A DNA stretch of 64,000 nt from an uncultured delta proteobacterium (GTDB lineage: Bacteria > Myxococcota_A > Polyangia > Polyangiales > Houyiibacteriaceae), in the NCBI GenBank assembly GCA_963842915.1, contig CAWJII010000004.1, positions 1 through 64,000 of the forward strand, written 5' to 3'. Positions 1-64,000 of the stretch are shown one piece after another. Position 1 is the stretch's first letter. Each line of letters opens with the position of its first letter. The position numbers and the translations under genes were made by a program. Below the pieces are notes generated by a model. The model did no database searches. It worked only from the letters and a program-made list of their open reading frames with translations, and was not told the DNA's origin.

Positions 1-8
1 CTGTGAGT

Positions 9-73
9 CACGCGACATAACGATTAGTTCTGCGAAATTCGGCGCTCATCGTCATCCCGATAGGCTAAGAGAG
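9..73 (+). repeat. Copy A of a ~65-nt repeated upstream element (cacgcga.ataacgattagttct.cg.aatt.ggc.ctca-N14-ggctaagagag); ends 8 nt before the ATG of the first gene
   Basis: Direct comparison with 2412..2476: about 50/65 identical, same length. The conserved 5' block is ~38 nt and the conserved 3' block is ggctaagagag (purine-rich, SD-like). Confidence 0.5.
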
Positions 74-80
74 CCTCGCC

Positions 81-734
81 ATGTTTCCTGAGGACAGACC
101 AGTGGCCGAAGATTTCGAACGCGCCGAAGTGACGATCGACGGCGAGACGAAGCCCGTTTGGCGAAGCGGCAGCGGGCCCGGCGTGATCATCATGCACGAG
201 GTGCCAGGAATCACGCCGGAAGTGGCGAGGTTCGCCCGAATTGTACGCGACCGCGGGTTCACCGTCTGCCTGCCGAAGATGTTTGGTACGGTCGATAGGC
301 CGGTGAGCGGCGGGTACGTGGTCCCTTCCTTGCTGCACTGCTGTATCTCACGCGAGTTTCAGGTTCTCGAAGCAGGAGGTTCGAGTCCCATCACCGACTG
401 GTTGCGCAAGCTGTGTCGCCAAGTGCACGAGGAGCTCGGGGGGCCTGGGGTCGGCGCCTTGGGCATGTGCATGACGGGCAACTTCGCCCTTGCACTCAGG
501 TTTACAGCCGATCCAGTCTGTACGCGGGCGCGTTTCAAGACGCTGCGCAGAGAGCTCGGCGAGGGATTCGAATCAATCGAGATTGACTCCGGGCCTGGCA
601 ATCCGTGGGGAATCAAGCGTATCGCCCACAGGGTACTCACCGAAGAGCTCGTCGACGATGATGGGCATCCGACCAAGCAGGCGCTCGATCGCGTGCTCGG
701 GTTCTTCGAAGAGCGACTTCGACGCCCTGCCTGA
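81..734 (+). CDS. dienelactone hydrolase family protein
   Basis: 217 aa; GVIIMHEVPGITPEV...GFTVCLPKMFG matches the DLH family N-terminal pattern; nucleophile-elbow-like GMCMTG present. Confidence 0.75.
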   Translation: MFPEDRPVAEDFERAEVTIDGETKPVWRSGSGPGVIIMHEVPGITPEVARFARIVRDRGFTVCLPKMFGTVDRPVSGGYVVPSLLHCCISREFQVLEAGGSSPITDWLRKLCRQVHEELGGPGVGALGMCMTGNFALALRFTADPVCTRARFKTLRRELGEGFESIEIDSGPGNPWGIKRIAHRVLTEELVDDDGHPTKQALDRVLGFFEERLRRPA

Positions 735-862
735 CTGCGGTCTCGTCCCATCCGCAGAGATCGGGCCGAGCTCGGATGGTTCTTATTTATGGATAGCATC
801 CGTTTTGTCCACTGACAGCTCGCTCGTAATCGAGGACAATGGCCGCGTGAAAGGAACGGACC

Positions 863-2203
863 ATGAGACTGCTGACGTCTAGGTTGCTCTCGCTCTTCTT
901 TGCCATTGCGTTCGGCCTCGCCACGACTTCGATGCTAGCGGCTCCGCTGCAGGCCGAAGCTGGCGCCACAGAGATCGTATTCGCGTCGGGACCGGATGGG
1001 ACCGGCACCGTGCAGCGGCTCATAGACGCATTCAACGAGTCGAACCGCGGGGCGATCCACGTGACTTGGCGCCAAATGGACAGGGAGAACAACGCCCATC
1101 GGCGACAGCTCGTCAAGGCGCTCTCCTTCAAGAAGGGTGGGATTGACCTGATAGCGACGGATGTCATTTGGACGGCTGAGTTTGCCAAGAAGAAATGGGT
1201 CGAGGACCTGACCAAGCGCTTCTACGAGGCGTACGATCGCGAGTCATTCCTTTCGTCGGCCCTCGGGTCCGCCACGTATCGTCTCCGCATCTGGGGTGTG
1301 CCCTGGTATACGGACGCAGGCTTGTTGTTCTACCGAAAGGACAAGCTCGCCAAGAGCGGGTTCAGTGCCCCGCCGGCCACATGGGAGGAGCTGGCTCGCA
1401 TGGCGCGCAAAGTCATGGAGGACACCGGCACCCGTCATGGCTTCGTCTTTCAGGGCGCGGAGTACGAAGGTGGCACGGTCAACGCTGCCGAGTTCATCTG
1501 GAGCGCGGGGGGGGAGCTCATGGTCGGCCAGGTGACCGCCACGGGAACCGTCCTTCCCGGGGTAGCCGAGACGGATGCGGTGCTGGTCGGCAGCGATGCG
1601 GCGGCGCGAGGTCTCGACATCGCGCGCAAGCTGGTGGCCGACAAAGTCTCACCCGAGGCGGTTGCAAGCTTTCGCGAAAAAGAGGCCCTCGACGCCTTTG
1701 TCTCCGGAGACGCGGTCTTCCTTCGAAGCTGGCCTTACGTCTACGCTTCGCTTCGGCAGGCAGGGTTCACGCTGGACCAGCTTGGGATCGCGCCGCTGCC
1801 CGCGGCATCCACGGGCGGTCGGAGCGCGAGCTGTCTCGGTGGCTGGAATCTGATGATCAACGCCAGCTCGAGCAAGTCCGAGCGCGACGCCGCGTGGAAG
1901 CTGATTCGCTACCTGACGAGCGCGCCTCAGCAGAAGCGCCAAGCCCGGGAGGCCGGAGTGCTGCCGATCCTCCGGGCGCTCTACGACGATGCGGACCTCG
2001 TCAAGCAAGTCCCCGTCATGGCGCTCGGCAACGAGGTCCTCACCTCCCAGTTGCATGCGCGGCCGATGTCACCGTTCTACAGCGAGGTGTCGGCAAAAGT
2101 CGCTCGCGCGTTCAACCAAACACTGAAGGGTGAGCTCACCGGAGCCGAGGCGGCGCAACGCTTGGACAAGGAGCTCCGAGCGATCGTCCGGCGTAATCGT
2201 TAG
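863..2203 (+). CDS. ABC transporter substrate-binding protein (family 1, sugar-type), orphan (no permease genes adjacent)
   Basis: 446 aa. N-terminal signal peptide (LLSLFFAIAFGLATTSMLAAPLQA). Typical SBP_bac_1 composition; WGVPWYTDAGLLFYRKD motif. Confidence 0.8.
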   Translation: MRLLTSRLLSLFFAIAFGLATTSMLAAPLQAEAGATEIVFASGPDGTGTVQRLIDAFNESNRGAIHVTWRQMDRENNAHRRQLVKALSFKKGGIDLIATDVIWTAEFAKKKWVEDLTKRFYEAYDRESFLSSALGSATYRLRIWGVPWYTDAGLLFYRKDKLAKSGFSAPPATWEELARMARKVMEDTGTRHGFVFQGAEYEGGTVNAAEFIWSAGGELMVGQVTATGTVLPGVAETDAVLVGSDAAARGLDIARKLVADKVSPEAVASFREKEALDAFVSGDAVFLRSWPYVYASLRQAGFTLDQLGIAPLPAASTGGRSASCLGGWNLMINASSSKSERDAAWKLIRYLTSAPQQKRQAREAGVLPILRALYDDADLVKQVPVMALGNEVLTSQLHARPMSPFYSEVSAKVARAFNQTLKGELTGAEAAQRLDKELRAIVRRNR

Positions 2204-2411
2204 GGCTGCGTGGATTAGGCCCAACGTACCGGCGCCGTAGAAAAAGATCCGACCGAGGTTGGCCGTCGGGAGTGGCGTTGGGAGGAGCCGGAATAGCATC
2301 GTCGACGTCGGCTGACGCGGCTCGATTCGCCTGGATCGCTCGCGGCACGGTTGCGGGCTTCGCGGGATTGGCGGCCGATAGTTGAAACAAAGGGGTCTCT
2401 GGTGCAATCCC

Positions 2412-2476
2412 CACGCGAAATAACGATTAGTTCTACGCAATTGGGCTCTCAGAATGGTCCCAAGGGGCTAAGAGAG
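2412..2476 (+). repeat. Copy B of the ~65-nt repeated element, downstream of the SBP gene, with no ORF following
   Basis: See copy A. A and B bracket the two-gene segment 81..2203. Confidence 0.5.
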
Positions 2477-2725
2477 AACCGAGCGTACATTTTCGCCTTC
2501 GAGAACCTCGTGGCCGCGCGGCGAGACAGCCGAGCCGCCCTTCTAGTTTGGGGCCGGAACATACGTCCGTCCCCTTGGACGCTCGTTCTAGTCACATCCG
2601 CAGTGTAGGCAAGTCTGCGCCTTTCCGAACGAGTCGAGCTCTCTCAGCCCACCGTGCGCTTGTCGGAGACTTCATCGGGCTAGCGCCGAGGGGCCGGTCG
2701 TTACCAGTTCGTCAGACAGGGCGCA

Positions 2726-4894
2726 TCATTCATAGCGGTTCGTCCAGATGCTCGTGCGCGTCCCGTCGAGCTGCGCCCACGCTGTCGTGACGTTCCCGTC
2801 GACGTCGACCACGACGTGGTGGCTCCCCGCATCGCCCGCACCATTGCTCACCCGCACCGCTGCACCCCACGCCCCGCTCGCTCCGATGCGTTTCGCGTAC
2901 AGGTCGCGGGCGTCGTCCACGGAGCCGCCGGGGGTCTGCTCTTGCAGCCACATGGCCGTGACGTCCCCCTGGGGATCGACCGCGATTTGCGGTGCAACGG
3001 CCTCGGTCGCCCCATCACTGATCAGCACAGCCGTGCCCCAGGAGCCATCCACGCGATAGCGGTTGGCCCAGATACCGAAGCGAAACTCCGTTCGCGTGTT
3101 CGACTCCTGCCAAACGGCCGTGAAGCTCCCATTGGGGTCGGCTGCGACTTGCGGGACGTTGGCGATTTGCGGGGTCGTCGGGGCTACCGGAACATCCGGA
3201 CTGATGCTCACCGCGTTCTCCCATGAACCTCCCGCGGGGCGCGATTGCGCGCTTGCGGAGCTCAACCAAGCGGGCACGTCGTATGGAAAATCGGCGAACA
3301 CCGCCATCACATTCCCGTCCCGGTCCACCGAGAGTCGGGGGGCTGGGTACTCTGTCCGACCCGCCAACGCCACAGGGCTCTCCCACGGCCCGCCCGCAGG
3401 ATACCGGCAGGCGAACAAGCCCAGGAAGTTCGACGCTCTTCGTTCAAGCGTCCACGTCACCGTGACGTTCCCGAAGCGGTCGACGACGACGTCGCCAATG
3501 GTCCAGACATTCGTGAAGAGACTGCCCTCGCTAATAGGAACTGCTGCGCCCCAGGGCCCCCCGGGCGAATAGTGGTTCGCAATGATTCCCCAGCGCAAAG
3601 GCCCCCCAGCATACAATACCTCGTACTCCTGCCTCCATACTGCCGTGACGTTCCCGCTGGGGTCGACCACTACGTGTGGTCCCCCGAAGTCAACGTTGCC
3701 CACGAGCCCATCATTGAGGGACACCGGCGTGCCCCACGGCCCGCCCGCCGAACAGCGCGTCGCGTAGATCGTCCTGCCATACCGCCACACGACCGTCACA
3801 TTGCCGCTGGGGTCGACCGCCGCGCGAGGGGCGACTCCATCGCCGAGAGGAAGCGCCGCACCCCAGGGCCCACCGGCCACGTAGCGGTTCGCGTAGACGG
3901 TAGAGCCAACGCCGTTGGACTGCTGCCACACGACCGTGACTTTGCCCTTGGGGTCGACCAGGACTTGGTGGCTCCTCGCATCGCCCGTGCCATCACTGAC
4001 GCGCACGGGGGCGCCCCACGGTCCATTCCTCGTGTAGCGGTTCGCGTAGAGGTGCGTGCGGCTGCCATCGAACTGCTGCCACACCGCCGTGACGTTGCCG
4101 CTGGGGTCGACCGCCAGCAGCGGCTGTGACGCATCGCCCGCATCGTCGGTTTCGATGAGGACGGGCGTACCCCAAGCCGGCTCCGCGCCGCCGGCGTCGA
4201 CACAGCGAACATCGACCGTCCAGTTGTCGATGCAGTGCTCGAAATCGTCATCGGAGACTCCGATGGTGATCGTCTCGGCCGCGGCCTCCCCGCACGTGAA
4301 GCTCGTCTCCGCATCGCTAGGGTCCGCAAAGGAGCCGCCGGTGGCGTTCCATCGATACGCGACCGTGTCGCCGTCTGTGTCCCTGCCGCTGGCCTGCACC
4401 TCGATCGCAGCGCCCTCGGTGGTTTGAAGCGGCGCGACGACCACTTTGTCGAGCTCGGCACAGACGTTGAGCGTTCCGTCGACGCGCACCGCACCAAAGA
4501 CCGGAGGAGCTTTACAGTGAAGCATCGCCATCACCCCGGTCACCCGGCCCGCCTCCACCGCAAACTCCGCCCCGCCTTCGCACGAGGTCTCCCCACCAAG
4601 CGACGCCGCAGACATCGTGACCCGATACCCATCGTCAGCCGCAAGCCCAAAGAGCTCGACCGACGCCGTCGCGCCCGCTGCGCTCGTGTCGATGACCCCG
4701 CCCATCGGAGACATCGTGGCGCTCGTGATCTCGTAACGGACCTCGTCGATTTGCACGCCGCTCGAAAGCTCGAGACTCAGCCGAAGCCCGCCCGTCGAAT
4801 CCGAGCGTTCGGCATCGCCGCCACAGCTCACCGCGAGCGCACCCACCACGACAACGACACCAAGCCAACCAACACTATGAAATAGAGGCACCAT
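2726..4894 (-). CDS. secreted lipoprotein with Ig-like N-terminal region and ~12 tandem ~45-aa beta-propeller-type repeats (SBBP-like)
   Basis: 722 aa. Lipobox (LAVSCGG). Repeated unit YANRY..GPWG.PV.vS.G.....P.vaVDPsGNVTvVWqQ.dG. Frame is coherent over 2.1 kb. Confidence 0.7.
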   Translation of the reverse strand: MVPLFHSVGWLGVVVVVGALAVSCGGDAERSDSTGGLRLSLELSSGVQIDEVRYEITSATMSPMGGVIDTSAAGATASVELFGLAADDGYRVTMSAASLGGETSCEGGAEFAVEAGRVTGVMAMLHCKAPPVFGAVRVDGTLNVCAELDKVVVAPLQTTEGAAIEVQASGRDTDGDTVAYRWNATGGSFADPSDAETSFTCGEAAAETITIGVSDDDFEHCIDNWTVDVRCVDAGGAEPAWGTPVLIETDDAGDASQPLLAVDPSGNVTAVWQQFDGSRTHLYANRYTRNGPWGAPVRVSDGTGDARSHQVLVDPKGKVTVVWQQSNGVGSTVYANRYVAGGPWGAALPLGDGVAPRAAVDPSGNVTVVWRYGRTIYATRCSAGGPWGTPVSLNDGLVGNVDFGGPHVVVDPSGNVTAVWRQEYEVLYAGGPLRWGIIANHYSPGGPWGAAVPISEGSLFTNVWTIGDVVVDRFGNVTVTWTLERRASNFLGLFACRYPAGGPWESPVALAGRTEYPAPRLSVDRDGNVMAVFADFPYDVPAWLSSASAQSRPAGGSWENAVSISPDVPVAPTTPQIANVPQVAADPNGSFTAVWQESNTRTEFRFGIWANRYRVDGSWGTAVLISDGATEAVAPQIAVDPQGDVTAMWLQEQTPGGSVDDARDLYAKRIGASGAWGAAVRVSNGAGDAGSHHVVVDVDGNVTTAWAQLDGTRTSIWTNRYE

Positions 4895-4985
4895 CGAAAA
4901 TGACTACATCGAGTCAGCACATCGAATCAAGCCCAAACCCCCAAAATGCCGCGACCCAACCGTGCTCTGCCGGATCCCCACAAAG

Positions 4986-5750
4986 TTATGCGATGAGAAG
5001 TCGCTGATGCTGTTGGCGAAAGAGGGATTGGGCTTGGCGGAGCCGACTGAAGGAGACGGGAATGGGGATCTTGTGCTCGAGGATGAGGAGTCCGACGACG
5101 GTTACGGAGAAAGCTCTTCGGGTTTTGACGGTGTTGGCTTGCAGTGGCTTGGCCGCTCCTGCTTGTTCACCGAGACATCCGAGCAAGGACGCAGCCCACA
5201 AGGCCAGAGCGACCAAGAGCAGCAAGACGTGCAGGCGCTCGGTCTGGCGCACCGACACATGACCGAGCCCGAGTCCGAAGCGCAGATTCTTCCCGTCTCG
5301 AAAGGCCTGTTCGCAGCGCATGCGACTCGCGTAGATTCGCGAGATGCATGGCGCGCTGAGCTCGTGGACGGAGCACGCCAGCACCCACTGCCTAACCGGG
5401 GCACCGGGGAGCACGTGGTCGATGAGATGCGCCGCACGCTCGACCATGCGACGCCCTCCGCAGCTCGGGCAAAAGCCTCGGCCTTTGCACGAAAACGCAA
5501 CCAACCGATCGGTGCCGCAGCCCGTACACGAAAGCCGGGCAAAGCCATGCGCGAGGATGCCGCAGCGAACGAATCGCTGAAACTCGCGCTTCACGAACAA
5601 AGGAGCGCCGCGCTGGTCGCCCTGCCGGTCGAGCTCCCCAAGGAAGGTCCGCAGGTGCTCGACGACGACGCGGTGGAGCACCCCATGCTCCGGCGCACGA
5701 CGCACGTAGGATCGAGAAATCGCCTCGCTCGCCGCGGCGTGAAACTCCAC
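4986..5750 (-). pseudogene. IS91-family transposase, N-terminal remnant (zinc-binding domain intact, HUH catalytic domain absent or decayed)
   Basis: Residues FQRFVRCGILAHGFARLSCTGCGTDRLVAFSCKGRGFCPSCGGRRMVERAAHLIDHVLPGAPVRQWVL closely match the IS91 TnpA N-terminus (…KLVAFSCKRRGFCPSCGARRM…HLVDHVLPhVPVRQWVL). Similarity is lost after ~130 aa, and the ORF is 254 aa against ~400 aa for intact TnpA. Confidence 0.65.
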
Positions 5751-6281
5751 GACTACGGAACACCATCAAGACTCGTGCCGTTGTCAGCCAAGGGGATTCC
5801 GGCGTGTTTGTGACGAGTATCGCGTATGGAAGTAGCGAGACGCTGGCGTCGCGCCGGCGGCCGCCAGCCGGAAGCCCCTGGGTCGGTTGCCTCAGGTGAA
5901 CGAGCGCAAGGGCAATCAGCTCCGTCGCTCCTGTGCTTCTGCGACGTGTTCGGTTGCGTCGTCGTCGGCGCTAAGCACCATCGAAGCAAGCTCCAACGCT
6001 TTGCGGACGGCAAACTCAGGAGAGACGTCATGCAAGAGCTCTTGGGCGACCTGGAATGTCGGCATCTCGATGACCGCTCTTGCAAAGTCGTGAACCCGCG
6101 CGATCGACACGTCGCCACCGTGAGCTACGGCGCGGAGCAGATCGCGTGCGCGATTCTTCAGCACTGGTGAGAAATCGGGCCTTCCGAGGGTGTTCTCGGG
6201 CGTTCCGGACCGACTTGCACCCTTGAATTCGTTGGCTTTTTGATCTTCAACGTCTGCTAAGGATCTAGTGAGGTAACACTC

Positions 6282-6312
6282 GTGGAGGTTCGAGTCCTCT
6301 CTTCCGCACCGG
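6282..6312 (+). other. tRNA 3'-end mimic: T-stem/loop (GGAGG-TTCGAGT-CCTCT), 7-nt acceptor 3' strand (CTTCCGC) and ACC; no matching 5' half within 300 bp
   Basis: Read directly. The 5' acceptor strand GCGGAAG is absent upstream and no D or anticodon arm can be folded, so this is not a tRNA gene. Confidence 0.5.
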
Positions 6313-6396
6313 GTTCTCTGTAAACATTTCATACGTATCTACGAGGACTCGACCTACGGTGTACTCGGCCCCTGTTAGGGGCCTGCGTATTGCACC
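6291..6396 (+). repeat. 106-bp repeat, copy 1 (starts inside the tRNA-like acceptor strand; contains a 9-bp-stem hairpin cgagtcctc…gaggactcg and a GC hairpin ggcccctgttaggggcc)
   Basis: Identical to 6457..6562 except for one a/g difference; period 166 bp. Confidence 0.8.
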
Positions 6397-6456
6397 TGGA
6401 ATCCGGCAGCTCCGTGGACTGTGTCCACTCCGACTTTGCCGCATTCCAGTCACACA

Positions 6457-6562
6457 CGAGTCCTCTCTTCCGCACCGGGTTCTCTGTAAACGTTTCATAC
6501 GTATCTACGAGGACTCGACCTACGGTGTACTCGGCCCCTGTTAGGGGCCTGCGTATTGCACC
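6457..6562 (+). repeat. 106-bp repeat, copy 2
   Basis: See copy 1. The 60-bp spacers after each copy are only loosely similar. Confidence 0.8.
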
Positions 6563-6619
6563 GGGAGCCGGGCTCAAGGAACTGCACGCGCTGTGGCAGA
6601 AGATCCCAGCGATGGCTGC

Positions 6620-6665
6620 TTGACAGATTGTACATACATCTTAAGAAAGATGTATGTACAATCTC
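6620..6665 (+). promoter_or_regulatory. TTGACA hexamer followed by a perfect inverted repeat agattgtacatacatctt-aaga-aagatgtatgtacaatct (18-bp arms) that contains the ATG of ORF 6654
   Basis: Read directly; AT-rich in a ~69% GC background. A 17-bp spacing after TTGACA gives a weak -10 (taagaa), so the transcript would be leaderless or near-leaderless. Confidence 0.6.
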
Positions 6666-7136
6666 CCTGAGCTCTTTCTCGCCCTCGACCAATGGGTGGC
6701 CAAGGAGAACGTCCGGGCTCGGACCGATGGGATGCTTCCGCACAAGAAGTGCACCATTCGCGTGCTCGGGCAGGCCGCTCTGTGGGTCGGCAAGCCCGAT
6801 CTCACCCTGACTGCCACCCAAGACCTCGATGCGTACGCAGATTTCGAGTGGGCGGTTCAGCGGGAGCTGGAGCGGCTGCTGGCCAAAGAGGGGAAGGTTC
6901 TCGATCCACATGGACACGAGGTGTGGATGCCGCGCGAGACGCGGTACGATCCGCTCTACAAGGGCACTCACGTCGAAGCATTCGTCGCCGACCCCGATGC
7001 CGTTCTGATCTCCAAGGCCTCGAAAGCGGCCGAGAAGAACAAATCCCTGATCACGGAGTACCTAGCCAAGGGTGCGAGCGAGCGCTTCTTCGAGCTCGCG
7101 CAGAAGTACGACGTGGACTTGGAGCAGTTTGTATGA
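6654..7136 (+). CDS. hypothetical protein, gene A of an overlapping pair (weak minimal-nucleotidyltransferase-like pattern; function unknown)
   Basis: 160 aa, non-repetitive, sensible composition. Possible G…DLD…D.D spacing (LGQAALWVGKPDLTLTATQDLDAY … FVADPD). Stop overlaps the next start (ATGA). Confidence 0.5.
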   Translation: MYNLPELFLALDQWVAKENVRARTDGMLPHKKCTIRVLGQAALWVGKPDLTLTATQDLDAYADFEWAVQRELERLLAKEGKVLDPHGHEVWMPRETRYDPLYKGTHVEAFVADPDAVLISKASKAAEKNKSLITEYLAKGASERFFELAQKYDVDLEQFV

Positions 7137-7669
7137 CGCGGGCCCAAGAGGAGCTGGGGGCGAGGGCGCGCAAACGGTATACGGCGCTACGACGCAAGCA
7201 TCGAGATCCCCGTTTCCGAAACGTGATCGGCCGCTTTGTCAGCGAGGGCTTGCTCGAAACCAACATCGAAGGGATTCGTCCGCGCAAAGCGCCGGTGCCA
7301 CTCGACGATGCGTTGTGGGCCGGCACCGTGGAGCCGCGCATCATGGAGCTGCTTCCAGCCGTGCTGGTCAAGAAGCCGAGCCTGCTTCGGTTGCCGCGGG
7401 ATCTTCCCGATGACGTCATCGCGGTGATGCACGCGATCCGCCATGGAAAAGCGGTGCCGAACTTTCGAGGCGTGCCGCCCGAACAATACATGCCCTGGGT
7501 TACCGAAGTCGGTCGACGCGGCAAGTCGCCGTCCGTGCTGAAGAGCTTTCGCTTTCGACATGAAGACGTTCTTCGCCTGGCAAGGCTTCGCACCAACCTG
7601 CCGGCACGCTCCGACACCGACGTGATTCGAATGGCTCTCGAAGCACTCGAAGCCTCGGAGCGTGGATAG
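7133..7669 (+). CDS. hypothetical protein, gene B of the overlapping pair (basic; C-terminal DVIRMALEALE, possibly ribbon-helix-helix-like)
   Basis: 178 aa from the ATG at 7133, which overlaps the gene A stop. The longer track ORF 6692..7669 is the same frame extended upstream through an Arg-rich artefact. Confidence 0.5.
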   Translation: MTRAQEELGARARKRYTALRRKHRDPRFRNVIGRFVSEGLLETNIEGIRPRKAPVPLDDALWAGTVEPRIMELLPAVLVKKPSLLRLPRDLPDDVIAVMHAIRHGKAVPNFRGVPPEQYMPWVTEVGRRGKSPSVLKSFRFRHEDVLRLARLRTNLPARSDTDVIRMALEALEASERG

Positions 7670-7878
7670 GAGAATTGCTTGGCAAACCCAACGGGTCGGA
7701 CAAAAAAAGGAAATTTCGACCACTGGGGACGAGATTCGCATAATTCACGACGTTTCTTACCAAATCCGGCCCATTGGAAGCTCTCCAGAAGCTCGGCTGG
7801 TGCTGGCGGTCGCGCTGGTTGTGCTGAGCCTGCACATCTGGGCGCGGTTCTCTGCCGGCATGTTCCTCGAGTGCCGCT

Positions 7879-8247
7879 CTAGGCCTCGTGAAAGCCGCGC
7901 TGGCAGTCGACGCAAAACGGCGCCTCGGGCTTCGCAGTCAGGCGACGGAAGCCAATCGGCTCTTCGCATTTTCGGCAAAGGCCGTATTCGTCGCGCTCGA
8001 ACGCGGACAGCGCTCGCTTGCACTGGCCGAGCCGGAGCTGGGCCTTGTGACGCGTCGCTTTTGCCATGGCTTGCTGCTGCATCGCGTCCATCCGCGAGAG
8101 ACGGCCGACCGAACTCTGGTCGAGCGCCACGGGCGCAGCCGAGCTCGCGTTGGCCCGAAGCGCGGTCTCGAGCTCGGCAATGAGCGCAACGAGCTGCAGC
8201 CGCAATGCTTCGGCCTGTTCGGCTGAGAGCTCTTCCATCTCCATCAC
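7879..8247 (-). CDS. TraR/DksA family C4-type zinc-finger protein
   Basis: 122 aa. N-terminal coiled coil. [26 protein letters not shown] is the classic four-Cys motif. Confidence 0.85.
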
Positions 8248-8317
8248 GTCGACTCTAACAGACTTGATGCGGCTCTATCGCCCTGACCGAACGAACACCA
8301 GTGGTTGATGGCGTGGT

Positions 8318-8914
8318 TTACTTCACCGCGAAGCCGAACCAAGTCTGTCCCTGCGTACTCGAGCCGTAGCCCGCGCTGGTGCCCTTGACGTCTGCAGAAG
8401 AGCCCTGGGCGCCGAGGCTGAAAGCGTAGTCCCCGGCGGGCAGCGGTGCCGCGGTCGAAACCTCGTAGCAACCAGTCTTGATCTTCGTCAACTTGATCGG
8501 GATCGCGTTGTCGCCGGACTTTCGGTTCTTGCTGCCGCCGAAGGTGTTCACCCCGCCGATCACCAGCTCTCTGTACGACTTCTGACTCTTGAACGGATAG
8601 AGCCTGATTTGCTGCGCAGGATGCACCTCGGGGTCCATCGGCTTGACCGCGAACTTCTGGGCGGGCTTGACGGTAACCTGGGCTTGGGCACCCTCGAGCC
8701 TCACGCTGTTGTCGTAGCCGCGGTAGATGCCCTTCTTCTTCTGCTTCGCGATGGCTCTCTCTGGCGACAGCTCCTTGGCAGACTTGCCGTCCGGGCTGAT
8801 GACGCTGACCATGTTCTTGAATTCCGGGCACAAGTCCTGTGCGCTCGCGCTCGAGGGAATGGCGGAAATGGAGACGGCAAAGCCGAGGACGAAGAGGAAA
8901 ATCGTGTTCTTCAT
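8318..8914 (-). CDS. secreted hypothetical protein (start taken at MKNTIFLFVLGFAVSISAIPSSASA)
   Basis: Signal peptide. Visibly lower GC than its surroundings. No recognisable family. Confidence 0.55.
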   Translation of the reverse strand: MKNTIFLFVLGFAVSISAIPSSASAQDLCPEFKNMVSVISPDGKSAKELSPERAIAKQKKKGIYRGYDNSVRLEGAQAQVTVKPAQKFAVKPMDPEVHPAQQIRLYPFKSQKSYRELVIGGVNTFGGSKNRKSGDNAIPIKLTKIKTGCYEVSTAAPLPAGDYAFSLGAQGSSADVKGTSAGYGSSTQGQTWFGFAVK

Positions 8915-9042
8915 AGTCAACTGACTACACGAAGCCAAGTCCGATTTCAATTCTGTTGCTGCCCAGCCGAGTGCGATGGAACGGACGCGAAACCGGCTGC
9001 GCCCACTATTGGACAGAACCCCTCGAAGTTGCCGCCATGAGC

Positions 9043-9975
9043 CTAGGAAAAAGCCTTTGCCCTGCCGTCGACGTACTCACACGCCGCGACCAGCTGGGTC
9101 ACGAAGTTCGTCTTGCGGGCGGCGCAGGCGAAGTGATCCCCGTTGACCTCGAACTGCCTGGCACCCGGAATCGCCGCGGCGAGCGCATATTGACGTCGCG
9201 TGGGTACGATCTTGTCGCGCGTCGTAATCACGACCGCGGTCGGCACGGCGATGTTGGACACCCAGTTCCGTGACGAGAAGCGAACGACGGCTCGGGTTGC
9301 CTGAGCAAGCGTGGCTGGATCGCAGCCCGACATCTCAGTGCGAACGAAGTCCTTGCCCTGCTGCGTCGGCGCGGCTTTCACCATGTTGTCGATGATCTGC
9401 CCGAGCACGAACTTGGGCGCCAATCGAGCACCGACCACCGCCCCAGGCAAGATGGCGCGCGTCAGAATCGGAAACTGCTGCGGTGTGAAGTACCTCGAGG
9501 TCGCGCAGAGCACCAGGCCACGCACGCGCTCTGGGTGCCTGTTCCAGCACAGCTTGGCGATCGGACCGCCCATCGAATACCCAACTGCGATGAACCGGTC
9601 GATGCCAAGCTCGTCGGCCACAGCGACGACGTCGTCGGCGCAATCCTTCAGTCGGAAATGACGAGTGCGAATGCCCTGCCCGTGGCCACGGTGATCCACC
9701 GCAACCACATGGTACCGCTGCGCAAGCTCAGGAAACGCGGCAAACCAGTTGAGAGGCCCCGTCGCAGCAAGGCCGTGGAGCAACAGGAGTGTAGGAGCGC
9801 CCTCGGGTCCCTTGTGCTCGACGACGCGGATGCGGCCCCGCCCCTTCAGGTCTAAAAAGAGCTCTTCTCCGCGCGGCTTTGGCGGGTCTGAGTCCATCTT
9901 CGAAACATTTGTTGCTGCCGCTCCCATGGTTTCATGGCTGTGTGCGATGCCTCGAGTCAGTGCAAGCCAAGGCAC
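9043..9975 (-). CDS. alpha/beta hydrolase (start may be at an internal Met, 9927 or 9897)
   Basis: HGLAATGPLNW…VDHRGHGQG…GYSMGG nucleophile elbow. Confidence 0.8.
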   Translation of the reverse strand: MPWLALTRGIAHSHETMGAAATNVSKMDSDPPKPRGEELFLDLKGRGRIRVVEHKGPEGAPTLLLLHGLAATGPLNWFAAFPELAQRYHVVAVDHRGHGQGIRTRHFRLKDCADDVVAVADELGIDRFIAVGYSMGGPIAKLCWNRHPERVRGLVLCATSRYFTPQQFPILTRAILPGAVVGARLAPKFVLGQIIDNMVKAAPTQQGKDFVRTEMSGCDPATLAQATRAVVRFSSRNWVSNIAVPTAVVITTRDKIVPTRRQYALAAAIPGARQFEVNGDHFACAARKTNFVTQLVAACEYVDGRAKAFS

Positions 9976-10017
9976 GCTCCGTGAACCGGGGTCGCCAAGC
10001 GACGGCTCGGGGCGACC

Positions 10018-11550
10018 TCAGAGGCAGGCAGCGGCAGCGGCGTCTGGATAGACGACGAAAGCCATGGATCGAGGCGGGAGGTCGGCAGGCCCCTGACCGA
10101 TCGGCACGGGTTCGAGCGCCGGCAGAACGCCATCGTCGTCGCGCAAGATCGTGCCGTTGAGTGTGATGTCCGATGAGTCGAGCGCGTCCGAGCTCAGCAC
10201 GTAGAGCTCCTTTGCGCCGCTCGAAAATCCGGCCACCTCGAGACGAACGCTCTTGTCCGGGTCGAGATTGATGGCAAGCACGGTCACCGCGCCGGGACGG
10301 TCATACGAGCAGTGCGCGTAGACCCGTACGTAGTCGTCGACCGCGATGCGCCCCACATCGAGGACTCGCTGCCCCATCAAGCGACGCCAGAGCACCGAGG
10401 CCCAGTAGTCGGGCCTTGGCTCCAAGGTAGCGTCATCGATGAGCCCGTAGTGCGAGCCCGATAGTGTTTGGCGCACGGACACCTGCTGACCACGGCGCGC
10501 GAGGGCGCCTAGTTGATCCAGCCACCAAAATGTCCCCTCGTACTTGTCCGAGGAGTCGGGTTGCCCGCCGTACTGCGCGTGTCCCGTCTCGCCGAGCCAA
10601 ATCGGAGTCCCGGGCGCCCCTGCATCGCGGTAGTCCGCGATCTCGTCTGCCCAGTTCAAGGCGAGGTCGAGGCGTTCTGGTGTGAGGAGCAGCCCACGCT
10701 CCCAGGGGTCGGACACGACCGAGCCACCGCGCTGCGACTGCTGCGGGTAGTAGTGCCAGGTGATGACGTCGATCAGGTCGGCGCCGCCCATCGCGAGGAA
10801 GTCGGGATAGACCTCCGTGACCTCTCCCAAGCTCGGCCAGTAGGCACTCGAAACACCGCCGAACATGAAGTCGTCGTAGAACTCTTCCAAGAGCGCCCGG
10901 GCCGCCGCGAAGTCCGCAACCACCTGCGATGGACCAATCGCGACGCCGTGCAGAAAGAAGAGGTCCCACTCGTTGCCAAGCTCCCAGAGCGTCACGTCGT
11001 ACTCGTTGCTCGAGACATACTCGAGGAGCTCTCGTGCCATATCAGGGGTCCAGGCAGATTCATCGTCCCGCACTCCCTTGCCTGCGCCGATTGTGAACAT
11101 GACGTCGTAGCCGAGCGCCTCGGAGAACTCGAACACCCCGTCGACCTGCGCCGCGGTGAGCACGAACTCGAAACCTTCGGGCGCTTCTTCGATCGGGTCG
11201 GCGCTCATGTCGTAGATGACCCGGTCGGCATCGGTTCCGCCAATTCTCAAGAACGCAGGCGCAAGCTCTTGGGCGAGCGCACGCAGCCGCGGCCGGCTGA
11301 AGTCGTATTCAGGGACCCGTTCCTGCCCGACGAACTCGACGCTCCCATCCTCCGACCAGAAGCGACCCCCGACCAGCTGAGCGGTGTCCACCGCGACCGA
11401 CAGGTATCGCTCATCGACCGTCGCAACGGCTTGCGAGGCATCGACGCTGAGCTCGGCCGTCGTGTCGACAGGCGGGTCACTGGTCCCCCCGTTGCTGCTG
11501 CAGCCGGCAACGAGGATCGAAATCAGAAGCCCATGAGCCATATTTCGCAT
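10018..11550 (-). CDS. glycoside hydrolase family 79-like (beta-glucuronidase/heparanase-type) lipoprotein
   Basis: Lipobox LVAGCSS. Acid/base motif LWELGNE and nucleophile motif WLGETGHAQYGG (GET…YGG) are typical of GH79. Confidence 0.75.
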   Translation of the reverse strand: MRNMAHGLLISILVAGCSSNGGTSDPPVDTTAELSVDASQAVATVDERYLSVAVDTAQLVGGRFWSEDGSVEFVGQERVPEYDFSRPRLRALAQELAPAFLRIGGTDADRVIYDMSADPIEEAPEGFEFVLTAAQVDGVFEFSEALGYDVMFTIGAGKGVRDDESAWTPDMARELLEYVSSNEYDVTLWELGNEWDLFFLHGVAIGPSQVVADFAAARALLEEFYDDFMFGGVSSAYWPSLGEVTEVYPDFLAMGGADLIDVITWHYYPQQSQRGGSVVSDPWERGLLLTPERLDLALNWADEIADYRDAGAPGTPIWLGETGHAQYGGQPDSSDKYEGTFWWLDQLGALARRGQQVSVRQTLSGSHYGLIDDATLEPRPDYWASVLWRRLMGQRVLDVGRIAVDDYVRVYAHCSYDRPGAVTVLAINLDPDKSVRLEVAGFSSGAKELYVLSSDALDSSDITLNGTILRDDDGVLPALEPVPIGQGPADLPPRSMAFVVYPDAAAAACL

Positions 11551-12244
11551 GACGCCGATCTACGACAGGCAAGTTTGGCACGCCACGCGGCCGCGGCTCT
11601 GGTCAGCGGCGAAGGGTTTGCGACCCGCGGGCCCAGTCGATAGCCTGTCGGAGACGGGAAAGGGAGAAGTCGGCTTTGTCATTTCTGAAGCAGGTCATGA
11701 GCCTGGCGAGCTGGTCTGCTGGATGAGCAAGGTCTTCATCCACGAGATGAAGGAGCGGCTGCCCGAGTCCAGCGGCAAGCCTCTGGACTCGTACTCCATC
11801 GCCGCGGGATGCCTGACCGGAACCGTCTACGTCATCGCGGTCATGCTCGGCTTCGCTCTGTTGATTGTGCCGGGCGTCGTTGTGCTCGTGCGCGGCGCGG
11901 TGTGCATCCCCGTCTCGATTGCCGAACGCCGTGGGCCGATCGCCGCTCTGCGGCGCTCATGGGAGCTTACGGAGGGCTGGCACTGGCCCATTCAGGGCGT
12001 GGTGGCGTTGCTGATCTTGATGGGCGCCGGGACCATTGCCGTATTGGTTGGCCTGCTCGTCTGGATTCCCGGCGGCACGACGGTCCTAGGGAAATCCATT
12101 TTGCTTACGGTCGCCAACGTGGTCGGTTGGTCGACCATCACGGCCGTCGAGTCAGCGATGTACGTCCGGCTTGCCTTCAAAGAGGAACCTCGACGATCGA
12201 GCGCTGCACTGGGGAACGCTGCATGCGTTCGAGATCCTCTTTGA
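11549..12244 (+). CDS. hypothetical membrane protein (3-4 TM helices; true start possibly internal, near 11723)
   Basis: Hydrophobic segments IAVMLGFALLIVPGVVVLV, VVALLILMGAGTIAVLVGLLVWIPG and LLTVANVVGWSTITAV. Confidence 0.45.
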   Translation: MTPIYDRQVWHATRPRLWSAAKGLRPAGPVDSLSETGKGEVGFVISEAGHEPGELVCWMSKVFIHEMKERLPESSGKPLDSYSIAAGCLTGTVYVIAVMLGFALLIVPGVVVLVRGAVCIPVSIAERRGPIAALRRSWELTEGWHWPIQGVVALLILMGAGTIAVLVGLLVWIPGGTTVLGKSILLTVANVVGWSTITAVESAMYVRLAFKEEPRRSSAALGNAACVRDPL

Positions 12245-12293
12245 AGGGCACACCGTTCTTCGGAAAGGAAAACTAGACGTTCTGGTTTCTGTT

Positions 12294-12315
12294 CTTTGTA
12301 ACTAAAATTACAAAG
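12294..12315 (+). promoter_or_regulatory. AT-rich inverted repeat ctttgtaa-N6-ttacaaag, ~100-200 bp upstream of the J-domain gene
   Basis: Read directly; 8-bp arms. Statistically weak on its own. Confidence 0.25.
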
Positions 12316-12416
12316 TACCAAAGCTTCTCTAACTCTCCGCGTCGTTCTTGCCGACCTCGGCGAACAGCGATCCGAAAACTGCCCTTCCAGCTCGCTGTCC
12401 CTTACGGTTTCTCTTC

Positions 12417-13757
12417 ATGAAAGCCGCTGCAGAACCTACGCCCGCACTACGACACCCACCGGCGCCTCGACTGGCACCGCACGCATTCGGAAAGCTCCGG
12501 TCCATGTCGCTCGATCCGAGAGACGCCTTCGTGCTGTCGCGCATCGACGGCGTAATGCTTGCGCACGAAATCGTCGACGCCTGCGGTCTCGACGCCTGGA
12601 CTGTGACGGAGATCCTCAATCGACTGACCGCGATGGGACTGATCGATTGGCACCAGGACGGGCCGAGCAGCTCGGCGGAACCTTCCGAAGAGCCAGGGCG
12701 TCGTAGGTCCGGGACTCGACTGAGCACCAAGCGAAACCTCGCGTCGCTACGAGCCCCCGAGGCTCAGCTGCTCGAGCGGTTTGAAGGGCTCACCCACTAC
12801 CAGCTTCTCGGCCTCTACGCGGACTGCGGCCACGACGAGATCGAGGGCGGACATCTGCGGGCGCGAGAGCTCGAGGAAGGCACATTGGCTGCTCGCATGG
12901 CTGCACGGCTCGGAACGCGCCGGGTTCGCGAACGTGTGGCGGCTGCCTACCAGGTGCTTCGCTCCCCGGAGCGCAGGCAGAAGTACGACGAGTACCTGCT
13001 TTTCAGACAGGAAACACGTGCCATCGAGGACGCGCTATCCGAGGGCATGAAGCGAGCGTCCCTAGTGCCCCCGCCCGCACGAACCTCTGCGGTCGCGGTG
13101 CCGCAATCCGAGCGCGGTCTCATGGGAGAGAACTTGACCGCACCGCGACATCTCCCCGGAGAAAGGCTCGCCGAGTACTACCTCATCGCGGCACTCCGTG
13201 AGCATGCACCTCAAGGGGCTCGAAGGGCGCGCGCCGAAGGCTTGGTTCGCAGCGCCATCGTGGAACGCAAAGCCGAGAATTTCGTGGGAGCGACCAACGC
13301 TCTTCGCTTGGCGAACTCGATTGTCTCGCAGTGCGGCGCTCTCGAGGGTGCGCTGGCCACGGTCAGTCTCGAGATGAACAAGAGCCTCGCGCCGACGTTC
13401 CGGTCTCAAGCCGAGTACGAGGAGAACCTGGGCATGTGGGAGGCCGCGGCGAAGACCTGGGAGAAAGTCCTCCTCGGAGAGCCCGATGACGCACGGGCGG
13501 CCCGGGGCGTGGCCGAAGCGCTTCTCGCGTCCGGAACGCAACTGCAACGCGCGCAACGTCGGGCTGAAGAAGCGGTCGCAAACGCACCGGACGACGCGGA
13601 ATGCCACCGAACGCTTGCACGCGTCTACATCGCGACCGGTACGCCGCAGAGCGCAGAACGCTCGCTCCAGGTCGCGGAGCAACTGCAAGGCGAGCAGAAC
13701 GAGCAGCAAGGGCTCCTTCAGCGCGTGGTCGAACGTTGGCGCAAGAAGAAGAGCTGA
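12417..13757 (+). CDS. J-domain (DnaJ-like) protein with TPR-like C-terminal region
   Basis: YQLLGLYADCGHDEIEGGHLRARELE…YQVLRSPERRQKYDEYL J-domain signature. Alternative starts at 12348 or 12504. Confidence 0.65.
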   Translation: MKAAAEPTPALRHPPAPRLAPHAFGKLRSMSLDPRDAFVLSRIDGVMLAHEIVDACGLDAWTVTEILNRLTAMGLIDWHQDGPSSSAEPSEEPGRRRSGTRLSTKRNLASLRAPEAQLLERFEGLTHYQLLGLYADCGHDEIEGGHLRARELEEGTLAARMAARLGTRRVRERVAAAYQVLRSPERRQKYDEYLLFRQETRAIEDALSEGMKRASLVPPPARTSAVAVPQSERGLMGENLTAPRHLPGERLAEYYLIAALREHAPQGARRARAEGLVRSAIVERKAENFVGATNALRLANSIVSQCGALEGALATVSLEMNKSLAPTFRSQAEYEENLGMWEAAAKTWEKVLLGEPDDARAARGVAEALLASGTQLQRAQRRAEEAVANAPDDAECHRTLARVYIATGTPQSAERSLQVAEQLQGEQNEQQGLLQRVVERWRKKKS

Positions 13758-13781
13758 GCGACACCGCGCGACCAGGCGTCG

Positions 13782-15872
13782 CTATCTTTGCAGACCGCGA
13801 AGCTCGTCGTCGAAGCGCTGGACCTCGGCTCTCGCTTTCGCGAGCTGGATGAAGGCTGAAAGCTCGCTGTGCTTGGCACCCTCGAGCTCGAGCGGCGCGA
13901 GGTCGACGGGGGCGCCGGTTTCGTAGGCACGGAGGGCGTCGAGGACTGTGCGCGCATCGCTGGGCAGATTGTCTGCATCAGGAGGCGCCTGCCCGAACCC
14001 GAGGGCGTACTGGGCGAGCCGCGCCTGGGCGTCGGCAGCAAGATTGGTCCGCGAGAGCGTCTCCCGAAGCGTCGAAAGCACGACGGTGAGGCTGGCGGCG
14101 TCGGCGACCGCAGGGTCCTGCTCGAGCTCGCGCAGGGAATCTTCTACACGCCCCTGCGCCGCGATCAGTCGCAGCCGGAGACCCTGCGACAAAGGATGAA
14201 GCGAACCCGAACGCCCGGCTTGGTCCCGTAGGATCTGAGCCGCGGCGTCTAGGTGACCGAGCCGCGCTTCTAGCGTCGCGCGCGGGAGAGCAAATTGAAG
14301 ATCCTCGGACAGGAGATCGCGCGCCTCCTGCGGCGTGAGCGCGATCGACCAGCCGGGAGGTCCGCTGTACTCGAATGCAGCGTCACGCGCGGCACGGCGG
14401 TATGTCGTCTGCAAGGCGAGCAGGGCGCTCCGGTCGTCCGGGCTCGTCCGAAGAGCGAGGGCCCAGGCGACGTCTTTGCCGGCTTGCAGCTGGTCGTCCC
14501 GTACGCAGCTGCGTGTCGCCAGTATTTGCGCGCGCTCGAGGTAGTCGAAGCCGCTCCCGAGAAGGCCAGCGCGTGTGCGGGCGGTTCCAACGGCGTGCAG
14601 CGCGAAGGGGTTGTCGGGGTTCCGCTTCACCTCGTACTCCCAGAGTGATGCCGACGAGGCGAAGACGCGGGCATGGAGCGAGGTGACGAATGCGAATCCC
14701 AGCAGGAGCATGAAGACCACGGTCGCCGCGGTCTTCCCGAGGGAGCTGCGCTTCGCGAACATCCACAGGAGCCCGCGGGCAAGAAGAGAAGCGACGCCGA
14801 GCATCGGGAGATAGAGAAACCGGTCGGCCGTGAGGTTGCGGCTGCCAAGGTCGATCAGGTTCGCGACCGGAAGCAAGGGAACGACGACCCAGAGCGCGTC
14901 GGCCAAGACCGGACGCCAGGCGGGTCGGCGAAATGCGGCGACCCCCAAGGCGAGGAGAGCTCCCGCGACTAGCGTTCCGCCCAGCCACCAGGCGGCTTGC
15001 AGCGACTCGCCCCCATCACAATCGTAGACCCGCATGCCCGGAAACGCGGTCGGATTCCAGGGCGCGAAGATCTGCTGCGCGTACAATCCGAGGGACGAAA
15101 GCACTCTCGGGACGGCGCCGCTGGTCTCTGCGGAGGGAAGCTCGACATCGACGATCCAGATCCGGACAAGAAGTGCCAGGACGACCGGCGCCGTCAACGC
15201 GATCGACGCGGAGCGCTCGCGACGCTTTTGCAAAAGGAACCGGTCCGCCAAGAGCAGCGGCGCCGCAACGATGGCCGACTCCTTTGCGAAGAGCGCGGCC
15301 GCAAGCAACAACCCAGCGAGCCAGTTCCGATTCGAATCGAACGCCAACGCCCCGAGGAGCACCAGCGCGCACATCCAGAGCTCCGTGCTTCCAGAAATCC
15401 AGGAAACCGCTTCGGCACGACTTGGATGGAACGCGAAGAGCGCAGCGCCCAGGCCGATGGCGAGCAGTCGATGCACCTCGTCACCCGGCGGGATGCGTCG
15501 TCGCAACCAGAAGAACGCAAGGAGGCAGCAAAGCGCGTGCAGCGCGAGGCTGACGGCGCGATAGCCTGCAGCGTGCAGGCCGAAGAGGCGGTACTGGACG
15601 ATGTATGCCGCCGTGACGAGCGGCCGGTAGAGATGGTTGTAGGTCTCGTTGGCTTGCGCGGCGTCGCTCGAAACGTTCCAGAAGTGGCTCGTCAGCGCCT
15701 CGCCGTAGCGCTCCGGGCGCTGGATGTTCTCGTTCGTACGGATGAGGCCGTTGTCATCCCAGGTGAACTCATCGCTGAGTCCGGGGATGAATACCAAAAC
15801 CGTGAGAAGAACAAGAAGGATCGACGCCGCGCCCCACCAACGTTCCGAAGCCACGTCGCCATCGTATCCCAT
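13782..15872 (-). CDS. polytopic membrane protein (GT39/PMT- or DUF2723-like N-terminal domain) with C-terminal TPR-like repeats
   Basis: Start moved to the internal Met (MGYDGDV, 15872) so that it does not overlap the NfeD gene. About 10 TM helices, then TPR-like repeats. Confidence 0.6.
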   Translation of the reverse strand: MGYDGDVASERWWGAASILLVLLTVLVFIPGLSDEFTWDDNGLIRTNENIQRPERYGEALTSHFWNVSSDAAQANETYNHLYRPLVTAAYIVQYRLFGLHAAGYRAVSLALHALCCLLAFFWLRRRIPPGDEVHRLLAIGLGAALFAFHPSRAEAVSWISGSTELWMCALVLLGALAFDSNRNWLAGLLLAAALFAKESAIVAAPLLLADRFLLQKRRERSASIALTAPVVLALLVRIWIVDVELPSAETSGAVPRVLSSLGLYAQQIFAPWNPTAFPGMRVYDCDGGESLQAAWWLGGTLVAGALLALGVAAFRRPAWRPVLADALWVVVPLLPVANLIDLGSRNLTADRFLYLPMLGVASLLARGLLWMFAKRSSLGKTAATVVFMLLLGFAFVTSLHARVFASSASLWEYEVKRNPDNPFALHAVGTARTRAGLLGSGFDYLERAQILATRSCVRDDQLQAGKDVAWALALRTSPDDRSALLALQTTYRRAARDAAFEYSGPPGWSIALTPQEARDLLSEDLQFALPRATLEARLGHLDAAAQILRDQAGRSGSLHPLSQGLRLRLIAAQGRVEDSLRELEQDPAVADAASLTVVLSTLRETLSRTNLAADAQARLAQYALGFGQAPPDADNLPSDARTVLDALRAYETGAPVDLAPLELEGAKHSELSAFIQLAKARAEVQRFDDELRGLQR

Positions 15873-15959
15873 CACTCGGCTGGGGCAGGAAAAACGCGGC
15901 GCTTTTGCTTTCCATTCGAGCGCCAGTAGTGCAGCATCCAGCTGTCCGCTGGATCGAAG

Positions 15960-16556
15960 TTGGGAGAGGGGTGGATGTCTCAGATTCTGAACGAATGGCC
16001 GACGATCGACATCGTCTTCTTGCTTTGCGCCGTGGCGGGGGGCGTAGCCTTCCTGGTGTGGCTCGGGCTGCAATTTCTGGGCGCTGATCTCGAAGGAGAC
16101 GTGGACGCGGGCGCGGATTTCGACGCATCGGAGGCCTCAGGCAGCTCTGATGTCAGCTTCACCCTGCTCTCCTTTCAGGGGCTTTCCGCTTTCCTGACGA
16201 TGTTCGGCCTGGTGGGCCTGTCGGCGCACCGTGAAGGAGAGGTCGGCGCGTTCTTGTCGCTCGGCCTCGCGATCGTCGCAGGCCTGGTCATGTCTTGGGT
16301 GCTCGGCCGGCTCTTCGCGACCTTCAGTAGGCTGCAGTCCAGCGGGACGATTCGGATGGAATCGGCGGTCGGCCAGGAGGGCACCGTCTACCTCACCCTG
16401 CCCGAAGCTGGCGAGGGAAAGGTGCAGCTGACGGTTCAAGGGCGCTTGAAGGTGATGCCCGCCATCGCCGAGAACGACGAGCGCATCGAAACCGGCGCCC
16501 GGGTCTTGGTGCTGCGGGTGAACGATGGCCACACGCTGGTGGTTACGAGACTCTAG
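15960..16556 (+). CDS. NfeD family protein (membrane anchor plus C-terminal OB-fold)
   Basis: C-terminal GQEGTVYLTLPEAGEGKVQLTVQGRLKVMPAI…ARVLVLRVNDGHTLVV. Sits immediately upstream of flotillin. Confidence 0.75.
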   Translation: MGEGWMSQILNEWPTIDIVFLLCAVAGGVAFLVWLGLQFLGADLEGDVDAGADFDASEASGSSDVSFTLLSFQGLSAFLTMFGLVGLSAHREGEVGAFLSLGLAIVAGLVMSWVLGRLFATFSRLQSSGTIRMESAVGQEGTVYLTLPEAGEGKVQLTVQGRLKVMPAIAENDERIETGARVLVLRVNDGHTLVVTRL

Positions 16557-16574
16557 CGCGAAGGAGAAACAGCG

Positions 16575-18050
16575 ATGATGTTCACGATGCTTGCGGCGAT
16601 TGCCGCCCTGGTTATCTTCATTGGCTTCGCGATCTATCTTGCATCGCGCTATCGGCGCTGCCCATCGGACCGAATTCTGGTCGTCTACGGCAGGGTCGGT
16701 GCCGGGCAATCGGCGCAGTGCATTCACGGTGGCGGCAAGCTCATCTTGCCGCTGGTCCAAGATTACTCCTACCTCTCGCTCACGCCGTTGACGATCAGCA
16801 TCCCGCTGCAAAACGCGCTGTCGCTTCAGAACATCCGCATCAACGTGCCCAGCACCTTCACCGTCGGTGTCAGCACCCAGCCGACCATCATGACCAACGC
16901 GGCCGAGCGCCTCCTCGGCCTGGACGACGCTGCCGTCGAAGACATGGCGCGGGAAATCATCTTCGGGCAGCTCCGCCTGACGGTCGCTTCGTTGACGATC
17001 GAGCAGATCAACCAGGACCGCGAGAGCTTCCTCGAGTCGATTCGCAAGAACGTCGAGCCGGAGCTGAACAAGATCGGGCTCTACCTCATCAATGTGAACA
17101 TCACGGACATCACCGACGAGTCCACTTACATCGAGAGCATCGGTAAGAAGGCGGCCGCCGAGGCGATCAACACCGCCCGTGTCGACGTGTCGGCTCAGGA
17201 GAAGATGGGCGCCATCGGTGAAGCCGAGGCCTTTCGCGAGAAGGACGTCCGCGTGGCCGAAAACGCGGCCCAAGCGGTCAAAGGGACGAAGGCGGCCGAG
17301 GCCGATCGGCGGATTTTCGTCGAGCAACAGGAAGCCGCGGCGATCAAAGGCGAGAAACAAGCGGAGGCCGACCGGCGAATCTTCGTGCAGGAGCAAGAAG
17401 CCCAAGCGATCGACGGTGAGAACACGTCGAAGGCCAACATCGCGGAATACAATGCGCGACTGGCGGTGCGAGAGGCAGAAGCGCTGCGGCAGGGTGAGGT
17501 GGCTAAGCGCCAGGCAGAGGCAGCCATTCAGAAGGCGCAGTACCTGACCGAGCAAGAGCGGCTTCGCGCCGCAGAGATCGCACGAGAAGAAATCGACAAG
17601 CAGAAGGTCGAGATCTCGGCAGAAGCCGAGGCCGAGAAGCTTCGGCGAGAGGCCCACGGTGAAGCCGACGCCATCCTGGCCAGGTACAAGGCGGAGGCCG
17701 AAGGTACGCTCAGCGTTCTTCAAGCCAAAGCTGAGGGGTACCAGCGACTGGTCGAAGCGGCCGGGGGAGACGCCAAGGCCGCCGCCACCCTGCTCATGGT
17801 CGAGAAGATCGAAGCAATCGTCGCGAGTCAGGTCGAGGCGATTCAGAATTTGAAAATCGACAAGATCACGGTTTGGGACTCCGGAAATGCGGAGCATGGG
17901 TCCAGCACTTCGGGCTTTATCTCCAGCCTCATCCGATCGCTTCCGCCAATTCACGAGCTGTCCGAGATGGCTGGCGTGGAGCTTCCGGAGTACCTCGGCA
18001 AGGTGATCGAAGATTCGAAGAGCGCTCCCGACACGAAGGCGAAGGCCTAA
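16575..18050 (+). CDS. flotillin / SPFH-domain family protein
   Basis: 491 aa. N-terminal TM, SPFH domain, and a long Ala/Glu-rich coiled coil with repeated AEADRRIFV. Confidence 0.9.
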   Translation: MMFTMLAAIAALVIFIGFAIYLASRYRRCPSDRILVVYGRVGAGQSAQCIHGGGKLILPLVQDYSYLSLTPLTISIPLQNALSLQNIRINVPSTFTVGVSTQPTIMTNAAERLLGLDDAAVEDMAREIIFGQLRLTVASLTIEQINQDRESFLESIRKNVEPELNKIGLYLINVNITDITDESTYIESIGKKAAAEAINTARVDVSAQEKMGAIGEAEAFREKDVRVAENAAQAVKGTKAAEADRRIFVEQQEAAAIKGEKQAEADRRIFVQEQEAQAIDGENTSKANIAEYNARLAVREAEALRQGEVAKRQAEAAIQKAQYLTEQERLRAAEIAREEIDKQKVEISAEAEAEKLRREAHGEADAILARYKAEAEGTLSVLQAKAEGYQRLVEAAGGDAKAAATLLMVEKIEAIVASQVEAIQNLKIDKITVWDSGNAEHGSSTSGFISSLIRSLPPIHELSEMAGVELPEYLGKVIEDSKSAPDTKAKA

Positions 18051-18113
18051 CCTGAACAAGCGACGCTGATCGCCCGTGTTTTCCGTGAACGTGTAGACAT
18101 CGTAATTCCGCTG

Positions 18114-18128
18114 TGGCACCTTGAAAGC
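18114..18128 (+). promoter_or_regulatory. possible sigma-54 promoter (TGGCAC-N5-AAGC; GG and GC at the canonical 10-nt spacing, -12 element imperfect)
   Basis: Read directly. It overlaps the TTG taken as the kinase start in the ORF track, so the true start may lie downstream (TTG at 18145). Confidence 0.25.
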
Positions 18129-19236
18129 CGATTTGGGGGGGGCTTTGACGGGGGCTCGGACAAGCTGGGAAGTTGGCCAGGCGTGGGCGCAAGACGTCCT
18201 GCGCGCGCTGAACGCAGGCATCATCGTGTTCTCCGGCAGCGGCGAGATTCTGTTTGGCAATCCCCGCGCGCGCGTCGTCCTTCATCGGAAATGGGACAAC
18301 TTGGTCGGCGCCAATGTGTCCGATGTGCTGGTCAGCGTCGAGGATCTCGTCGCGGGCGCCAACGAAGAGCGCATCGAGTTCGACATCAGACTTCCCGGCG
18401 GTGAGCTCATCGCGATCGGCGCTTCGATCACGGCCCTGGGAGTCGACGAGTCGGCCGATCTGGGCTCGCTCCCACCGCAGAGCGAGCGAACCTACGCGTG
18501 CATGTTCCAGGACATCACGCAGCTACGTCAGATTCAGGTCGAACGAGACCGCCTTCTTCAAGTCGGAGCCTTGAATGCTGCGCTGCCGTCGGTTCTGCAC
18601 GAGCTTCGTAATCCAGTGGCCGCCATCGCCACCAGCCTGGAAGTTCTCGTGGAGGAATCCGAAGGCGATTTGCAGAACGACCTGCATGCGCTTCTCACGG
18701 AAATCCGGCGAGTGAGCCTGAACCTGCAGGGAGTCGGTTCGGTGGTGCGTGACTTGCGCTCATCTCGCTTCGCTGCAGTCGACGAGTGCCTGCACAACCT
18801 GCTTCGCGTCATGGAGGCCCAAGCCGAAGCAAAGGCGGTCACGCTCGTCGACGAGATCGACACGATGCCGCTGTTGCCTCTCGACGTCAGCGTCGTTCAG
18901 GCGATCGCGTTCAATCTGATTCACAACGCGATTGCCGCATCGAACGAAGGGGGCGCGGTCAAAGTCAAAGCCTGCCTCGATTCTGGTCGTTCGTTCTACC
19001 TCGTCGTCACCGACGCCGGTGCGGGCATGTCCGAAGAGGTCATGCAGAGGGCAACCAGCCTGTTCTTCACCACGAAATCGCGAGGAAGCGGGCTCGGTTT
19101 GGCGCTGGTCAAGCGCTGCGTGGAAACAGCGAACGGCCAACTCCGGTTCTTCTCTGAGCTCGGCAAGGGGACCGAGGCTACCGTCATCATTCCGGAGGCG
19201 ACCAGTCCACCGGGCAAAACAGTTGCAAGAGCGTAA
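18121..19236 (+). CDS. sensor histidine kinase (PAS-like, HisKA, HATPase_c)
   Basis: H-box LHELRNP; G-boxes DAGAGM and GSGLGL. The start is uncertain. Confidence 0.85.
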   Translation: MKADLGGALTGARTSWEVGQAWAQDVLRALNAGIIVFSGSGEILFGNPRARVVLHRKWDNLVGANVSDVLVSVEDLVAGANEERIEFDIRLPGGELIAIGASITALGVDESADLGSLPPQSERTYACMFQDITQLRQIQVERDRLLQVGALNAALPSVLHELRNPVAAIATSLEVLVEESEGDLQNDLHALLTEIRRVSLNLQGVGSVVRDLRSSRFAAVDECLHNLLRVMEAQAEAKAVTLVDEIDTMPLLPLDVSVVQAIAFNLIHNAIAASNEGGAVKVKACLDSGRSFYLVVTDAGAGMSEEVMQRATSLFFTTKSRGSGLGLALVKRCVETANGQLRFFSELGKGTEATVIIPEATSPPGKTVARA

Positions 19237-19276
19237 GCATTGGCGGTGGGGTCCACCGCGAGAATAGGGGGAACAC

Positions 19277-19642
19277 ATGTCGAGAGTCGATCACCTGAAC
19301 AAGATACTACGTTCGCTGCAGAGCGGCTCACCGGACGTCGAAGCAAGCGCACTGATCTCCGAGGACGGTCTCATGATCGCAAGCGCCCTACCCGCGCACG
19401 TCGACGAAACCCGGGTTGCGGGCATGTCGGCAACACTGCTGTCACTGGGCACTCGCGCTGCGACCGAGCTGGAGCGCGGCGACGTCATGGAGGTGCTGGT
19501 TCGCGGCAAGGATGGCTACGCGGTCATGCTCGATGCCGGTGGCGGGACACTACTTCTGGTCATGGCAAACGCGGCCGCCAAGTTGGGCCTCATCTTTCTC
19601 GACATGCGACGAGCCGTCGTCGACATCAAGAAAATCCTCTAA
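19277..19642 (+). CDS. roadblock/LC7 domain protein (MglB-like)
   Basis: 121 aa; typical roadblock pattern SALISEDGLMIAS…GYAVMLDAGGGTLLLVMAN. Confidence 0.85.
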   Translation: MSRVDHLNKILRSLQSGSPDVEASALISEDGLMIASALPAHVDETRVAGMSATLLSLGTRAATELERGDVMEVLVRGKDGYAVMLDAGGGTLLLVMANAAAKLGLIFLDMRRAVVDIKKIL

Positions 19643-19660
19643 GGGACGAAAGGATTTCCC

Positions 19661-20419
19661 ATGCCTAATACAGTTCTCTACGACCAGAACGGCCACAAGA
19701 ACATCCTTCTGCCCGATTTCGGCCACGGCGGCCTTGCGGTGCAGGCCAACCAGCACCTCGTCATTCACGGCAACGAGGGGATGATTCTCGACCCCGGCGG
19801 GCACAAAGTCTACAACAAGGTGCTCTCCGAGACGACGTCCTTGCTCGGCGGCGCGCAGCTCAAGTACCTGTTCCTGTCCCATCAAGATCCGGACATCATC
19901 GCAGCGGTGAACGGCTGGCTCATGACCACAGACGCAGAGGCCTATATCTCGTCGCTGTGGATTCGATTCGTTCCGCACTTCGGCCTCGATCGCCTGGTCG
20001 CCGACCGGCTCAAACCCATTCCCGATGAGGGAATGAAGCTGAGCTTGGGCGGCCAGGATCTGCTCGCGCTCCCGGCCCATTTCCTGCACTCGACCGGAAA
20101 CTTCCACCTCTACGATCCCGTATCGAAGATTCTGTACACCGGAGATCTCGGAGCCTCCCTCGGGCAAGAGTACATCTTCGTGTCCGACTTCGATTCGCAC
20201 CTGCAGTACATGGAAGGGTTTCACAGGCGGTACATGGCAAGCACCAAGGCTCTGCAGGTCTGGGTGAAGCTGGCTCGCCAGTTGGACATCGAAATCATCG
20301 CGCCTCAGCATGGCGCGCAGTTCAAGGGCAAAGAGATGGTCAACAAGTTCATCGACTGGTGCGACACCCTGGAGTGCGGCATCGACGCGATGGAAGGCAT
20401 CTACAAGATCCCCAGCTGA
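19661..20419 (+). CDS. MBL-fold metallo-hydrolase, possibly ODP/flavodiiron-type di-iron sensor domain
   Basis: 252 aa. Degenerate MBL motif LSHQDPD plus downstream His/Asp ligands (HFLHS, GDLG, PQHG). Compact single-domain size like ODP. Confidence 0.75.
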   Translation: MPNTVLYDQNGHKNILLPDFGHGGLAVQANQHLVIHGNEGMILDPGGHKVYNKVLSETTSLLGGAQLKYLFLSHQDPDIIAAVNGWLMTTDAEAYISSLWIRFVPHFGLDRLVADRLKPIPDEGMKLSLGGQDLLALPAHFLHSTGNFHLYDPVSKILYTGDLGASLGQEYIFVSDFDSHLQYMEGFHRRYMASTKALQVWVKLARQLDIEIIAPQHGAQFKGKEMVNKFIDWCDTLECGIDAMEGIYKIPS

Positions 20420-20429
20420 GGAGCTCCTG

Positions 20430-21530
20430 GTGAACGCGTTACTCTTGGTGGTGGAAGATGAGCCGGTCCTGCGGATCTCGCTGGTTCGCGGCCTGACGAA
20501 GCTCCAAGGAGTCACCGCGGTCGGCGCTGGAACCATCGCCGAGGCGCTCGAGATCATCGAAAACGAACCTCCGCAGTTGATTGTCTCCGACATCGACTTG
20601 CCCGACGGATCGGGGCTCGAGCTCATCTCGGTCTTGGACCAGAGGTCGCTGAAGATCCCGATCATCTACGCATCGGCGTACGTCGCGAAGTACCGCGTTC
20701 AAATTCCATCCCGGAGCAACATCACGGTTCTCGAGAAACCAATTCCGCTGGCCGAGATTCGCAAGATGGTAACCGATCGGCTCAGTGTCGCGCAGAGTGA
20801 AGAGGAGAAAGCGGCTCCCTTCGACGCGACGGACTATCTGCAACTGGCCTGTATGTGCCGCAAGTCGGTGGACATCGTCGTGCACCAAGAGGCAGAAGAG
20901 CTCGGCCACATCTTGATTCGAGACGGCGAGCTCTGGGGAGCGGTGAAGGGCCAATCGCAGGGAGAGGAGGCGCTGCGCGAGTTGGTGTTCGCCACCGGGG
21001 TGGAAGTCAGCTGCGTAGGCATTCGGCGCCCCGAGACAGAGCGAACGATCCATCAAAGCTGGGAGTCGATTCTGCTCGAAGCCGCGCGGCTTCACGATGA
21101 AGGGGAAGCCTCCCCCAAGGGTCCCTTCGACGACGACGGCACGGTCACCTTCGAGTTCGACCGTGTGGAAGAGGAGCAGCCGAAAACCGCGCCACCCCCA
21201 GCGCCCCCCGCAAACACGGCCGAGTCGAGGCCCACAGTCGTGTTCGACTACGAGAAACGAGAACGCCGCTTGCGAGAATACGAAGAGAGCCAGTACCCGG
21301 CCAGGAACGTCGACACCCAAAGTCAAACCGCACCAGCCGCGTCGAACTACGTCAAGGTCCGCTTTGACGAGCTCTACGAAGAGGGGGTCGACGCGCTTTT
21401 GGCGCGCGACTACCCGCGAGCTCTCGAGGCCTTCAAGGAATGCAACAGCCTGGTGCCGACCGACTCGCGCGTCATCGCCAACCTAAAACGGCTGACGGAC
21501 ATGGGGTACGCCACGGGAGAGGACTCATGA
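20430..21530 (+). CDS. response regulator with C-terminal DUF4388-like domain
   Basis: GTG start, with GAGGAG 6 nt upstream. Receiver motifs LLVVEDEP and IVSDIDLPDGSG. Confidence 0.85.
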   Translation: MNALLLVVEDEPVLRISLVRGLTKLQGVTAVGAGTIAEALEIIENEPPQLIVSDIDLPDGSGLELISVLDQRSLKIPIIYASAYVAKYRVQIPSRSNITVLEKPIPLAEIRKMVTDRLSVAQSEEEKAAPFDATDYLQLACMCRKSVDIVVHQEAEELGHILIRDGELWGAVKGQSQGEEALRELVFATGVEVSCVGIRRPETERTIHQSWESILLEAARLHDEGEASPKGPFDDDGTVTFEFDRVEEEQPKTAPPPAPPANTAESRPTVVFDYEKRERRLREYEESQYPARNVDTQSQTAPAASNYVKVRFDELYEEGVDALLARDYPRALEAFKECNSLVPTDSRVIANLKRLTDMGYATGEDS

Positions 21531-22162
21531 GCAACGCCGTTCGCTCGCCGGTGCTGGGAGAACAGGTTCCCCTCTTCGTCATCATCGGGCTCACGATCAT
21601 TGGTGTGCTAAGCGCGCTGCTCACGACCAAGGCGCTTGCCGAGCGCGCGTCGAAAGGGCGGCCGAGCACGCCGACGCCTCAGGTCGCGCCGGCCTCCCCC
21701 GTCGACGAAACGCAGACGACGATGCAGGCGGCTGTGCCGGAGAGCCCACGAGAAGCGCAGACTCCCACGGTTGCGCAAGAGCCCGCTGCGCCGGACTGTC
21801 CCGAGTTTCCGGGCTTCTCGTTCCGTGTCGGTCGTAGCAAACCCGTCGACAACCTAGACGACGGTGTTCGCGCCGTCGTCGCCTGGATGCAGCGTCACCC
21901 CGACGCTGTCCTCATCATCGAGGGACATGCCGACGCCACCGGAGGCCCCAAGCTCAATCTGAGCCTGAGCTTCGATCGCGCCCGGGCAGTTGCCGAGCTC
22001 TTCGCTTTGCAGGGTCTGGACCCCCTGCGCATCGACGTCGAGGCGTATGGCGCGTTCCGCCCCATTGAACGGCGAGACGGACCATCCGCAGTCGATCGCC
22101 GCGTAAGCCTGCGCACCGGTGGTGAACCGGCGTGTTCACATCGAGAAGGGAACAAGCCATGA
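21527..22162 (+). CDS. MotB/OmpA-like protein (N-terminal TM plus C-terminal OmpA peptidoglycan-binding domain)
   Basis: ATGA overlap with the response regulator. IEGHADATGGPKLNLSLSFDRARAV is an OmpA-like signature. Confidence 0.75.
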   Translation: MSNAVRSPVLGEQVPLFVIIGLTIIGVLSALLTTKALAERASKGRPSTPTPQVAPASPVDETQTTMQAAVPESPREAQTPTVAQEPAAPDCPEFPGFSFRVGRSKPVDNLDDGVRAVVAWMQRHPDAVLIIEGHADATGGPKLNLSLSFDRARAVAELFALQGLDPLRIDVEAYGAFRPIERRDGPSAVDRRVSLRTGGEPACSHREGNKP

Positions 22163-22950
22163 GTGCCATCGTATTGCTTTGGGCCGGCCTCGCCATCGCG
22201 ATGCTCCTGAGCTCGGGCTATCTATTCGGCGTCTACTCGAGTCGCGTGGCCCGTCAGTCGCTACGCACAGCGCTTTCCAACGCCGAAGCGCACAACGCGG
22301 CTCTCAAGGCCCAGGTCGTCGACGATCAGAATGCAATCCGCGAGCTGGCGTCCCAACTCGAGCGCGCTCGAAGCATGCTCGCGGGTCGGGCTCCTCTTGC
22401 CGATCGCAGCGGCGAGCGCATGGAAGAGATCGCCAGCAGAGTGAAAGCCGAGATCGCGCCGCTCCTTCAAGGCGCGCAGAGGTCCGAACAGCTCCATGCC
22501 GACCTCAAGCGGCAACTTCAACCCCTTCTCGAACGAGACCAGGCGACCTCAGCACTCGCCAATCTCGACCCAGCAATTGCCGAGTCGGGCGACCTGCCCA
22601 ACGCGCTGACGCTCATCGCGGACGCCGGCGGTTTCGGCACTGTCGTGCTCAGTGACAACGTCGGTTTGCCAATGGCGAACAACAAGGGAGGCAAAGACGT
22701 CGAAGTCCACGCGGGCCTATCGTCCTTGCTCTTGACCATGGTCGATCGTGTCAAAGGCAACGAGCTGCCCGCACCGATCGCCGCGGTTTTTCGCGACCAG
22801 GCCAACCAGGTCGTCGTGCACCGAGTTTTCACCGTGGACTCCGAACGCTACGTCCTCACGGCCGTGGCGACCGGCAAGTCGATGGCTCCGGACATCCTCG
22901 ACCCGACCCTCAAAACCGTCGAACGCATCATCGATCGGGCGCGCTGGTAG
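22159..22950 (+). CDS. membrane-anchored coiled-coil protein with C-terminal roadblock/LC7-like domain
   Basis: ATGA overlap with the previous gene. TM, coiled coil, then GFGTVVLSDNVGLPMANN…HAGLSSLLL. Confidence 0.6.
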   Translation: MSAIVLLWAGLAIAMLLSSGYLFGVYSSRVARQSLRTALSNAEAHNAALKAQVVDDQNAIRELASQLERARSMLAGRAPLADRSGERMEEIASRVKAEIAPLLQGAQRSEQLHADLKRQLQPLLERDQATSALANLDPAIAESGDLPNALTLIADAGGFGTVVLSDNVGLPMANNKGGKDVEVHAGLSSLLLTMVDRVKGNELPAPIAAVFRDQANQVVVHRVFTVDSERYVLTAVATGKSMAPDILDPTLKTVERIIDRARW

Positions 22951-22985
22951 GTTTCGTCAGCGTTCTCAGGACGGGCGACAATTGA

Positions 22986-23017
22986 TTACAGAGAGAGGCG
23001 TCGGGCTTCTCTCTGTA
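22986..23017 (+). terminator. stem-loop tacagagaga-N12-tctctctgta after the operon (no U tract)
   Basis: Perfect 10-bp stem read directly. Confidence 0.3.
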
Positions 23018-23183
23018 TGGGGCAAGCGAGGAACGGCGAAGATGCCGCATGTTTTGGGTCGAGCTCGGGCGACCTCCCAACCAATAGGACCGTCAGCTTG
23101 CCCTGACGCTAGCCGATACGCCTTGCGGGCTATCTCTCAAACGGTACCGTTAATACTTGAGGGCTATCGTAGGGGGGATCGTG

Positions 23184-24890
23184 ATGTTGAAGATGAGATA
23201 CGCCGTGTTGGCTGCCATATTGAGCTCGACAGGCTGTGGAACGGCTGCGCTCGAAGAAGTCGAGCCAAGGGATTCGGAGTCGCCAGGCAACGTCGACAAT
23301 CCGGCTGCTTCGGATCCGAGTTGCGCCAATTGCCAGGATCCCGGCGCACAAGTTCCGCCCACCACCGACCCGGGCGCACAAGTTCCGCCCACCACCGACC
23401 CGGGCGCACAAGTTCCGCCAGCCGCCGATCCCGGCGCACAAGCTCCGCCGGTCACAGATCCCGGCGCACAAGCTCCGCCGGTCACAGATCCCGGCGCACA
23501 AGATCCGCCGGTCACAGATCCCGGCGCACAAGATCCGCCGGTCACCGATCCTGGCGCGCAAGATCCGCCGGTCACCGATCCTGGCGCACAAGATCCGCCG
23601 GTCACCGATCCCGGCGCGCAAGATCCTCCCGCCACCGATCCCGGCGACGGATGCGCTGCGTGCCCGGACCCGCTCCCCAGCGATCCCCCGGACCTTCCGC
23701 CGGCGACCTGCAACGCCCCTTCGGGTCCGGTCGACACATCGAACCCGACGCGGGTCGTGGGAGACGGAACTCCGGCGAGTTGTACCGAAAGTGCGCTACG
23801 CGATGCGATCGCAGGCGGCGGTATCATCACCTTCGACTGTGGGTCGGCAAACAAGACCATCAGCATCACACAGACGCTGGTTGCACCCTCGGACCGTGAC
23901 ACCACGATCGACGGCAACCACAAGATCACCTTGGACGGCGGCGGCAACACGCAGATCCTCACGGCTTACGACGGCGACTGGCGCAACAACGGGCACACGC
24001 TCACGGTGCAACGGCTCGTGATGCAGCGCGGGCACGATCCCGGAACCGGCTACGCCCCCCGCAGCGGCGACAGCCTCTGCGCTTGGGGATACAAGGACGG
24101 CGGTGGGGGCGCGATCTTCACGCGCAATGTCAAGGTACACGTATGGGGCGCGACCTTCCTAGACAACCAGGGTCCCGATATCGGACCCGACGTAGCTGGC
24201 GGTGCGATCTACGTGCTCGGCGCTATCGAGCTAGTCGTCACCAATAGCGCGTTCCGCGGCAACTCAGCCTCGAACGGCGGTGCCATCGGCCTGCTTCACA
24301 CCGCCTCCTACCTCTACAACGTCACCTTCGAGGACAACGCAGCGACCGGGATGCTGGCGAATTTCGCCGGGGGCGAGGCCGCGGGTTGTCCGGTGTTCAA
24401 CCATGGCGATCAGGGCGGAGCCGGCGGGCTTGGCGGCGCCTTCTACACCGATGGGCACGATCCTGAGGTCGTGTTTTGCGGGGTCGAGATGTCCAGCAAC
24501 GTATCGGGCGACCTCGGCGGCGCGGTCTTCGTTTCGCGATACTGGGGCACCGGCGGGGGACGCCAAACGATCACCTGGGAGAAGTCGACCTTCACCGACA
24601 ACTACTCCCCCACCGGAGGCGGTGGGGCGGCGTACGTGAACAACTCGTACTTCACGCTGAATGACTGTAGCTTCGACGGGAACTCCGCAGGAGACGGCGA
24701 CGGCGGTGCGCTCAAGTTCAACGGCATCACGTTGAACGCTAGTGACGTGTCCTTCACCAACAACACATCGGCGTGGGGTGGCGCGGTCGCGCACTGGGGC
24801 GGAGGCCCTGAAGGCACAGGTACGGCGACCAACATCACCCTCTCGGGCAACACACCCAACGACTTCGTCGGCGACTTCCCCGCGCCTTGA
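23184..24890 (+). CDS. lipoprotein with 11 tandem DPGAQxPPVT repeats followed by a right-handed parallel beta-helix domain
   Basis: Lipobox LSSTGCG. RBS aggggggat. Beta-helix motifs GGAIY…NSAFRGNSASNGGAIGL. Confidence 0.75.
   Translation: MLKMRYAVLAAILSSTGCGTAALEEVEPRDSESPGNVDNPAASDPSCANCQDPGAQVPPTTDPGAQVPPTTDPGAQVPPAADPGAQAPPVTDPGAQAPPVTDPGAQDPPVTDPGAQDPPVTDPGAQDPPVTDPGAQDPPVTDPGAQDPPATDPGDGCAACPDPLPSDPPDLPPATCNAPSGPVDTSNPTRVVGDGTPASCTESALRDAIAGGGIITFDCGSANKTISITQTLVAPSDRDTTIDGNHKITLDGGGNTQILTAYDGDWRNNGHTLTVQRLVMQRGHDPGTGYAPRSGDSLCAWGYKDGGGGAIFTRNVKVHVWGATFLDNQGPDIGPDVAGGAIYVLGAIELVVTNSAFRGNSASNGGAIGLLHTASYLYNVTFEDNAATGMLANFAGGEAAGCPVFNHGDQGGAGGLGGAFYTDGHDPEVVFCGVEMSSNVSGDLGGAVFVSRYWGTGGGRQTITWEKSTFTDNYSPTGGGGAAYVNNSYFTLNDCSFDGNSAGDGDGGALKFNGITLNASDVSFTNNTSAWGGAVAHWGGGPEGTGTATNITLSGNTPNDFVGDFPAP
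23335..23650 (+). repeat. tandem 30-bp coding repeat (~10.5 copies) cccggcgcacaagWtccgccSRccRccgat
   Basis: Read directly. Copies differ only at 2-4 positions. Confidence 0.85.
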
Positions 24891-24927
24891 ACGGCGTCGA
24901 GACCGTCGTGTTCTTGAGCCGACTCGG

Positions 24928-26094
24928 CTAGACCGAATCGAGCGCCTCAGGACCGAGCTGGTCGAGACGCGTATGTCCGGTTAGAGCCATGGCGACTTTC
25001 ATCTCTTCGCGGATGATGCGCAGGGCGTGAGCGACCCCTTCTTCACCGCCAGCGGCGACCGCGTAGGCCCACGCGCGTCCGAGCAGGCAGGCCTTCGCTC
25101 CGAGGGCGAGCATCTTCACGACATCGAGGCCACTATGAATCCCCCCGTCGACCAGCAACTCTAGGCGATCGCCAACCACCTCCTTGATGCCCGGCAAGGC
25201 GGAGGCAGTAGAACGCACGTCGTCGAGCTGCCTGCCGCCATGGTTTGAGACGACGATGGCGTCCGCGCCCACTTCGGCCGCCTCTTTGGCGTCTTGTGGA
25301 TCGAGGATGCCCTTGAGCACGAGCTTGCCCGGCCACTGCCGGCGAATCCAGGCCAGATCATCCCAGGTCACGCTCGGATCGAACTGGCTATCCACCCAAC
25401 CCTTGAACTGGCTCGGATTTCGAGCACCCGGCACGGCTGCCTCGAGGTTGCCAAAGGTCAGTGGCTTCCCGCGTAGCGCGACGTTGAGCACCCAAGCGGG
25501 GTGCGAGAGAATGTCCCAGGCCCGAATCAGTTTCTTGGGCCCAGGGATCGCGGTGATCATTCCGTTGCGCGTATCACGATAACGCGCGCCTACGACCGCC
25601 AGGTCCACCGTCAACATGAGAACGGAGCAGCCGGCCCGCTGCGCGCGCTCCATGAGCTCTGCCGCATAGCCGCGGTCCCGCATCATGTAGAGCTGAAACC
25701 ACATCGGCACGCTCGTCGCGCTGTTCACCTCTTCGATCGAGCAGATCGACACGGTCGACTCACAGAACCGTATGCCTTCCCGCTCGGCTGCTCTCGCCGC
25801 CTGAACCTCACCTCGTCGGGCGAACATCCCGATCAGACCCACGGGCCCGAGGACGAGCGGAAGTGAGAGCTGTTCTCCGAGCACCTCGGCGCCGAGGTCG
25901 ATTTCGGAGACGTCCCGTAAAATCCGCTGCCGCAGGTGGATGCGCCCCAGTTCCTCGATGTTCGCGCGCATGGTCGACTCCTGGTAGGCGCCTCCATCGA
26001 TGTAGTCGAAGAGCTGCCGGGGCAGCTTCTTGCGCGCCAAGTCTCGGTAATCAGAGACACTTCCGGGCACGAGGTTCAGGGGTCGATCGTCCAT
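24928..26094 (-). CDS. lldD: FMN-dependent alpha-hydroxy-acid dehydrogenase (L-lactate dehydrogenase LldD-like)
   Basis: SNHGGRQLD active-site motif; FMN-binding TIM-barrel pattern. Confidence 0.85.
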   Translation of the reverse strand: MDDRPLNLVPGSVSDYRDLARKKLPRQLFDYIDGGAYQESTMRANIEELGRIHLRQRILRDVSEIDLGAEVLGEQLSLPLVLGPVGLIGMFARRGEVQAARAAEREGIRFCESTVSICSIEEVNSATSVPMWFQLYMMRDRGYAAELMERAQRAGCSVLMLTVDLAVVGARYRDTRNGMITAIPGPKKLIRAWDILSHPAWVLNVALRGKPLTFGNLEAAVPGARNPSQFKGWVDSQFDPSVTWDDLAWIRRQWPGKLVLKGILDPQDAKEAAEVGADAIVVSNHGGRQLDDVRSTASALPGIKEVVGDRLELLVDGGIHSGLDVVKMLALGAKACLLGRAWAYAVAAGGEEGVAHALRIIREEMKVAMALTGHTRLDQLGPEALDSV

Positions 26095-26194
26095 TGCCGG
26101 GCACAATCTCGTGGGTTCTGCGGCTCGTCAAGCGATTCGCTGCGATCGGCGCCCGCTGTGTGCTTCTCCCAGTTTGTGCTACTGAGCCCGCTCC

Positions 26195-27931
26195 ATGTCT
26201 GAGTTACTTACCCTAGAGCAGGCCCCTGCGGGCCTCGGCGCCGCCTTGCGCAAGGCCGGTTTTGAGAATTTCACCGCCATCCAGCAAGCGATTCTGGATC
26301 CCGATTTGGCAGGGCGCGACCTGCGCATCTCCTCCCAAACCGGCTCCGGAAAGACAGTCGCGCTCGGCCTGCTCCTCGGTCCGACGGTAGCCATTGCAGC
26401 CGCCACGGCGGAGCCGCGGAAGGCTCGCAGGTCCGCACCGGCCGCACCGGTCGCCCTACTCATTGCCCCGACCCGGGAGCTCGCCGGTCAGCTCGGACGT
26501 GAGCTTCGCTGGCTCTACGAACCGCTCAAGGCCCGCGTTCTCGTCGTTACCGGCGGGACGAGCGTGATGCAGGAGCGCTCCCAGCTCGCTACCCTGCCGC
26601 AGGTCGTCATCGGTACGCCCGGCCGCCTTCTCGATCATTTGCGCGGCGGCGCCCTGACGCTGGACAAGCTCAAGACTCTGGCACTCGACGAAGCCGACGA
26701 GATGCTCGACATGAACTTCGAGGAAGAGCTGGACGGCATCCTCGGCTTCACGCCCGAGACGCGCAGCACCCATCTGGTGTCGGCAACCTTTCCGCGCGCA
26801 GTCGTGAGGCTGGCAGACCGCCTTCAGCAGCGACCGGTCTCGGTGCAGGGTACGGTTCTCGGAAAGGCCAATGCCGACATCGAGCACCAAGTGATGCACG
26901 TCCGCCAGGCCGACCGCTTCCACGCAGCCATCAACGTGCTGCTTCGCTATCCGGAAGACAAGACGCTGCTCTTCGTGCGCACGCGAACCGAAACCGTCCG
27001 GCTCGCCGATGAGCTCACCGCCGCCGGGCTCGCGGCGCGCGCCCTCAACGGCGAGATGACTCAGCGCGAGCGAACCGCGACCTTCACGCAGTTCCGAAAT
27101 GGCACCATTCGCTACCTGGTCGCCACCGATGTAGCGGCGCGCGGCCTCGACGTGCAAGACATTGCCCGCGTCATTCAAGTCGACCTCCCCGACAACGCCG
27201 ATGTGTTCACCCACCGTAGCGGTCGAACCGGGCGAGCCGGACGCCGTGGCACCAACGTGCTGTTCGCCGCGGCCCGCGCCGAGTTCCGAGTCAAGAGCAC
27301 CTTGCGTGCAGCGGGAGTGGACGCACGGCTGGTCCCGATTCCGACTCCCGAAGAGATTTTCGCCGCCACCGACGAGCGAACCGGCGAAAGCTTCCTGCGC
27401 GACCTCGCCAAGCAGACCGGTGAGCCGGACGGCCGGGCCAAGGACTTGGCCGAGCGCCTGCTCGCCGAGCACTCGCCCGCCGACCTGGTGGCCTGCCTTC
27501 TCAAACGAGAATCGGAACGCAGCCAGGGCAGCCCCAAGCGCATCCGAGACGACGCGAAGCCCGGTCGCCACGAACGCAAGCCGCAGATGGCCGGCGCGAG
27601 GTCGCAGTCTGCAAAGCGCCCACAGGCGAAACGCCCAAAGGGCGACTTCATCACATTTCAAGTCAGCTGGGGCGGAGAGGCTGGCGCCGACGCCAGGAAG
27701 CTTCTGGCGATGGTTTGCCGACGAGGCGACGTGTCGAGCGAGGTGGTCGGAGCAATCCGAGTCTCAGCAAAGAGCTCGACCGTGGACGTTTTGGCGAGCG
27801 AAGCGCCGCGCTTCGAACGCGCCGTTGCCCGACCGGACAAGCGAAACCCACGCGCGCAATTCCGGCGATGGGACCCCCGCGCCAAGGCCAAGCGCTCCCG
27901 GCCCGATTCCGCCAAGGCTCGTTGCGCCTGA
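26195..27931 (+). CDS. DEAD-box ATP-dependent RNA helicase with DbpA-type C-terminal RNA-binding domain
   Basis: Q-motif FTAIQ, Walker A SQTGSGKT, PTRELA, DEAD, SAT. Confidence 0.9.
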   Translation: MSELLTLEQAPAGLGAALRKAGFENFTAIQQAILDPDLAGRDLRISSQTGSGKTVALGLLLGPTVAIAAATAEPRKARRSAPAAPVALLIAPTRELAGQLGRELRWLYEPLKARVLVVTGGTSVMQERSQLATLPQVVIGTPGRLLDHLRGGALTLDKLKTLALDEADEMLDMNFEEELDGILGFTPETRSTHLVSATFPRAVVRLADRLQQRPVSVQGTVLGKANADIEHQVMHVRQADRFHAAINVLLRYPEDKTLLFVRTRTETVRLADELTAAGLAARALNGEMTQRERTATFTQFRNGTIRYLVATDVAARGLDVQDIARVIQVDLPDNADVFTHRSGRTGRAGRRGTNVLFAAARAEFRVKSTLRAAGVDARLVPIPTPEEIFAATDERTGESFLRDLAKQTGEPDGRAKDLAERLLAEHSPADLVACLLKRESERSQGSPKRIRDDAKPGRHERKPQMAGARSQSAKRPQAKRPKGDFITFQVSWGGEAGADARKLLAMVCRRGDVSSEVVGAIRVSAKSSTVDVLASEAPRFERAVARPDKRNPRAQFRRWDPRAKAKRSRPDSAKARCA

Positions 27932-27954
27932 GCCACGCGCCGCGCAGGCGAGCG

Positions 27955-28449
27955 TCAGGCTGACGCCGACCCAAATGGATTGGGCTTCCACATGCGGATG
28001 CCCAGCAAGAAGGGGACGACCCAGTACGGGCCGTTGAAGGCCCAGAAGACGAGCGGATTGCCCGGCGGTGGCCCAATCCAGTACTCGTAGATCAGGAACT
28101 CGGTGCAGCCGTGCAGCATGGCGCCCACGTAAACGAGCGCCATCGGGCGGATCCAGTTCTTTCCCTTGATGAAGGCGTAGACGAGCAGAAGATAGAAAGG
28201 ACCGTAGATCATCCCCGAGATTCCAGTGTTCACGCGAACGTACTGATGATCGGCCAGGAAGAAATGGTCTTGGGCGATCTCTCCGTACCAACGATTCGCA
28301 CGTGACCAGAACGCGTCGCCCTCGAGAAGCCCGAGCGCATGCCAGGAGTCCGAGAAGAACGACGAAAACGCGAAGAACGAAAAACACGCCACGAAGAAGA
28401 TATCTCTCTTCCGGAGGCTCAACGGGAGACCGGTACCTGATTCACTCAT
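27955..28449 (-). CDS. EXPERA-domain membrane protein (EBP / TMEM97-like sterol-isomerase fold)
   Basis: 164 aa, 4 TM. The aromatic-rich pattern YEYWIGPPPGNPLVFWAFNGPYWVVPFLLG resembles the EBP family. GC is lower than in neighbouring genes. Confidence 0.5.
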   Translation of the reverse strand: MSESGTGLPLSLRKRDIFFVACFSFFAFSSFFSDSWHALGLLEGDAFWSRANRWYGEIAQDHFFLADHQYVRVNTGISGMIYGPFYLLLVYAFIKGKNWIRPMALVYVGAMLHGCTEFLIYEYWIGPPPGNPLVFWAFNGPYWVVPFLLGIRMWKPNPFGSASA

Positions 28450-28450
28450 T

Positions 28451-29893
28451 TCAACTCCGGGTGGGGGACGTCATTGTTTCTTCTCTGCGGCGGCTAGTTG
28501 CCCGCGCGACGGTGTGGAGCTCGTCGAACTGTTCGCCGATGCCCTCGACGATGTTGTGAACGTCCGGCAGGGCGTCCCAGTCCGAGTTGAAGCCCCAGTA
28601 CACCGTGCCGGCGTAACTGAGGACGGCGAGCGCGAGAGCTTGATTCGGGAACAGTGGCATCATCGGATAGATGGCCCGCATCTGGGAGCCCAGGAAGTAT
28701 AGTGGCATCCGCGGACCGGGGACGTTGGTGATGACCACGTTGAACGGCCGGTGACGAGTTGCCGAGCGACTGAGCTGGGCGAAAAAGCGCCCACCGACTC
28801 GATCCGCCAAGCCCTCGAGCCAGGACACCCCGAGCGCTTGCTTGCTGTGTTTGAGCTCCTGGGTGGTTTCGATCACGCGCGCGAGGCGAGCAGCGGAGTC
28901 ACGCTCACCCACTGGAAGCTGGGCCATGATCATCGCGACCCGATTACCGAGCTCTTTTTGATTGTCCGTACGAACGCTCACCGGAATCAAGGTGCGGAAA
29001 TCGATGTCGTCGGTGGCGGTCCGGTGCTCGCGGAGATACTGGCCGAGCGAACCCGCAGCGGTGGTCAGCACGACGTCGTTGATCGTCCCACCAAGACCCG
29101 ATCGCACGTCTTTGATCTCGCCCATCGAGAGCTCGGTCCAGTCGAAACGGCGATGCGGTCCGACCTTGTCCGGGTTGAACGGCGTCTTGGAAGCGGCCCG
29201 CCAGCCCAGCTTTGACGCCGCGAGGAGGCCCTGGACCACATCCCGCGCCTCTTGCAACGCCTCGCTCGGCCGCCGAAGCGGCGCTAGGAGCTCGAATGGC
29301 GACTGGATGCGCCGAACCAGCTCGGTGGCGACCAGCTCCGCGCGCTGCGGCGCTCGGCGAGCCGTCCACGGCGGGGGAGAGTCCTCTCGCTCGAACGGCC
29401 GTTGGCCGAGCAAAGTCTGGATGATGCTCACACCCGAAATGCCGTCGGCCATGCAGTGATGGATCTTGGTGACCAGCGCGAAGCGGTCGTCTTCGAGGCC
29501 GTCGACGACCCAGACTTCCCAGGGCGGCTTGTGAATGTCGAGCGGCAGCTCCAGCAGATAGCCGCAGACGCGCTTGAGGACGCGCTCATCGGCTGGTTGC
29601 GGTAAGGCGATTTGCCGGACGTGATAGCGAACGTTGAAGTTCTCGTCGTCTACCCAAATCGGATGATCGAAGAGCGGAATCTTGATGAGGCGCTGGCGGT
29701 ACCGGGGAACGCCCTGAAACGACCACTCGTAGTTGTTGAGGATCTTCTGGAAATCGAGCCCTCCGTCTGACGTCCGGAGCGGCCCTGCGTCGAAGACCAT
29801 GACGGCGGCTTCGTGCCAATGCGTGTTCTGCTCCTCGAAACCGAGAAACGAGGCATCCAAAGCAGAAAGGCGGTCGTAGTACGTGTGCGACAT
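28451..29893 (-). CDS. wax ester synthase / diacylglycerol O-acyltransferase (WS/DGAT)
   Basis: HHCMADG (HHxxxDG) catalytic motif. Start set at MSHTYYDRL to avoid overlapping the upstream gene. Confidence 0.85.
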   Translation of the reverse strand: MSHTYYDRLSALDASFLGFEEQNTHWHEAAVMVFDAGPLRTSDGGLDFQKILNNYEWSFQGVPRYRQRLIKIPLFDHPIWVDDENFNVRYHVRQIALPQPADERVLKRVCGYLLELPLDIHKPPWEVWVVDGLEDDRFALVTKIHHCMADGISGVSIIQTLLGQRPFEREDSPPPWTARRAPQRAELVATELVRRIQSPFELLAPLRRPSEALQEARDVVQGLLAASKLGWRAASKTPFNPDKVGPHRRFDWTELSMGEIKDVRSGLGGTINDVVLTTAAGSLGQYLREHRTATDDIDFRTLIPVSVRTDNQKELGNRVAMIMAQLPVGERDSAARLARVIETTQELKHSKQALGVSWLEGLADRVGGRFFAQLSRSATRHRPFNVVITNVPGPRMPLYFLGSQMRAIYPMMPLFPNQALALAVLSYAGTVYWGFNSDWDALPDVHNIVEGIGEQFDELHTVARATSRRREETMTSPTRS

Positions 29894-29961
29894 CAGCAGA
29901 GCGCGGCTCTTGTGCCGTTCTACCCTCTGAGGCCTTTCGCCTACAACCCTCTTTTGCGTTT

Positions 29962-31065
29962 TTAGCGCAGCACTTTGCGGCGAAACTCGCGGATGATCGG
30001 GATCGGGTCGAGCCATGCCGAGGCGTCCGCGCGATCGTTGTCATGCTCACACATTGCCCCGGCAAATCCTTCCGGGATTTGGCTGAAATGCTCGGACTCA
30101 TCAGCGTTTTCGTCGAAGTAGTGATACTCGAAACCCGGGACGAAGAGGTCCTCGTCCGCAACGACATCGATCGTGCGAACCCCGAAGGACGAGAGCTCGG
30201 TCGTGGTCGCCTGCGGCGGGATGATCCACACGTGCTTTGGGCCCGCCATGAACAGGTACTGCACTTTTCGATTGCGCGAGAGGATGCGAAACCTCTGAAG
30301 CTTGCCGCCGTACATGGCGCTTCTCATCTCACTAACCTCGATGATGCCCTTGGCGAAGTCCGGCTCGAAGCCCGCCACGATCTTGAGCGAGGTCGGATCG
30401 TTGTTCCGTGTGAACCGAGCGATGCTGCGGCCGCCGTTGATCAGGTTTCGTCGATTGGCGGCTGCTCTTTGTCGCGGTCCGGCAAAGTCGCTGTATGGGG
30501 CCGTGCGGTGGCTCGGTGCGTTTCGGAGCAGAAGGTAGAGCGCTTCCTCGTCGTGGATGGCGTGCCGAGCTCTTCGGTTGAGCGTTTCGAGTGCGGTCTG
30601 AATTTCGAAAGGCAGGTCCGTAGTCGACTCGACGCACTCGGTGATCTCGTAACCGCCGCGCGCCAGAGTGACGACGTCACCTTTGCCGATCCAGAAATCG
30701 CCGTCCCTGGAGATCATGTGCGAGGCCGCGCGCCAGATCAGGGATAGATCCTTGTAGAAGATGCGCGGAAAGATCTCGGTCCGCCCCGTCCTTCGATGCC
30801 GTTGCACGACATAGGCAACGAAGAACCGCAATGCGGGGTTCTGTCGAACGTTCGTCAGAAAAAATCGAGTGTCGAAAACCGAGAGCTCGTACTTCGGCGT
30901 GTACCCAGCAGTCAGCAGTCCGGCGGGGTCGTCTTTGGCCTCGCCGGCAGGGCGAATCTCCGCGCCCGAGTCGAGCAGCTTGTGGAGCTCACGTGCCACT
31001 TGGCGCGGGGTCAGATCGGCGGGTTCGACGCTGGGAACGATGCGAGTTGGAATGGCTGAAGTCAT
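29962..31065 (-). CDS. conserved hypothetical protein
   Basis: 367 aa in a coherent frame with no recognisable motif. Confidence 0.55.
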   Translation of the reverse strand: MTSAIPTRIVPSVEPADLTPRQVARELHKLLDSGAEIRPAGEAKDDPAGLLTAGYTPKYELSVFDTRFFLTNVRQNPALRFFVAYVVQRHRRTGRTEIFPRIFYKDLSLIWRAASHMISRDGDFWIGKGDVVTLARGGYEITECVESTTDLPFEIQTALETLNRRARHAIHDEEALYLLLRNAPSHRTAPYSDFAGPRQRAAANRRNLINGGRSIARFTRNNDPTSLKIVAGFEPDFAKGIIEVSEMRSAMYGGKLQRFRILSRNRKVQYLFMAGPKHVWIIPPQATTTELSSFGVRTIDVVADEDLFVPGFEYHYFDENADESEHFSQIPEGFAGAMCEHDNDRADASAWLDPIPIIREFRRKVLR

Positions 31066-31152
31066 GGCTGGTAGCGAGGTACCCTACTCGTGGCGCTTAA
31101 ACCAGGAATACCGGCCCATTTTCTCGCGTTTCAGCCCTTTGAAGGAGCCGCA

Positions 31153-31617
31153 ATGTCTCGCCTGCTCATCATTGGATTCATTTGGCTGGGTTGCACCCTC
31201 GCCTGGTCGATTCTCGGATCGAGCCTGACCATTCGAAGCGCCGATACGAGCAGCGCCCGAGGCGAGGAGGTCTATGGCCTCTGGGGCGGGCCTCTGTACC
31301 AAGAGCCTCCACAAGCCTTCGATCACCTCGCGCTGACCTGGGCGTTCATTTTGTCCGCTGTCGTCTCGATGGCCTTGGTCCTGAGCTACGTCCGGCTCTT
31401 CGTGGGTTGGCGCTTTGCGCTCGAACGAGTCGCGCCCGTGCAGCTGATCTACCTCGTTCTCTTCTCGGCGACCTTCTTCTGGAAAGGCTTCACGGGCTTG
31501 TCGATCACAGTCGGCGCCATTCTCACTCTCTTTGCGGTGATGCAATTCACCGGCCGTCTGGACTGGACCGAGACCTTCGCCAAGCGCACGGCTCGGCGAG
31601 GTCCTGTCGCTGGTTGA
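31153..31617 (+). CDS. small hypothetical membrane protein
   Basis: 4 predicted TM helices; ATG at 31153. Confidence 0.45.
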   Translation: MSRLLIIGFIWLGCTLAWSILGSSLTIRSADTSSARGEEVYGLWGGPLYQEPPQAFDHLALTWAFILSAVVSMALVLSYVRLFVGWRFALERVAPVQLIYLVLFSATFFWKGFTGLSITVGAILTLFAVMQFTGRLDWTETFAKRTARRGPVAG

Positions 31618-31757
31618 TCGGCACTCTCGTCAGACGAATTTGCTGCGCGCTCGGTGCATCGGGGCGCAGCAATTGCAGTCCTGGCGAGACCCGTTCCCGA
31701 AAAATTGGGCGTTTCGTTCTGGCACGCGACTTGCGTTGATTTGCAGCCGGAGGAGAT

Positions 31758-32804
31758 ATGCGCGCTTTTTCGAAAATTCCGATGTTGGTTGCACTCAGCT
31801 TTGTCTTGTCCATGGGTTGCGGAGGCTCGTCGGATGACGGCTCGGCTGGCAGCGGGGGCTCAGGAGGGACGGCTGGCTTGGGCGGTTCTGCCGGGGATGG
31901 CGGCGCCGGCGGCTCGAGGTTCTTACAGCTGACGGCTTGGGGCAGTCACAGTTGTGGACTCTCTGAAGACGGGAGCGTCGAATGCTGGGGTTCCGACGCG
32001 CACGCGAGTGTCGACCCTCCCGTAGGAGAGACCTTCGAGGAGATTCAAACGGCGAACACGTACTCCTGCGGGGTCCGGACCAATCGCACGGTCGCCTGTT
32101 GGGGCGAAGGCCAGGGAACGGCGGTCCCAACCGGAGAGCTCTTTGAAACCGTGGCGCTGGGCGTCAATCACGCCTGCGGCCTGCGCGCCGACGGGACGGT
32201 GCGTTGCTGGGGCGGTGTCACCGACGACGAGGAATGCGCGAACAAGAAGTACAGTTGCGGCCAGGGGGCCTCCCCAGATGGCACGTTCACTCAAATCGCC
32301 GCAGGGCACTACAGCAACTGCGGTCTGAGGCCCGAGGGAACGATCTACTGCTGGGGCGCCGGCCGAACCGACGATTCAGTTGCGCCCAACTTTGGTCAGG
32401 GGCTGGCGCCCGCGGGTAGCTACGACAGACTGTTCGCAGGCGTCTGGCACTACTGTGCTCTGAGCGCTTCTGGCGAGCTGTCCTGTTGGGGCGCGGGGAC
32501 CAAGCAAGGCTGCAGCGGAGGAGACAACCTGCACTGCGGCCAAGCGATCCCGCCCGACGGTGAATTCAAGGCGCTCGGCCTCGGCTGGCTGCACAGCTGC
32601 GGCGTTCGCAGCGACAACAGCACCGTATGCTGGGGCATCGACCAGGGCGGCTCGGGTGACCTCGACCCACCGGCTGGAGAGGTCTTCGACCAGCTCACCG
32701 CCGGGCAGTACCATAGCTGCGGACTTCGAGCTGACGGCGTGGGAATCTGCTGGGGCTTCGTGCCCTGTGGCGGCCCGGGGGAAGATCCCTGCGGGACCCA
32801 GTGA
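31758..32804 (+). CDS. RCC1-like repeat lipoprotein
   Basis: Lipobox LSMGCGG. Glycine-rich linker. Seven repeats of HSCGLraDGtvxCWG. Confidence 0.75.
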   Translation: MRAFSKIPMLVALSFVLSMGCGGSSDDGSAGSGGSGGTAGLGGSAGDGGAGGSRFLQLTAWGSHSCGLSEDGSVECWGSDAHASVDPPVGETFEEIQTANTYSCGVRTNRTVACWGEGQGTAVPTGELFETVALGVNHACGLRADGTVRCWGGVTDDEECANKKYSCGQGASPDGTFTQIAAGHYSNCGLRPEGTIYCWGAGRTDDSVAPNFGQGLAPAGSYDRLFAGVWHYCALSASGELSCWGAGTKQGCSGGDNLHCGQAIPPDGEFKALGLGWLHSCGVRSDNSTVCWGIDQGGSGDLDPPAGEVFDQLTAGQYHSCGLRADGVGICWGFVPCGGPGEDPCGTQ

Positions 32805-32889
32805 CGGCGGCCGGAACGAGAACCCCATCGCGAGCTTCGTGGTAGGCTGGCGCCGCCAAGAAATCGAAGCACGATATCGAAGGAATCCC

Positions 32890-34960
32890 ATGACCTATCC
32901 ACAGCCTCGGGTCCTCACCCATGCCCGGCTCTCGATCGCCGTTGCGCTCTCGCTGTTCTCGTGGAGCTGTTCGAGCAGCGATCCAGCTGTGCCAAGCGAG
33001 CCCAACTACCTCATCGGCAGCGGAGCCGGCGACATCACCAGCCCCGTCGTCGACCTGCCGTTCGCGGGCTACTCGCTTCCAACCCACATCGCGAGCGGCC
33101 TCCACACCCGCCTCCATGCGCGAGCCTTCATCATCGCAGAGCTCGACGGGGCACGGAGGCTCGTCTTCGTGACTGCCGAGCTCTTGAACATGTCGCACGA
33201 AGTCAGGCTCTCGGTCGTCGACAATCTACGCGCAAAGTACGGCGAGACCTATTCGCTCGACAACGTCGTTGTGAGCGCGACCCATACGCATTCGAGCCCA
33301 GCGGGCTACTCGCACGACGGCACGTTTCGCGAGAGCTATTTCAATGCGGTCGTGGAGGGAATCACGGAGGCCATCGAGTCGGCGCACGAGACTCTGAAGC
33401 CCGGACGCATCCTGCTCGGCCAGCAAGAGGTCGAGGCCGCGGGCAGCAATCGCTCGGCCGTCGCCTATGCCCAGAACCCAGAGGCCGAAAGAGCGCGCTA
33501 TGCGAACGATACCGACAAGGAGATGACCCTTCTCAAGTTCGAAACGCAAGACGGCATCATCGGCGCCCTTAGCTGGTTCGCGGTTCACCCCACCTCGCTG
33601 ACGTACAACCAGCTGCTCGTATCGGCGGATAACAAGGGCGTCGCATCCTTCGAGATGGAGCGGCGCGCCCGGGAGCGAGGCGACACGGGGGACGGCTTCG
33701 TCGCAGCGTTCGCACAAAGCAACTGCGGCGATGTGACAGGCAACCTCAACCTCGACAACACCGGCCCTGGCAACGACGAGTACGACAGCGCGCGCATCAT
33801 CGGGGAGCGGCAGATGGACGTGGCGATGGCGCTTCTCGATTCCGCCTCGGAGCCCCTGAGCGGAGGGGTCGACTACCGGCTCACCGCGGTGGATTTCACC
33901 GACCTCGATGTGGGGGACGAGTTCACTGGGGCGGGCCCGCAGAAGACCTGTTTTTCCGCCTACGGCTATTCCTACGCGGGCGGGTCGACCGAGGATGGTG
34001 GCGGCCACCCGCTCTTCATGGAGGGGATGCTCGAACGTGAGTCTTCCCTCGATGCCTTGATTCAACTCGTGGTCGAGCCGCCGCCGATCAGCGACGAGCT
34101 CCGCGCCTGCCACGCGCCGAAGCCGATTCTTGTTTCCCAAAGAACGACAAAACGCTCTGCCGGTCGGCGTCGCCAAGGTCGGTCAGCTCGCAATCGTGTT
34201 CGTCCCGAGCGAAGCGACCACCATGTCGGGCCGTCGATTGCGAGACACGGTCACGGCGGTGTTAGGCGACGAGGCGAAATACGTGATGGTCGCGGGCTAC
34301 ACAAACGACTACGCTGGTTACATCACGACACCCGAGGAGTACGCGGTCCAGCAGTACGAAGGCGGTCACACTCTTTTCGGGCCCTGGACCTTGCCGGCGT
34401 TCGAGCAAGAGATCGACCGTCTGACCAAGGCGCTGGCCAACGGCACGCCTGCGCCGAGCCCCGCGGACGCGGGTGACCTCCGCGGCATGGTCGCGTCCAA
34501 CCTCGTAGGCAACGAGTACGACGAATCGCCGGCGGAGGCCTCGTTTGGCGACTTGGTCACGCCCCCCAACGCAACCTATACGCCGGGCTCGACGATGACG
34601 GTTGCATTCTGGACGGGGCATCCCGACAACGCCTACGAGCGGGACGCTCGCTACTTCGAGATTCAAAGGATGGTCGACTCCGATTGGTCTGTGGTGGCGA
34701 CCGAGGCCGATGCGTCGACGAAGGCGATTTGGAGTCAGCAAAGCCGAGTGATCCCCCCTTACGATCCGCTCGACCCCTTCGCCGCGCCTCCACCGCCCAT
34801 CAACGAGGCGTTTACGGTCACCATCGCCTGGCAGATTCCCGATGACGCCGCGCCGGGGAGCTACCGGCTCATCTTCAACGGAAACGAGAAGCCGCTCGAG
34901 GGCAGCGGGGTTCGCAGCTTCGTCGCGCAAAGCCCGCCATTCGAAGTGACTTCCCCATGA
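32890..34960 (+). pseudogene. neutral/alkaline ceramidase, lipoprotein, with an apparent +1 frameshift near 34125-34140 (authentic pseudogene or sequence error)
   Basis: N-terminal ceramidase domain (…VVSATHTHSSPAGY…) in the frame ending at 34476. The C-terminal part (…VAKVGQLAIVFVPSEATTMSGRRLRD…) is in the +1 frame starting at 34130. The region between KPILVS and LPVGV is shorter than in homologues. Confidence 0.6.
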
Positions 34961-36096
34961 GGCCGGTCTCGACGCTGCTCGTCTCACTATTGCTGCTCAG
35001 CGCGGGGTGCGGCGACGAAGGCTGCGGTGCCGGCGGCTGCAACAGCACGTCGGCGCCAGTTGATATCCGTCTCCAAGTCGATGACTTCGTTGCCGGCCTG
35101 GACAAGCCCTGGGACCTCGCCTGGCTGCCGAACGGGACCCTCTTGGTCACCGAGCGACCGGGCCGTCTCAACTTGTACTTGGACGGAGTCGACGCGGCGC
35201 CCTTCGTCATCTCGCCTGAGGACGTCGTCGCCCGCGGCGAAGGCGGCATGATGGGCCTCGAAGTCGACCCGAGCTTCGCAGACAACGGCTACGTGTACGT
35301 CTGCACGACCTCGAACGCCGGCGGCGACCCCGACGTGCGACTGATCCGGTTCACCTTGCGCACACCCGATGGGGGTGCGGTGCTCGAACGCCAGGACATC
35401 GTGACGGGCATGCCCTACAGCACGGGAAGGCACAGCGGTTGCCGGCCGCGCTTCGGGCCGGATGGCTTTCTTTGGGTCGGCACCGGTGATGCGGCGATCG
35501 GCGCGAACCCACAGGACGACGACTCGCTCGGCGGAAAGGTGCTGCGCGTCGACCGCGAGGGCGCGGCTGCTCCGGACAACGCCGAAGGGTTTCGCTGGTA
35601 CTCGAAGGGGCATCGCAACATCCAGGGCATGGCGTTCCGAGCCGACGGCATCGGGATCTCCGCCGAGCATGGTCCGAGCGTCGACGACGAGCTCAACTTG
35701 CTCGTAGCCGGCAACTTCGGCTGGGACCCCGTTCCCGGCTACAACGAATCGGTGCCGATGACAGACCTCGTGAAGTTCCCCGATGCCGTTCCCGCCGTCT
35801 GGTCGAGCGGCTCGCCAACCCTCGCGCTTGCAGGCGCGACCTTCATCGAAGGCAGGGCCTGGGGCAACTGGGATGGGGTCCTCGCCGTGGCAACCTTGAA
35901 GGCCCGCCACCTGCACATCTACGTCGTCGATTCCGAGGGCCGAGTGACCGGCGAAGAGCGCAGCATCGGAGATCAAGGGCGTCTACGCACCCCCCGGCAA
36001 GGCCCAGACGGCCTCCTCTACATCACAAACGACGGCGGGGGCGGAGACGGCAAAGTCCTGCGCGTAACCCCTGTTCCCATCGGAGCAGCGAGCTAG
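34957..36096 (+). CDS. PQQ-dependent sugar dehydrogenase (soluble glucose/sorbosone dehydrogenase family) lipoprotein
   Basis: Lipobox LLSAGCG. LDKPWDLAWLPNGTLLVTERPGRL matches the sGDH beta-propeller family. Confidence 0.8.
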   Translation: MRPVSTLLVSLLLLSAGCGDEGCGAGGCNSTSAPVDIRLQVDDFVAGLDKPWDLAWLPNGTLLVTERPGRLNLYLDGVDAAPFVISPEDVVARGEGGMMGLEVDPSFADNGYVYVCTTSNAGGDPDVRLIRFTLRTPDGGAVLERQDIVTGMPYSTGRHSGCRPRFGPDGFLWVGTGDAAIGANPQDDDSLGGKVLRVDREGAAAPDNAEGFRWYSKGHRNIQGMAFRADGIGISAEHGPSVDDELNLLVAGNFGWDPVPGYNESVPMTDLVKFPDAVPAVWSSGSPTLALAGATFIEGRAWGNWDGVLAVATLKARHLHIYVVDSEGRVTGEERSIGDQGRLRTPRQGPDGLLYITNDGGGGDGKVLRVTPVPIGAAS

Positions 36097-36114
36097 GCGC
36101 GGCCTGGACGCCCA

Positions 36115-36240
36115 ATGCCGATACTCGCCAAGACCTTTGCTCCCCTAGTCCTGCTCGCAGTCGCCGCCTGCGCAAGCGATGCACCCTGTTCCAACGGCAT
36201 CCTCTGCCAAGACCCGAGCTGGAGTTTCGACGAGCGGTGA
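36115..36240 (+). CDS. possible 41-aa lipoprotein ORF (MPILAKTFAPLVLLAVAACASDAPCSNGILCQDPSWSFDER), stop overlapping the GTG start of the kinase
   Basis: Found by reading; lipobox LAVAAC. Not in the ORF track because it is under 60 aa. Confidence 0.25.
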   Translation: MPILAKTFAPLVLLAVAACASDAPCSNGILCQDPSWSFDER

Positions 36241-37133
36241 GCGGCGCTTACTACACGATCATCAACGGGGCTGCGGGCGCGGGGCGATGCGCGAAAGCCG
36301 CACCGGGCTGTCTCGACGAATTGAGACGCCGCGGGCTGGAGCTCGAGGTCACGTCTACCGAGAGCCCCAAACACGCCACCGAGCTCGCCAGGCGAGCGGC
36401 CGGCGAGGGGCAGCGCCGCTTTCTCTCCGTCGGGGGCGACGGAACCGCCGCAGAAGTCGTCAACGGGCTCGTCGCCGCCGGCGTTGCCGGGGAATGCGAG
36501 CTAGCCATGCTGCCGCTCGGCACCGGAAACTCGTTTCTGCGGGACTTCGACGTCACCGATCCCGAAGTCGCCATCGAGGCGATTGCCCGCGGCCGCAGCA
36601 TGCCCATCGACGTCATCCGCCTGACGCACGAAGCCGGCGAAATCCACTTCATCAACACGATGGGGACCGGATTCGTTGCCCGAGCAGGCGAGCTCACCAA
36701 CGAACGCTTCAAGTTCCTAGGGGCCGCAGGCTACATCGCGGCGGTGCTGGTTTGCGTGGTCAAGCTTCGATATGAAACGAACACGCTCCGCTATGCGGGC
36801 AAGACAGATGACGCCCGCACTGTTCTCACCTCGTTTTCCAATAGCCAGTATACGGGTGGCTCGATGCGCATGGCCCCCGATGCTCAGGTCGCGGACGGGC
36901 TTGTCGACCTCGTCCGCGCAGGCCCTCTCGGAAGGGCCGCTCTGATGGCTGCGTTCGCACGGATCTTCTCGGGGACGCACACCGACCTCGACGAGGTTTG
37001 GACAGGGCAGGTCGATCGGGTCGAGTTCGTGAACCCGTCCTATCAAGCAGTGCTGATCGACGGCGATCTCTATCATCTCACGCCCCTTTCGATCGAAGTC
37101 CTTCCCGGTGCGATTCGCTTAGTCGTATGAACG
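36237..37133 (+). CDS. DAGK_cat-family lipid kinase (YegS/diacylglycerol/sphingosine-kinase-like)
   Basis: LSVGGDGT and GTGNSF motifs of the DAGK catalytic domain. Confidence 0.8.
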
Positions 37134-37873
37134 AGACCACAACCGTCTGGAATCGAATCGTGAGCCTCGGCATCTGGGTCGTCGCGGGCGGGTTTTTGGT
37201 TGTGGCCCTGTCGTTCTTCACGATCCTCTACCAGTTCGTGCGGCCCGATCGCGTTCAGTTTCTCGAACGCCTCTACTGCAGGCTTCAACTCGCGCTAACC
37301 TTCAACCGGCAGCGACAGCAGGTGCACCCCGCCGTCGACCCGGGCACCCAGTACATCTTCATTCAGAACCACAGCAGCCACCTCGATCACGTCGCGATGT
37401 ACACGGCGACGCCGCACTTCAAGCAAGGCATCGAGCTCGAAAGCCACTTCGACTACCCCTTCTACGGCTGGTTCATGAAGGCGCGCGGCACCATCCCCGT
37501 GCCCAAGGACCGTGCGGGCGCCCTCGGCGCGCTGCGCAAGGCAATTCGCGCCGAAGTCGACGCCCGGCACTCGATCCTCGGCTTCCCCGAAGGGCATCGA
37601 ACCAAGACCGGACAGGTGGGCCCCTTCTACGACGGTCTATTTCGCATCGCGATCGAGCTGGGCATCCCGATCGTTCCCGTTGCGGTGACCGGCCTCTACG
37701 AGGTGCTGCACAAGGGCTCGCTCGTCATTCGCCCCGGCAATGTGGTCACCGCGTACGTCGAAGAACCGATTCAGACCGAAGGACTCGGCGAGGACGACAT
37801 CGCCGGCTTGCGCGACCGCGTCCAAAACCTGATCGCGGCCAGAGTCGACGCACAGCTGAGCGAGAGGGCCTGA
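37130..37873 (+). CDS. lysophospholipid acyltransferase (PlsC/LPLAT family)
   Basis: ATGA overlap with the kinase. Motifs NHSSHLD (HX4D) and FPEGHRT, plus an N-terminal TM. Confidence 0.85.
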   Translation, partial: NETTTVWNRIVSLGIWVVAGGFLVVALSFFTILYQFVRPDRVQFLERLYCRLQLALTFNRQRQQVHPAVDPGTQYIFIQNHSSHLDHVAMYTATPHFKQGIELESHFDYPFYGWFMKARGTIPVPKDRAGALGALRKAIRAEVDARHSILGFPEGHRTKTGQVGPFYDGLFRIAIELGIPIVPVAVTGLYEVLHKGSLVIRPGNVVTAYVEEPIQTEGLGEDDIAGLRDRVQNLIAARVDAQLSERA

Positions 37874-37883
37874 GCCCGCCTGT

Positions 37884-38888
37884 CTACTCGGCCGCGGCGG
37901 CAGCCTCGACAGCCTGAAGCAGGCTCTTGGGGAAGACCCGGCCCGTCATTTGATCTCTGACTTTCTTGGCGGCCGCGTCCCACTCGTCCTTGTACTTGCT
38001 CGTATCGGTCGCGATGATTCCCTTCTTCATGACGACCTCGTAGGCCTTCTGGTCGTCCCGGCGAATCGTCTTGTTGAGCAGCACTTCGACTCGCTCGCAG
38101 GTCCGCAGAAACGTTTCCTTGAGGTCGGCTGGAAGCGCGTCGACCTTGTCTTTGCGCATCACCATACCGCCCGCGATGATCGCAGAGTTGTGAGCGGTCA
38201 TGTAGTTCACCCGCGTGTACCACTGAAGCGCCACCGCCGTCAGCGCCGAGGAGGTCACCACGTCGACCATCTTGGTCTGCAGCCCGGGATACACTTCGTT
38301 CACGCCGAGCCGAACTCCATTGGCTCCGATCACGTTGTAAAACTCGATGAAGACCAGGTCGTCTTTCCACATCCACGGGCGCATCGATTTGATGTCAGAT
38401 GGCTTCTCGATCGCCTTTTGTGAAAAGAGCCGCGTCTTTCCTGCGTCTCCCCAGGCCAACATCGTGAAGCCTTCATCCTCGAACAGCTTCTCGAACTCGT
38501 CGGCCATCTTCAGACGCACCCGGTCTAGCTTCTCGTACGTGTCGAGGAAGTTCGGTAAGACCAAGATCACCATCGGACGGACGAGCATGCTCATCCCGGT
38601 CATCGTGACCACGCCGCCGTCGAGCTGCCCCACGCGCATCTTTCGAACGAAGTCGCGCTCGTCTCCTTGGGCGCCGCCCGGATAGAAGCGCAGCTTGATG
38701 CGGCCCTCGGTCTCGCTTTCGAGCGTCTTCTTCCAGGCGTTCAGAACCTTCATCCACGACGAGCCGGCAGGCGCGAGAGAGGCAATTCGGAACGTGACGG
38801 CCTCCTCAGCGCGGCTGCTCGGGACGCTGCCCGGTAGCCCCAGGAGAACGACCGCCAAGACCAGTACAAACGGGAAATATCGATTCAC
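37884..38888 (-). CDS. TRAP transporter substrate-binding protein (DctP family), orphan
   Basis: Signal peptide. DctP-family pattern. No DctQ/DctM genes adjacent. Confidence 0.8.
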   Translation of the reverse strand: MNRYFPFVLVLAVVLLGLPGSVPSSRAEEAVTFRIASLAPAGSSWMKVLNAWKKTLESETEGRIKLRFYPGGAQGDERDFVRKMRVGQLDGGVVTMTGMSMLVRPMVILVLPNFLDTYEKLDRVRLKMADEFEKLFEDEGFTMLAWGDAGKTRLFSQKAIEKPSDIKSMRPWMWKDDLVFIEFYNVIGANGVRLGVNEVYPGLQTKMVDVVTSSALTAVALQWYTRVNYMTAHNSAIIAGGMVMRKDKVDALPADLKETFLRTCERVEVLLNKTIRRDDQKAYEVVMKKGIIATDTSKYKDEWDAAAKKVRDQMTGRVFPKSLLQAVEAAAAAE

Positions 38889-38912
38889 GAAACGGGGTAT
38901 ACCCGGCCTGGC

Positions 38913-39830
38913 CTACTCTCGTCCAGAGCTACTGCGCTTGGCACGACGGGTGACCGCTCTGAACACCCGCTGAAACATCGCCGCGTCGCCGGAAACGGGC
39001 TCGCGCTGGTCCTTCTTGTCGCCCGACTCGGGGTAGAGCTGATAGGCGGCGTTGAGGACCCGGTCGATCGCGTTCGGGGCCACGCCATAGGCGAATTCGA
39101 AGAGATTCCCAACCGGAGTGGCCACTCGCTTGGGCTGGTGGACGATGCCGTCGACGATCAGGTCCGCGGCCTGCTCGGCCGTCCGCATCGGAAACGCATC
39201 GTAGATGGTGGTCGACGCCATCATGGGAGTCTTGACCAGCGGCATGTAGATCGTCGTGACTTTGACCCCGTCCCGGAGCGCCTCGACTGCGAGCACTCGG
39301 CTGAAGGCATCGAGGGCCGCCTTGCTTGCGACATACGCGCCGTAGCGCGGCACGTTCACCTGAACGCCGATGGTCGACACGTTGAGAATCTGACCTTGCT
39401 TCTGCGCGCGCATCCCGGGAAGGAAGCCCATGATGAGACGCACGGCGCCGAGGAAGTTGAGCGCGAGCGTGCGCTCGAAGTCGTGAACGCGCTCATAGGA
39501 CTTCTGCACGCTTCGGCGAATCGATATGCCCGCATTGTTGACCAGGATGTCGACCTTCCCGTGCTCTTCGAGAACCGTCGCGACCAGGCGTTGCGCGTCA
39601 TCGGCGTTCGACAGGTCGCAGGGGTATGCGAACGCGAGCCCGCCGCGGGCTTCGATCGCCGTCTTCATCTCATCGAGCTTGTCTGCCGAGCGGGCGACGA
39701 GCAGCACCTTGGCGCAGGCGTCGCCCAGGCGATTCGCGAGCGCCTCGCCGATCCCGCTCGAAGCGCCGGTGATTACCACAACGCGGCCGGAAACCCGTTC
39801 GCGCAAGCCGCCATCGTCAGAGCTAGTCAC
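38913..39830 (-). CDS. SDR family oxidoreductase
   Basis: TGASSGIG; NNAG; YxxxK (YVASK). Confidence 0.85.
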   Translation of the reverse strand: MTSSDDGGLRERVSGRVVVITGASSGIGEALANRLGDACAKVLLVARSADKLDEMKTAIEARGGLAFAYPCDLSNADDAQRLVATVLEEHGKVDILVNNAGISIRRSVQKSYERVHDFERTLALNFLGAVRLIMGFLPGMRAQKQGQILNVSTIGVQVNVPRYGAYVASKAALDAFSRVLAVEALRDGVKVTTIYMPLVKTPMMASTTIYDAFPMRTAEQAADLIVDGIVHQPKRVATPVGNLFEFAYGVAPNAIDRVLNAAYQLYPESGDKKDQREPVSGDAAMFQRVFRAVTRRAKRSSSGRE

Positions 39831-39877
39831 CGGACAAGCCTAGCCGAGCCGGGCCGATCCGCAGTCGAAAACCGCGA

Positions 39878-40690
39878 CTACTCGTCGATCGCGCGGCTAT
39901 ACAGCGCCTGAACATGACGCGCGTTGTTGCCTTCCAGCAGATTGATGCGCTGAATCTGCTTCGGGCCCGCCTCGACGATCTCCTTGGCGACCAGCCAATC
40001 TACGGACTCCGTGTAGGGCGGCGTCGTGAGCGAGCCTCGGTAGTGGTAGTAGTGCAGGCTTTGGAGGTCGACCTTGGGCGGAAAGGCGTCGCCGATATAC
40101 ACGTCGTGGAGCTCTGCGGATTCTCCTGGCCGTGGCGGAACGGCGTCGAGGAATTCGCTCAGGAAGCGGTTCGGCCTGCCCATCCTGACGAGCAGCGCGA
40201 TGACCAGGTATTCCGGCGGGGCGTCCGCGGAGGGCCGGGGCCTGGAATGAACCAGATGAGCTTCCATCGGATAGGTGATGCCGTCGATCAGGTGCTCGGC
40301 GGGTGTGTGGAAGTGGAGCTGCTTGAACTCGTAGAGCTTGCCGTCGAGCTCCGTCGTGATCCCTTGCCCGAAGCTGAGCTCGACCGTGCTTCCGAGGTTC
40401 GCCACCTTCTCGGCCTCGATACCACCGTGGTAGACGATCTTGTGTTTTCCGGGCTCCGTCTCGTGCGAGAGAATGTTCACCGGCGACTGGAGCAGGCCAT
40501 GGTCCAAGCCCGGGAGCGCGTAGTACTCGGGATTGCCCGACTCATCCGCGGAGGGTGTGGCGGCATGACCGTGCCCCGCGGTTGCGTCACATGGAGGACA
40601 TGATGCGCTGCGGCCGGAATTGCAGCCAGAAGCCATCGCGACATCCAGTGCGAGCGCGAGCACGAACAAGGCAAGACCTGTTCGGTTCAT
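39878..40690 (-). CDS. alpha-class carbonic anhydrase, lipoprotein
   Basis: LHFHTPAEH and YRGSLTTPP match alpha-CA signatures; lipobox MASGCN. Confidence 0.85.
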   Translation of the reverse strand: MNRTGLALFVLALALDVAMASGCNSGRSASCPPCDATAGHGHAATPSADESGNPEYYALPGLDHGLLQSPVNILSHETEPGKHKIVYHGGIEAEKVANLGSTVELSFGQGITTELDGKLYEFKQLHFHTPAEHLIDGITYPMEAHLVHSRPRPSADAPPEYLVIALLVRMGRPNRFLSEFLDAVPPRPGESAELHDVYIGDAFPPKVDLQSLHYYHYRGSLTTPPYTESVDWLVAKEIVEAGPKQIQRINLLEGNNARHVQALYSRAIDE

Positions 40691-40754
40691 GCGGGGGTAC
40701 CTAGGGATAGCGGGGTATCTGGGTCAAGACCTGCGGCACGCTCACGCTCGTCGC

Positions 40755-42470
40755 TCAAGGCAATCGTCGCTGCTCGTCCGGAAGGTCGAGCGCGAGAGTG
40801 CCACCTGGATTGAGCACGTTCCTCGGGTCGAAGTGCCGTTTGAGGGCGCGGAAGACTTCGAGCTCGTCGCTGCCGATCTGACCCTCGAGCCAGGGCGCGG
40901 TCATCTTCCCGATGCCGTGGTGGTGGCTCATCGTCGCGCCGGAAGCTTGAACGGCGTCGAGAAGCCCGCGGTGGAACTCCAGAAACTCCTGGTGGCCCAT
41001 CTTCGCGATGAAGATGAAGTATAGATTCGCGCCCTGCGGGTAGCAGTGAGACATGTGCGTCATGCACACGGTCTGCGGGCGGCTTTTCACGTACGCGCGC
41101 ACCTGCTCGTGCACCTTCGGCAGCTCGTCCCAGTTTGTGGCGCACTCGAGGGTGTCGATGAGAATGCCGTAGTCCTGCAAGTCCTCTCTCATGTAGGGAT
41201 CGGCGAAGCGTCCGTGCTCCCACTTCTTGGTGATGAAGCCGGTCGTGTACATGCCGCCGTGCGCGTTGCAAACTTGGCGTAGGCGGCGTTTGACCATCGC
41301 CGTGTAGGCGCGGTCTCCGTCGACCGTGCCCAGCATCAGGCATCGCTCGCCCTTCTTGAAGCCTCGCAGGCTCACCAGGGTGTCGATCGGCGTGCCTTCC
41401 ACACCGTAGAGCTTGAAGGCAACGTCGGTCTCCTCTGGATCGGACAATCGAAAGACCGACGGAAACCCAAATTCGCCCTGCATGATCTCGCGCACCGCCG
41501 TAGTTCCACTCTTCCAGTCCGGAAAGATGAAGCTGAAACGGCGGGTGTTCTCCGGCTGGTAGCGGAAGACTTTCAAGGTGACCGACACCAAGATCCCGTA
41601 GGCGCCTTCGCTTCCAATCATGATCTGGTCGAGATTCGGTCCAGTCGCATAGGCGGGGACATCGACGGTCTTGATCGTGCCAACCGGGGTAATGTACTCC
41701 TGGCTCAGAACCAGGTCCTCCGCCTTGCCGTAGTAAGTCGAGTTCTGCCCCGCTCCACGGGTCACCACCCAGCCGCCTGCGGACGAGAACTCAAAGGATT
41801 GCGGAAAGTGGCCGCAGGTGTACGCGTGCGGCGCGTTGAATCGCTCTGAGGCACAGCGGAGCGCCTCTTCGAGCTCCGGCCCCAAAATCCCAGGCTCCAC
41901 CGTCACCGTCTGGTTGACGGCGTTGAGTGAGAGAATGCGTTTCATGTGCGTGCCGAGGTGGATCGAAACCCCGCGTTTGAAGCACTCGGTGCCGCGGGTC
42001 ACGCTCGAGCCTGCGCCGTAGGTGTACAGAGGGATCTCTTGCTCGTGGCAGTAGCGAACGATCTTTTCGACATCGTCGCGGTCGCGCGGATGAAGCACCA
42101 GGTCAGGAAGGTTCTCGACCTGGTGATCGCGCAGCCGAAGCGCGTCGATCATCGTCTTGCCGTACGACACGCGGAGTCGCGAGTAGACATCGTCGCTGAC
42201 GTTCTCTTCGCCCAGGAGCCCGCGGAAGAAGCCCTGCTGCTCGGCGTTGAGAGAGATCGAAGCATCCGCCGTCACCTCTTCGAGGCCGAGCTTCTGCGGC
42301 GTCGCGAAGTGCTCGTCGCTCAGACCGAACGTCTCCTTCATCAAGTCGTAGAGCCGGGGATTCGGGTGCTTGTAGGCCTCGGGCGCACCCCATTTGAAGG
42401 CCGAACGATAGGAGCGCTTGGGAAGAGCTCCCTCGAACCACTGCGGGGTGAACGAATCCTTGTCCGTCAT
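40755..42470 (-). CDS. FAD-linked oxidase, alkyl-dihydroxyacetonephosphate synthase (AGPS)-like
   Basis: 571 aa. PCMH-type FAD-binding domain. C-terminal HHH triad (MSHHHGIGK) is characteristic of AGPS. Confidence 0.75.
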   Translation of the reverse strand: MTDKDSFTPQWFEGALPKRSYRSAFKWGAPEAYKHPNPRLYDLMKETFGLSDEHFATPQKLGLEEVTADASISLNAEQQGFFRGLLGEENVSDDVYSRLRVSYGKTMIDALRLRDHQVENLPDLVLHPRDRDDVEKIVRYCHEQEIPLYTYGAGSSVTRGTECFKRGVSIHLGTHMKRILSLNAVNQTVTVEPGILGPELEEALRCASERFNAPHAYTCGHFPQSFEFSSAGGWVVTRGAGQNSTYYGKAEDLVLSQEYITPVGTIKTVDVPAYATGPNLDQIMIGSEGAYGILVSVTLKVFRYQPENTRRFSFIFPDWKSGTTAVREIMQGEFGFPSVFRLSDPEETDVAFKLYGVEGTPIDTLVSLRGFKKGERCLMLGTVDGDRAYTAMVKRRLRQVCNAHGGMYTTGFITKKWEHGRFADPYMREDLQDYGILIDTLECATNWDELPKVHEQVRAYVKSRPQTVCMTHMSHCYPQGANLYFIFIAKMGHQEFLEFHRGLLDAVQASGATMSHHHGIGKMTAPWLEGQIGSDELEVFRALKRHFDPRNVLNPGGTLALDLPDEQRRLP

Positions 42471-43615
42471 GCTTTCTCTCTTTCCGTCGGGTGGACCGGC
42501 ATGTCCCAGGGAGTGCCCAGGAGCGCCAGCTTCATTCGCTGCAACTTCGAGGGCTGGACGCGATTGGGCCGGAGCGGGAGCTCGTGCTCCTGCATGAGCC
42601 CGGAGTCGATGCCATCGATGAGCTCGAGTGTACCGTAGGGGAGAAGCAAGTCGGCCACAGCCTTGCGATTGGGTTCACTGAGACTCCGATACTCGTTCTG
42701 GAGCACTTCGAGGCAATAGACGCGATAGTGCACGACCTTGAGATCGCGATAGGTCACGCCGTGCGCCTCGTGGTCGAGACGTGACTTCCCCGCGGCCCAG
42801 GCGCGCGCGTTCCGGAGAAGGAACGGCCAGTAGCTCTGTGCAATCTCGCGAAGGAAGTACGCCCACCCGGGTTGCGAGAAATCGCTGAGGATGGGTTCCC
42901 GCCCAAGGCGGTGCGCGCGAGCGTTCCAGACCCGGCCGACCCAGGCGTACACCGCGGGCGCTCGCTCCTCCATCACCCGGCTCGGAGTCGGATCCTGCGC
43001 GTAGTGCCGGAACATCGGCCCGAACAGACCGATGTCGACGAGCGTCGGATGGCTCCCGAGCAGGAACGGTTGGTCGGCGAGCAGCTCGCTCATCGCATCG
43101 AGCAGGTCCAAGTATTGCTGCTTCACATGCGGCTCGGTTTCTGCGCTGACGCCGTCGCCGCTCAGATAGGTCGCCATCTGCCGGCGTCCGTAGTACCAGC
43201 CGGCGAGCCACTTGGGGACGGGGAAGTCAGCCAGCACCTCGTGACCGATGCGCCGCATCAGCAGCCTGCGGGACTCGACAGGCTGCCAACGCCAATAGAG
43301 CGCGGCCCGCCAGCACCATTCGTCAGCGTAGTCCTCGACCAGCTTCGACATGAAGCGCAGGACCGGGTCCCTCGGGATCACCCGTGACTCCGGATAGGCC
43401 GACTCGAGCCAGTCGATCATCGGCGTCGTGTCTTTGAGCCACTGCCCGTTCGCGAGGCGGAGGACGGGCACTTTCATGAGCCCAGTCGCTGGCAGGATCT
43501 CATCGACCATGACCTTCGAATCGACCACCCGTCGCTCGTACGGGATCTCCTTGTAGCGCAGGTAGGCCTCCATCTTGCCGCTGAAGTACGACATGTCCGC
43601 GACGTAGGCGGTCAT
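42467..43615 (-). CDS. glutathione S-transferase family protein
   Basis: N-terminal thioredoxin-like GST pattern (KVPVLRLANGQWLKDTTPMIDWLE). ATGA overlap with the AGPS-like gene. Confidence 0.65.
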   Translation of the reverse strand: MTAYVADMSYFSGKMEAYLRYKEIPYERRVVDSKVMVDEILPATGLMKVPVLRLANGQWLKDTTPMIDWLESAYPESRVIPRDPVLRFMSKLVEDYADEWCWRAALYWRWQPVESRRLLMRRIGHEVLADFPVPKWLAGWYYGRRQMATYLSGDGVSAETEPHVKQQYLDLLDAMSELLADQPFLLGSHPTLVDIGLFGPMFRHYAQDPTPSRVMEERAPAVYAWVGRVWNARAHRLGREPILSDFSQPGWAYFLREIAQSYWPFLLRNARAWAAGKSRLDHEAHGVTYRDLKVVHYRVYCLEVLQNEYRSLSEPNRKAVADLLLPYGTLELIDGIDSGLMQEHELPLRPNRVQPSKLQRMKLALLGTPWDMPVHPTEREKA

Positions 43616-43753
43616 TGGCTCCCAATCGGGATGTCGTGACTCTGGCACGTGAGTTCCTCCAGGTTCTACTGATCGAGTCTTGAGCGTCGCAAGATACCAT
43701 GTCACAGGACTCGCTGACGCTCATGCAGGAAAGCCAACGCTGAGGAGGCCCAG

Positions 43754-44533
43754 ATGAACGGGAGAGAAACAGCCCTAATCACCGGTGCCTCGATGGGCAT
43801 CGGCAAAGAGCTCGCGAAGATTTTCGCGGCGGACGGCCACGACCTGGTGCTCGTCGCCCGGAGCGAGCACAAGCTTCAGAGCTTGGCGCAGGAGCTCGAA
43901 GGCGCACACGGCATCAGCGCTCAGGTCGTGACAGCCGACCTCACGGACCCGGGCGCGCCAGCCGCCATCTTCGCGGCACTGCAAAGCAAGGGGGTCGAGC
44001 TCGACTACCTGGTCAACAACGCCGGCTTCGGAGCGAACGGCCCCTTCGCGGAGCTTTCACTCCAGTCACAGATGGACATGCTGCAGGTCAACATCGATGC
44101 CGTCGTTGCCCTCTGCCACCTTGCCTTGCACGGCATGCTCGCGCGCCGCAAGGGACGGATTCTGAACGTTGCGTCAACCGCGGGTTTTCAGCCAGGGCCC
44201 GACATGGCCGTGTACTATGCGACCAAGTCGTTCGTGCTCATGTTCTCCGAGGGCATCGCCGAAGAGGTCAAGGACGCAGGCGTCACCGTGACGGCGCATT
44301 GCCCGGGCGCGACGGCGACGAATTTCGGCGGCACCGCGGGGAACGACACGAGCATCCTTTTCAAGCTCGGGGCCGCGCCCGCGGACAAGGTCGCCAGACA
44401 CGCCTACCGCTCGATGATGAAGGGCAAGGTAGTGGCCATCGAGGGCTTGCTGAACTGGATCGCTGCGTTCAGTGTCCGCTTCGGCCCCCGAGCCCTGGTT
44501 CGAAAGATCGCCCGCTGGATGAACAAGACATGA
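43754..44533 (+). CDS. SDR family oxidoreductase
   Basis: TGASMGIG; NNAG; YYATK. Confidence 0.85.
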   Translation: MNGRETALITGASMGIGKELAKIFAADGHDLVLVARSEHKLQSLAQELEGAHGISAQVVTADLTDPGAPAAIFAALQSKGVELDYLVNNAGFGANGPFAELSLQSQMDMLQVNIDAVVALCHLALHGMLARRKGRILNVASTAGFQPGPDMAVYYATKSFVLMFSEGIAEEVKDAGVTVTAHCPGATATNFGGTAGNDTSILFKLGAAPADKVARHAYRSMMKGKVVAIEGLLNWIAAFSVRFGPRALVRKIARWMNKT

Positions 44534-45234
44534 TGAACACGAGATTCTTTGCAGCTGCCGGGATTCTGGCATTTCTTCTTTGCAGTTCGGGAGCCTCGGC
44601 ACAGGGCGCCTGGTCGTACGAGCCAACCCCAAGCTCGACCTACACGACTAGCCCGGTAGAGCAGTACCCGCCCCCGACATCGGCCAAGCAGCAAGCCTCG
44701 CACCGCGGCTACATAGGCTCCTTCAGCCTGGGCGTCCCGATTTGGCTGAAGGTCGACAGCGATGTGGTGCGGCCTGGCGCCGATCTCACGGGCTTCGGCG
44801 GCTTCGACATGGGCTACGTCGCTTTCGGTCTCTCGCTGGGCGCAGCCTGGACGCCGATCAACTTCTACAACATCCCCAATCTACCGGCCGGGTCGAGCTA
44901 CGACCGAAGCCCGATGACACGCCTCTACCTCTCCCCCGAGTTTCGGGTTCAGGTGCCCAACCGCAGCCCACTACTGCCGTACATCGGCATCAGCTTCGAC
45001 GCGAACTGGTGGCGCGTGAAAGCCACCGACATCATTTGCGGCTGGTACTACTGCACGCGGGTTGCAGTCTTCCGCTTCACCCCCGGCATGACCGCAAAGG
45101 TCGGCTTGGCCGTCCGTGTGGCATCCGGAAGCTACATCGACATCGGGGTGAAGTACTCGCTCTCCGGCCCCGGAAGCTTCTTCTTTCGGCGCGAGCAGTG
45201 GGTCACCCCCTACATCGGCCTGCTCTTCCGCTGA
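44530..45234 (+). CDS. hypothetical outer-membrane beta-barrel protein
   Basis: Signal peptide; alternating aromatic/hydrophobic strands; C-terminal F. Confidence 0.5.
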   Translation: MMNTRFFAAAGILAFLLCSSGASAQGAWSYEPTPSSTYTTSPVEQYPPPTSAKQQASHRGYIGSFSLGVPIWLKVDSDVVRPGADLTGFGGFDMGYVAFGLSLGAAWTPINFYNIPNLPAGSSYDRSPMTRLYLSPEFRVQVPNRSPLLPYIGISFDANWWRVKATDIICGWYYCTRVAVFRFTPGMTAKVGLAVRVASGSYIDIGVKYSLSGPGSFFFRREQWVTPYIGLLFR

Positions 45235-45245
45235 GTCCCGCCGTT

Positions 45246-46454
45246 CTAGACGTACTTCTTGAGCTCCAGCCGCGCGACCATGCCGCGGTGCACTTCATCC
45301 GGCCCGTCGGCGATGCGAAGCGCGCGCGCCATCGCGAGCAGACGGGTTAGCTCGAGGTCGGACATGCCCTCCCCGCCGTGGATTTGAATCGCGGCATCGA
45401 CCACCGATTGCAGCACGTTCGGCGCGATGACCTTAATCGCGGAAATGTCGACCAGCGCGCCGAAGGTGCCCATCGTGTCGAGCGCCCAGGCGGCCTTCAT
45501 CGTCAGAAGCCGGGCCTGGTCGATCGCCATGCGGGAGTTCGCGATGATGTCGCGATTGCCGCCCAGGTTCGAGAGCGGCTTGCCGAACGCGACCCGAAGA
45601 ACGGCACGCTGACAAAGACGCTCGAGCGCCCGTTCCGCTGCGCCGATCGCGCGCATGCAGTGATGAATGCGCCCAGGCCCCAGGCGGCCCTGGGCGATCT
45701 CGAAACCTCGGCCCGGCCCGGCGATGATGGCGCTCGCCGGGAGATGCACGTCATCGAAGAGCACCTCGGCGTGACCGTGCGGCTCATCGGGATGGCCGAA
45801 GACAGGCAACATGCGCAGGACCTTGACGCCAGGGGCATCGGCCGGCACCAGCACCATCGAATGTCGTTCGTGCCGGCTCGCGGTCGGATCGGTGACGCCC
45901 ATGAAAATGTAGAAGCCGCAGCGCGGGTCACCGGCGCCGCTGGCCCACCACTTCTGCCCGTTGAGCACGACCTCGTCGCCGACGAGCTCGCAGGTGGCTT
46001 GCATATTGGTCGCATCGCTCGATGCGACCGCGGGTTCGGTCATTGCAAACGCCGAACGGATCTTTCCGTCGAGCAGAGGCTCGAGCCAGAGCTTTTTCTG
46101 CTCCTCGGAGCCGTATTTGACCAGGACCTCGGCGTTGCCGGTGTCGGGCGCGCTACAGTTGAAGACCTCCGGCGCGAGGAAGCTTCGTCCTGTGATCTCG
46201 GCGACCGGCGCGTAGTCGCGGTTGTCGAGGCCGGCGCCGTACTTTTCGTCAGGCAGGAAGAGATTCCAAAGCCCAAGCTCCTTCGCCTCGGCCTTGAGCT
46301 CCTCGACGATCGGGGGAATCTTCCACTCCCGCCAGTCGTCGCTGCCCACGAGCTGGTCGAGATAGGTCTGCTCGTTGGGGACGATGCGCTCGCGAACAAA
46401 GCGCTCCGCCTGCGCCATCACGTTTTGGGCCCGCTCCGAATGCGTGAAATCCAT
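45246..46454 (-). CDS. acyl-CoA dehydrogenase
   Basis: 402 aa; ACAD N-terminal, middle and C-terminal pattern (…[11 protein letters not shown]…). Confidence 0.9.
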
Positions 46455-46494
46455 ACTTCGCCTTGATACCGCATGCGTCTGGACAATTCACGCG

Positions 46495-46510
46495 GGAACT
46501 GCGCAGTTCC
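46495..46510 (+). promoter_or_regulatory. perfect 16-bp palindrome GGAACTGCGCAGTTCC between the divergent acyl-CoA dehydrogenase genes
   Basis: Read directly; 41 bp after the minus-strand ACAD start codon and 38 bp before the plus-strand ACAD start. Confidence 0.4.
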
Positions 46511-46547
46511 GGTGCTAGGTTTCGCCAGACTGAGGCAGACGAAGCGC

Positions 46548-48332
46548 ATGGCAACACAAGGCAACCCACTGATCGACGACGGCCTCGTCGATTTCATCCT
46601 CTACTCCGTTCTCGATGCCGGATCGCTCTGCGAGCTCGAGGCCTATCGGCAGCATTCGAAGGAGACTTTCGACCTCTACATCGACAGTGTCCGGCGATTC
46701 TCGCGAAACGACCTGCTTCCGACCTACAAGCCGATGGATGAAGAGCCTCCCGTGTTTCGCGACGGGCGCATCCATACCCATCCCGCGCTGCCCAAGCTCT
46801 ACGAACAGATGATCGACCTGGGCGTGCTCACCGCGACGCGCCCCGAATCGGTCGGCGGCCAGCAGATGCCGATGCTCATCCACACCATGGCCAGCGCCTA
46901 CCTGATGGCGGCCAACCTCAGTGCGTACGGCTACATCGGTCTCACGGTGGGTGCGGGGCACCTGATCGAAGCCTTTGGCTCCGATGAGCTCAAAGAGCGC
47001 TTCATGACGAAGATGTACGCGGGCGACTGGACGGGCACGATGGCGCTGACCGAACCGCAGGCCGGAAGCAGCCTGGGTGACATCAGCACCACGGCAAAGC
47101 CCACGGACGAGGGTCACTTCCTGATCAAGGGCAGCAAGATCTTCATTTCGGGAGCGGACCACCAGATCAGGGAAAACGTCGTCAACCTCGCGCTCGCCCG
47201 GATCGAGGGCGCTCCCGAAGGGACGAAGGGCATCTCGCTCTTTGCAATCCCGAGGCTTCGCGAGGAGGGCGGCAAGCTCGTCCCGAACGACGTGACGATC
47301 GCGGGGATGATCCACAAGATCGGCTGGAAGGGGCTGCCGAGCCTGGCGCTGGAGTTCGGTGACGAGGGCGACTGCCGCGGCTGGCTGGTCGGAGAACCCC
47401 ATCAAGGCCTTCGCTGCATGTTTCAGATGATGAACGAGGCCCGCATCATGGTGGGCGTCAACGGCTTCGCCACGGCTTCGGCCGCCTATCACGAGTCGCG
47501 CCTCTACGCGCTCGATCGCAAGCAGGGGCGAACCTTCGGTCAGCGCGGCGGCGAGCAGGCTTGCATCATCGAGCACGCCGATGTTCGGCGCATGCTCTTG
47601 CGCCAAAAAGCCATCGTCGAGGGAAGCCTGGCCCTGCTCGGCACCGTCTCTCTCTACGCGGACCTCGCTGCTCACGGCGCATCGGAGCAGGCGCGGGAGC
47701 GCGCAGATCTGCTCCTCAATTTGCTTACCCCGATCGCCAAGACCTTCCCGGCAGAGCGCGGCTTCGAGGCCAACGTGCTCTCCGTTCAAATCCACGGCGG
47801 CTACGGATACACGAGCGAGTACCTCCCTGAAGCGTACATGCGCGATCAGAAGCTCAATACGCTTCACGAAGGCACCAACGGGATCCAAAGCATGGATCTG
47901 CTCGGCCGGAAGGTGATGTCCAAAGGCGGCGCCCCGCTCCGAGCGCTAGCCGAAGAAATCGGCGGCACGATCGCGCGCGCCAGGAAGGCCGGCTGCGACG
48001 CGGAGCTATGCGACGAGCTCGAACGAGCGGTCGGGACCGTGGGCGAGATCACCATGGAGCTCGGACGACGCGGCATGTCGGGCGACGCCGAAGGCATGCT
48101 CGGCCACAGCTGGGACTACCTCGACATGTTCGCGACCCTCGTCATCGGCTGGCAGTGGCTCAACATGGCCGCGGTAGCGAAGACCGCATCCATCCCGGAC
48201 GAACGTAGACGAGGGATCGACGCTGCGTCGCGGTACTGGCTCCGCACAGAGCTTCCCCGCATCTCGCTCCTGGCAAACCTCTGCCAAAGCAACGAGGATT
48301 CCTACATCAGGGCCGAAGCAGATTGCTTCTAG
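46548..48332 (+). CDS. acyl-CoA dehydrogenase, long form (AidB/ACAD10-like, ~595 aa)
   Basis: ACAD domains plus a C-terminal extension; ATG at 46548. Confidence 0.85.
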   Translation: MATQGNPLIDDGLVDFILYSVLDAGSLCELEAYRQHSKETFDLYIDSVRRFSRNDLLPTYKPMDEEPPVFRDGRIHTHPALPKLYEQMIDLGVLTATRPESVGGQQMPMLIHTMASAYLMAANLSAYGYIGLTVGAGHLIEAFGSDELKERFMTKMYAGDWTGTMALTEPQAGSSLGDISTTAKPTDEGHFLIKGSKIFISGADHQIRENVVNLALARIEGAPEGTKGISLFAIPRLREEGGKLVPNDVTIAGMIHKIGWKGLPSLALEFGDEGDCRGWLVGEPHQGLRCMFQMMNEARIMVGVNGFATASAAYHESRLYALDRKQGRTFGQRGGEQACIIEHADVRRMLLRQKAIVEGSLALLGTVSLYADLAAHGASEQARERADLLLNLLTPIAKTFPAERGFEANVLSVQIHGGYGYTSEYLPEAYMRDQKLNTLHEGTNGIQSMDLLGRKVMSKGGAPLRALAEEIGGTIARARKAGCDAELCDELERAVGTVGEITMELGRRGMSGDAEGMLGHSWDYLDMFATLVIGWQWLNMAAVAKTASIPDERRRGIDAASRYWLRTELPRISLLANLCQSNEDSYIRAEADCF

Positions 48333-48335
48333 CCT

Positions 48336-48797
48336 TCAGCGCGGCTTCTTCTTCGCGATCTTCTGCCGGCAGACTTTGTTGATCAGCCGGAGCTCTTCGA
48401 TTTTTTCGTCGATCTGCCGCTTCTTTTCTTCGAGTTCCGCGATCATCTCTGCGCTCCGGGCTGCCGAGATCTCGAGTTGCTTGAGGCGGCCTTCGCCCTG
48501 CTGGCCGTACAAGTCGAGATAGTCCTTGGTTTCCTCGAGGCTGTAGCCGAGGGACTTGGCGCGAACGATGATGTGCAGGCGAGCCCGATCGCGGCGCGAG
48601 TAGATTCGGGCGCCGTTCAGCCGCTTTGGGGAAAGCAGGCCCTTGGACTCGTAGAAACGGATCGCCCGATGGGTAATGCCGAACTCGTCGGAGAGTTCCG
48701 ATATCGAGAAGAAATCGGGCGCTTCGCCCTCCCCGTGCGCCTCGACGAATGCCCTTACCCGGTCATTGCGGGCGCTTGGTCTAGAAGGCGTGGCCAT
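48336..48797 (-). CDS. MerR family transcriptional regulator (LiuR-like)
   Basis: N-terminal HTH FSISELSDEFGITHRAIRFYESKGLL; C-terminal coiled coil. Confidence 0.8.
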   Translation of the reverse strand: MATPSRPSARNDRVRAFVEAHGEGEAPDFFSISELSDEFGITHRAIRFYESKGLLSPKRLNGARIYSRRDRARLHIIVRAKSLGYSLEETKDYLDLYGQQGEGRLKQLEISAARSAEMIAELEEKKRQIDEKIEELRLINKVCRQKIAKKKPR

Positions 48798-48837
48798 CTT
48801 GGCAGACGATAGCCCGGCAATCTTTCCGTATCAATAG

Positions 48838-48880
48838 GTGATTTACGCAGCTAGTGGTTGCTTGACGTAAACGTAAACCT
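48838..48880 (+). promoter_or_regulatory. candidate MerR-type operator/promoter: tttacgcag…cttgacgtaaacgtaaac in the divergent intergenic region
   Basis: AT-rich, with repeated ACGTAAAC half-sites and a TTGACG -35-like hexamer. Confidence 0.3.
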
Positions 48881-48923
48881 AGCCTAGAAACCCAGCCGAA
48901 GCTCTGGAAGCTGGAGGACCTAG

Positions 48924-49781
48924 ATGGACAAGGCGATCATCACCTGCGCGCTCAATGGCGTGCTCACCAACCCGAAGCAGCACCCCGTGCCGGTCACGCC
49001 CGAAGAGATGGCGGTTTCGGCGCGCGATGCCTACAACGCGGGCGCGTCGATCGTGCACATCCACTTCCGCCGCCAGGAGCCGGGCATGGGGCACTTCCCT
49101 TCCTGGGATCCCGAGATAGCGGCAGCGGCTAGCGACGCAATTCGCGAGGCCTGCCCCGGCATCATCATCAATCAGACGACCGGCGTCATCGACGAGGATG
49201 TTTCTGGCCCCGTCGCGTGTCTTCATCGAATCAAGCCGGAGATCGCCGCCTGCAATGCGGGCAGCTTGAACTACCTGAAGCTGAAGAAAGACAACACCTG
49301 GGCCTGGCCTCCGATGGTGTTTCTCAACGGCGTCGACAAGGTCCAAAAGATGCTCGACGCGATGGAACAAACGCATACCACGGCCGAGATGGAGTGCTTC
49401 GACGTGGGCATCGTCCGCTCGGTCGGGCTCTATCTTCGAGCCGGGATGGCCAAGGAGATGCACTACAACTTCGTCATGGGCGTCGCCTCGGGGATGCCCT
49501 GCGATCCCGAGCTTCTCGAGCTGCTCATGAAGTACAAAAGTGGCGACGCGCACTGGCAGGCGACGCTCATCGGACGCGAAGAGATCTGGGAGACGCATCA
49601 AAGAGCTGCCGAGCTCGGCGGCATGCTCCGAACGGGCGTCGAAGACACCTTCTACCTACCGAACGGCGACAAGACGACCGGTAACGGGCAACTGATCGAA
49701 GCGCTCGCGGGTTGCGCGCGCAACGCAGGGCGAGAAGTCGCTTCGCCCGCGGAAGCCAGAGAAATGCTGGGCTTCAACTAG
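48924..49781 (+). CDS. BKACE-family beta-keto acid cleavage enzyme (3-keto-5-aminohexanoate cleavage enzyme-like, DUF849)
   Basis: N-terminal MDKAIITCALNGV; TIM-barrel family pattern. Confidence 0.8.
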   Translation: MDKAIITCALNGVLTNPKQHPVPVTPEEMAVSARDAYNAGASIVHIHFRRQEPGMGHFPSWDPEIAAAASDAIREACPGIIINQTTGVIDEDVSGPVACLHRIKPEIAACNAGSLNYLKLKKDNTWAWPPMVFLNGVDKVQKMLDAMEQTHTTAEMECFDVGIVRSVGLYLRAGMAKEMHYNFVMGVASGMPCDPELLELLMKYKSGDAHWQATLIGREEIWETHQRAAELGGMLRTGVEDTFYLPNGDKTTGNGQLIEALAGCARNAGREVASPAEAREMLGFN

Positions 49782-49825
49782 TGTTCGGGATTGTCAGCCG
49801 ATCGAGCCGGAGGTAAAGACGAGCC

Positions 49826-50530
49826 ATGGCCAATAAGGTGTATCCCAACGCGACCGCGGCCCTCGATGGCCTGCTGAGCGACAACATGACCTTGATGTCC
49901 GGCGGCTTTGGTCTCTGCGGCATTCCCGAATCACTGATCGAAGCGGTGGCCAAGTCCGGCGTGGCAGGCCTGACCGTGATCTCAAACAACGCTGGCGTCG
50001 ATGGCATCGGCCTCGGCGTGATGCTCGAGACACGACAAATCGCGAAAATGGTCTCCTCGTACGTCGGAGAGAACAAGCTCTTCGCGAAGCAGTTTCTCGA
50101 TGGCGACCTGACGGTCGAGTTCAACCCCCAGGGCACCTTGGCTGAACGGATTCGCGCCGGGGGCGCTGGCATTCCGGCGTTCTACACCAAGACAGGTGTC
50201 GGGACGACGGTGGCCGAAGGCAAAGAGGTTCGTGAGTTCGATGGTGAACAGTACGTGATGGAGCGAGGCCTCGTCGCGGACGTATCCATCGTGCATGCCT
50301 GGAAGGGCGACACCGAGGGCAATCTGATCTACCGAAAGACCGCGCGAAACTTCAATCCCATGATGGCGACCGCCGGCCGAGTCACGGTCGCTGAGGTCGA
50401 ACAGCTCGTCGAGCCCGGTGAGCTAGCGCCCGATCAGATCATGACGCCTGGCATCTTCGTCGATCGCATCATTCACTACGCAACTCCCTCGAAGCACATC
50501 GAGCAACGGACCACGCGCCCGCGCGCCTGA
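49826..50530 (+). CDS. 3-oxoacid CoA-transferase subunit A
   Basis: [11 protein letters not shown] signature. Confidence 0.9.
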
Positions 50531-50540
50531 GGAGAGAACG

Positions 50541-51188
50541 ATGGCTTGGACCCGCGACCAAATGGCTGCCCGCGCCGCGCAAGAGCTTCGCGACGGCTTC
50601 TACGTGAATCTCGGTATCGGAATTCCCACTTTGGTGTCAAACCACATCCCCGCCGGGATGACCGTCCAGCTGCAGAGCGAGAACGGAATGCTCGGCATGG
50701 GCCCTTTTCCCTACGAGGGAGACGAAGACGCGGATCTGATCAACGCCGGCAAGCAAACGGTCACCGAGCTTCCGACCACGAGCTTCTTCTCGAGCGCCGA
50801 GTCGTTCGCAATGATTCGCGGCGGTCACATCAACCTCTCGATTCTCGGCGCCATGCAAGTCGCGCAGAACGGCGACCTGGCGAACTGGATGATCCCCGGC
50901 AAGATGGTCAAAGGGATGGGCGGTGCCATGGATCTCGTCGCAGGCGTTCCGAGAGTCGTCGTCGTCATGGAGCACACGGCCAAGGGCAAGCCCAAGCTCC
51001 TCAGGAGCTGCACCCTGCCCCTGACCGGCACCCAGGTCGTCGACCTGGTCATCACTGACCTCGGTGTCTTCGAGATCGACAAGAAGGGCGACGGGGGCAT
51101 GACGCTGGTCGAGCTAGCCGACGGCGTGACGCTGGAGCAAATCGCCGAGTGCACCGAAGCGGCCTACACCGTCGCGGCGGGGCTCTAG
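50541..51188 (+). CDS. 3-oxoacid CoA-transferase subunit B
   Basis: Catalytic SENG motif ([11 protein letters not shown]). Confidence 0.9.
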
Positions 51189-52519
51189 CCGAAGACCAGC
51201 AGGACCAGCCCTACGTACAGCCCCATGCCGATCGCAACAATCAGCGTGTAGCCGGCGATCTGCCGAGCCTTGAGGCCGGTGATCGCGAGGAGCGGCAAAG
51301 CCCAGAACGGTTGCAGGAGATTCGTCCACTCGTCTCCGTAGGCAAAGGCCATGACCGTACGCGCAGAGTCGAGCCCAAGAGTCGAAGCGGACGTCAGGAG
51401 CACGTCGCTTTGCAGCGCCCATTGTCCACCGCCAGACGGCACGAAGAAGTTCACCAGGCCGGCGCTTAGAAACGTCAGCAGCGGAAAGGTGCTACTGGAC
51501 GCGACGGATGCCATTGCGGATGACAGCGCTTCGATCATGCCGCTCGCTTTCATCACGCCGAGGATGCCGAAGTACAAAGGAAACTGAACGATGATAGCGC
51601 CGGCGCCGCGAGCGCCTTCCGACACCGAATCGAGAAAGCCCCGAATCGACCCGTGCGCGGCGAGCGCTAGCGCCAAAAAGAACAGATTCACAGAGTTGAG
51701 ATCGAACGCGACTTCGCCACGCATCCAGCCGTAGACGACCAGAAGCACCGCTAGGAGACCGACCGAGATGCCGAGGAGCGATCGCTTCGCTTGCGTCGAG
51801 CTCGGAACAAACACCGTCGGCGCATCCGGAACCGAGGCGACCTTGGGCGCGAGCGCCATGCACATCAGCGGTAACAAGATCAGCAAGCCGCCGCTAACCG
51901 CGAGATTCAGCGACGAGAACAGAGTTTCGCTCACGGGGATCGCCTGGGTCGCGCCTTCGGTGAACTGCGCCGACTCCGCGGCCTTCAAGGGAGCCGAGCC
52001 GCTGAGCCCGCCGTGCCAGACCGCAAGCCCCGTGTACGCTGCAGCGCCGAGGACGGGAATGTCCATCGGTCGCTGCTCCTCCGCCGCGATGTGCGCGATT
52101 TCACGAACGACGAAGGCTGCAACCACAGCACCGAGGCCCCACTGGATCAGGCCCGTCAGGCAGGCGATGAGCGCGACCAGGCCCGCGGCCGTCGAGGTTC
52201 GCTTGGGCAAGCGGGCGACCGCGCGGACGATCCGCTGAACGGGCGGGCTGCAAGCCAGCGCCTGCCCAGTCACCAAGATGAGGCACATCTGCAGGGCAAA
52301 GGCGAGTAGCGGCGTGCTCGAGAAGCCGCCGTACCAGCCTTGAAGCACCGCGGCGACCGACCCGCAGAGCGCGAAGCCTCCGATGAGCGTCATCGAGGTC
52401 AGCACGAGCGCGAGCACGAACGGATCGGGAACCCATCGTTCGGCCCACCTGCTGAAAACCTCACCAAGCCTGGCCAGCATGGCGCGGACCATACCACCAA
52501 GTTCTACAACCTGGCCCAT
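51185..52519 (-). CDS. atoE: short-chain fatty acid transporter (AtoE family)
   Basis: 444 aa; close pattern match across the N-terminal 200 aa of AtoE. Confidence 0.85.
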
Positions 52520-52543
52520 GCTTGCCGGTCGAATTCCTAGGGA

Positions 52544-53317
52544 CTAGCGACGACGCCGGATCGCGATGAACGTGAGGTCGTCGGGCTTCGAAGGGGCCCG
52601 CTCGCTCGGCGCCTCCATGCGTTTTCGCCCGAGGGCCGCCAGATCATCGACCGCCCTTCGAAGCGGCCCCTTGCGCAGCCGCTCCACGATCTCTTCCAAA
52701 TGAAGGTTGTCGCTGAGCCCGTCGCTCGCCAGAACCACCGTATCGCGCCGGGCCAGATTCAGAGTCGCCCCGAGCTCGATTCGCATCTCCTTGGCGCCCA
52801 GTAGGTTGGAGACGATGTGCAGGTCCTCGTGGTGCAGGGCTTCTCCTGCGTCCAACAGGCCCGCTTCGACGGCGTACCCGACCGGCGAGTGCGGAATGGT
52901 CTGCCACTTGATCCGTCCGCGTTGCCCGGTGACGAGCACCATGGAATCCCCCGCGTGGTAGGAGCGCATCTTCGTGCCTTGGATCTCGACGGCAGCGAGA
53001 GTGGCAGCGGCGCCCGTTCCAAGCGCGGAAATCGCGCGATCGGCCGACTCGAAGCCGTTGATGATGGCACCGCGCAGATTCTCGACCTCCCCTCCGAGCT
53101 CCGCCACCGAGTCACAGACTGCCCTCACCGCCAGCGTCGCAGCCTCCGCTCCGCCTGGATGGCCTCCCGCACCGTCAGAAACCACGGCTACGCCGGCCTC
53201 CTCGCCGACGGAGATCAGCGCCGCTGCGTCCTCGTTAGGGCCGTCTCGTCCCGGCTTACGAATGCTGAGCACCACAGCCTCGCAGCCGCCAAGCTCGAAG
53301 CGCTCACCCTGCGCCAT
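52544..53317 (-). CDS. PP2C-family Ser/Thr phosphatase (start at the internal Met so it does not overlap the kinase)
   Basis: Metal-binding motifs VSDGAGGH and DGLSDN. Confidence 0.8.
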   Translation of the reverse strand: MAQGERFELGGCEAVVLSIRKPGRDGPNEDAAALISVGEEAGVAVVSDGAGGHPGGAEAATLAVRAVCDSVAELGGEVENLRGAIINGFESADRAISALGTGAAATLAAVEIQGTKMRSYHAGDSMVLVTGQRGRIKWQTIPHSPVGYAVEAGLLDAGEALHHEDLHIVSNLLGAKEMRIELGATLNLARRDTVVLASDGLSDNLHLEEIVERLRKGPLRRAVDDLAALGRKRMEAPSERAPSKPDDLTFIAIRRRR

Positions 53318-53346
53318 GTCCACATCCGTGAAGATGTGGGGCTTGC

Positions 53347-54207
53347 TCACAGCGAAGCTCTTCTGCTGCGTGTTGGACTCCGAAGAGCCCTGGGCGCCAG
53401 CGCTTGAAACGCCCTTTGCATCTGCACCCCATCTCGAAACCGCTTGCGCTCCCGGACCTCGATCGAGCGTCGAAGAAAGTCGACGAAATCCCGGCTGACG
53501 GTGCGGCGAAGCCGGTCGGCGCCCGGCAGCGGCCAATCGAACGGCCAGGCAGGGAGCTCACCGGAAAACATTCGGTAGATCAGCAGGCCCATCGAGAACA
53601 CGTCGGAGCGAAACGAAGGCTTACCCATCGCCTGCTCCGGCGCGATGTAGCCGACGGTGCCCTGCCCGGAGCCCATTATCGTTCGGGTTCGGAGCGAGAC
53701 CTTCGCAATGCCAAAATCGGCCAGACGCGCCTGCCCTTCCGGGAAGAGGATCACGTTGTCCGGCTTGATGTCGCAGTGAATGATTCGCAACTCGTGCGCG
53801 TACGCAAGCGCGTCGATCAGCTGCTCCGCGTAGCAAAGAGCGGTCTTCGGACCCAGGCGGTAGTGCAGCCGGTCGGTGAGCGTCCGCTCGCCGAGCGGAG
53901 TGGCGATGACGAAGTGGCCGTCGATCATCATGGCGTTTCGGAGCGGCAGGATGTTCTCATGGTCCAGGCGCGCGGTAAGCCGGACCTCGCGATGGATGGC
54001 GCTCAGACATTCCTTGTCGAGCTGATCCAGATTGGGAACTTTGAGGGCGATGGGAATCCCCTCGATCGTGTCGTACGCCTCGTATACGGTCGCAAACGCA
54101 CCGGCTCCAATTCGGCGTCGAATCCGATATTTGCCGAGCATCTGGCGGGCCTTGAGAGGCTGATTTTGAACGGCGATGTTCTTGCCGTGAAGAACGTGTG
54201 GTCTCAT
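53347..54207 (-). CDS. Ser/Thr protein kinase
   Basis: GAGAFATV…ALK; HCDIKPDN; DFG; APE. Confidence 0.85.
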   Translation of the reverse strand: MRPHVLHGKNIAVQNQPLKARQMLGKYRIRRRIGAGAFATVYEAYDTIEGIPIALKVPNLDQLDKECLSAIHREVRLTARLDHENILPLRNAMMIDGHFVIATPLGERTLTDRLHYRLGPKTALCYAEQLIDALAYAHELRIIHCDIKPDNVILFPEGQARLADFGIAKVSLRTRTIMGSGQGTVGYIAPEQAMGKPSFRSDVFSMGLLIYRMFSGELPAWPFDWPLPGADRLRRTVSRDFVDFLRRSIEVRERKRFRDGVQMQRAFQALAPRALRSPTRSRRASL

Positions 54208-54218
54208 GGGCTGAAGGC

Positions 54219-55226
54219 TCAGAAGGTTTTACGGATCGCCTTCAAGAGTGCAACCCCTTCCGGGCCCATCTCTTTGGCGATGCGGTCTGGAACGCCCTTT
54301 TGCTTCGCCTTGAACGCCGCGAGCTCTTCAGGCGTGGGTTCGTAAATCTCATACCCATAGCGCTTGAGGTTTTTGAGCAAGACCGGCTCAATCTTTCGAA
54401 CTTGCTCCCGCCCCCAGATGGTCAGGTCGTGAGGCATCGTCGTGATGACTTCCTGAATGTCCTTGGGAAGCGTATCAAACCACTTCTTGGAGTAGACGAG
54501 GAGCGCAGGCTGGTAGCAGTGGCGGCTCAGGAAGATGTGACGCTCGCCTTCCTTGAGCCCCTGGTACCAACTCGCGGCCATCGCGAACAGCGGCGTGTTG
54601 TCGAAGCCGTCGACGACGCCCGTCTGCACGCTCATCAGCGTGTTGCCGTTGTCGATGGGGACAGGGGTCGCGCCGAAGGCCTGGTAGGTCTCGACGTGAA
54701 CCATCGACTCCTGGGAGCGGAACCGGATCCCCTCCATATCGCTCGGTTTCCGGATCTTCTGATTGCTGAAGTACGAACGGTATCCGTTCTCAGCCCATAT
54801 CCCGAAGATCAACCCACGCTTCGAAAGAACCTTCTTGACCTGTTCGGTGACCTCTGGTGTGTCGAGTGCCTTGTCCGCGGCCTCGGAGCTCTCGAACAGG
54901 TACGGAGTTTCGATGACGTTGACCTCTCGAACGATGGAGCTCATGCCGCCGACCGAACCGGCAAAGGCCTGCATACTTCCCATCTGAACCCGGCGCGCCA
55001 TCGATCGCTCGTTTCCTCGCCCGAGCCGCAGCTTGACCTTGAGCCGACCGTTCGTCTTCTCCTGGACCTCGGCTTTGAACCGTTGGAGCTGTTCGGCCCA
55101 AGGGCTTCCCTTTGGGGCGACCGTCCCGACCTCCATGACGAATTCGGGGTCCTCCGCGATCGCGGGTCCGACGACGGCCAAGGATAGAGCCAGCAGCGCT
55201 CCGAGGATAAAGATGGATTTACGCAT
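54219..55226 (-). CDS. TRAP transporter substrate-binding protein (DctP family), orphan
   Basis: Signal peptide and DctP pattern; no DctQM genes adjacent. Confidence 0.8.
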   Translation of the reverse strand: MRKSIFILGALLALSLAVVGPAIAEDPEFVMEVGTVAPKGSPWAEQLQRFKAEVQEKTNGRLKVKLRLGRGNERSMARRVQMGSMQAFAGSVGGMSSIVREVNVIETPYLFESSEAADKALDTPEVTEQVKKVLSKRGLIFGIWAENGYRSYFSNQKIRKPSDMEGIRFRSQESMVHVETYQAFGATPVPIDNGNTLMSVQTGVVDGFDNTPLFAMAASWYQGLKEGERHIFLSRHCYQPALLVYSKKWFDTLPKDIQEVITTMPHDLTIWGREQVRKIEPVLLKNLKRYGYEIYEPTPEELAAFKAKQKGVPDRIAKEMGPEGVALLKAIRKTF

Positions 55227-55326
55227 TGAGGGTCTTTCTAGTCAGTTAGGCCCCGAAAATAAAGGGCGAAAGTCGTCTCGCTCCTCAGAGAGTTTGGCTG
55301 ACCCCGGACGAGCGGCGAGATTCGGA

Positions 55327-55452
55327 CGCGGACATGCCGTCAGTAGTCGCCCCAGCTGGTCGATACCCAGCCACAGCCGGGAGCGACCTCGACGAGCGCA
55401 TTTCGCTCCGGCCGATGGGCCGCGTGCTGCGCGATGAATCCAGGCAAGGTGA
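55327..55452 (-). pseudogene. 41-aa ORF with RBS (MSEPVTLPGFIAQHAAHRPERNALVEVAPGCGWVSTSWGDY), resembling the N-terminus of an AMP-binding (acyl-CoA synthetase/adenylation) enzyme; probable gene remnant
   Basis: Translated by hand from the reverse complement. GAGGAG sits 6 nt upstream of the ATG. There is no room for a full-length enzyme before the next gene. Confidence 0.3.
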
Positions 55453-55580
55453 CGGGCTCGGACATGACTGGCTCCTCGGAAGGTCTCGACAGTACCTAAA
55501 ATTTTCGAGTCAGTCTCCAGCCAAGAGAGCTCCCTGAGCTGCTGGTTTGACCCTTGCGACAGGGGCCTCAGACTCCGGTC

Positions 55581-56126
55581 ATGCATATCTCACGAGCAGT
55601 CATGACGGGCCTCGCCCTGCTGGTCCTCGCGACCAGCACTTCGGCGGCGGCGAAGAAAGGAAGCGACGAGCAATTGGCGGTGGACGTCCACGATGCCATG
55701 GAGCGCTTCCAGGAGAAGGACAGCTCCTTCAAAGCCACGCTCGGGAAACTCGCTGGATATGCGATCTTTCCCGAAGTCGCAAAGGGGGGGTTCATCGTAG
55801 GCGGGGCCGGCGGCCGCGGCGAGGTCTACGCGGGCGGAACGCTCATCGGATACGCGAAGCTCTCCCAAGGGACAGTTGGCGCACAGATGGGGGGCCAGAA
55901 GTTCGCAGAGATCATCTTGTTCAGGACGAAGTCGGCGCTGAATCGCTTCAAGAAGAACAGGCTGGAGCTGAGCGCGCAGGCAACGGCCAACGTGGCCGAC
56001 CAGGGTGGCGCCGCAAATGCGAAGTACGCTGACGGCATCGCCATCATCGTTGTTCCGACCTCGGGTTTGATGGCCGAAGCGAGTATCGGCGGCCAGAAGC
56101 TCAATTTCACCCCGCTCCCGAAGTGA
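55581..56126 (+). CDS. SYLF (Ysc84-like) domain lipid-binding protein
   Basis: Signal peptide. YAIFPEVAKGGFIVGGAGGRGEV matches SYLF/DUF500. Confidence 0.7.
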   Translation: MHISRAVMTGLALLVLATSTSAAAKKGSDEQLAVDVHDAMERFQEKDSSFKATLGKLAGYAIFPEVAKGGFIVGGAGGRGEVYAGGTLIGYAKLSQGTVGAQMGGQKFAEIILFRTKSALNRFKKNRLELSAQATANVADQGGAANAKYADGIAIIVVPTSGLMAEASIGGQKLNFTPLPK

Positions 56127-56545
56127 CCGCGATGACTGAGTCAGTGCAAGGCAGCTGCGTATGCGGCGCCGTCGCATTTCGCATCGAAGGCCCGTTCCGC
56201 GGGTTTCAGTATTGTCACTGCAGCCGCTGCCGGAAGAAGTCGGGCTCCTCGCACGTGGCCAACATCTTCGTTCCGGTCGACCAGTTCAGCTGGGAGCGCG
56301 GAGAGGACAAGGTCAAGCGATTCGAGCTGCCGTCGGCCAAGTACTGGTCGACGGCGTTTTGCACCGATTGCGGCTCCGCAATGCCCTGGCTCACGAGAAA
56401 CGGCAAAGTGATGGTCGTTGGTGCAGGCGCGCTGGATGACGACCCAGGCGTCAAGCCAAGGTTCAGCGTCCACTACGATTCACGGGCACCTTGGTACGTT
56501 CACGTCTCCGACCTCGAAACGCACGGGACGATCCCTCAATCCTAA
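56123..56545 (+). CDS. GFA family protein (glutathione-dependent formaldehyde-activating / CENP-V-like zinc domain)
   Basis: CVCGAV…YCHCSRCRK…C..CG cysteine pattern. Confidence 0.85.
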   Translation: MTAMTESVQGSCVCGAVAFRIEGPFRGFQYCHCSRCRKKSGSSHVANIFVPVDQFSWERGEDKVKRFELPSAKYWSTAFCTDCGSAMPWLTRNGKVMVVGAGALDDDPGVKPRFSVHYDSRAPWYVHVSDLETHGTIPQS

Positions 56546-56583
56546 GTTACCCTGGCGCTTTGATGTCGGGTGGAGGTGTGCAG

Positions 56584-57645
56584 ATGACGCATGTGCGTGC
56601 AGGATGGGTCGGGTTGCTGATCCTTGGGATTGGCTGCGGGTCTTCCTCGGGGGCGGCTCCGATCGACCCCGTGGCAACCGAATACTGCGCGGCGTGCTCG
56701 GAGGACTCGAGCTGCGAGCGGGTGGTCAACGAGACGATCAACGTCTTTTGCACGGATGAAACCCGCGCCTGGTACTCCTGCGCGGCCGAAAACGCCTGCG
56801 ATGACACGGCCTGCGACACACAGTGGAACGAACGGGAGGTTTGCATGGGGAACGCGCCGGCAGACAATGTGCGCGATCGGATCAGGCTCCTCGCGCCTTC
56901 CGCCAATCTCGGTCATCGCGGGACCGGGCCGACTCGAGAAGGCCATCCCTTTCCGGAAAACTCCATCTCTTCATTCGTCGCAGCGATGGAGCAAGGCGCC
57001 AATGGGATCTCTTTCGACGTGGAGATCACCAAAGACGGACAGCTGATCATCATGCACGACGACACCGTCGACCGAACGACCGACTGCACGGGTTGCGTCA
57101 GCGAAATGACTTTCGACGAGGTCCGAGCATGTCGCCTACTCGACGGCGCGGGGGAACCGACGAACGAAAGGCCCCCGACCCTGCTGGAGGCGTACAGCGC
57201 GATCGCTGACAACGCGATCATGGACCTCGAGCTGAAAGTCTTTGGTGCAGACTGCATGACCGACTCGACGGGACCCGAGCAGCTGGCTGCGGCGGTGCTC
57301 GACGAGGTGACCCTTATTGGCGGCGAAGATCGCACCATCTTCTCGTCTTTCGATGAAACCGTCGCGGATCTCGTGAAGACGGCGCGCCCCGGATACTACT
57401 CCGCACTTCTTTCGGCCGATCCCGGGGCAGACCTCGTCGACGCAGCGCTCCGCCTCGACCAGGACGCGATCCATCCGCTCTTCTCGGTTTCGGCCGATAC
57501 CGTTCAAGCGGCGCTCGATGCTGGACTTCAGGTCAACGTCTGGACGGTGAACACGACCGAGCTCATGCAGGCCCAGCTCGACAAGGGCGTAACTGCGATC
57601 ATCACCGACGACCCGGCCATCTTGGCCGAGCTGCTTGGCCGCTAG
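56584..57645 (+). CDS. glycerophosphodiester phosphodiesterase family lipoprotein
   Basis: GGAGG 8 nt before the ATG at 56584. Lipobox LGIGCGS. GDPD motif GHRGTG…FPENS. Confidence 0.8.
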   Translation: MTHVRAGWVGLLILGIGCGSSSGAAPIDPVATEYCAACSEDSSCERVVNETINVFCTDETRAWYSCAAENACDDTACDTQWNEREVCMGNAPADNVRDRIRLLAPSANLGHRGTGPTREGHPFPENSISSFVAAMEQGANGISFDVEITKDGQLIIMHDDTVDRTTDCTGCVSEMTFDEVRACRLLDGAGEPTNERPPTLLEAYSAIADNAIMDLELKVFGADCMTDSTGPEQLAAAVLDEVTLIGGEDRTIFSSFDETVADLVKTARPGYYSALLSADPGADLVDAALRLDQDAIHPLFSVSADTVQAALDAGLQVNVWTVNTTELMQAQLDKGVTAIITDDPAILAELLGR

Positions 57646-59066
57646 CCGATTGCCGTAGGCCAGGGCGCGGCAGCCTCGATCTCGAGCGCGAGCTCGAGAA
57701 GTGTTCGCTCTTCACCAAGCGGCGATGCGAGCTGAACGCCCAGGGGCAGTCCGTCCTTGCTCCGGCCGAGCGGCAGCGAGATGGCCGGACCACCCGACAC
57801 GTTCTGGGTCGGGGTGAAGGGGATGAACCACTTCAATCGCTCCAACGCGGTTTCGAACGGAACCCCGGGGTCGATGTAGCCGTGCTCGGGCGGGGGCATG
57901 GCGACAGTGGGGTTCATCAAGACGTCGTATTCCTCGAAACGGCGCGCGTACCGACGGGCAAATTTCCTCAATCGCCAAATGGCCGCGGGAGCCCGTCGAG
58001 CGTTTTCCCTGAAGTAGTCCGCGAGCCCCTTGGTGAAGTCCTCGACTTTCGTTCGATCGAAGTCGGGGTGCACGAGCTGCGTCCCAAAGCGGGTGACCGC
58101 AAAACCAAGCATCGCCCAGAACAAGAAGAAGTCCTCGAGAAATGCTTCGTCGAACGGGAGTGGCACACGCTCGACCGAATGACCGAGATTTTCGAGCAGC
58201 TTCGCTGCGTCCGTCACGGCCGCTACGCAGTCCGGATGTGAGGGCGTTGCTTCGTCGAGGTCCGTGAAGAAGCCAACGCGCAATCGCCGGCCGGGCCGCG
58301 TCACCAAACCGATCTCCGGCAGCTTGGGATTCCGATAGTACCGCTCGGCGGCATGGTAGAACGCCGCCGTATCGCGCACCGAACGGCTCAGCATCCCTTG
58401 GTGGACAATCTTGACGGGAAAATACGCTGCACCTTCCATGTCGATGAGTCGACCGCGCGAGGGCTTGAGGCCCACCAGTCCGCAGCAAGACGCCGGGATC
58501 CGCGTCGACCCTCCCCCGTCGTTCGCGTGCGCAATCGGAACGACGCCCGCCGCCACGAGCGCCGCCGAGCCGCCAGACGAGCCGCCGGTAGAGAATCCCA
58601 ACTTCCACGGATTGTGTGTCGGACCATAGACCAGCGCCTCACTGGTCCCAGTGAGCCCGAACTCGGGCATCGTGGTCTTCCCGAGGTTGATCAGACCGAG
58701 TGACAAGAACTGCTCGACGAATGGCGAGCTCTCGGCCGAGGGCAGCTTCGGAAGCCCGCGCGAGCCGTGCAGCAGCGGCGTGCCCAGTACGGCTTCGTTG
58801 TCCTTGATGAATGAAGGCACGCCAGCGAAGACCCCTGAGCGGGGCCGGCCGGCTTCTTCGCGCGCTGAATCGAAGCACGCGAATGCGATCGCATTGAGAG
58901 ACGGGTTCACACGTTCTGCCCGTGCGATGGCGGCATCGACGGCCTCCTGAGGCCGGATTTCCTTGTCTCGGATGCGCCGCGCGATCTCGACGGCATCGGC
59001 GGTCCCGAGAACGTCGTCGCAGACTGCGCTCACCGACCTTGCTTCCCTCACGCGCTCAACTCGCAC
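57642..59066 (-). CDS. amidase (amidase-signature family)
   Basis: [14 protein letters not shown]…GSTRIPAS…GLKPSRG signature. Confidence 0.85.
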
Positions 59067-59095
59067 ATCGACATATTATCGCATAGCTTCGGGTC

Positions 59096-60031
59096 ATGGC
59101 ATCCGGATCTACCAAGGCCATTTTGGCGGCTCTTTTCGCGAATCTCGGCATCGCGATCGCGAAGTTCGTTGGCTATGCGTTTACTTCGTCCTCGTCGATG
59201 TTGGCCGAGGCCATTCACTCTGTCGCTGATACCTCCAACCAGGCCCTTCTTCTGCTCGGAAGCAGACGCGCTGCAAGAGACGCGACGCCGGAGCATCCAT
59301 TTGGCTTCGGTCGGGAGCGATACTTCTGGTCGTTCATCGTTGCGCTCGTTCTCTTCACGCTCGGGGGGCTCTTTGCGATCTATGAAGGCGTGCATAAGCT
59401 CGGAGAGACCAGTCACGAGGTCTCCAACGTCGGCTGGGCAATCGGGATTCTCGTGCTCGGCATCTTTTTGGAGAGCTACTCCTTTCTCACCGCCGTGAAG
59501 GAATCGCGACCTCTCAAAGGGAAGGCCTCCTGGTGGGAATTCATTCGCCACTCGCGTACACCCGAGCTCCCGGTCGTGCTCCTCGAGGACCTCGGCGCGC
59601 TCATGGGCTTGGTGCTCGCGCTCTTAGGCATATCGATTGCGGCAATCACCGGCGATTTTCGCTGGGACGCCTACGGCACCATCGCCATCGGCACGCTGCT
59701 CGTCGTCATCGCCGCCGTTCTCGTCCTCGAAATGAAGAGCCTCTTGATGGGCGAGTCTGCGCTGGCGCCGATGCGAGCGACGATTGTGAGCGCGATCGAA
59801 GAGAGCGCAGACGTGAAACGCATCCTTCACATGCGCACGCAGCACATCGGGCCCGATGAGCTACTGGTCGCTGCCAAAGTGCAATTGAAGCAGGGCCTCG
59901 ACACGGCCGGTGTTGCGGCCGCGATCAACCAGGCCGAACGGCGCATTCGAGATGCCGTCTCGCTCACCTGCATGATCTACCTCGAACCGGACTTGTTTGA
60001 TCCTGCCCACCCAGACCTCGCCCAGGTCTGA
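59096..60031 (+). CDS. cation diffusion facilitator family transporter
   Basis: 6 TM plus a C-terminal cytoplasmic domain; HSVAD motif. Confidence 0.85.
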   Translation: MASGSTKAILAALFANLGIAIAKFVGYAFTSSSSMLAEAIHSVADTSNQALLLLGSRRAARDATPEHPFGFGRERYFWSFIVALVLFTLGGLFAIYEGVHKLGETSHEVSNVGWAIGILVLGIFLESYSFLTAVKESRPLKGKASWWEFIRHSRTPELPVVLLEDLGALMGLVLALLGISIAAITGDFRWDAYGTIAIGTLLVVIAAVLVLEMKSLLMGESALAPMRATIVSAIEESADVKRILHMRTQHIGPDELLVAAKVQLKQGLDTAGVAAAINQAERRIRDAVSLTCMIYLEPDLFDPAHPDLAQV

Positions 60032-60037
60032 GCCGAG

Positions 60038-61069
60038 CTACCAGTCGATAATCGCAGCGCCCCAGGTGAACCCAGACCCAAAGGCCACCGCGGCGATCTT
60101 CATTCCGCGCTCGAGGCGGCCCTGCCCCTGCGCTTCGGCGAGCATGATCGGGATGGTCGCTGCGGTGGTGTTGCCGTAGCGCTCGATGTTGTGGAAGAGC
60201 TTGTCCTCGGGAATGCCGACTTGCGTGGCGACGTACTGGTTGATTCTCAAGTTGGCCTGATGAAAGAAGAACAGGTCGACGTCGTCGAGCGTGAGGCTCT
60301 GCTTCTGGAACTCTTTCATGAGCGCGCCGATCATGCGCTCGACTGCATTCTTGAAGACTAGACGCCCCGCCATGCGCGCAAACATGTGATCGGGTTCTAC
60401 CTGGCCGACGCCTTCTTCATTTTGCGGAATGAACGGTCGCTTGCTGATGTCCCAAATCTTCTGGGAAAGCGCGTCCGCGTGACGACCATCCGCCCCGAGG
60501 TGCCAGCTGCGAACGCCGCGGTCCTCGCTCGTAGCGCTCACGATCACGGCGCCTGCTCCGTCCCCGAAGAGCGATGCGACATCGCGCCCCGCCGTTCTCA
60601 GGTCGAGTGCCGCCGAATGCACCTCCGCTCCGACGACCACGACGTTGTCGACGGAGCCGGACTGTACCATCGCCGTTGCGGTAGCGAGGCCGTACAAGAA
60701 CCCGGAGCATTGATTGCGCACGTCGAGACAGCCGACGAAGTGGCCCAGGTCAGGGTCGGTCAGCCCGAGCTTGGCTTGAAGGTAGACCCCCGACCCAGGA
60801 AAGGCGTGGTCTGGCGAGAGTGTCGCGAAGATGATCATCCCGATGTCGGTCTTGGCAAGCCCCGCGCGCTCGAGCGCCATCTCTACGGCGGGAACGGCCA
60901 AGTCCGATGTTCCGATCCCCTCCGGCGCGAATCGCCGCTCCTCGATGCCGGTGCGTTTCTCGATCCACTCGTGCGTGGTGTCGATCCCGTAGCGTTTCGA
61001 GAGCTCGTCGTTGCTGACGACGTCTTCCGGTACGTAGAAGCCGGTTCCAGAAATGTACGCGTTTGGCAA
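60038..61069 (-). CDS. fabH: 3-oxoacyl-ACP synthase III (FabH)
   Basis: ISGTGFYVP start region. Active-site Cys in NQCSGFLYG; HQAN and GNTTAA motifs. TTG start with GGAGGA upstream (the track ORF extends ~80 aa further). Confidence 0.85.
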   Translation of the reverse strand: MPNAYISGTGFYVPEDVVSNDELSKRYGIDTTHEWIEKRTGIEERRFAPEGIGTSDLAVPAVEMALERAGLAKTDIGMIIFATLSPDHAFPGSGVYLQAKLGLTDPDLGHFVGCLDVRNQCSGFLYGLATATAMVQSGSVDNVVVVGAEVHSAALDLRTAGRDVASLFGDGAGAVIVSATSEDRGVRSWHLGADGRHADALSQKIWDISKRPFIPQNEEGVGQVEPDHMFARMAGRLVFKNAVERMIGALMKEFQKQSLTLDDVDLFFFHQANLRINQYVATQVGIPEDKLFHNIERYGNTTAATIPIMLAEAQGQGRLERGMKIAAVAFGSGFTWGAAIIDW

Positions 61070-61196
61070 GAGTCCTCCGAGGCGCAATCCGGCGCGAGTA
61101 TGCCAGCAAATGCCGCGCCCCCAACCACAATTCTCACTAGTCGACGGCGCGCAGCCGGTCTGGCAGGATTGCGGCTCTCGCGAAAGAGGTAGGGTC

Positions 61197-62030
61197 GTGA
61201 AAAGCTTCGAAAACAAGGTAGCCGCCATTACGGGCGCGGGGTCCGGCATCGGCCGCGCGTTGGCGATCGAGTTGGGGCGCGCGAATTGCAATCTGGCGCT
61301 GTCCGACCTGAACGAGGAAGGCTTGCAACAGACCGTCGAGCAAGCGCGCGAAGCTGGTGTTCATGTGACCTCTCGAAGAGTCGACGTCGCAGACCGGGAA
61401 GCCGTATATGCCTGGGCCGACGCCGTGCGAGAGGAGCACGGAAAGGTCAATCTGATCTTCAACAACGCTGGCGTGGCGCTCGCCTGCACGGTTGAAGGCA
61501 TGAGCTACGGGGACTTCGAGTGGCTGATGGACGTGAACTTCTGGGGCGTCGTCTACGGGACCAAAGCGTTTCTGCCCCATCTCAAGGCTTCGGGGGACGG
61601 ACACATCATCAATGTCTCGAGCGTGTTCGGACTCGCTGGAATCCCGAGCCAGAGCGCATACAACTCGGCCAAGTTTGCCGTGCGCGGCTTCACCGAGTCG
61701 CTGCGCCAAGAGCTCGACATGATGAGCTGCGGTGTCAGCGCATCGAGCGTCCACCCTGGAGGAATCAAGACCGGCATCGCCCGCTCTTCCCGGATCGACA
61801 GCAGCGTTCGCGACCTGGGCATCAACGACGTCGATAGCAGAGAGAAGTTCGAAAAGACCTTCATCACCGGCGCCGACAAAGCTGCCCGCGAGATCCTCGC
61901 CGGCGTCCGACGCAATCAACGACGAATTCTGGTCGGACCAGACGCCCGCGTCTTCGACTGGGTCGTTCGACTGCTACCCTCCACCTACCAGCGAATCGCC
62001 GTCGGTTATTCCAAGTTCAGCGCCAAGTAG
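61197..62030 (+). CDS. SDR family oxidoreductase
   Basis: GTG start; TGAGSGIG; NNAG; YNSAK. Confidence 0.85.
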   Translation: MKSFENKVAAITGAGSGIGRALAIELGRANCNLALSDLNEEGLQQTVEQAREAGVHVTSRRVDVADREAVYAWADAVREEHGKVNLIFNNAGVALACTVEGMSYGDFEWLMDVNFWGVVYGTKAFLPHLKASGDGHIINVSSVFGLAGIPSQSAYNSAKFAVRGFTESLRQELDMMSCGVSASSVHPGGIKTGIARSSRIDSSVRDLGINDVDSREKFEKTFITGADKAAREILAGVRRNQRRILVGPDARVFDWVVRLLPSTYQRIAVGYSKFSAK

Positions 62031-62045
62031 CTCCGCGAGTCCCTC

Positions 62046-62597
62046 GTGAACCCCAAGTACATCCCAAACGCGATCTGCATCGTGCGCATCATCTTGGTAG
62101 CGCCGATCGTCTGGAGCCTGCTCGAGGGCCGCTATGGTCTCGCCCTGGGTTTGATTCTGATCGCAGGGCTCTCGGATGCCCTAGACGGCTTTTTGGCGAG
62201 GCGGTTCGACTGGCGGACACGCTTGGGAGGATTGCTGGACCCAGCCGCAGACAAGCTCCTGATGTTCGCCGCATATGTCACTCTCGCTGTCATTGGATTG
62301 GTTCCGGTCTGGTTCTCGGCGGTCGTGGTCGGACGCGACCTGGTCATCATCACCGGAACCATCGTCTACCAAGTCTACGTCGCCCCTGTCCACGGCGAGC
62401 CCACCAGCGCAAGCAAGCTCAACACCGTCCTCCAGATCCTCTTCGTCCTGCTCACCATCAGCCACGCCTGGCGCGGCCAGCCCCCCATGCTCGCCCTCCG
62501 AGTCCTAGGCGCCGCCATCCTCGTCACCATCACCATCAGCACCGTTCAATACGTGACGACTGGCCTGAGCCGAGCCCGCGAAAAACAGTCACGCTAG
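62046..62597 (+). CDS. CDP-alcohol phosphatidyltransferase family protein (PgsA-like)
   Basis: DALDGFLARRFDWRTRLGGLLDPAADK matches D(G)x2AR…G…D…D. Confidence 0.85.
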   Translation: MNPKYIPNAICIVRIILVAPIVWSLLEGRYGLALGLILIAGLSDALDGFLARRFDWRTRLGGLLDPAADKLLMFAAYVTLAVIGLVPVWFSAVVVGRDLVIITGTIVYQVYVAPVHGEPTSASKLNTVLQILFVLLTISHAWRGQPPMLALRVLGAAILVTITISTVQYVTTGLSRAREKQSR

Positions 62598-62600
62598 GCG

Positions 62601-63284
62601 CTAGGGTCGCGGCAGCGGGGTGTTGGGGGTCTTGCCTTCCATTCGATGGGAGACGAAGTCATCCAGGGTCGCGTGCTGGAGGTAGGGGTTTTCTTTGAGC
62701 TCTTCGTCTAGGGTCGAGACGGTGACCGGGCCGTAGTTGTGGCCCGGGTACATGCGGGTTTCGCTGGGGAGCCCTTCGGTCAGAGTCTTCAGCGTTCGGT
62801 ACATGACCTCCGGATCACCGCCGACGAAGTCGCAACGGCCGCAGCCCTGAATGAAGAGGGTATCGCCGGTGACGATGGCGTCGCGGATGCGATAGGTCGT
62901 CGAACCAGGCGTATGCCCGGGGGTGTGCAGCATCGTGATCTCTAGATGCTCGCCGACGCGCAGGACGTCGCCTGGGCTCTGGCGCTGCAGGTTCTCGCAA
63001 CGGAAGCCCGAAAAGTCGATCTCTTCGCCGAGCATGTGCACCGGCACATCCCGCTTTTCGAGAATGGCCTCGACACGATTCACGTGGTCGAAGTGACTGT
63101 GCGTGCACAGGATCTTGCTGATCTCGACGTCGAGGCGCTTCGCCTCTTCGAGAATGAAGTCCGCGTCCCAGGCAGGGTCGACCACCGCGCATTTGCGCGT
63201 CGTCTTGTCGCCTACGAAATAGATGAAGTTGTCCCAGGGGCCAAGCTCGAACTGGTGAACGAAAATCTCCGACTCCGCGCTCAT
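62601..63284 (-). CDS. MBL-fold metallo-hydrolase (hydroxyacylglutathione hydrolase-like)
   Basis: THSHFDH; downstream H and D ligands. Confidence 0.8.
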   Translation of the reverse strand: MSAESEIFVHQFELGPWDNFIYFVGDKTTRKCAVVDPAWDADFILEEAKRLDVEISKILCTHSHFDHVNRVEAILEKRDVPVHMLGEEIDFSGFRCENLQRQSPGDVLRVGEHLEITMLHTPGHTPGSTTYRIRDAIVTGDTLFIQGCGRCDFVGGDPEVMYRTLKTLTEGLPSETRMYPGHNYGPVTVSTLDEELKENPYLQHATLDDFVSHRMEGKTPNTPLPRP

Positions 63285-63285
63285 C

Positions 63286-64000
<715 letters not shown>

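Follow-up and report, generated by a model that had tools for sequence, protein, structure and literature searches.

A two-gene cassette of uncultured Myxococcota and Bdellovibrionota that resembles an uncatalogued toxin–antitoxin family under a predicted palindromic operator

What do two short, overlapping genes do when the start of the first is buried in a perfect inverted repeat? The pair, here called A and B, lies in the stretch of 64,000 nucleotides from an uncultured Polyangiales bacterium analysed in this study (the window), and an earlier note had flagged it as a candidate toxin–antitoxin or abortive-infection-like module. The answer that we lean towards, and hold to be probable by a modest measure, is that A and B constitute an autoregulated module with A as the toxin and B as both antitoxin and repressor; the cassette looks like a toxin–antitoxin family uncatalogued in databases, with A as its putative toxin. 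We prefer this reading because of the operator, the probable leaderless mRNA, the fold of A, the ribbon-helix-helix (RHH) domain of B and the constant adjacency of the two genes in unrelated contexts. The toxin–antitoxin half of the proposal thus stands as the best account of pairing, operator, folds and gene decay, but the defence half does not. The features of the locus are:

4986–5750, minus strand: IS91-type remnant (Zn_Tnp_IS91, E=1e-16)
6620–6625, plus strand: −35 hexamer TTGACA, read directly
6625–6664, no strand: perfect 40-bp palindrome (18-nt arms, 4-nt loop) with boxes O1 and O2 inside
6629–6638, no strand: predicted operator box O1, TGTACATACA, in the −35/−10 spacer at position −25 from the ATG
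6642–6647, plus strand: −10-like hexamer TAAGAA, separated by 16 nt from the −35 and by 6 nt from the ATG
6651–6660, no strand: predicted operator box O2, TGTATGTACA, at position −3, covering the predicted transcription start and codons 1–3 of A
6654–7136, plus strand: gene A, 160 aa, putative toxin with a Pol-beta-type nucleotidyltransferase fold; its ATG is the first codon of a probably leaderless mRNA
7121–7124, plus strand: Shine-Dalgarno GGAG for gene B, within the 3' end of A and 8 nt ahead of the ATG at 7133
7133–7669, plus strand: gene B, 178 aa, overlapping A by ATGA (7133–7136)
7133–7522, plus strand: N-terminal domain of B (residues 1–130), conserved, very basic and helical, putatively A-neutralising
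7523–7669, plus strand: C-terminal RHH domain of B (residues ~131–178) plus stop, predicted to bind DNA
7879–8247, minus strand: DksA/TraR zinc-finger gene (E=8e-10)

A and B are both real proteins, with about 300 relatives apiece; almost all of these come from uncultured Myxococcota and Bdellovibrionota, and every carrier is an uncultured MAG. The start of A at 6654 is confirmed by its homologues, which are 158–160 aa long and share invariant L11, D12 and W14, and no earlier start is possible because an in-frame TAA (6642–6644) precedes the ATG. The lengths of the two frames and their ATGA overlap are as described before. The earlier note had proposed asking whether homologues of A and B are conserved as neighbours; all 53 genome loci have them side by side, 51 by tblastn and the other two with B truncated. 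An A homologue of 29–43% identity also precedes those B-family members that were picked for a divergent sequence or a helix-turn-helix (HTH) C-terminus. The flanks differ from locus to locus, with 150 flanking ORFs falling into 112 Pfam families that each occur in at most two loci, so that the pair is a self-contained cassette in unrelated genomic contexts. Most genomes carry one copy; a single MAG has two (L011 and L019). Within group 1 the proteins are 74–86% identical across species, which is unusually high for a toxin–antitoxin module. A 323-aa protein that resembled an A–B fusion (P0201) was rejected as a frameshift artefact, its A part ending out of frame.

The two genes do not decay alike. 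In L052, L055, L058 and L059 an intact B stands next to an A that is cut short or frameshifted, and no intact A lacking B was found among the genome loci, an asymmetry of four loci versus none, all in draft MAGs; in L037 both genes have decayed. As read from these sequences, the pattern adds support to the toxin–antitoxin reading.

Profile searches with the two window proteins name no family for either, as in the first assessment of the locus, which could place neither in a housekeeping family. For A, no profile match above noise was found in Pfam, NCBIfam, PADLOC or PHROGs, a PDB sequence search with the A profile gave no match, and 23 family members scanned singly hit no nucleotidyltransferase Pfam family (DUF1814 included) even at E <= 10; a broadened profile search that reached 309 clusters showed no Pfam domain among the best 120 of the 309. 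Modelling, on the other hand, supports a nucleotidyltransferase fold of the Pol-beta type, with ANT(2''), MenT1/3/4, the AbiEi antitoxin and TM1012 as the nearest structures. This gives substance to a hint, drawn earlier from a weak motif in A, of a minimal nucleotidyltransferase. In the model the invariant G39-Q40 sits at the beta1/alpha2 junction and the invariant T55-x-D57-x-D59 on beta2, the whole motif region reading L-G39-Q40-x16-D57-L-D59. S120-K121 and K128 are invariant too, and K121 and K128, seven residues apart with an invariant A125 between them, resemble motif III; E135 is invariant in the closer alignment (A2) only. The pI of A is 5.4 (family median 5.3), an acidity that is awkward for a tRNA-binding enzyme.

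How close is A to the nucleotidyltransferase toxins of the MenAT and AbiE systems? The DUF1814 signature comprises hG[G/S]-x15-DhD on a Pol-beta fold, with S/T two residues ahead of the first Asp, motif III KLxAaxxR and motif IV +DxxD (PMC3985639, PMC11375011). The active-site strand of A has the same [ST]-x-D-h-D form, and its G-to-DxD spacing of 16 is nearer to the 15 of DUF1814 than to the 9–13 of other Pol-beta enzymes (PMC3985639). K121 and K128 stand seven positions apart, like K173 and R180 of AbiEii (PMC3985639), and T55 occupies the position equivalent to MenT1 T39 and MenT3 S78, which are phospho-acceptors (PMC11375011). A and B also resemble these systems in being bicistronic and predicted to be autoregulated through inverted repeats at the promoter. 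The differences are as plain: A has no PF08843/DUF1814 match, counts 160 aa against 195–300, has Q for the G/S of motif I, lacks the motif II Arg and any clear +DxxD, and is acidic. Moreover, the nucleotidyltransferase gene comes first here, no upstream antitoxin gene (COG5340 wHTH, COG4861 or MenA1) is present, and the partner joins a novel domain to an RHH rather than being of one of those three types.

B is very basic (pI 11.1), and its C-terminus is an RHH domain by both its beta-alpha-alpha fold and its profile match, so that an RHH-like end surmised earlier from a short stretch of B proves well founded. Searched with the window protein, Pfam, NCBIfam, PADLOC and PHROGs gave no match above noise; family members scanned singly matched RHH profiles only, and a PDB sequence search with the B profile returned a single chance match. 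The N-terminal domain of ~130 residues found no structural match when the B model was compared with the PDB by Foldseek. In one sub-clade the C-terminal RHH has been swapped for an Xre HTH (HTH_3). Toxins are usually basic and antitoxins usually acidic; in A and B the charges are reversed.

In its architecture the cassette recalls another set of systems. In HicB and MqsA the toxin gene comes first, and the antitoxin has an N-terminal toxin-binding domain followed by a C-terminal RHH or HTH. The order of the putative toxin gene and the build of B, a folded N-terminal domain with a C-terminal RHH or Xre-HTH, are shared with HicAB, MqsRA and HigBA; their toxins, however, are small RNases, while A has a nucleotidyltransferase fold, and the N-terminal domain of B has no fold similarity to HicB, MqsA or HigA. 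ParD, MazE4, TacA and FitA carry an N-terminal RHH followed by the toxin-binding region, whereas the RHH of B is C-terminal, after a folded domain of 130 residues.

The inverted repeat is as it had been described, two 18-bp arms around an aaga loop, abutting TTGACA and with the ATG inside. The left arm (6625–6642, AGATTGTACATACATCTT) begins with the last A of TTGACA, the right arm (6647–6664, AAGATGTATGTACAATCT) encloses the ATG of A, and complementarity is 100%. Chance would produce such a palindrome in the window ~2e-5 times (64000 positions x 21 loop lengths x 4^-18), of the same order as the ~1e-5 given earlier, and it is the window's only perfect inverted repeat with a short loop and a length of 13 nt or more.

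The palindrome is built from a 10-bp box found throughout the family, TGTAYATACA, which occurs in it twice; each copy is itself palindromic. At up to one mismatch, O1 and O2 are the only matches in the 64 kb (chance expectation 0.26), and 48 upstream regions of 106 bp hold 50 boxes versus 12 in 534 kb of background, that is 9.8/kb upstream of A against 0.022/kb elsewhere, a ~440-fold enrichment. With up to two mismatches, at least one box is present in 44/48 loci and a box pair in 27/48, mostly spaced by 22–24 bp; group 1 keeps the box at −25 in 13 of its 15 loci and at −3 in 10. A motif of a global regulator, such as a LexA-like box, is an unlikely identity for it, the box being otherwise absent from the 64 kb and found only 12 times in the 534 kb of other loci. 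In the HTH-type loci (n=2) TGTAYATACA is missing and TATTATAC-N6-GTATAATA lies over the −10 instead; the predicted operator type thus co-varies with the type, RHH or HTH, of the DNA-binding domain of B. Because the box is conserved family-wide and the operator changes along with this domain, the comparison supports the palindrome as a predicted operator over promoter and transcription start, the role already proposed for it from the window.

The promoter geometry is equally regular. The spacing between the start codon and TTGACA, or a near match to it, is constant in nearly all loci of group 1, with L020 departing from the rule. TAAGAA is a weak −10, lacking the final T, and was not called by a promoter scan of the window; homologous loci have TATAAA, TAAATT, TATGTT or TAGGCT at this position, and TA occurs at −12/−11 in 31/48 loci as a sharp peak. 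Across the family the order is fixed: −35, 16–17 nt, −10, 6 nt, start codon. A Shine-Dalgarno-like motif ahead of A is found in 3/48 loci only. Since the promoter-to-start spacing is fixed and Shine-Dalgarno motifs are near absent, the mRNA of A is probably leaderless, which agrees with the leaderless or near-leaderless transcript envisaged in the earlier note. No unusual structure was found at its 5' end (z = −0.5).

These observations suggest the following mechanism. A sigma-70-type promoter (TTGACA, 16 nt, TAAGAA) would drive the operon, with transcription starting on or beside the A of the ATG at 6654 to yield a leaderless mRNA, and translation of B would be coupled to that of A through the ATGA overlap and aided by its own GGAG. 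B most likely represses this shared promoter: dimerising through its C-terminal RHH, it would bind O1 in the promoter spacer and O2 at the start site. With the box centres 22 bp apart, two dimers would probably occupy the same helix face and bind cooperatively. A would be an active minimal Pol-beta-fold nucleotidyltransferase, distantly MenT/AbiEii-like, which when free may transfer nucleotides to a cellular target and so arrest growth. The target might by analogy be tRNA 3' ends, and this is the weakest step. The N-terminal domain of B would neutralise A, either by blocking its active site or by inducing auto-phosphorylation of T55, as MenA does to MenT.

Could A instead be harmless? In that case it would be a small-molecule or protein nucleotidyltransferase, ANT(2'')- or Lnu-like, and B a repressor whose N-terminal domain senses a substrate or inducer. 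The acidity of A, unlike typical RNA-binding toxins, the 74–86% conservation and mostly single copies that would suit a useful enzyme, and the lack of nearby enrichment of defence or mobile genes all speak for such a pair. We nevertheless consider it unlikely. An A–B complex is suggested by the overlapping stop and start codons and by the strict pairing of the genes, which extends down to 29% identity; the flanks vary in every genome and one MAG has two copies; B persists after the loss of A in four loci, as a repressor left without a target would not be expected to; and the [ST]xDxD strand, long G-to-D spacing and K-x6-K spacing match DUF1814 toxins. A differs from ANT(2'')-Ia and LnuA in having no sequence-family match, and to our knowledge neither an obligatory RHH or HTH partner nor cassette-like dispersal is a feature of these resistance genes. 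Reversing the roles, so that A is an antitoxin that nucleotidylylates a B with a toxic basic N-terminal domain, as in type VII HepT/MntA, is less probable again, to the point that we give it little credence. MntA-HepT does have its nucleotidyltransferase gene first, overlapping that of a helical partner, with an acidic MntA and a basic HepT, and a minimal upstream nucleotidyltransferase gene, overlapping helical partner, acidic A and basic B are just what is seen here; the invariant polar residues of the N-terminal domain of B (E67, R69, E72, K80, D94 and R112) could moreover build an active site. But neither a HEPN fold nor an Rx4-6H motif was found in B (R103 is conserved, H104 is not), A and B match no NTP_transf_2 or HEPN Pfam family, and the predicted DNA-binding domain that B carries is a hallmark of antitoxins. 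An intact toxin B beside the destroyed A of four loci would be lethal, and the decay pattern points to A rather than B as the dispensable, potentially dangerous partner.

A toxin–antitoxin mechanism might also serve to kill or arrest phage-infected cells. The first of the nucleotidyltransferase toxin systems, AbiE, belongs to the abortive infection systems (PMC3985639); one viral contig in IMG/VR carries A and B homologues (31% identical), with a tyrosine integrase as neighbour at the end of the contig, and an Xre/RES toxin–antitoxin pair lies ~1.5 kb downstream in L001. A role in defence is nonetheless improbable in our view, more so than a harmless enzyme. That contig is the only one of 2.9 million to hold the pair, PADLOC models match neither protein, tblastn found nothing in 50,697 phage (GenBank) and 72,556 plasmid records, and the 25 commonest families among the 150 neighbouring ORFs include no recurrent defence family. 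The mobile context supposed in the earlier note fares no better as a general trait: the IS91 remnant and TraR/DksA gene named there as flanks are indeed present, but only this window has the IS remnant. As for the palindrome, one might take it for an RNA hairpin, which would either terminate transcription arriving from upstream or mask the start codon within a 5' UTR, the perfect 18-bp stem being very stable and containing the ATG. At a relaxed E-value Rfam even places nos_TCE on it, by chance and at 25 bits against a threshold of 60. We regard a hairpin role as scarcely credible: homologues keep the 10-bp boxes and their spacing rather than stem complementarity, each box is a palindrome in its own right, which is what a dimer would be expected to bind, the stem is not followed by a T-run, and the predicted transcription start lies inside the right arm, which would leave the left arm untranscribed. 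A broader alternative, about as doubtful as the harmless enzyme, is a nucleotidyltransferase system with a new mechanism, restricted to the predatory 'delta-proteobacterial' lineages Myxococcota and Bdellovibrionota. The acidic A would here act either on B or on a target other than tRNA, and the highly basic, structurally unprecedented domain of B would be a new sensor or neutraliser coupling control of the enzyme to repression of the leaderless operon; part of the operator would then lie in the opening codons of A.

If A is a toxin, as our preferred toxin–antitoxin reading holds, it would represent an uncatalogued branch of the AbiEii/MenT class, with a minimal enzyme of 160 aa, reversed gene order and an antitoxin domain without known fold. 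It would then help to define what a nucleotidyltransferase toxin cannot do without, and to establish whether antitoxins generally induce auto-phosphorylation, as may happen here at T55. Should the pair prove to be a harmless enzyme and its regulator, its value would be limited to annotation. The locus is also an unusually clean comparative example of a presumed leaderless operon in Myxococcota, of a predicted operator reaching into the opening codons of the gene under its control, and of one that changes in step with an RHH-to-HTH swap. Some 300 protein clusters per gene, now 'hypothetical protein' in MAGs, could gain annotation.

Around the pair, the window contains no tRNA or tmRNA and no Rfam family at the gathering threshold. 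A link between the module and an upstream tRNA-like fragment is unsupported, the fragment occurring in just one other locus and in the opposite orientation. The lower-GC patch in which the earlier note had placed the two genes is real for ~6000–6900 (GC 0.55–0.58), where it spans non-coding repeats and the promoter, but does not extend to the genes themselves: A (GC 0.61, GC3 0.79) and B (GC 0.63, GC3 0.70) are like their neighbours.

The palindrome, the TTGACA hexamer, the ATG of the 160-aa gene A inside the right arm and the ATGA overlap with its 178-aa partner, gene B, were all found where the earlier note had located them:

6620-6625: TTGACA, read in the sequence
6625-6642 and 6647-6664: palindrome, 18-nt arms, 4-nt loop, 100% complementary
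6629-6638: O1, core of the left arm, match to TGTAYATACA
6651-6660: O2, core of the right arm, match to TGTAYATACA
6654-7136 (+): gene A, 160 aa, ATG within the right arm of the palindrome
7133-7669 (+): gene B, 178 aa, ATGA overlap with A, GGAG 8 nt upstream

No other perfect inverted repeat with a short loop reaches 13 nt in the 64-kb window; by our own arithmetic, about 2e-5 repeats like the palindrome are expected by chance. An earlier start of A is ruled out by the in-frame TAA at 6642.

Aligning the upstream regions of homologous loci revealed a self-palindromic 10-bp box, TGTAYATACA, which occurs just twice in the window (O1 and O2) versus 0.26 times expected by chance. Allowing up to one mismatch, 48 non-redundant upstream regions hold 50 boxes (9.8/kb), compared with 12 (0.022/kb) in the other 534 kb of the same loci; allowing up to two, a box is present in 44 of the 48 loci and a pair in 27, in most cases with a spacing of 22-24 bp. 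Among close relatives (74-86% identity) the boxes are fixed at -25, in the promoter spacer, and at -3, over the ATG, while in the group with 50-60% identity they lie near -52 and -28. Perfect 18-bp symmetry is unique to the window's locus, the box and its spacing being the conserved part. Judged from these alignments, the palindrome is a pair of operator boxes, putative binding sites for B. O2 overlaps codons 1-3 of A (6654-6665). Many A proteins of group 1, the closest homologues, start with Met-Tyr (ATGTAC or ATGTAT) in spite of variation at residues 3-7, a hint that the operator restricts how the N-terminus of A is encoded.

The promoter layout is invariant in group 1: TTGACA, 16-17 nt, a hexamer of the TAnnAn/TATAAA type, 6 nt and the ATG. 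In group 2 a -10 of the TGn-TAGGCT type likewise stops 6 nt short of an ATG or GTG. The TA dinucleotide peaks sharply at -12/-11 (31 of 48 loci, compared with at most 11 at neighbouring positions), and a Shine-Dalgarno-like motif precedes A in only 3/48. This spacing, together with the rarity of Shine-Dalgarno motifs, predicts transcription starting at the first base of the A start codon, as expected for the leaderless or near-leaderless mRNA that the earlier note had suggested. With the left arm then outside the transcript, the palindrome would work as DNA and not as an RNA hairpin; a hairpin or terminator role is very unlikely, and no terminator-like T-run follows the stem. In the window itself the -10, TAAGAA, is a weak one that a simple promoter scan did not call. 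The toxin-antitoxin operons of Mycobacterium tuberculosis are described as predominantly leaderless in PMC8485053.

A and B are genuine conserved proteins. Neither has a significant match in Pfam, NCBIfam, PADLOC or PHROGs, and the proteins identical to them come from a Polyangiales metagenome-assembled genome (MAG). For A, a single-sequence query gathered 139 clusters of homologues and a profile gathered 309; all are annotated 'hypothetical' and, among the matches listed, nearly all are 158-160 aa long. For B, 78 clusters came from a word-indexed search, and searching exhaustively with a profile gave 330 representatives at 50% identity. A genome scan using one genome per species yielded 53 loci, every one in MAGs: mostly Myxococcota (Polyangiales and relatives), with a few in Bdellovibrionota/Oligoflexales and a few in bins with other labels. 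The JAFDFW01 MAG holds two diverged module copies on different contigs (L011 and L019), with identities of 77% and 74% to A of the window.

By tblastn, B directly follows A in 51 of the 53 loci; the exceptions have a 60-aa B stub (L037) or the B N-terminal domain only (L050). Distant B relatives from the profile search also have an A homologue (29-43% identity) in front. The flanking genes differ from genome to genome. Pfam found 112 families in 150 flanking ORFs, each in at most two loci; no third gene is therefore conserved, and no defence or mobile family recurs among the 25 neighbour families seen most often. The pair is thus a self-contained cassette. A and B are absent from the plasmid and GenBank phage records searched. 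The sole match in a viral collection, IMG/VR UViG_3300025173_000081 (L063, 1-2338), is a 31%-identical A+B pair at the extreme end of a 36-kb viral contig, adjoining a tyrosine-recombinase-like gene (1382-2338, -) and phage-like genes; the pair could be cargo at a prophage end or belong to flanking host DNA. On the closest long contig (L001), an Xre-like-HTH/ParS antitoxin and RES-domain toxin pair (10472-11576) lies ~1.5 kb downstream of A-B, so that two toxin-antitoxin-like modules are clustered there.

The model of B is confident (pLDDT 91.1). Its matches to known structures are confined to the last ~45 residues and are all ribbon-helix-helix (RHH) repressors or antitoxins (NikR, MazE4, ParD/PrpA, TacA2 and FitA); Pfam RHH_1 matches 11 of 36 family members, bearing out the RHH-like C-terminus that had been proposed. 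In one sub-clade the same N-terminal domain is joined to an Xre-type HTH_3 instead, so the N-terminal domain is what always accompanies A, and the DNA-binding module can be exchanged. The TGTAYATACA box is absent from the two HTH-type loci with upstream DNA to hand (L053 and L067). There, a palindrome (C/T)TATTATAC-N6-GTATAATA(G/A) lies across the -10 (L053 5950-5997; L067 1985-2014), with TATAAT in its right arm and the start codon 5-6 nt after the -10. This change of operator type along with the type of DNA-binding domain is the best computational evidence here for binding by B.

The model of A is also confident (pLDDT 92.6), with G39-Q40 at the beta1/alpha2 junction and D57-x-D59 on beta2, the canonical Pol-beta arrangement. 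With the structure matches below, this supports a nucleotidyltransferase fold for A.

Structure matches to A, with match values
ANT(2'')-Ia: 6.8 (top match)
AbiEi: 6.4
MenT1: 6.0
TM1012: 5.5
Paracoccidioides nucleotidyltransferase-like protein (5uvd): 5.3
H. pylori putative nucleotidyltransferase (4ok0): 5.2
MenT4: 5.1
MenT3/TglT: 4.7
LnuA: 4.5

Invariant residues, in members down to 29% identity, are L11, Q40, L43, T55, D57, D59, L76, D84, W91-M92-P93, E95, S120-K121, A125, K128 and Y152. In three features A is closer to the DUF1814 toxins than to minimal nucleotidyltransferases in general: G and DxD are spaced by 16, versus 15 in AbiEii and 9-13 elsewhere (PMC3985639); an invariant Thr two residues before the first Asp occupies the place of the phospho-acceptors MenT1 T39 and MenT3 S78 (PMC11375011); and two invariant lysines lie 7 residues apart, as do AbiEii K173 and R180 (PMC3985639). 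Within the fold, A is probably nearest to DUF1814. However, no A member scanned matches PF08843 or another nucleotidyltransferase profile even at E <= 10, the motif I G/S is replaced by Q and no +DxxD motif IV is evident; A is accordingly taken here for a new family of this fold rather than a DUF1814 member.

Decayed loci bear on which partner is harmful. Full-length B with its RHH stands beside an A that is frameshifted and N-truncated (L052), lacks the SKAxKAPxKN segment (L055), lacks the catalytic N-terminal half (L058) or is reduced to a fragment (L059). Both genes are decayed in L037; in L050, B has lost its RHH and kept its N-terminal domain. Wherever A is intact in the loci examined, at least that domain of B is present. 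The pattern, drawn from small counts in draft MAGs, is as would be expected if A were a toxin and the B N-terminal domain its neutraliser. It contradicts a HepT/MntA-like reversal of roles, given a broken A beside full-length B in four loci and never the converse. The main rival, in which A is a harmless small-molecule nucleotidyltransferase and B its dedicated repressor, strikes us as improbable; we retain it because ANT(2'') is the top structure match and conservation is high.

In the toxin-antitoxin reading, in our view the likeliest, B dimers on O1 and O2 would repress the leaderless A-B transcript, and free A, a nucleotidyltransferase, would inhibit growth until neutralised by the B N-terminal domain, through steric block or induced T55 auto-phosphorylation; antitoxin-induced auto-phosphorylation was shown for MenA/MenT (PMC11375011). 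Nucleotidyltransferase toxins have a target precedent in tRNA 3' ends (PMC7450476, PMC10435456), but A is acidic (pI 5.4; family median 5.3), which fits RNA binding poorly. The pair is a computationally defined candidate addition to the nucleotidyltransferase toxin-antitoxin modules. Of the first interpretation, the analysis supports the operator, the leaderless mRNA, the nucleotidyltransferase, the RHH and the conservation of A and B as neighbours; it does not support the defence and general mobile-context readings.

The module is flanked, as first described, by an IS91-type remnant and a DksA/TraR gene. The reported low-GC patch exists upstream but is non-coding; A and B lie outside it, with the same GC3 as neighbouring genes. 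The IS91-type remnant, a 254-aa ORF (4986-5750, -), has the IS91 zinc-binding domain at its N-terminus (E=1e-16) and a DDE_Tnp_1 transposase fragment at its C-terminus (E=9e-5); it is apparently a chimera of what is left of two different transposases. A 722-aa ORF (2726-4894, -), with a signal-peptide-like N-terminus and many 'VDPxGNVTxVW...G...Y/WANRY' units, looks like a beta-propeller-type repeat protein. The stretch at ~6251-6311 (+) resembles the 3' half of a class II tRNA in having a variable arm, a T-arm of sequence GGAGGTTCGAGTCCTCT and an acceptor end of sequence CTTCCGCACC; ARAGORN called no tRNA in the window. Among the loci, only L019 has a copy (1657-1714, 86% identical), upstream of A on the opposite strand. 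Two 117-nt direct repeats (6291-6407 and 6457-6573; 96% identical, 166 nt apart) contain the last ~20 nt of the fragment and ~100 nt downstream of it, the second stopping 47 nt before the -35 of the module; fragment and repeats together look like att-site remnants of integrative elements.

Follow-up and report, generated by a model that had tools for sequence, protein, structure and literature searches.

What does a roadblock protein read when its operon encodes no GTPase? This question is raised by a 64 kb stretch of DNA (the window) from a Polyangiales myxobacterium, in which a first-pass annotation had placed a six-gene signalling operon without a small GTPase. All six ORFs were present on the + strand at 18121-22950, co-directional and tightly packed (Table 1). 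The ATGA overlaps that the OmpA-like gene shares with the response regulator (RR) and P6 genes are real (21527-21530 and 22159-22162, read from the sequence), and the GTG start of the RR at 20430 has a GGAG 6 nt upstream, as annotated. The remaining gaps, previously given as 19-41 bp, needed a minor correction to 40, 18 and 10 nt. The TTG at 18121 is merely the first start codon of the histidine kinase (HK) ORF; the resulting length is consistent with the called homologs (349-373 aa). The stem-loop after P6 is a possible transcript end; no U tract follows it, and a scan for consensus terminators did not call it.

Table 1. Features of the six-gene operon and its 3' flank in the window.
Feature	Position	Strand	Evidence
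Sensor histidine kinase (HK), soluble, 371 aa	18121..19236	+	Pfam HATPase_c, HisKA, weak PAS
Roadblock/LC7 (MglB-like) protein Robl, 121 aa	19277..19642	+	Pfam Robl_LC7, E 4.8e-15
Oxygen-binding di-iron protein (ODP), 252 aa, MBL fold	19661..20419	+	Pfam ODP PF19583, E 2.6e-72
Response regulator (RR), REC-PATAN(DUF4388)-Pro-rich linker-TPR-like C-terminus, 366 aa from GTG	20430..21530	+	Pfam
OmpA-like bitopic inner-membrane protein	21527..22162	+	Pfam OmpA, E 1.6e-12
P6: N-terminal TM, cytoplasmic coiled coil, C-terminal divergent roadblock-fold domain	22159..22950	+	Structure model
13-bp stem-loop, 37 nt past the P6 stop	22987..23017	+	Folding -41.7 kcal/mol for 116 nt, z -2.5

No GTPase came up in any part of the 64 kb, within the sensitivity of the methods (phmmer queried with one MglA sequence and one AAA_22 domain, and a scan for G1/G3/G4 motifs). 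A roadblock protein without its usual NTPase partner is a fair description of the window, but not of the whole family. Beta- and Gammaproteobacterial versions combine Robl and an AAA_22 P-loop NTPase in a single fusion protein, and the roadblock-NTPase rule is therefore not abolished family-wide.

The MBL-fold protein had been likened to ODP/flavodiiron sensor domains. This was borne out by its Pfam match, by full-length alignment to solved ODPs (PDB 6qrq/6qwo, E 2e-72; 6qnm/6r9n, E 2e-64) and by an AF2 model (pLDDT 85.6) with a TM of 0.88 to the solved structures. The folds closest to the model were those of ODP, then of flavodiiron proteins and only in third place of Zn beta-lactamases. Canonical hydrolase zinc ligands, which would have refuted the ODP assignment, are absent, and the degenerate motif 2 reads H74-Q-D76-P-D78-I in place of HxHxDH. 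H140/H143, D162 and Q216-H217 are invariant across 20 homologs; together with H74, D76 and D78 they are the putative metal ligands. Judged by sequence and predicted structure, the protein is an ODP-family di-iron sensor and not a zinc hydrolase, with no biochemistry available on the window protein itself.

In Treponema denticola, ODP is an O2 sensor for chemotaxis which influences CheA (PMC7666581). PDB entry titles of solved ODPs cover apo, Zn-reconstituted and peroxo-di-iron states; one of them reads 'Peroxy diiron species of chemotaxis sensor ODP'. The solved family members bind O2 at the di-iron site and serve as chemotaxis sensors. The ODP-chemoreceptor sensors of T. denticola (TDE2498/TDE2496) and Thermotoga maritima (PDB 6r9n, 6qnm, 6qrq, 6qwo) have the same family and fold as the window ODP (42-46% identity when aligned by structure, TM 0.84-0.88) and share its unusual motif set HxDxD...H...D...QH, and all are stand-alone soluble sensors whose gene adjoins a signalling partner. 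It is the partner that differs. In chemotaxis this is a sensor-less MCP acting on CheA, whereas the window ODP is accompanied by Robl, HK, REC-PATAN and the OmpA/P6 pair, and its operon contains no MCP or Che genes. Robl-linked ODPs from different phyla share 65-84% identity, a far closer relationship than they have with the chemotaxis ODPs.

Independent assemblies repeat this gene order, so the six-gene arrangement is not due to chance and the operon is conserved as a unit. Complete six-gene synteny was found at L006/L007, L008, L010/L011 (with the HK relocated to the 3' end), L031, L084, L096, L097 and L136. Robl adjoins ODP in 59 of 63 ODP loci, and the four-gene core Robl-ODP-OmpA-P6 is present in 46/63, in Alpha-, Beta- and Gammaproteobacteria and Myxococcota. 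Since the loci analysed were the 80 closest to the window's ODP, these figures speak for a single ODP clade rather than for the family at large, and since many loci derive from MAGs, the phylum assignments may carry binning errors. The Robl-ODP pair recurs across several bacterial phyla. Some lineages do without HK/RR, and some without OmpA/P6. In Alphaproteobacteria the four-gene core stands alone and its Robl has no fused NTPase; some four-gene cores lack any regulator, and at one Chromatiales locus a phosphorelay and a GGDEF protein lie downstream. Conservation of Robl and ODP is far above that of HK, RR, OmpA and P6, with Robl the most conserved component (64-98% identity across Myxococcota and Proteobacteria). 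What is widespread is the Robl-ODP pair, whether or not OmpA-P6 accompanies it, and the six genes are a lineage-specific (Myxococcota-type) union of modules that elaborates this smaller unit. We found no published description of the pair or of the six-gene combination in the literature, which agrees with the initial impression that this is not a described system.

In close relatives the ODP slot is filled by a protoglobin, either alone (L001) or together with ODP (L004 and L100). Its sequence is that of a gas-binding haem domain, and the context of the proximal His is kept. Gas sensing is independently supported because protoglobin occupies the ODP slot in close relatives. The Robl of L001 is 95% identical to the window Robl despite the replacement of ODP, so a sensor-independent role of Robl fits at least as well as direct binding of the sensor. 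More distant Robl homologs adjoin other sensors, either [NiFe]-hydrogenase subunits or V4R proteins.

The HK matched HATPase_c (E 1.9e-18), HisKA (E 3e-6) and, weakly, an N-terminal PAS (E 4e-4) in Pfam. HisKA H160 (HELRNP) and the N, G1, F and G2 boxes are in place, no TM segment was seen on sequence inspection, and orthologs at syntenic loci share 37-76% identity. The RR matched Response_reg (E 5e-16) and DUF4388 (E 3.5e-7, 30.7 bits against a cutoff of 25), with D54 as phospho-acceptor and K103 by motif position; the Pfam TPR matches for its C-terminus come from its homologs. At the level of sequence motifs, both proteins possess the full catalytic set. Their genes are gained and lost as a pair, as REC tracked HK (present in 19/23 versus 0/6 cases, Fisher p 4e-4).

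The last two genes encode a membrane pair. The OmpA-like protein has a short cytoplasmic N-terminus with an LxGExxP motif, a TM segment at 14-32, a Pro/Ala-rich linker and a peptidoglycan-binding domain carrying GHADATG and NLSLSFDRARAV; its YiaD/Pal/MotB-type matches in NCBIfam were all under cutoff. It was annotated as a MotB/OmpA-type anchor. The architecture, an N-terminal TM and a C-terminal OmpA-like domain, is indeed that of MotB/Pal-type anchors. However, MotB depends on MotA and on an Asp in its TM segment. The TM segment here lacks this residue and the window yielded no MotA/ExbB homolog, so 'MotB-like' can refer to architecture only. For P6, proposed to be a second, membrane-tethered roadblock protein, neither Pfam nor NCBIfam gave a match, and support comes from the AF2 model (pLDDT 88.4). 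It predicts a TM helix (2-25, with a conserved AGYLFG), a long coiled coil and a C-terminal alpha-beta-beta-alpha-beta-beta-beta-alpha domain (146-262), whose best PDB fold matches in Foldseek were MglB of Myxococcus xanthus (E 1.6e-6, TM 0.66) and of T. thermophilus, followed by LAMTOR2 and Rag C-terminal domains. A profile search against PDB gave LAMTOR2 at E 0.05-0.25. The P6 family comprises 170 clusters at E<=1e-30, and some members are named Roadblock/LC7/MglB by JGI. The model thus identifies P6 as a membrane-tethered roadblock-fold protein. It is translationally coupled to the TM protein with the peptidoglycan-binding OmpA domain; in 58 of 71 loci the OmpA-like stop has a 4-nt overlap with a start codon. 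Ragulator (LAMTOR) is likewise a membrane-tethered roadblock platform, but it is eukaryotic, lipid-anchored and serves Rag GTPases.

Other known systems share parts of this layout. The actinobacterial conservon/AGPS (CvnA HK, CvnB roadblock, CvnC, CvnD GTPase, accessory CvnF) also has an HK and an MglB-type roadblock in one operon, and there a separate accessory protein gives the input to an HK without sensory domain (PMC13343842, PMC13621833, PMC4316618). The window operon differs in lacking CvnC and the CvnD GTPase, in its soluble HK and cognate RR, in the type of sensor (ODP or protoglobin instead of a GAF protein), and in adding the second, membrane-tethered roadblock protein and the OmpA anchor. 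The M. xanthus MglA/MglB/MglC/RomR polarity module, whose MglB is structurally closest to the P6 domain, also combines two paralogous roadblock-fold proteins with a receiver-domain protein. In contrast to that module, the window has no MglA, P6 is membrane-anchored via its TM helix and coiled coil, and the system comes with a gas sensor and a peptidoglycan anchor. The PatA-type (PATAN-REC) regulators PixG/PixE/PilG of Synechocystis, in which PATAN is an output acting via protein-protein interaction, share PATAN (DUF4388) and receiver with the RR, but the RR has the reversed order, an extra TPR-like C-terminus and an HK rather than a CheA-type kinase as input. A precedent for coupling a gas-binding sensor domain physically to a roadblock domain is the globin-Roadblock/LC7 protein HGbRL of Methylacidiphilum infernorum, a single-polypeptide fusion of unknown function from one genus (PMC4476040), whereas in the window type the proteins are separate, the sensor is di-iron or protoglobin, and many lineages are involved.

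Could these genes be chance neighbours, or share transcription without forming a functional system? HK/RR and OmpA/P6 are each dispensable in places, but order and orientation are kept across classes and phyla, the 4-nt overlaps recur and HK and REC co-vary, so this is effectively refuted. It is also very improbable that ODP is a di-iron enzyme that reduces or scavenges O2/NO as flavodiiron proteins do, and whose only tie to the neighbouring two-component system is co-regulation by it. Flavodiiron proteins rank second in fold similarity, and homologs are labelled 'FprA family A-type flavoprotein' or 'flavorubredoxin' in source databases. However, the window ODP is an MBL core only, without a flavodoxin or rubredoxin domain (Pfam, PDB alignment); its pairing with a roadblock adaptor is near-invariant, four-gene cores exist without any regulator, and a sensor globin can take its place.

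More serious, though still doubtful, is the idea that not O2 but iron, another metal or redox stress is the signal, with ODP reporting Fe(II) loading (apo versus metallated) and the envelope-anchored pair linking it to cell-envelope physiology. The apo, Zn-reconstituted and peroxo-di-iron states among the solved ODPs would allow this, and Muok et al. reportedly found in 2019 that ODP mediated responses to iron as well as oxygen. The protoglobin that replaces or accompanies ODP, and likewise the hydrogenase subunits beside related Robl genes, point instead to a diatomic gas as the shared signal. Robl and P6 may also play the part of MglB/MglC towards a Ras-like GTPase whose gene lies elsewhere in the genome, with ODP and HK/RR only tuning GAP activity and with cell polarity, type IV pilus or gliding control as the output. 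The MglB-like fold of P6, the myxobacterial host, PATAN proteins that often neighbour MglA/MglB and bind pilus motor proteins, and the NTPase-fused proteobacterial Robl versions all fit this. We nevertheless consider it unlikely: the 64 kb hold no detected GTPase, none is found among annotated genes around related loci (other flanking ORFs were outside the screen), the alphaproteobacterial core does without a fused NTPase, and retained MglA-binding features have not been demonstrated for the window Robl.

We lean, with moderate confidence, towards a cytoplasmic O2 (possibly also Fe(II)) sensing pathway, for which there are no biochemical data on any operon protein. Against it, the HK's own weak PAS could be the real input, and the domain order of the RR is the reverse of that in characterised PatA-type regulators, with its PATAN target unidentified. 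In the O2 pathway that we infer, O2 or iron loading would change the conformation or oligomeric state of ODP, and Robl would be the adaptor reading this state, taking the position in which MglB-type proteins ordinarily face a GTPase. The Robl-ODP complex may then modulate autophosphorylation of the sensor-poor soluble HK. No contact data support this step, but in another system with a Robl protein, the separately encoded accessory protein CvnF8 modulates an HK that lacks a sensor (PMC13343842). The phosphorylated HK (H160) would pass its phosphate to D54 of the RR, and the PATAN-TPR part would be a protein-interaction output, possibly targeting pilus/secretion-type ATPases or polarity proteins as cyanobacterial PATAN regulators do; PATAN as an output domain binds PilB1/PilC, and MglA/MglB genes are often near PATAN genes (10.1101/2021.06.11.447907; PMC4316618). 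Soluble Robl is presumed to dock on the Robl domain of dimeric P6, again without contact data, and P6 and the OmpA-like protein, joined via their TM helices and via the LxGExxP peptide conserved on the cytoplasmic side, would be anchored to the cell wall, which would confine signalling to a fixed place in the envelope. In other lineages the same Robl-ODP input may be wired to the AAA_22 NTPase fused to Robl.

The six genes that the first-pass annotation had read as one signalling operon at 18121-22950 are all present as plus-strand ORFs. They encode an HK, a soluble roadblock protein of 121 aa (Robl), the MBL protein (ODP), the regulator RR, an OmpA-like protein and the last protein of the operon, P6. 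The ATGA overlaps described at the RR/OmpA-like (21527-21530) and OmpA-like/P6 (22159-22162) junctions were confirmed on the sequence, as was the GTG start of the RR at 20430, which has a GGAG 6 nt upstream. The other gaps are indeed short, but they measure 40, 18 and 10 nt and not 19-41 bp. A purine-rich ribosome-binding site precedes the start codon of each of the six genes, and a 13-bp stem-loop lies 37 nt past the last stop codon. A consensus sigma-70 scan returned no promoters, and intrinsic terminators were no commoner than in shuffled sequences. P6 is 100% identical to a protein of a Polyangiales MAG (locus tag WBN29_00185).

Genes of the operon and their domain matches
Gene	Position	Strand	Domain evidence
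HK	18121-19236	+	Pfam HisKA, HATPase_c, weak PAS
Robl	19277-19642	+	Pfam Robl_LC7 PF03259, E 4.8e-15, 55.5 bits vs cutoff 23
MBL protein (ODP)	19661-20419	+	Pfam ODP PF19583, E 2.6e-72, 243.2 bits vs cutoff 27.2
RR	20430-21530	+	Pfam Response_reg; DUF4388/PATAN 30.7 bits vs cutoff 25
OmpA-like	21527-22162	+	Pfam OmpA, E 1.6e-12
P6	22159-22950	+	Pfam: no match; NCBIfam: no match

Upstream of the operon, on the same strand (15960-18050), lie a gene for a 198-aa membrane protein, possibly NfeD-like and without a Pfam match, and one for a 491-aa flotillin (Band_7, E 4e-27; NCBIfam FloT model below cutoff), which ends 70 nt before the HK. We rejected this pair as members of the system, since the upstream genes differ in relatives and the link to the operon is therefore probably local. 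On the minus strand, a 707-aa Arg/Gly-rich ORF (16137-18260) lies opposite the flotillin gene and extends across the HK start; this and other long antisense ORFs look spurious, being of a type common in high-GC DNA. Downstream, a 577-aa ORF on the plus strand (23157-24890) has a hydrophobic N-terminal segment, about ten tandem DPGAQxPPxT repeats, then Gly/Asn-rich repeats, and a weak Pfam match to Chlam_PMP. Its product is probably secreted, and the repeats suggest a beta-helix surface protein.

The MBL protein is a member of the ODP family, as had been proposed from its degenerate metal motif and size. It covers the whole PF19583 profile (positions 1-194 of 194), and in phmmer its residues 3-249 matched the solved ODPs (6qrq/6qwo, E 1.9e-72; 6qnm/6r9n, E 2.2e-64). 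The motifs SHQDPD (73-78), PAHFLHS (138-144), GDLGA (with D162) and PQHGA (215-219) are present. In the alignment SHQDPD, PAHFLHS, GDxGA and APQHGA are the same in both solved ODPs, and they are invariant in 20 homologs. The ligand set of ODP lacks the third His of MBL motif 2, which is replaced by a Gln of motif 5 (PMC7785958). The window protein meets this non-hydrolase pattern, with HxDxD lacking the final His of motif 2 and with Gln-His at motif 5. Structure prediction, named earlier as a check, pointed the same way: the AF2 model (pLDDT 85.6) reached TM scores of 0.84-0.88 to ODP structures in Foldseek, including an entry titled 'Peroxy diiron species of chemotaxis sensor ODP', followed by flavodiiron proteins (query-normalised TM about 0.7) and, farther away, zinc beta-lactamases (about 0.58). 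From the motif set and the fold, the canonical zinc-hydrolase ligands that would have refuted the proposal are not present. Di-iron binding, O2 binding and the ligand geometry are only inferred from sequence and model. According to PMC7666581, ODP senses O2 for chemotaxis in T. denticola, is coupled genetically to an MCP that is sensor-less, and has an influence on CheA.

Both two-component proteins carry the residues required of them. The HK has H160, the N-box at 265, DAGAGM at 298, FFTTK at 315 and GSGLGL at 322 and so meets the criteria for the H, N, G1, F and G2 boxes; the RR has the acidic pocket E9/D10, the phospho-acceptor D54 and K103. In the numbering of the GTG-started protein, REC (about 6-114) comes before DUF4388 (about 131-224), and the latter is also matched by orthologs of the RR. 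Among related loci, an HK gene lies near the PATAN (DUF4388) protein in 19 of 23 cases when that protein carries a REC domain and in none of six when it does not (Fisher p 4e-4). REC on the PATAN protein predicts a nearby HK gene; cognate phosphotransfer between HK and RR is itself inferred, and this support is only indirect.

Hydrophobic segments of transmembrane strength were found only in the OmpA-like protein (14-32) and in P6 (1-25). The OmpA-like protein has the peptidoglycan-binding signatures GHADATG and NLSLSFDRARAV. It had been called MotB-like, and this holds for the architecture of an N-terminal transmembrane segment and a C-terminal OmpA domain. It does not hold for the mechanism, since the transmembrane sequence VPLFVIIGLTIIGVLSALL contains no Asp and a MotA/ExbB/TolQ partner is absent; phmmer detected nothing homologous to MotA_ExbB in the window, and none of the NCBIfam MotB/Pal models came near its cutoff. 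The operon is thus not a Mot stator, with which this protein shares architecture only. PADLOC gave no defence-system match except ZorB, through the OmpA domain, and a defence island was rejected. OmpA-like homologs (loci L008-L086) share a cytoplasmic motif R-(L/V)-x-G-E-x-x-P just before the transmembrane segment, which reads SPVLGEQVP in the window (21527-21570), and have few basic residues after it. This pattern fits an N-in, OmpA-out topology, and a cytoplasmic partner might dock at the motif. In 58 of 71 loci the stop codon of the OmpA-like gene and a start codon share a 4-nt overlap (ATGA 47, GTGA 7, TTGA 4). This is a sign that its translation is coupled to that of P6, and it hints at a stoichiometric complex.

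The assignment of P6 as a membrane roadblock protein was decided by the structure model, while sequence tests were weak. In addition to the missing Pfam match, comparison with the operon's Robl in hhalign yielded E 0.013 at a probability of 3%, and the P6 profile reached LAMTOR2 in the PDB only at E 0.05-0.25. Several members of the family are labelled Roadblock/LC7/MglB by JGI, and one homolog (P0216) carries PF03259. The AF2 model built from 56 homologs (pLDDT 88.4; 90-96 over residues 141-250) consists of a helix at 2-76, comprising the transmembrane segment and a coiled coil, a helix at 84-134 and an alpha-beta-beta-alpha-beta-beta-beta-alpha domain at 146-262. In Foldseek its best match was M. 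xanthus MglB (E 1.6e-6, TM 0.66), then T. thermophilus MglB, an Asgard Roadblock protein, LAMTOR2 and Rag C-terminal domains. There were 71 PDB fold matches at E<=0.001, and among the 50 listed nearly all are of roadblock fold (MglB, LAMTOR/MP1-p14, Rag C-terminal domains, LC7). On this model the C-terminal domain is a roadblock fold, which bears out the earlier assignment. P6 homologs have a conserved AGYLFG in the N-terminal transmembrane segment and, right after it, a basic stretch RRGxxAREqLR, which puts the roadblock domain on the cytoplasmic side. The P6 family is well defined and moderate in size, with 170 clusters at E<=1e-30 among 1.84 billion representatives.

For the distribution of the operon, an ODP alignment scan of GTDB representative genomes yielded 80 loci, kept of at least 573 relatives, and a Robl alignment scan of metagenomes a further 80. 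All ORFs of the 80 + 80 loci were searched with the six window proteins. These samples are skewed to the clade nearest the window, many loci are MAGs or short contigs, and ORFs were called mechanically as the longest frame, so that their lengths are upper bounds. Co-occurrence was counted in the 63 ODP-anchored loci with enough flanking sequence. Robl adjoins ODP in 59 of them, and Robl, OmpA and P6 together lie beside ODP in 46. HK and PATAN genes accompany it in nine, and all six genes occur together in 6/63. Neighbourhoods of P6 homologs show the operon kept as a unit in relatives (six genes in L006/L007 and L008), which the first-pass annotation had made a condition of its proposal, and in four loci the HK stands at the 3' end (L010, L011, L090, L091). 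The core of Robl, ODP, OmpA and P6 was found in Myxococcota, in MAGs labelled Alpha-, Beta- and Gammaproteobacteria (Defluviicoccus, Rhodomicrobium, Nitrosomonas, Dechloromonas, Competibacter and Methylococcaceae among them) and in one Acidimicrobiales-labelled MAG; in L089 and L092 it stands alone amid unrelated genes. Seven loci have HK-Robl-ODP-RR without the anchor pair (L035, L050, L085, L088, L108, L124, L131), and four have Robl-sensor-PATAN-P6, with no REC and no HK (L014, L025, L101, L110). The Robl-ODP pair itself occurs in Alpha-, Beta- and Gammaproteobacteria and Myxococcota, and on single Acidimicrobiales- and Planctomycetota-labelled MAG contigs. Identity to the window proteins was 64-98% for Robl and 65-84% for ODP, against 37-76% for HK, 35-68% for RR, 30-60% for OmpA and 28-72% for P6. 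Since Robl and ODP are far more conserved than the rest, we read the window operon as an invariant input pair with two optional modules.

Some loci depart from this layout. In L005 (4262-5530) one ORF (P0126, 420 aa) matches both HK (E 7e-33) and P6 (E 4e-96), which means a fusion of two genes or else an assembly chimera; the ORF is isolated, and a MotA_ExbB gene lies nearby on the opposite strand. In L143 (6139-8159) one Robl gene sits between two ODP genes. A Chromatiales/Gammaproteobacteria class (L045, L047, L048, L052, L056, L057, L060) combines a divergent Robl (about 37% identity) with ODP and lacks OmpA and P6; a conserved outer-membrane beta-barrel gene precedes the pair. Only L056 of this class has Hpt-REC, PAS-HK, REC and Hpt-REC-GGDEF genes downstream of ODP, a single example that is not conserved across the class. 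A conserved '127-aa ORF' upstream of Robl in these loci is Arg-rich and looks like a spurious frame.

The position next to Robl can be filled by other proteins. In L001 a 179-aa protoglobin (7549-8088) lies between Robl and RR and ODP is missing, and the Robl of this locus is 95% identical to that of the window. Protoglobin and ODP occur together in L004 (protoglobin at 1195-1758) and L100, and a protoglobin is also present next to Robl in L093 and L110. The protoglobins are stand-alone proteins, and their sequences contain H-x-R-I-G-L, the proximal His context of sensor globins. Robl homologs at 52-55% identity form a more distant set with other neighbours. In L159, L161 and L170 (about 7000-9600) genes for a V4R-domain protein and a family-2 glycosyltransferase come after the homolog (54-55% identity), with REC-GGDEF between these two in L161 and, judged by matching ORF sizes, in L170. 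Other homologs lie immediately upstream of [NiFe]-hydrogenase subunit genes, for example in L113 and L172. L113 (6474-9948) has an AAA_22-Robl fusion, a HupH_C gene and then a Robl homolog upstream of the small and large subunits; L172 (2241-7487) has a REC-PATAN-TPR regulator, a Robl homolog, both subunits and afterwards a second Robl gene. These hydrogenases may be sensory, though their group is undetermined.

We argue from these exchanges that the slot serves as an input for gases or small molecules, with Robl as the constant partner. The replacement of ODP by protoglobin is a natural experiment which backs a sensing role without biochemistry. However, Robl remains unchanged when the sensor is swapped, so a direct contact between them is not demonstrated, and the sensors could instead act on the PAS domain of the HK, with Robl in another role. 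A fusion of globin to a Roadblock/LC7 domain, HGbRL, offers a structural precedent. Among known systems the actinobacterial conservon (AGPS) is a close functional analogy, as its accessory protein CvnF8 stimulates an HK that is sensor-less, in a system that also contains Robl. The operon is nevertheless not a conservon: of the core cvnA (HK), cvnB (roadblock), cvnC and cvnD (GTPase) it has equivalents of the first two only, and neither Pfam nor NCBIfam found a CvnC-like family among the six proteins. Nor is the RR a PatA-type regulator, in which PATAN is N-terminal to REC. PATAN is an output domain in Synechocystis, where it binds PilB1 and PilC, and MglA/MglB genes are often near PATAN genes.

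Nor is it an MglA/MglB pair, because no GTPase was found in the window. The absence of a GTPase, noted in the first-pass annotation, holds for the whole 64 kb within the reach of a search by an MglA query sequence and by motifs rather than by full Pfam annotation: phmmer found no Ras-like MglA, a motif scan found no ORF with G1, G3 and G4, and no AAA_22 homolog was found. There was likewise no MglA-like GTPase among the annotated genes around relatives. Beta- and gammaproteobacterial loci carry Robl at the C-terminus of a protein of 450-650 aa, the N-terminal part of which is an AAA_22/AAA_16 P-loop NTPase (L053 8106-9965; also L015, L016, L020, L032, L041, L072, L107, L109, L111, L115, L117 and L120). 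Myxococcota-type loci analysed have HK and REC-PATAN genes instead, and no NTPase domain is fused to their Robl. A roadblock-NTPase association was proposed by Koonin and Aravind, as cited in PMC4476040, and the fusions indicate that it survives in Beta- and Gammaproteobacteria. No PDB entry is related in sequence to the AAA_22 part of these fusions, which leaves an ExeA-like analogy speculative.

Beyond family membership, all claims of function are inference. ODP would sense O2, or Fe(II) loading, and Robl would read or relay its state to the soluble HK. Phosphate would then pass from H160 of the HK to D54 of the RR, whose PATAN-TPR region may work through protein-protein contacts. The cytoplasmic roadblock domains of a P6 coiled-coil dimer could dock soluble Robl, which is plausible since roadblock domains pair and stack in MglB/MglC and Ragulator, and P6 together with the OmpA-like protein would fix the complex to the cell wall. 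Tentatively, and with less than even confidence, we extend this to an undescribed, widespread gas-sensing platform. A near-invariant orphan Robl would be the universal adaptor between interchangeable sensors (di-iron ODP, protoglobin, [NiFe]-hydrogenase, V4R) and transducers (HK to REC-PATAN, a fused AAA_22 NTPase, a phosphorelay to GGDEF), seated on a peptidoglycan-anchored membrane pair of TM-OmpA and TM-coiled coil-roadblock proteins. If this platform exists, roadblock proteins would read the state of a metalloprotein sensor as they read GTPases elsewhere.

Each part comes from a known family, and the literature searched describes neither the Robl-ODP pairing nor the core of four genes, in line with the earlier impression that the combination was undescribed. 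When a survey of 2014 arrived at 328 MglB homologs that lack a coupled MglA, not one orphan MglB had yet been characterised (PMC4316618); for proteins of this kind the operon provides a specific function that can be tested. ODP has so far been known only as a chemotaxis-receptor input. Here it appears to feed a two-component pathway via a roadblock protein, which would broaden the known bacterial repertoire of O2/Fe sensing. Many carriers are wastewater or sediment bacteria of oxic-anoxic interfaces (Competibacter, Nitrosomonas, Defluviicoccus, Dechloromonas). The unit is widespread, internally consistent and open to direct test, and it points to a GTPase-independent role of roadblock proteins as sensor adaptor and membrane docking platform, recalling the eukaryotic Ragulator.
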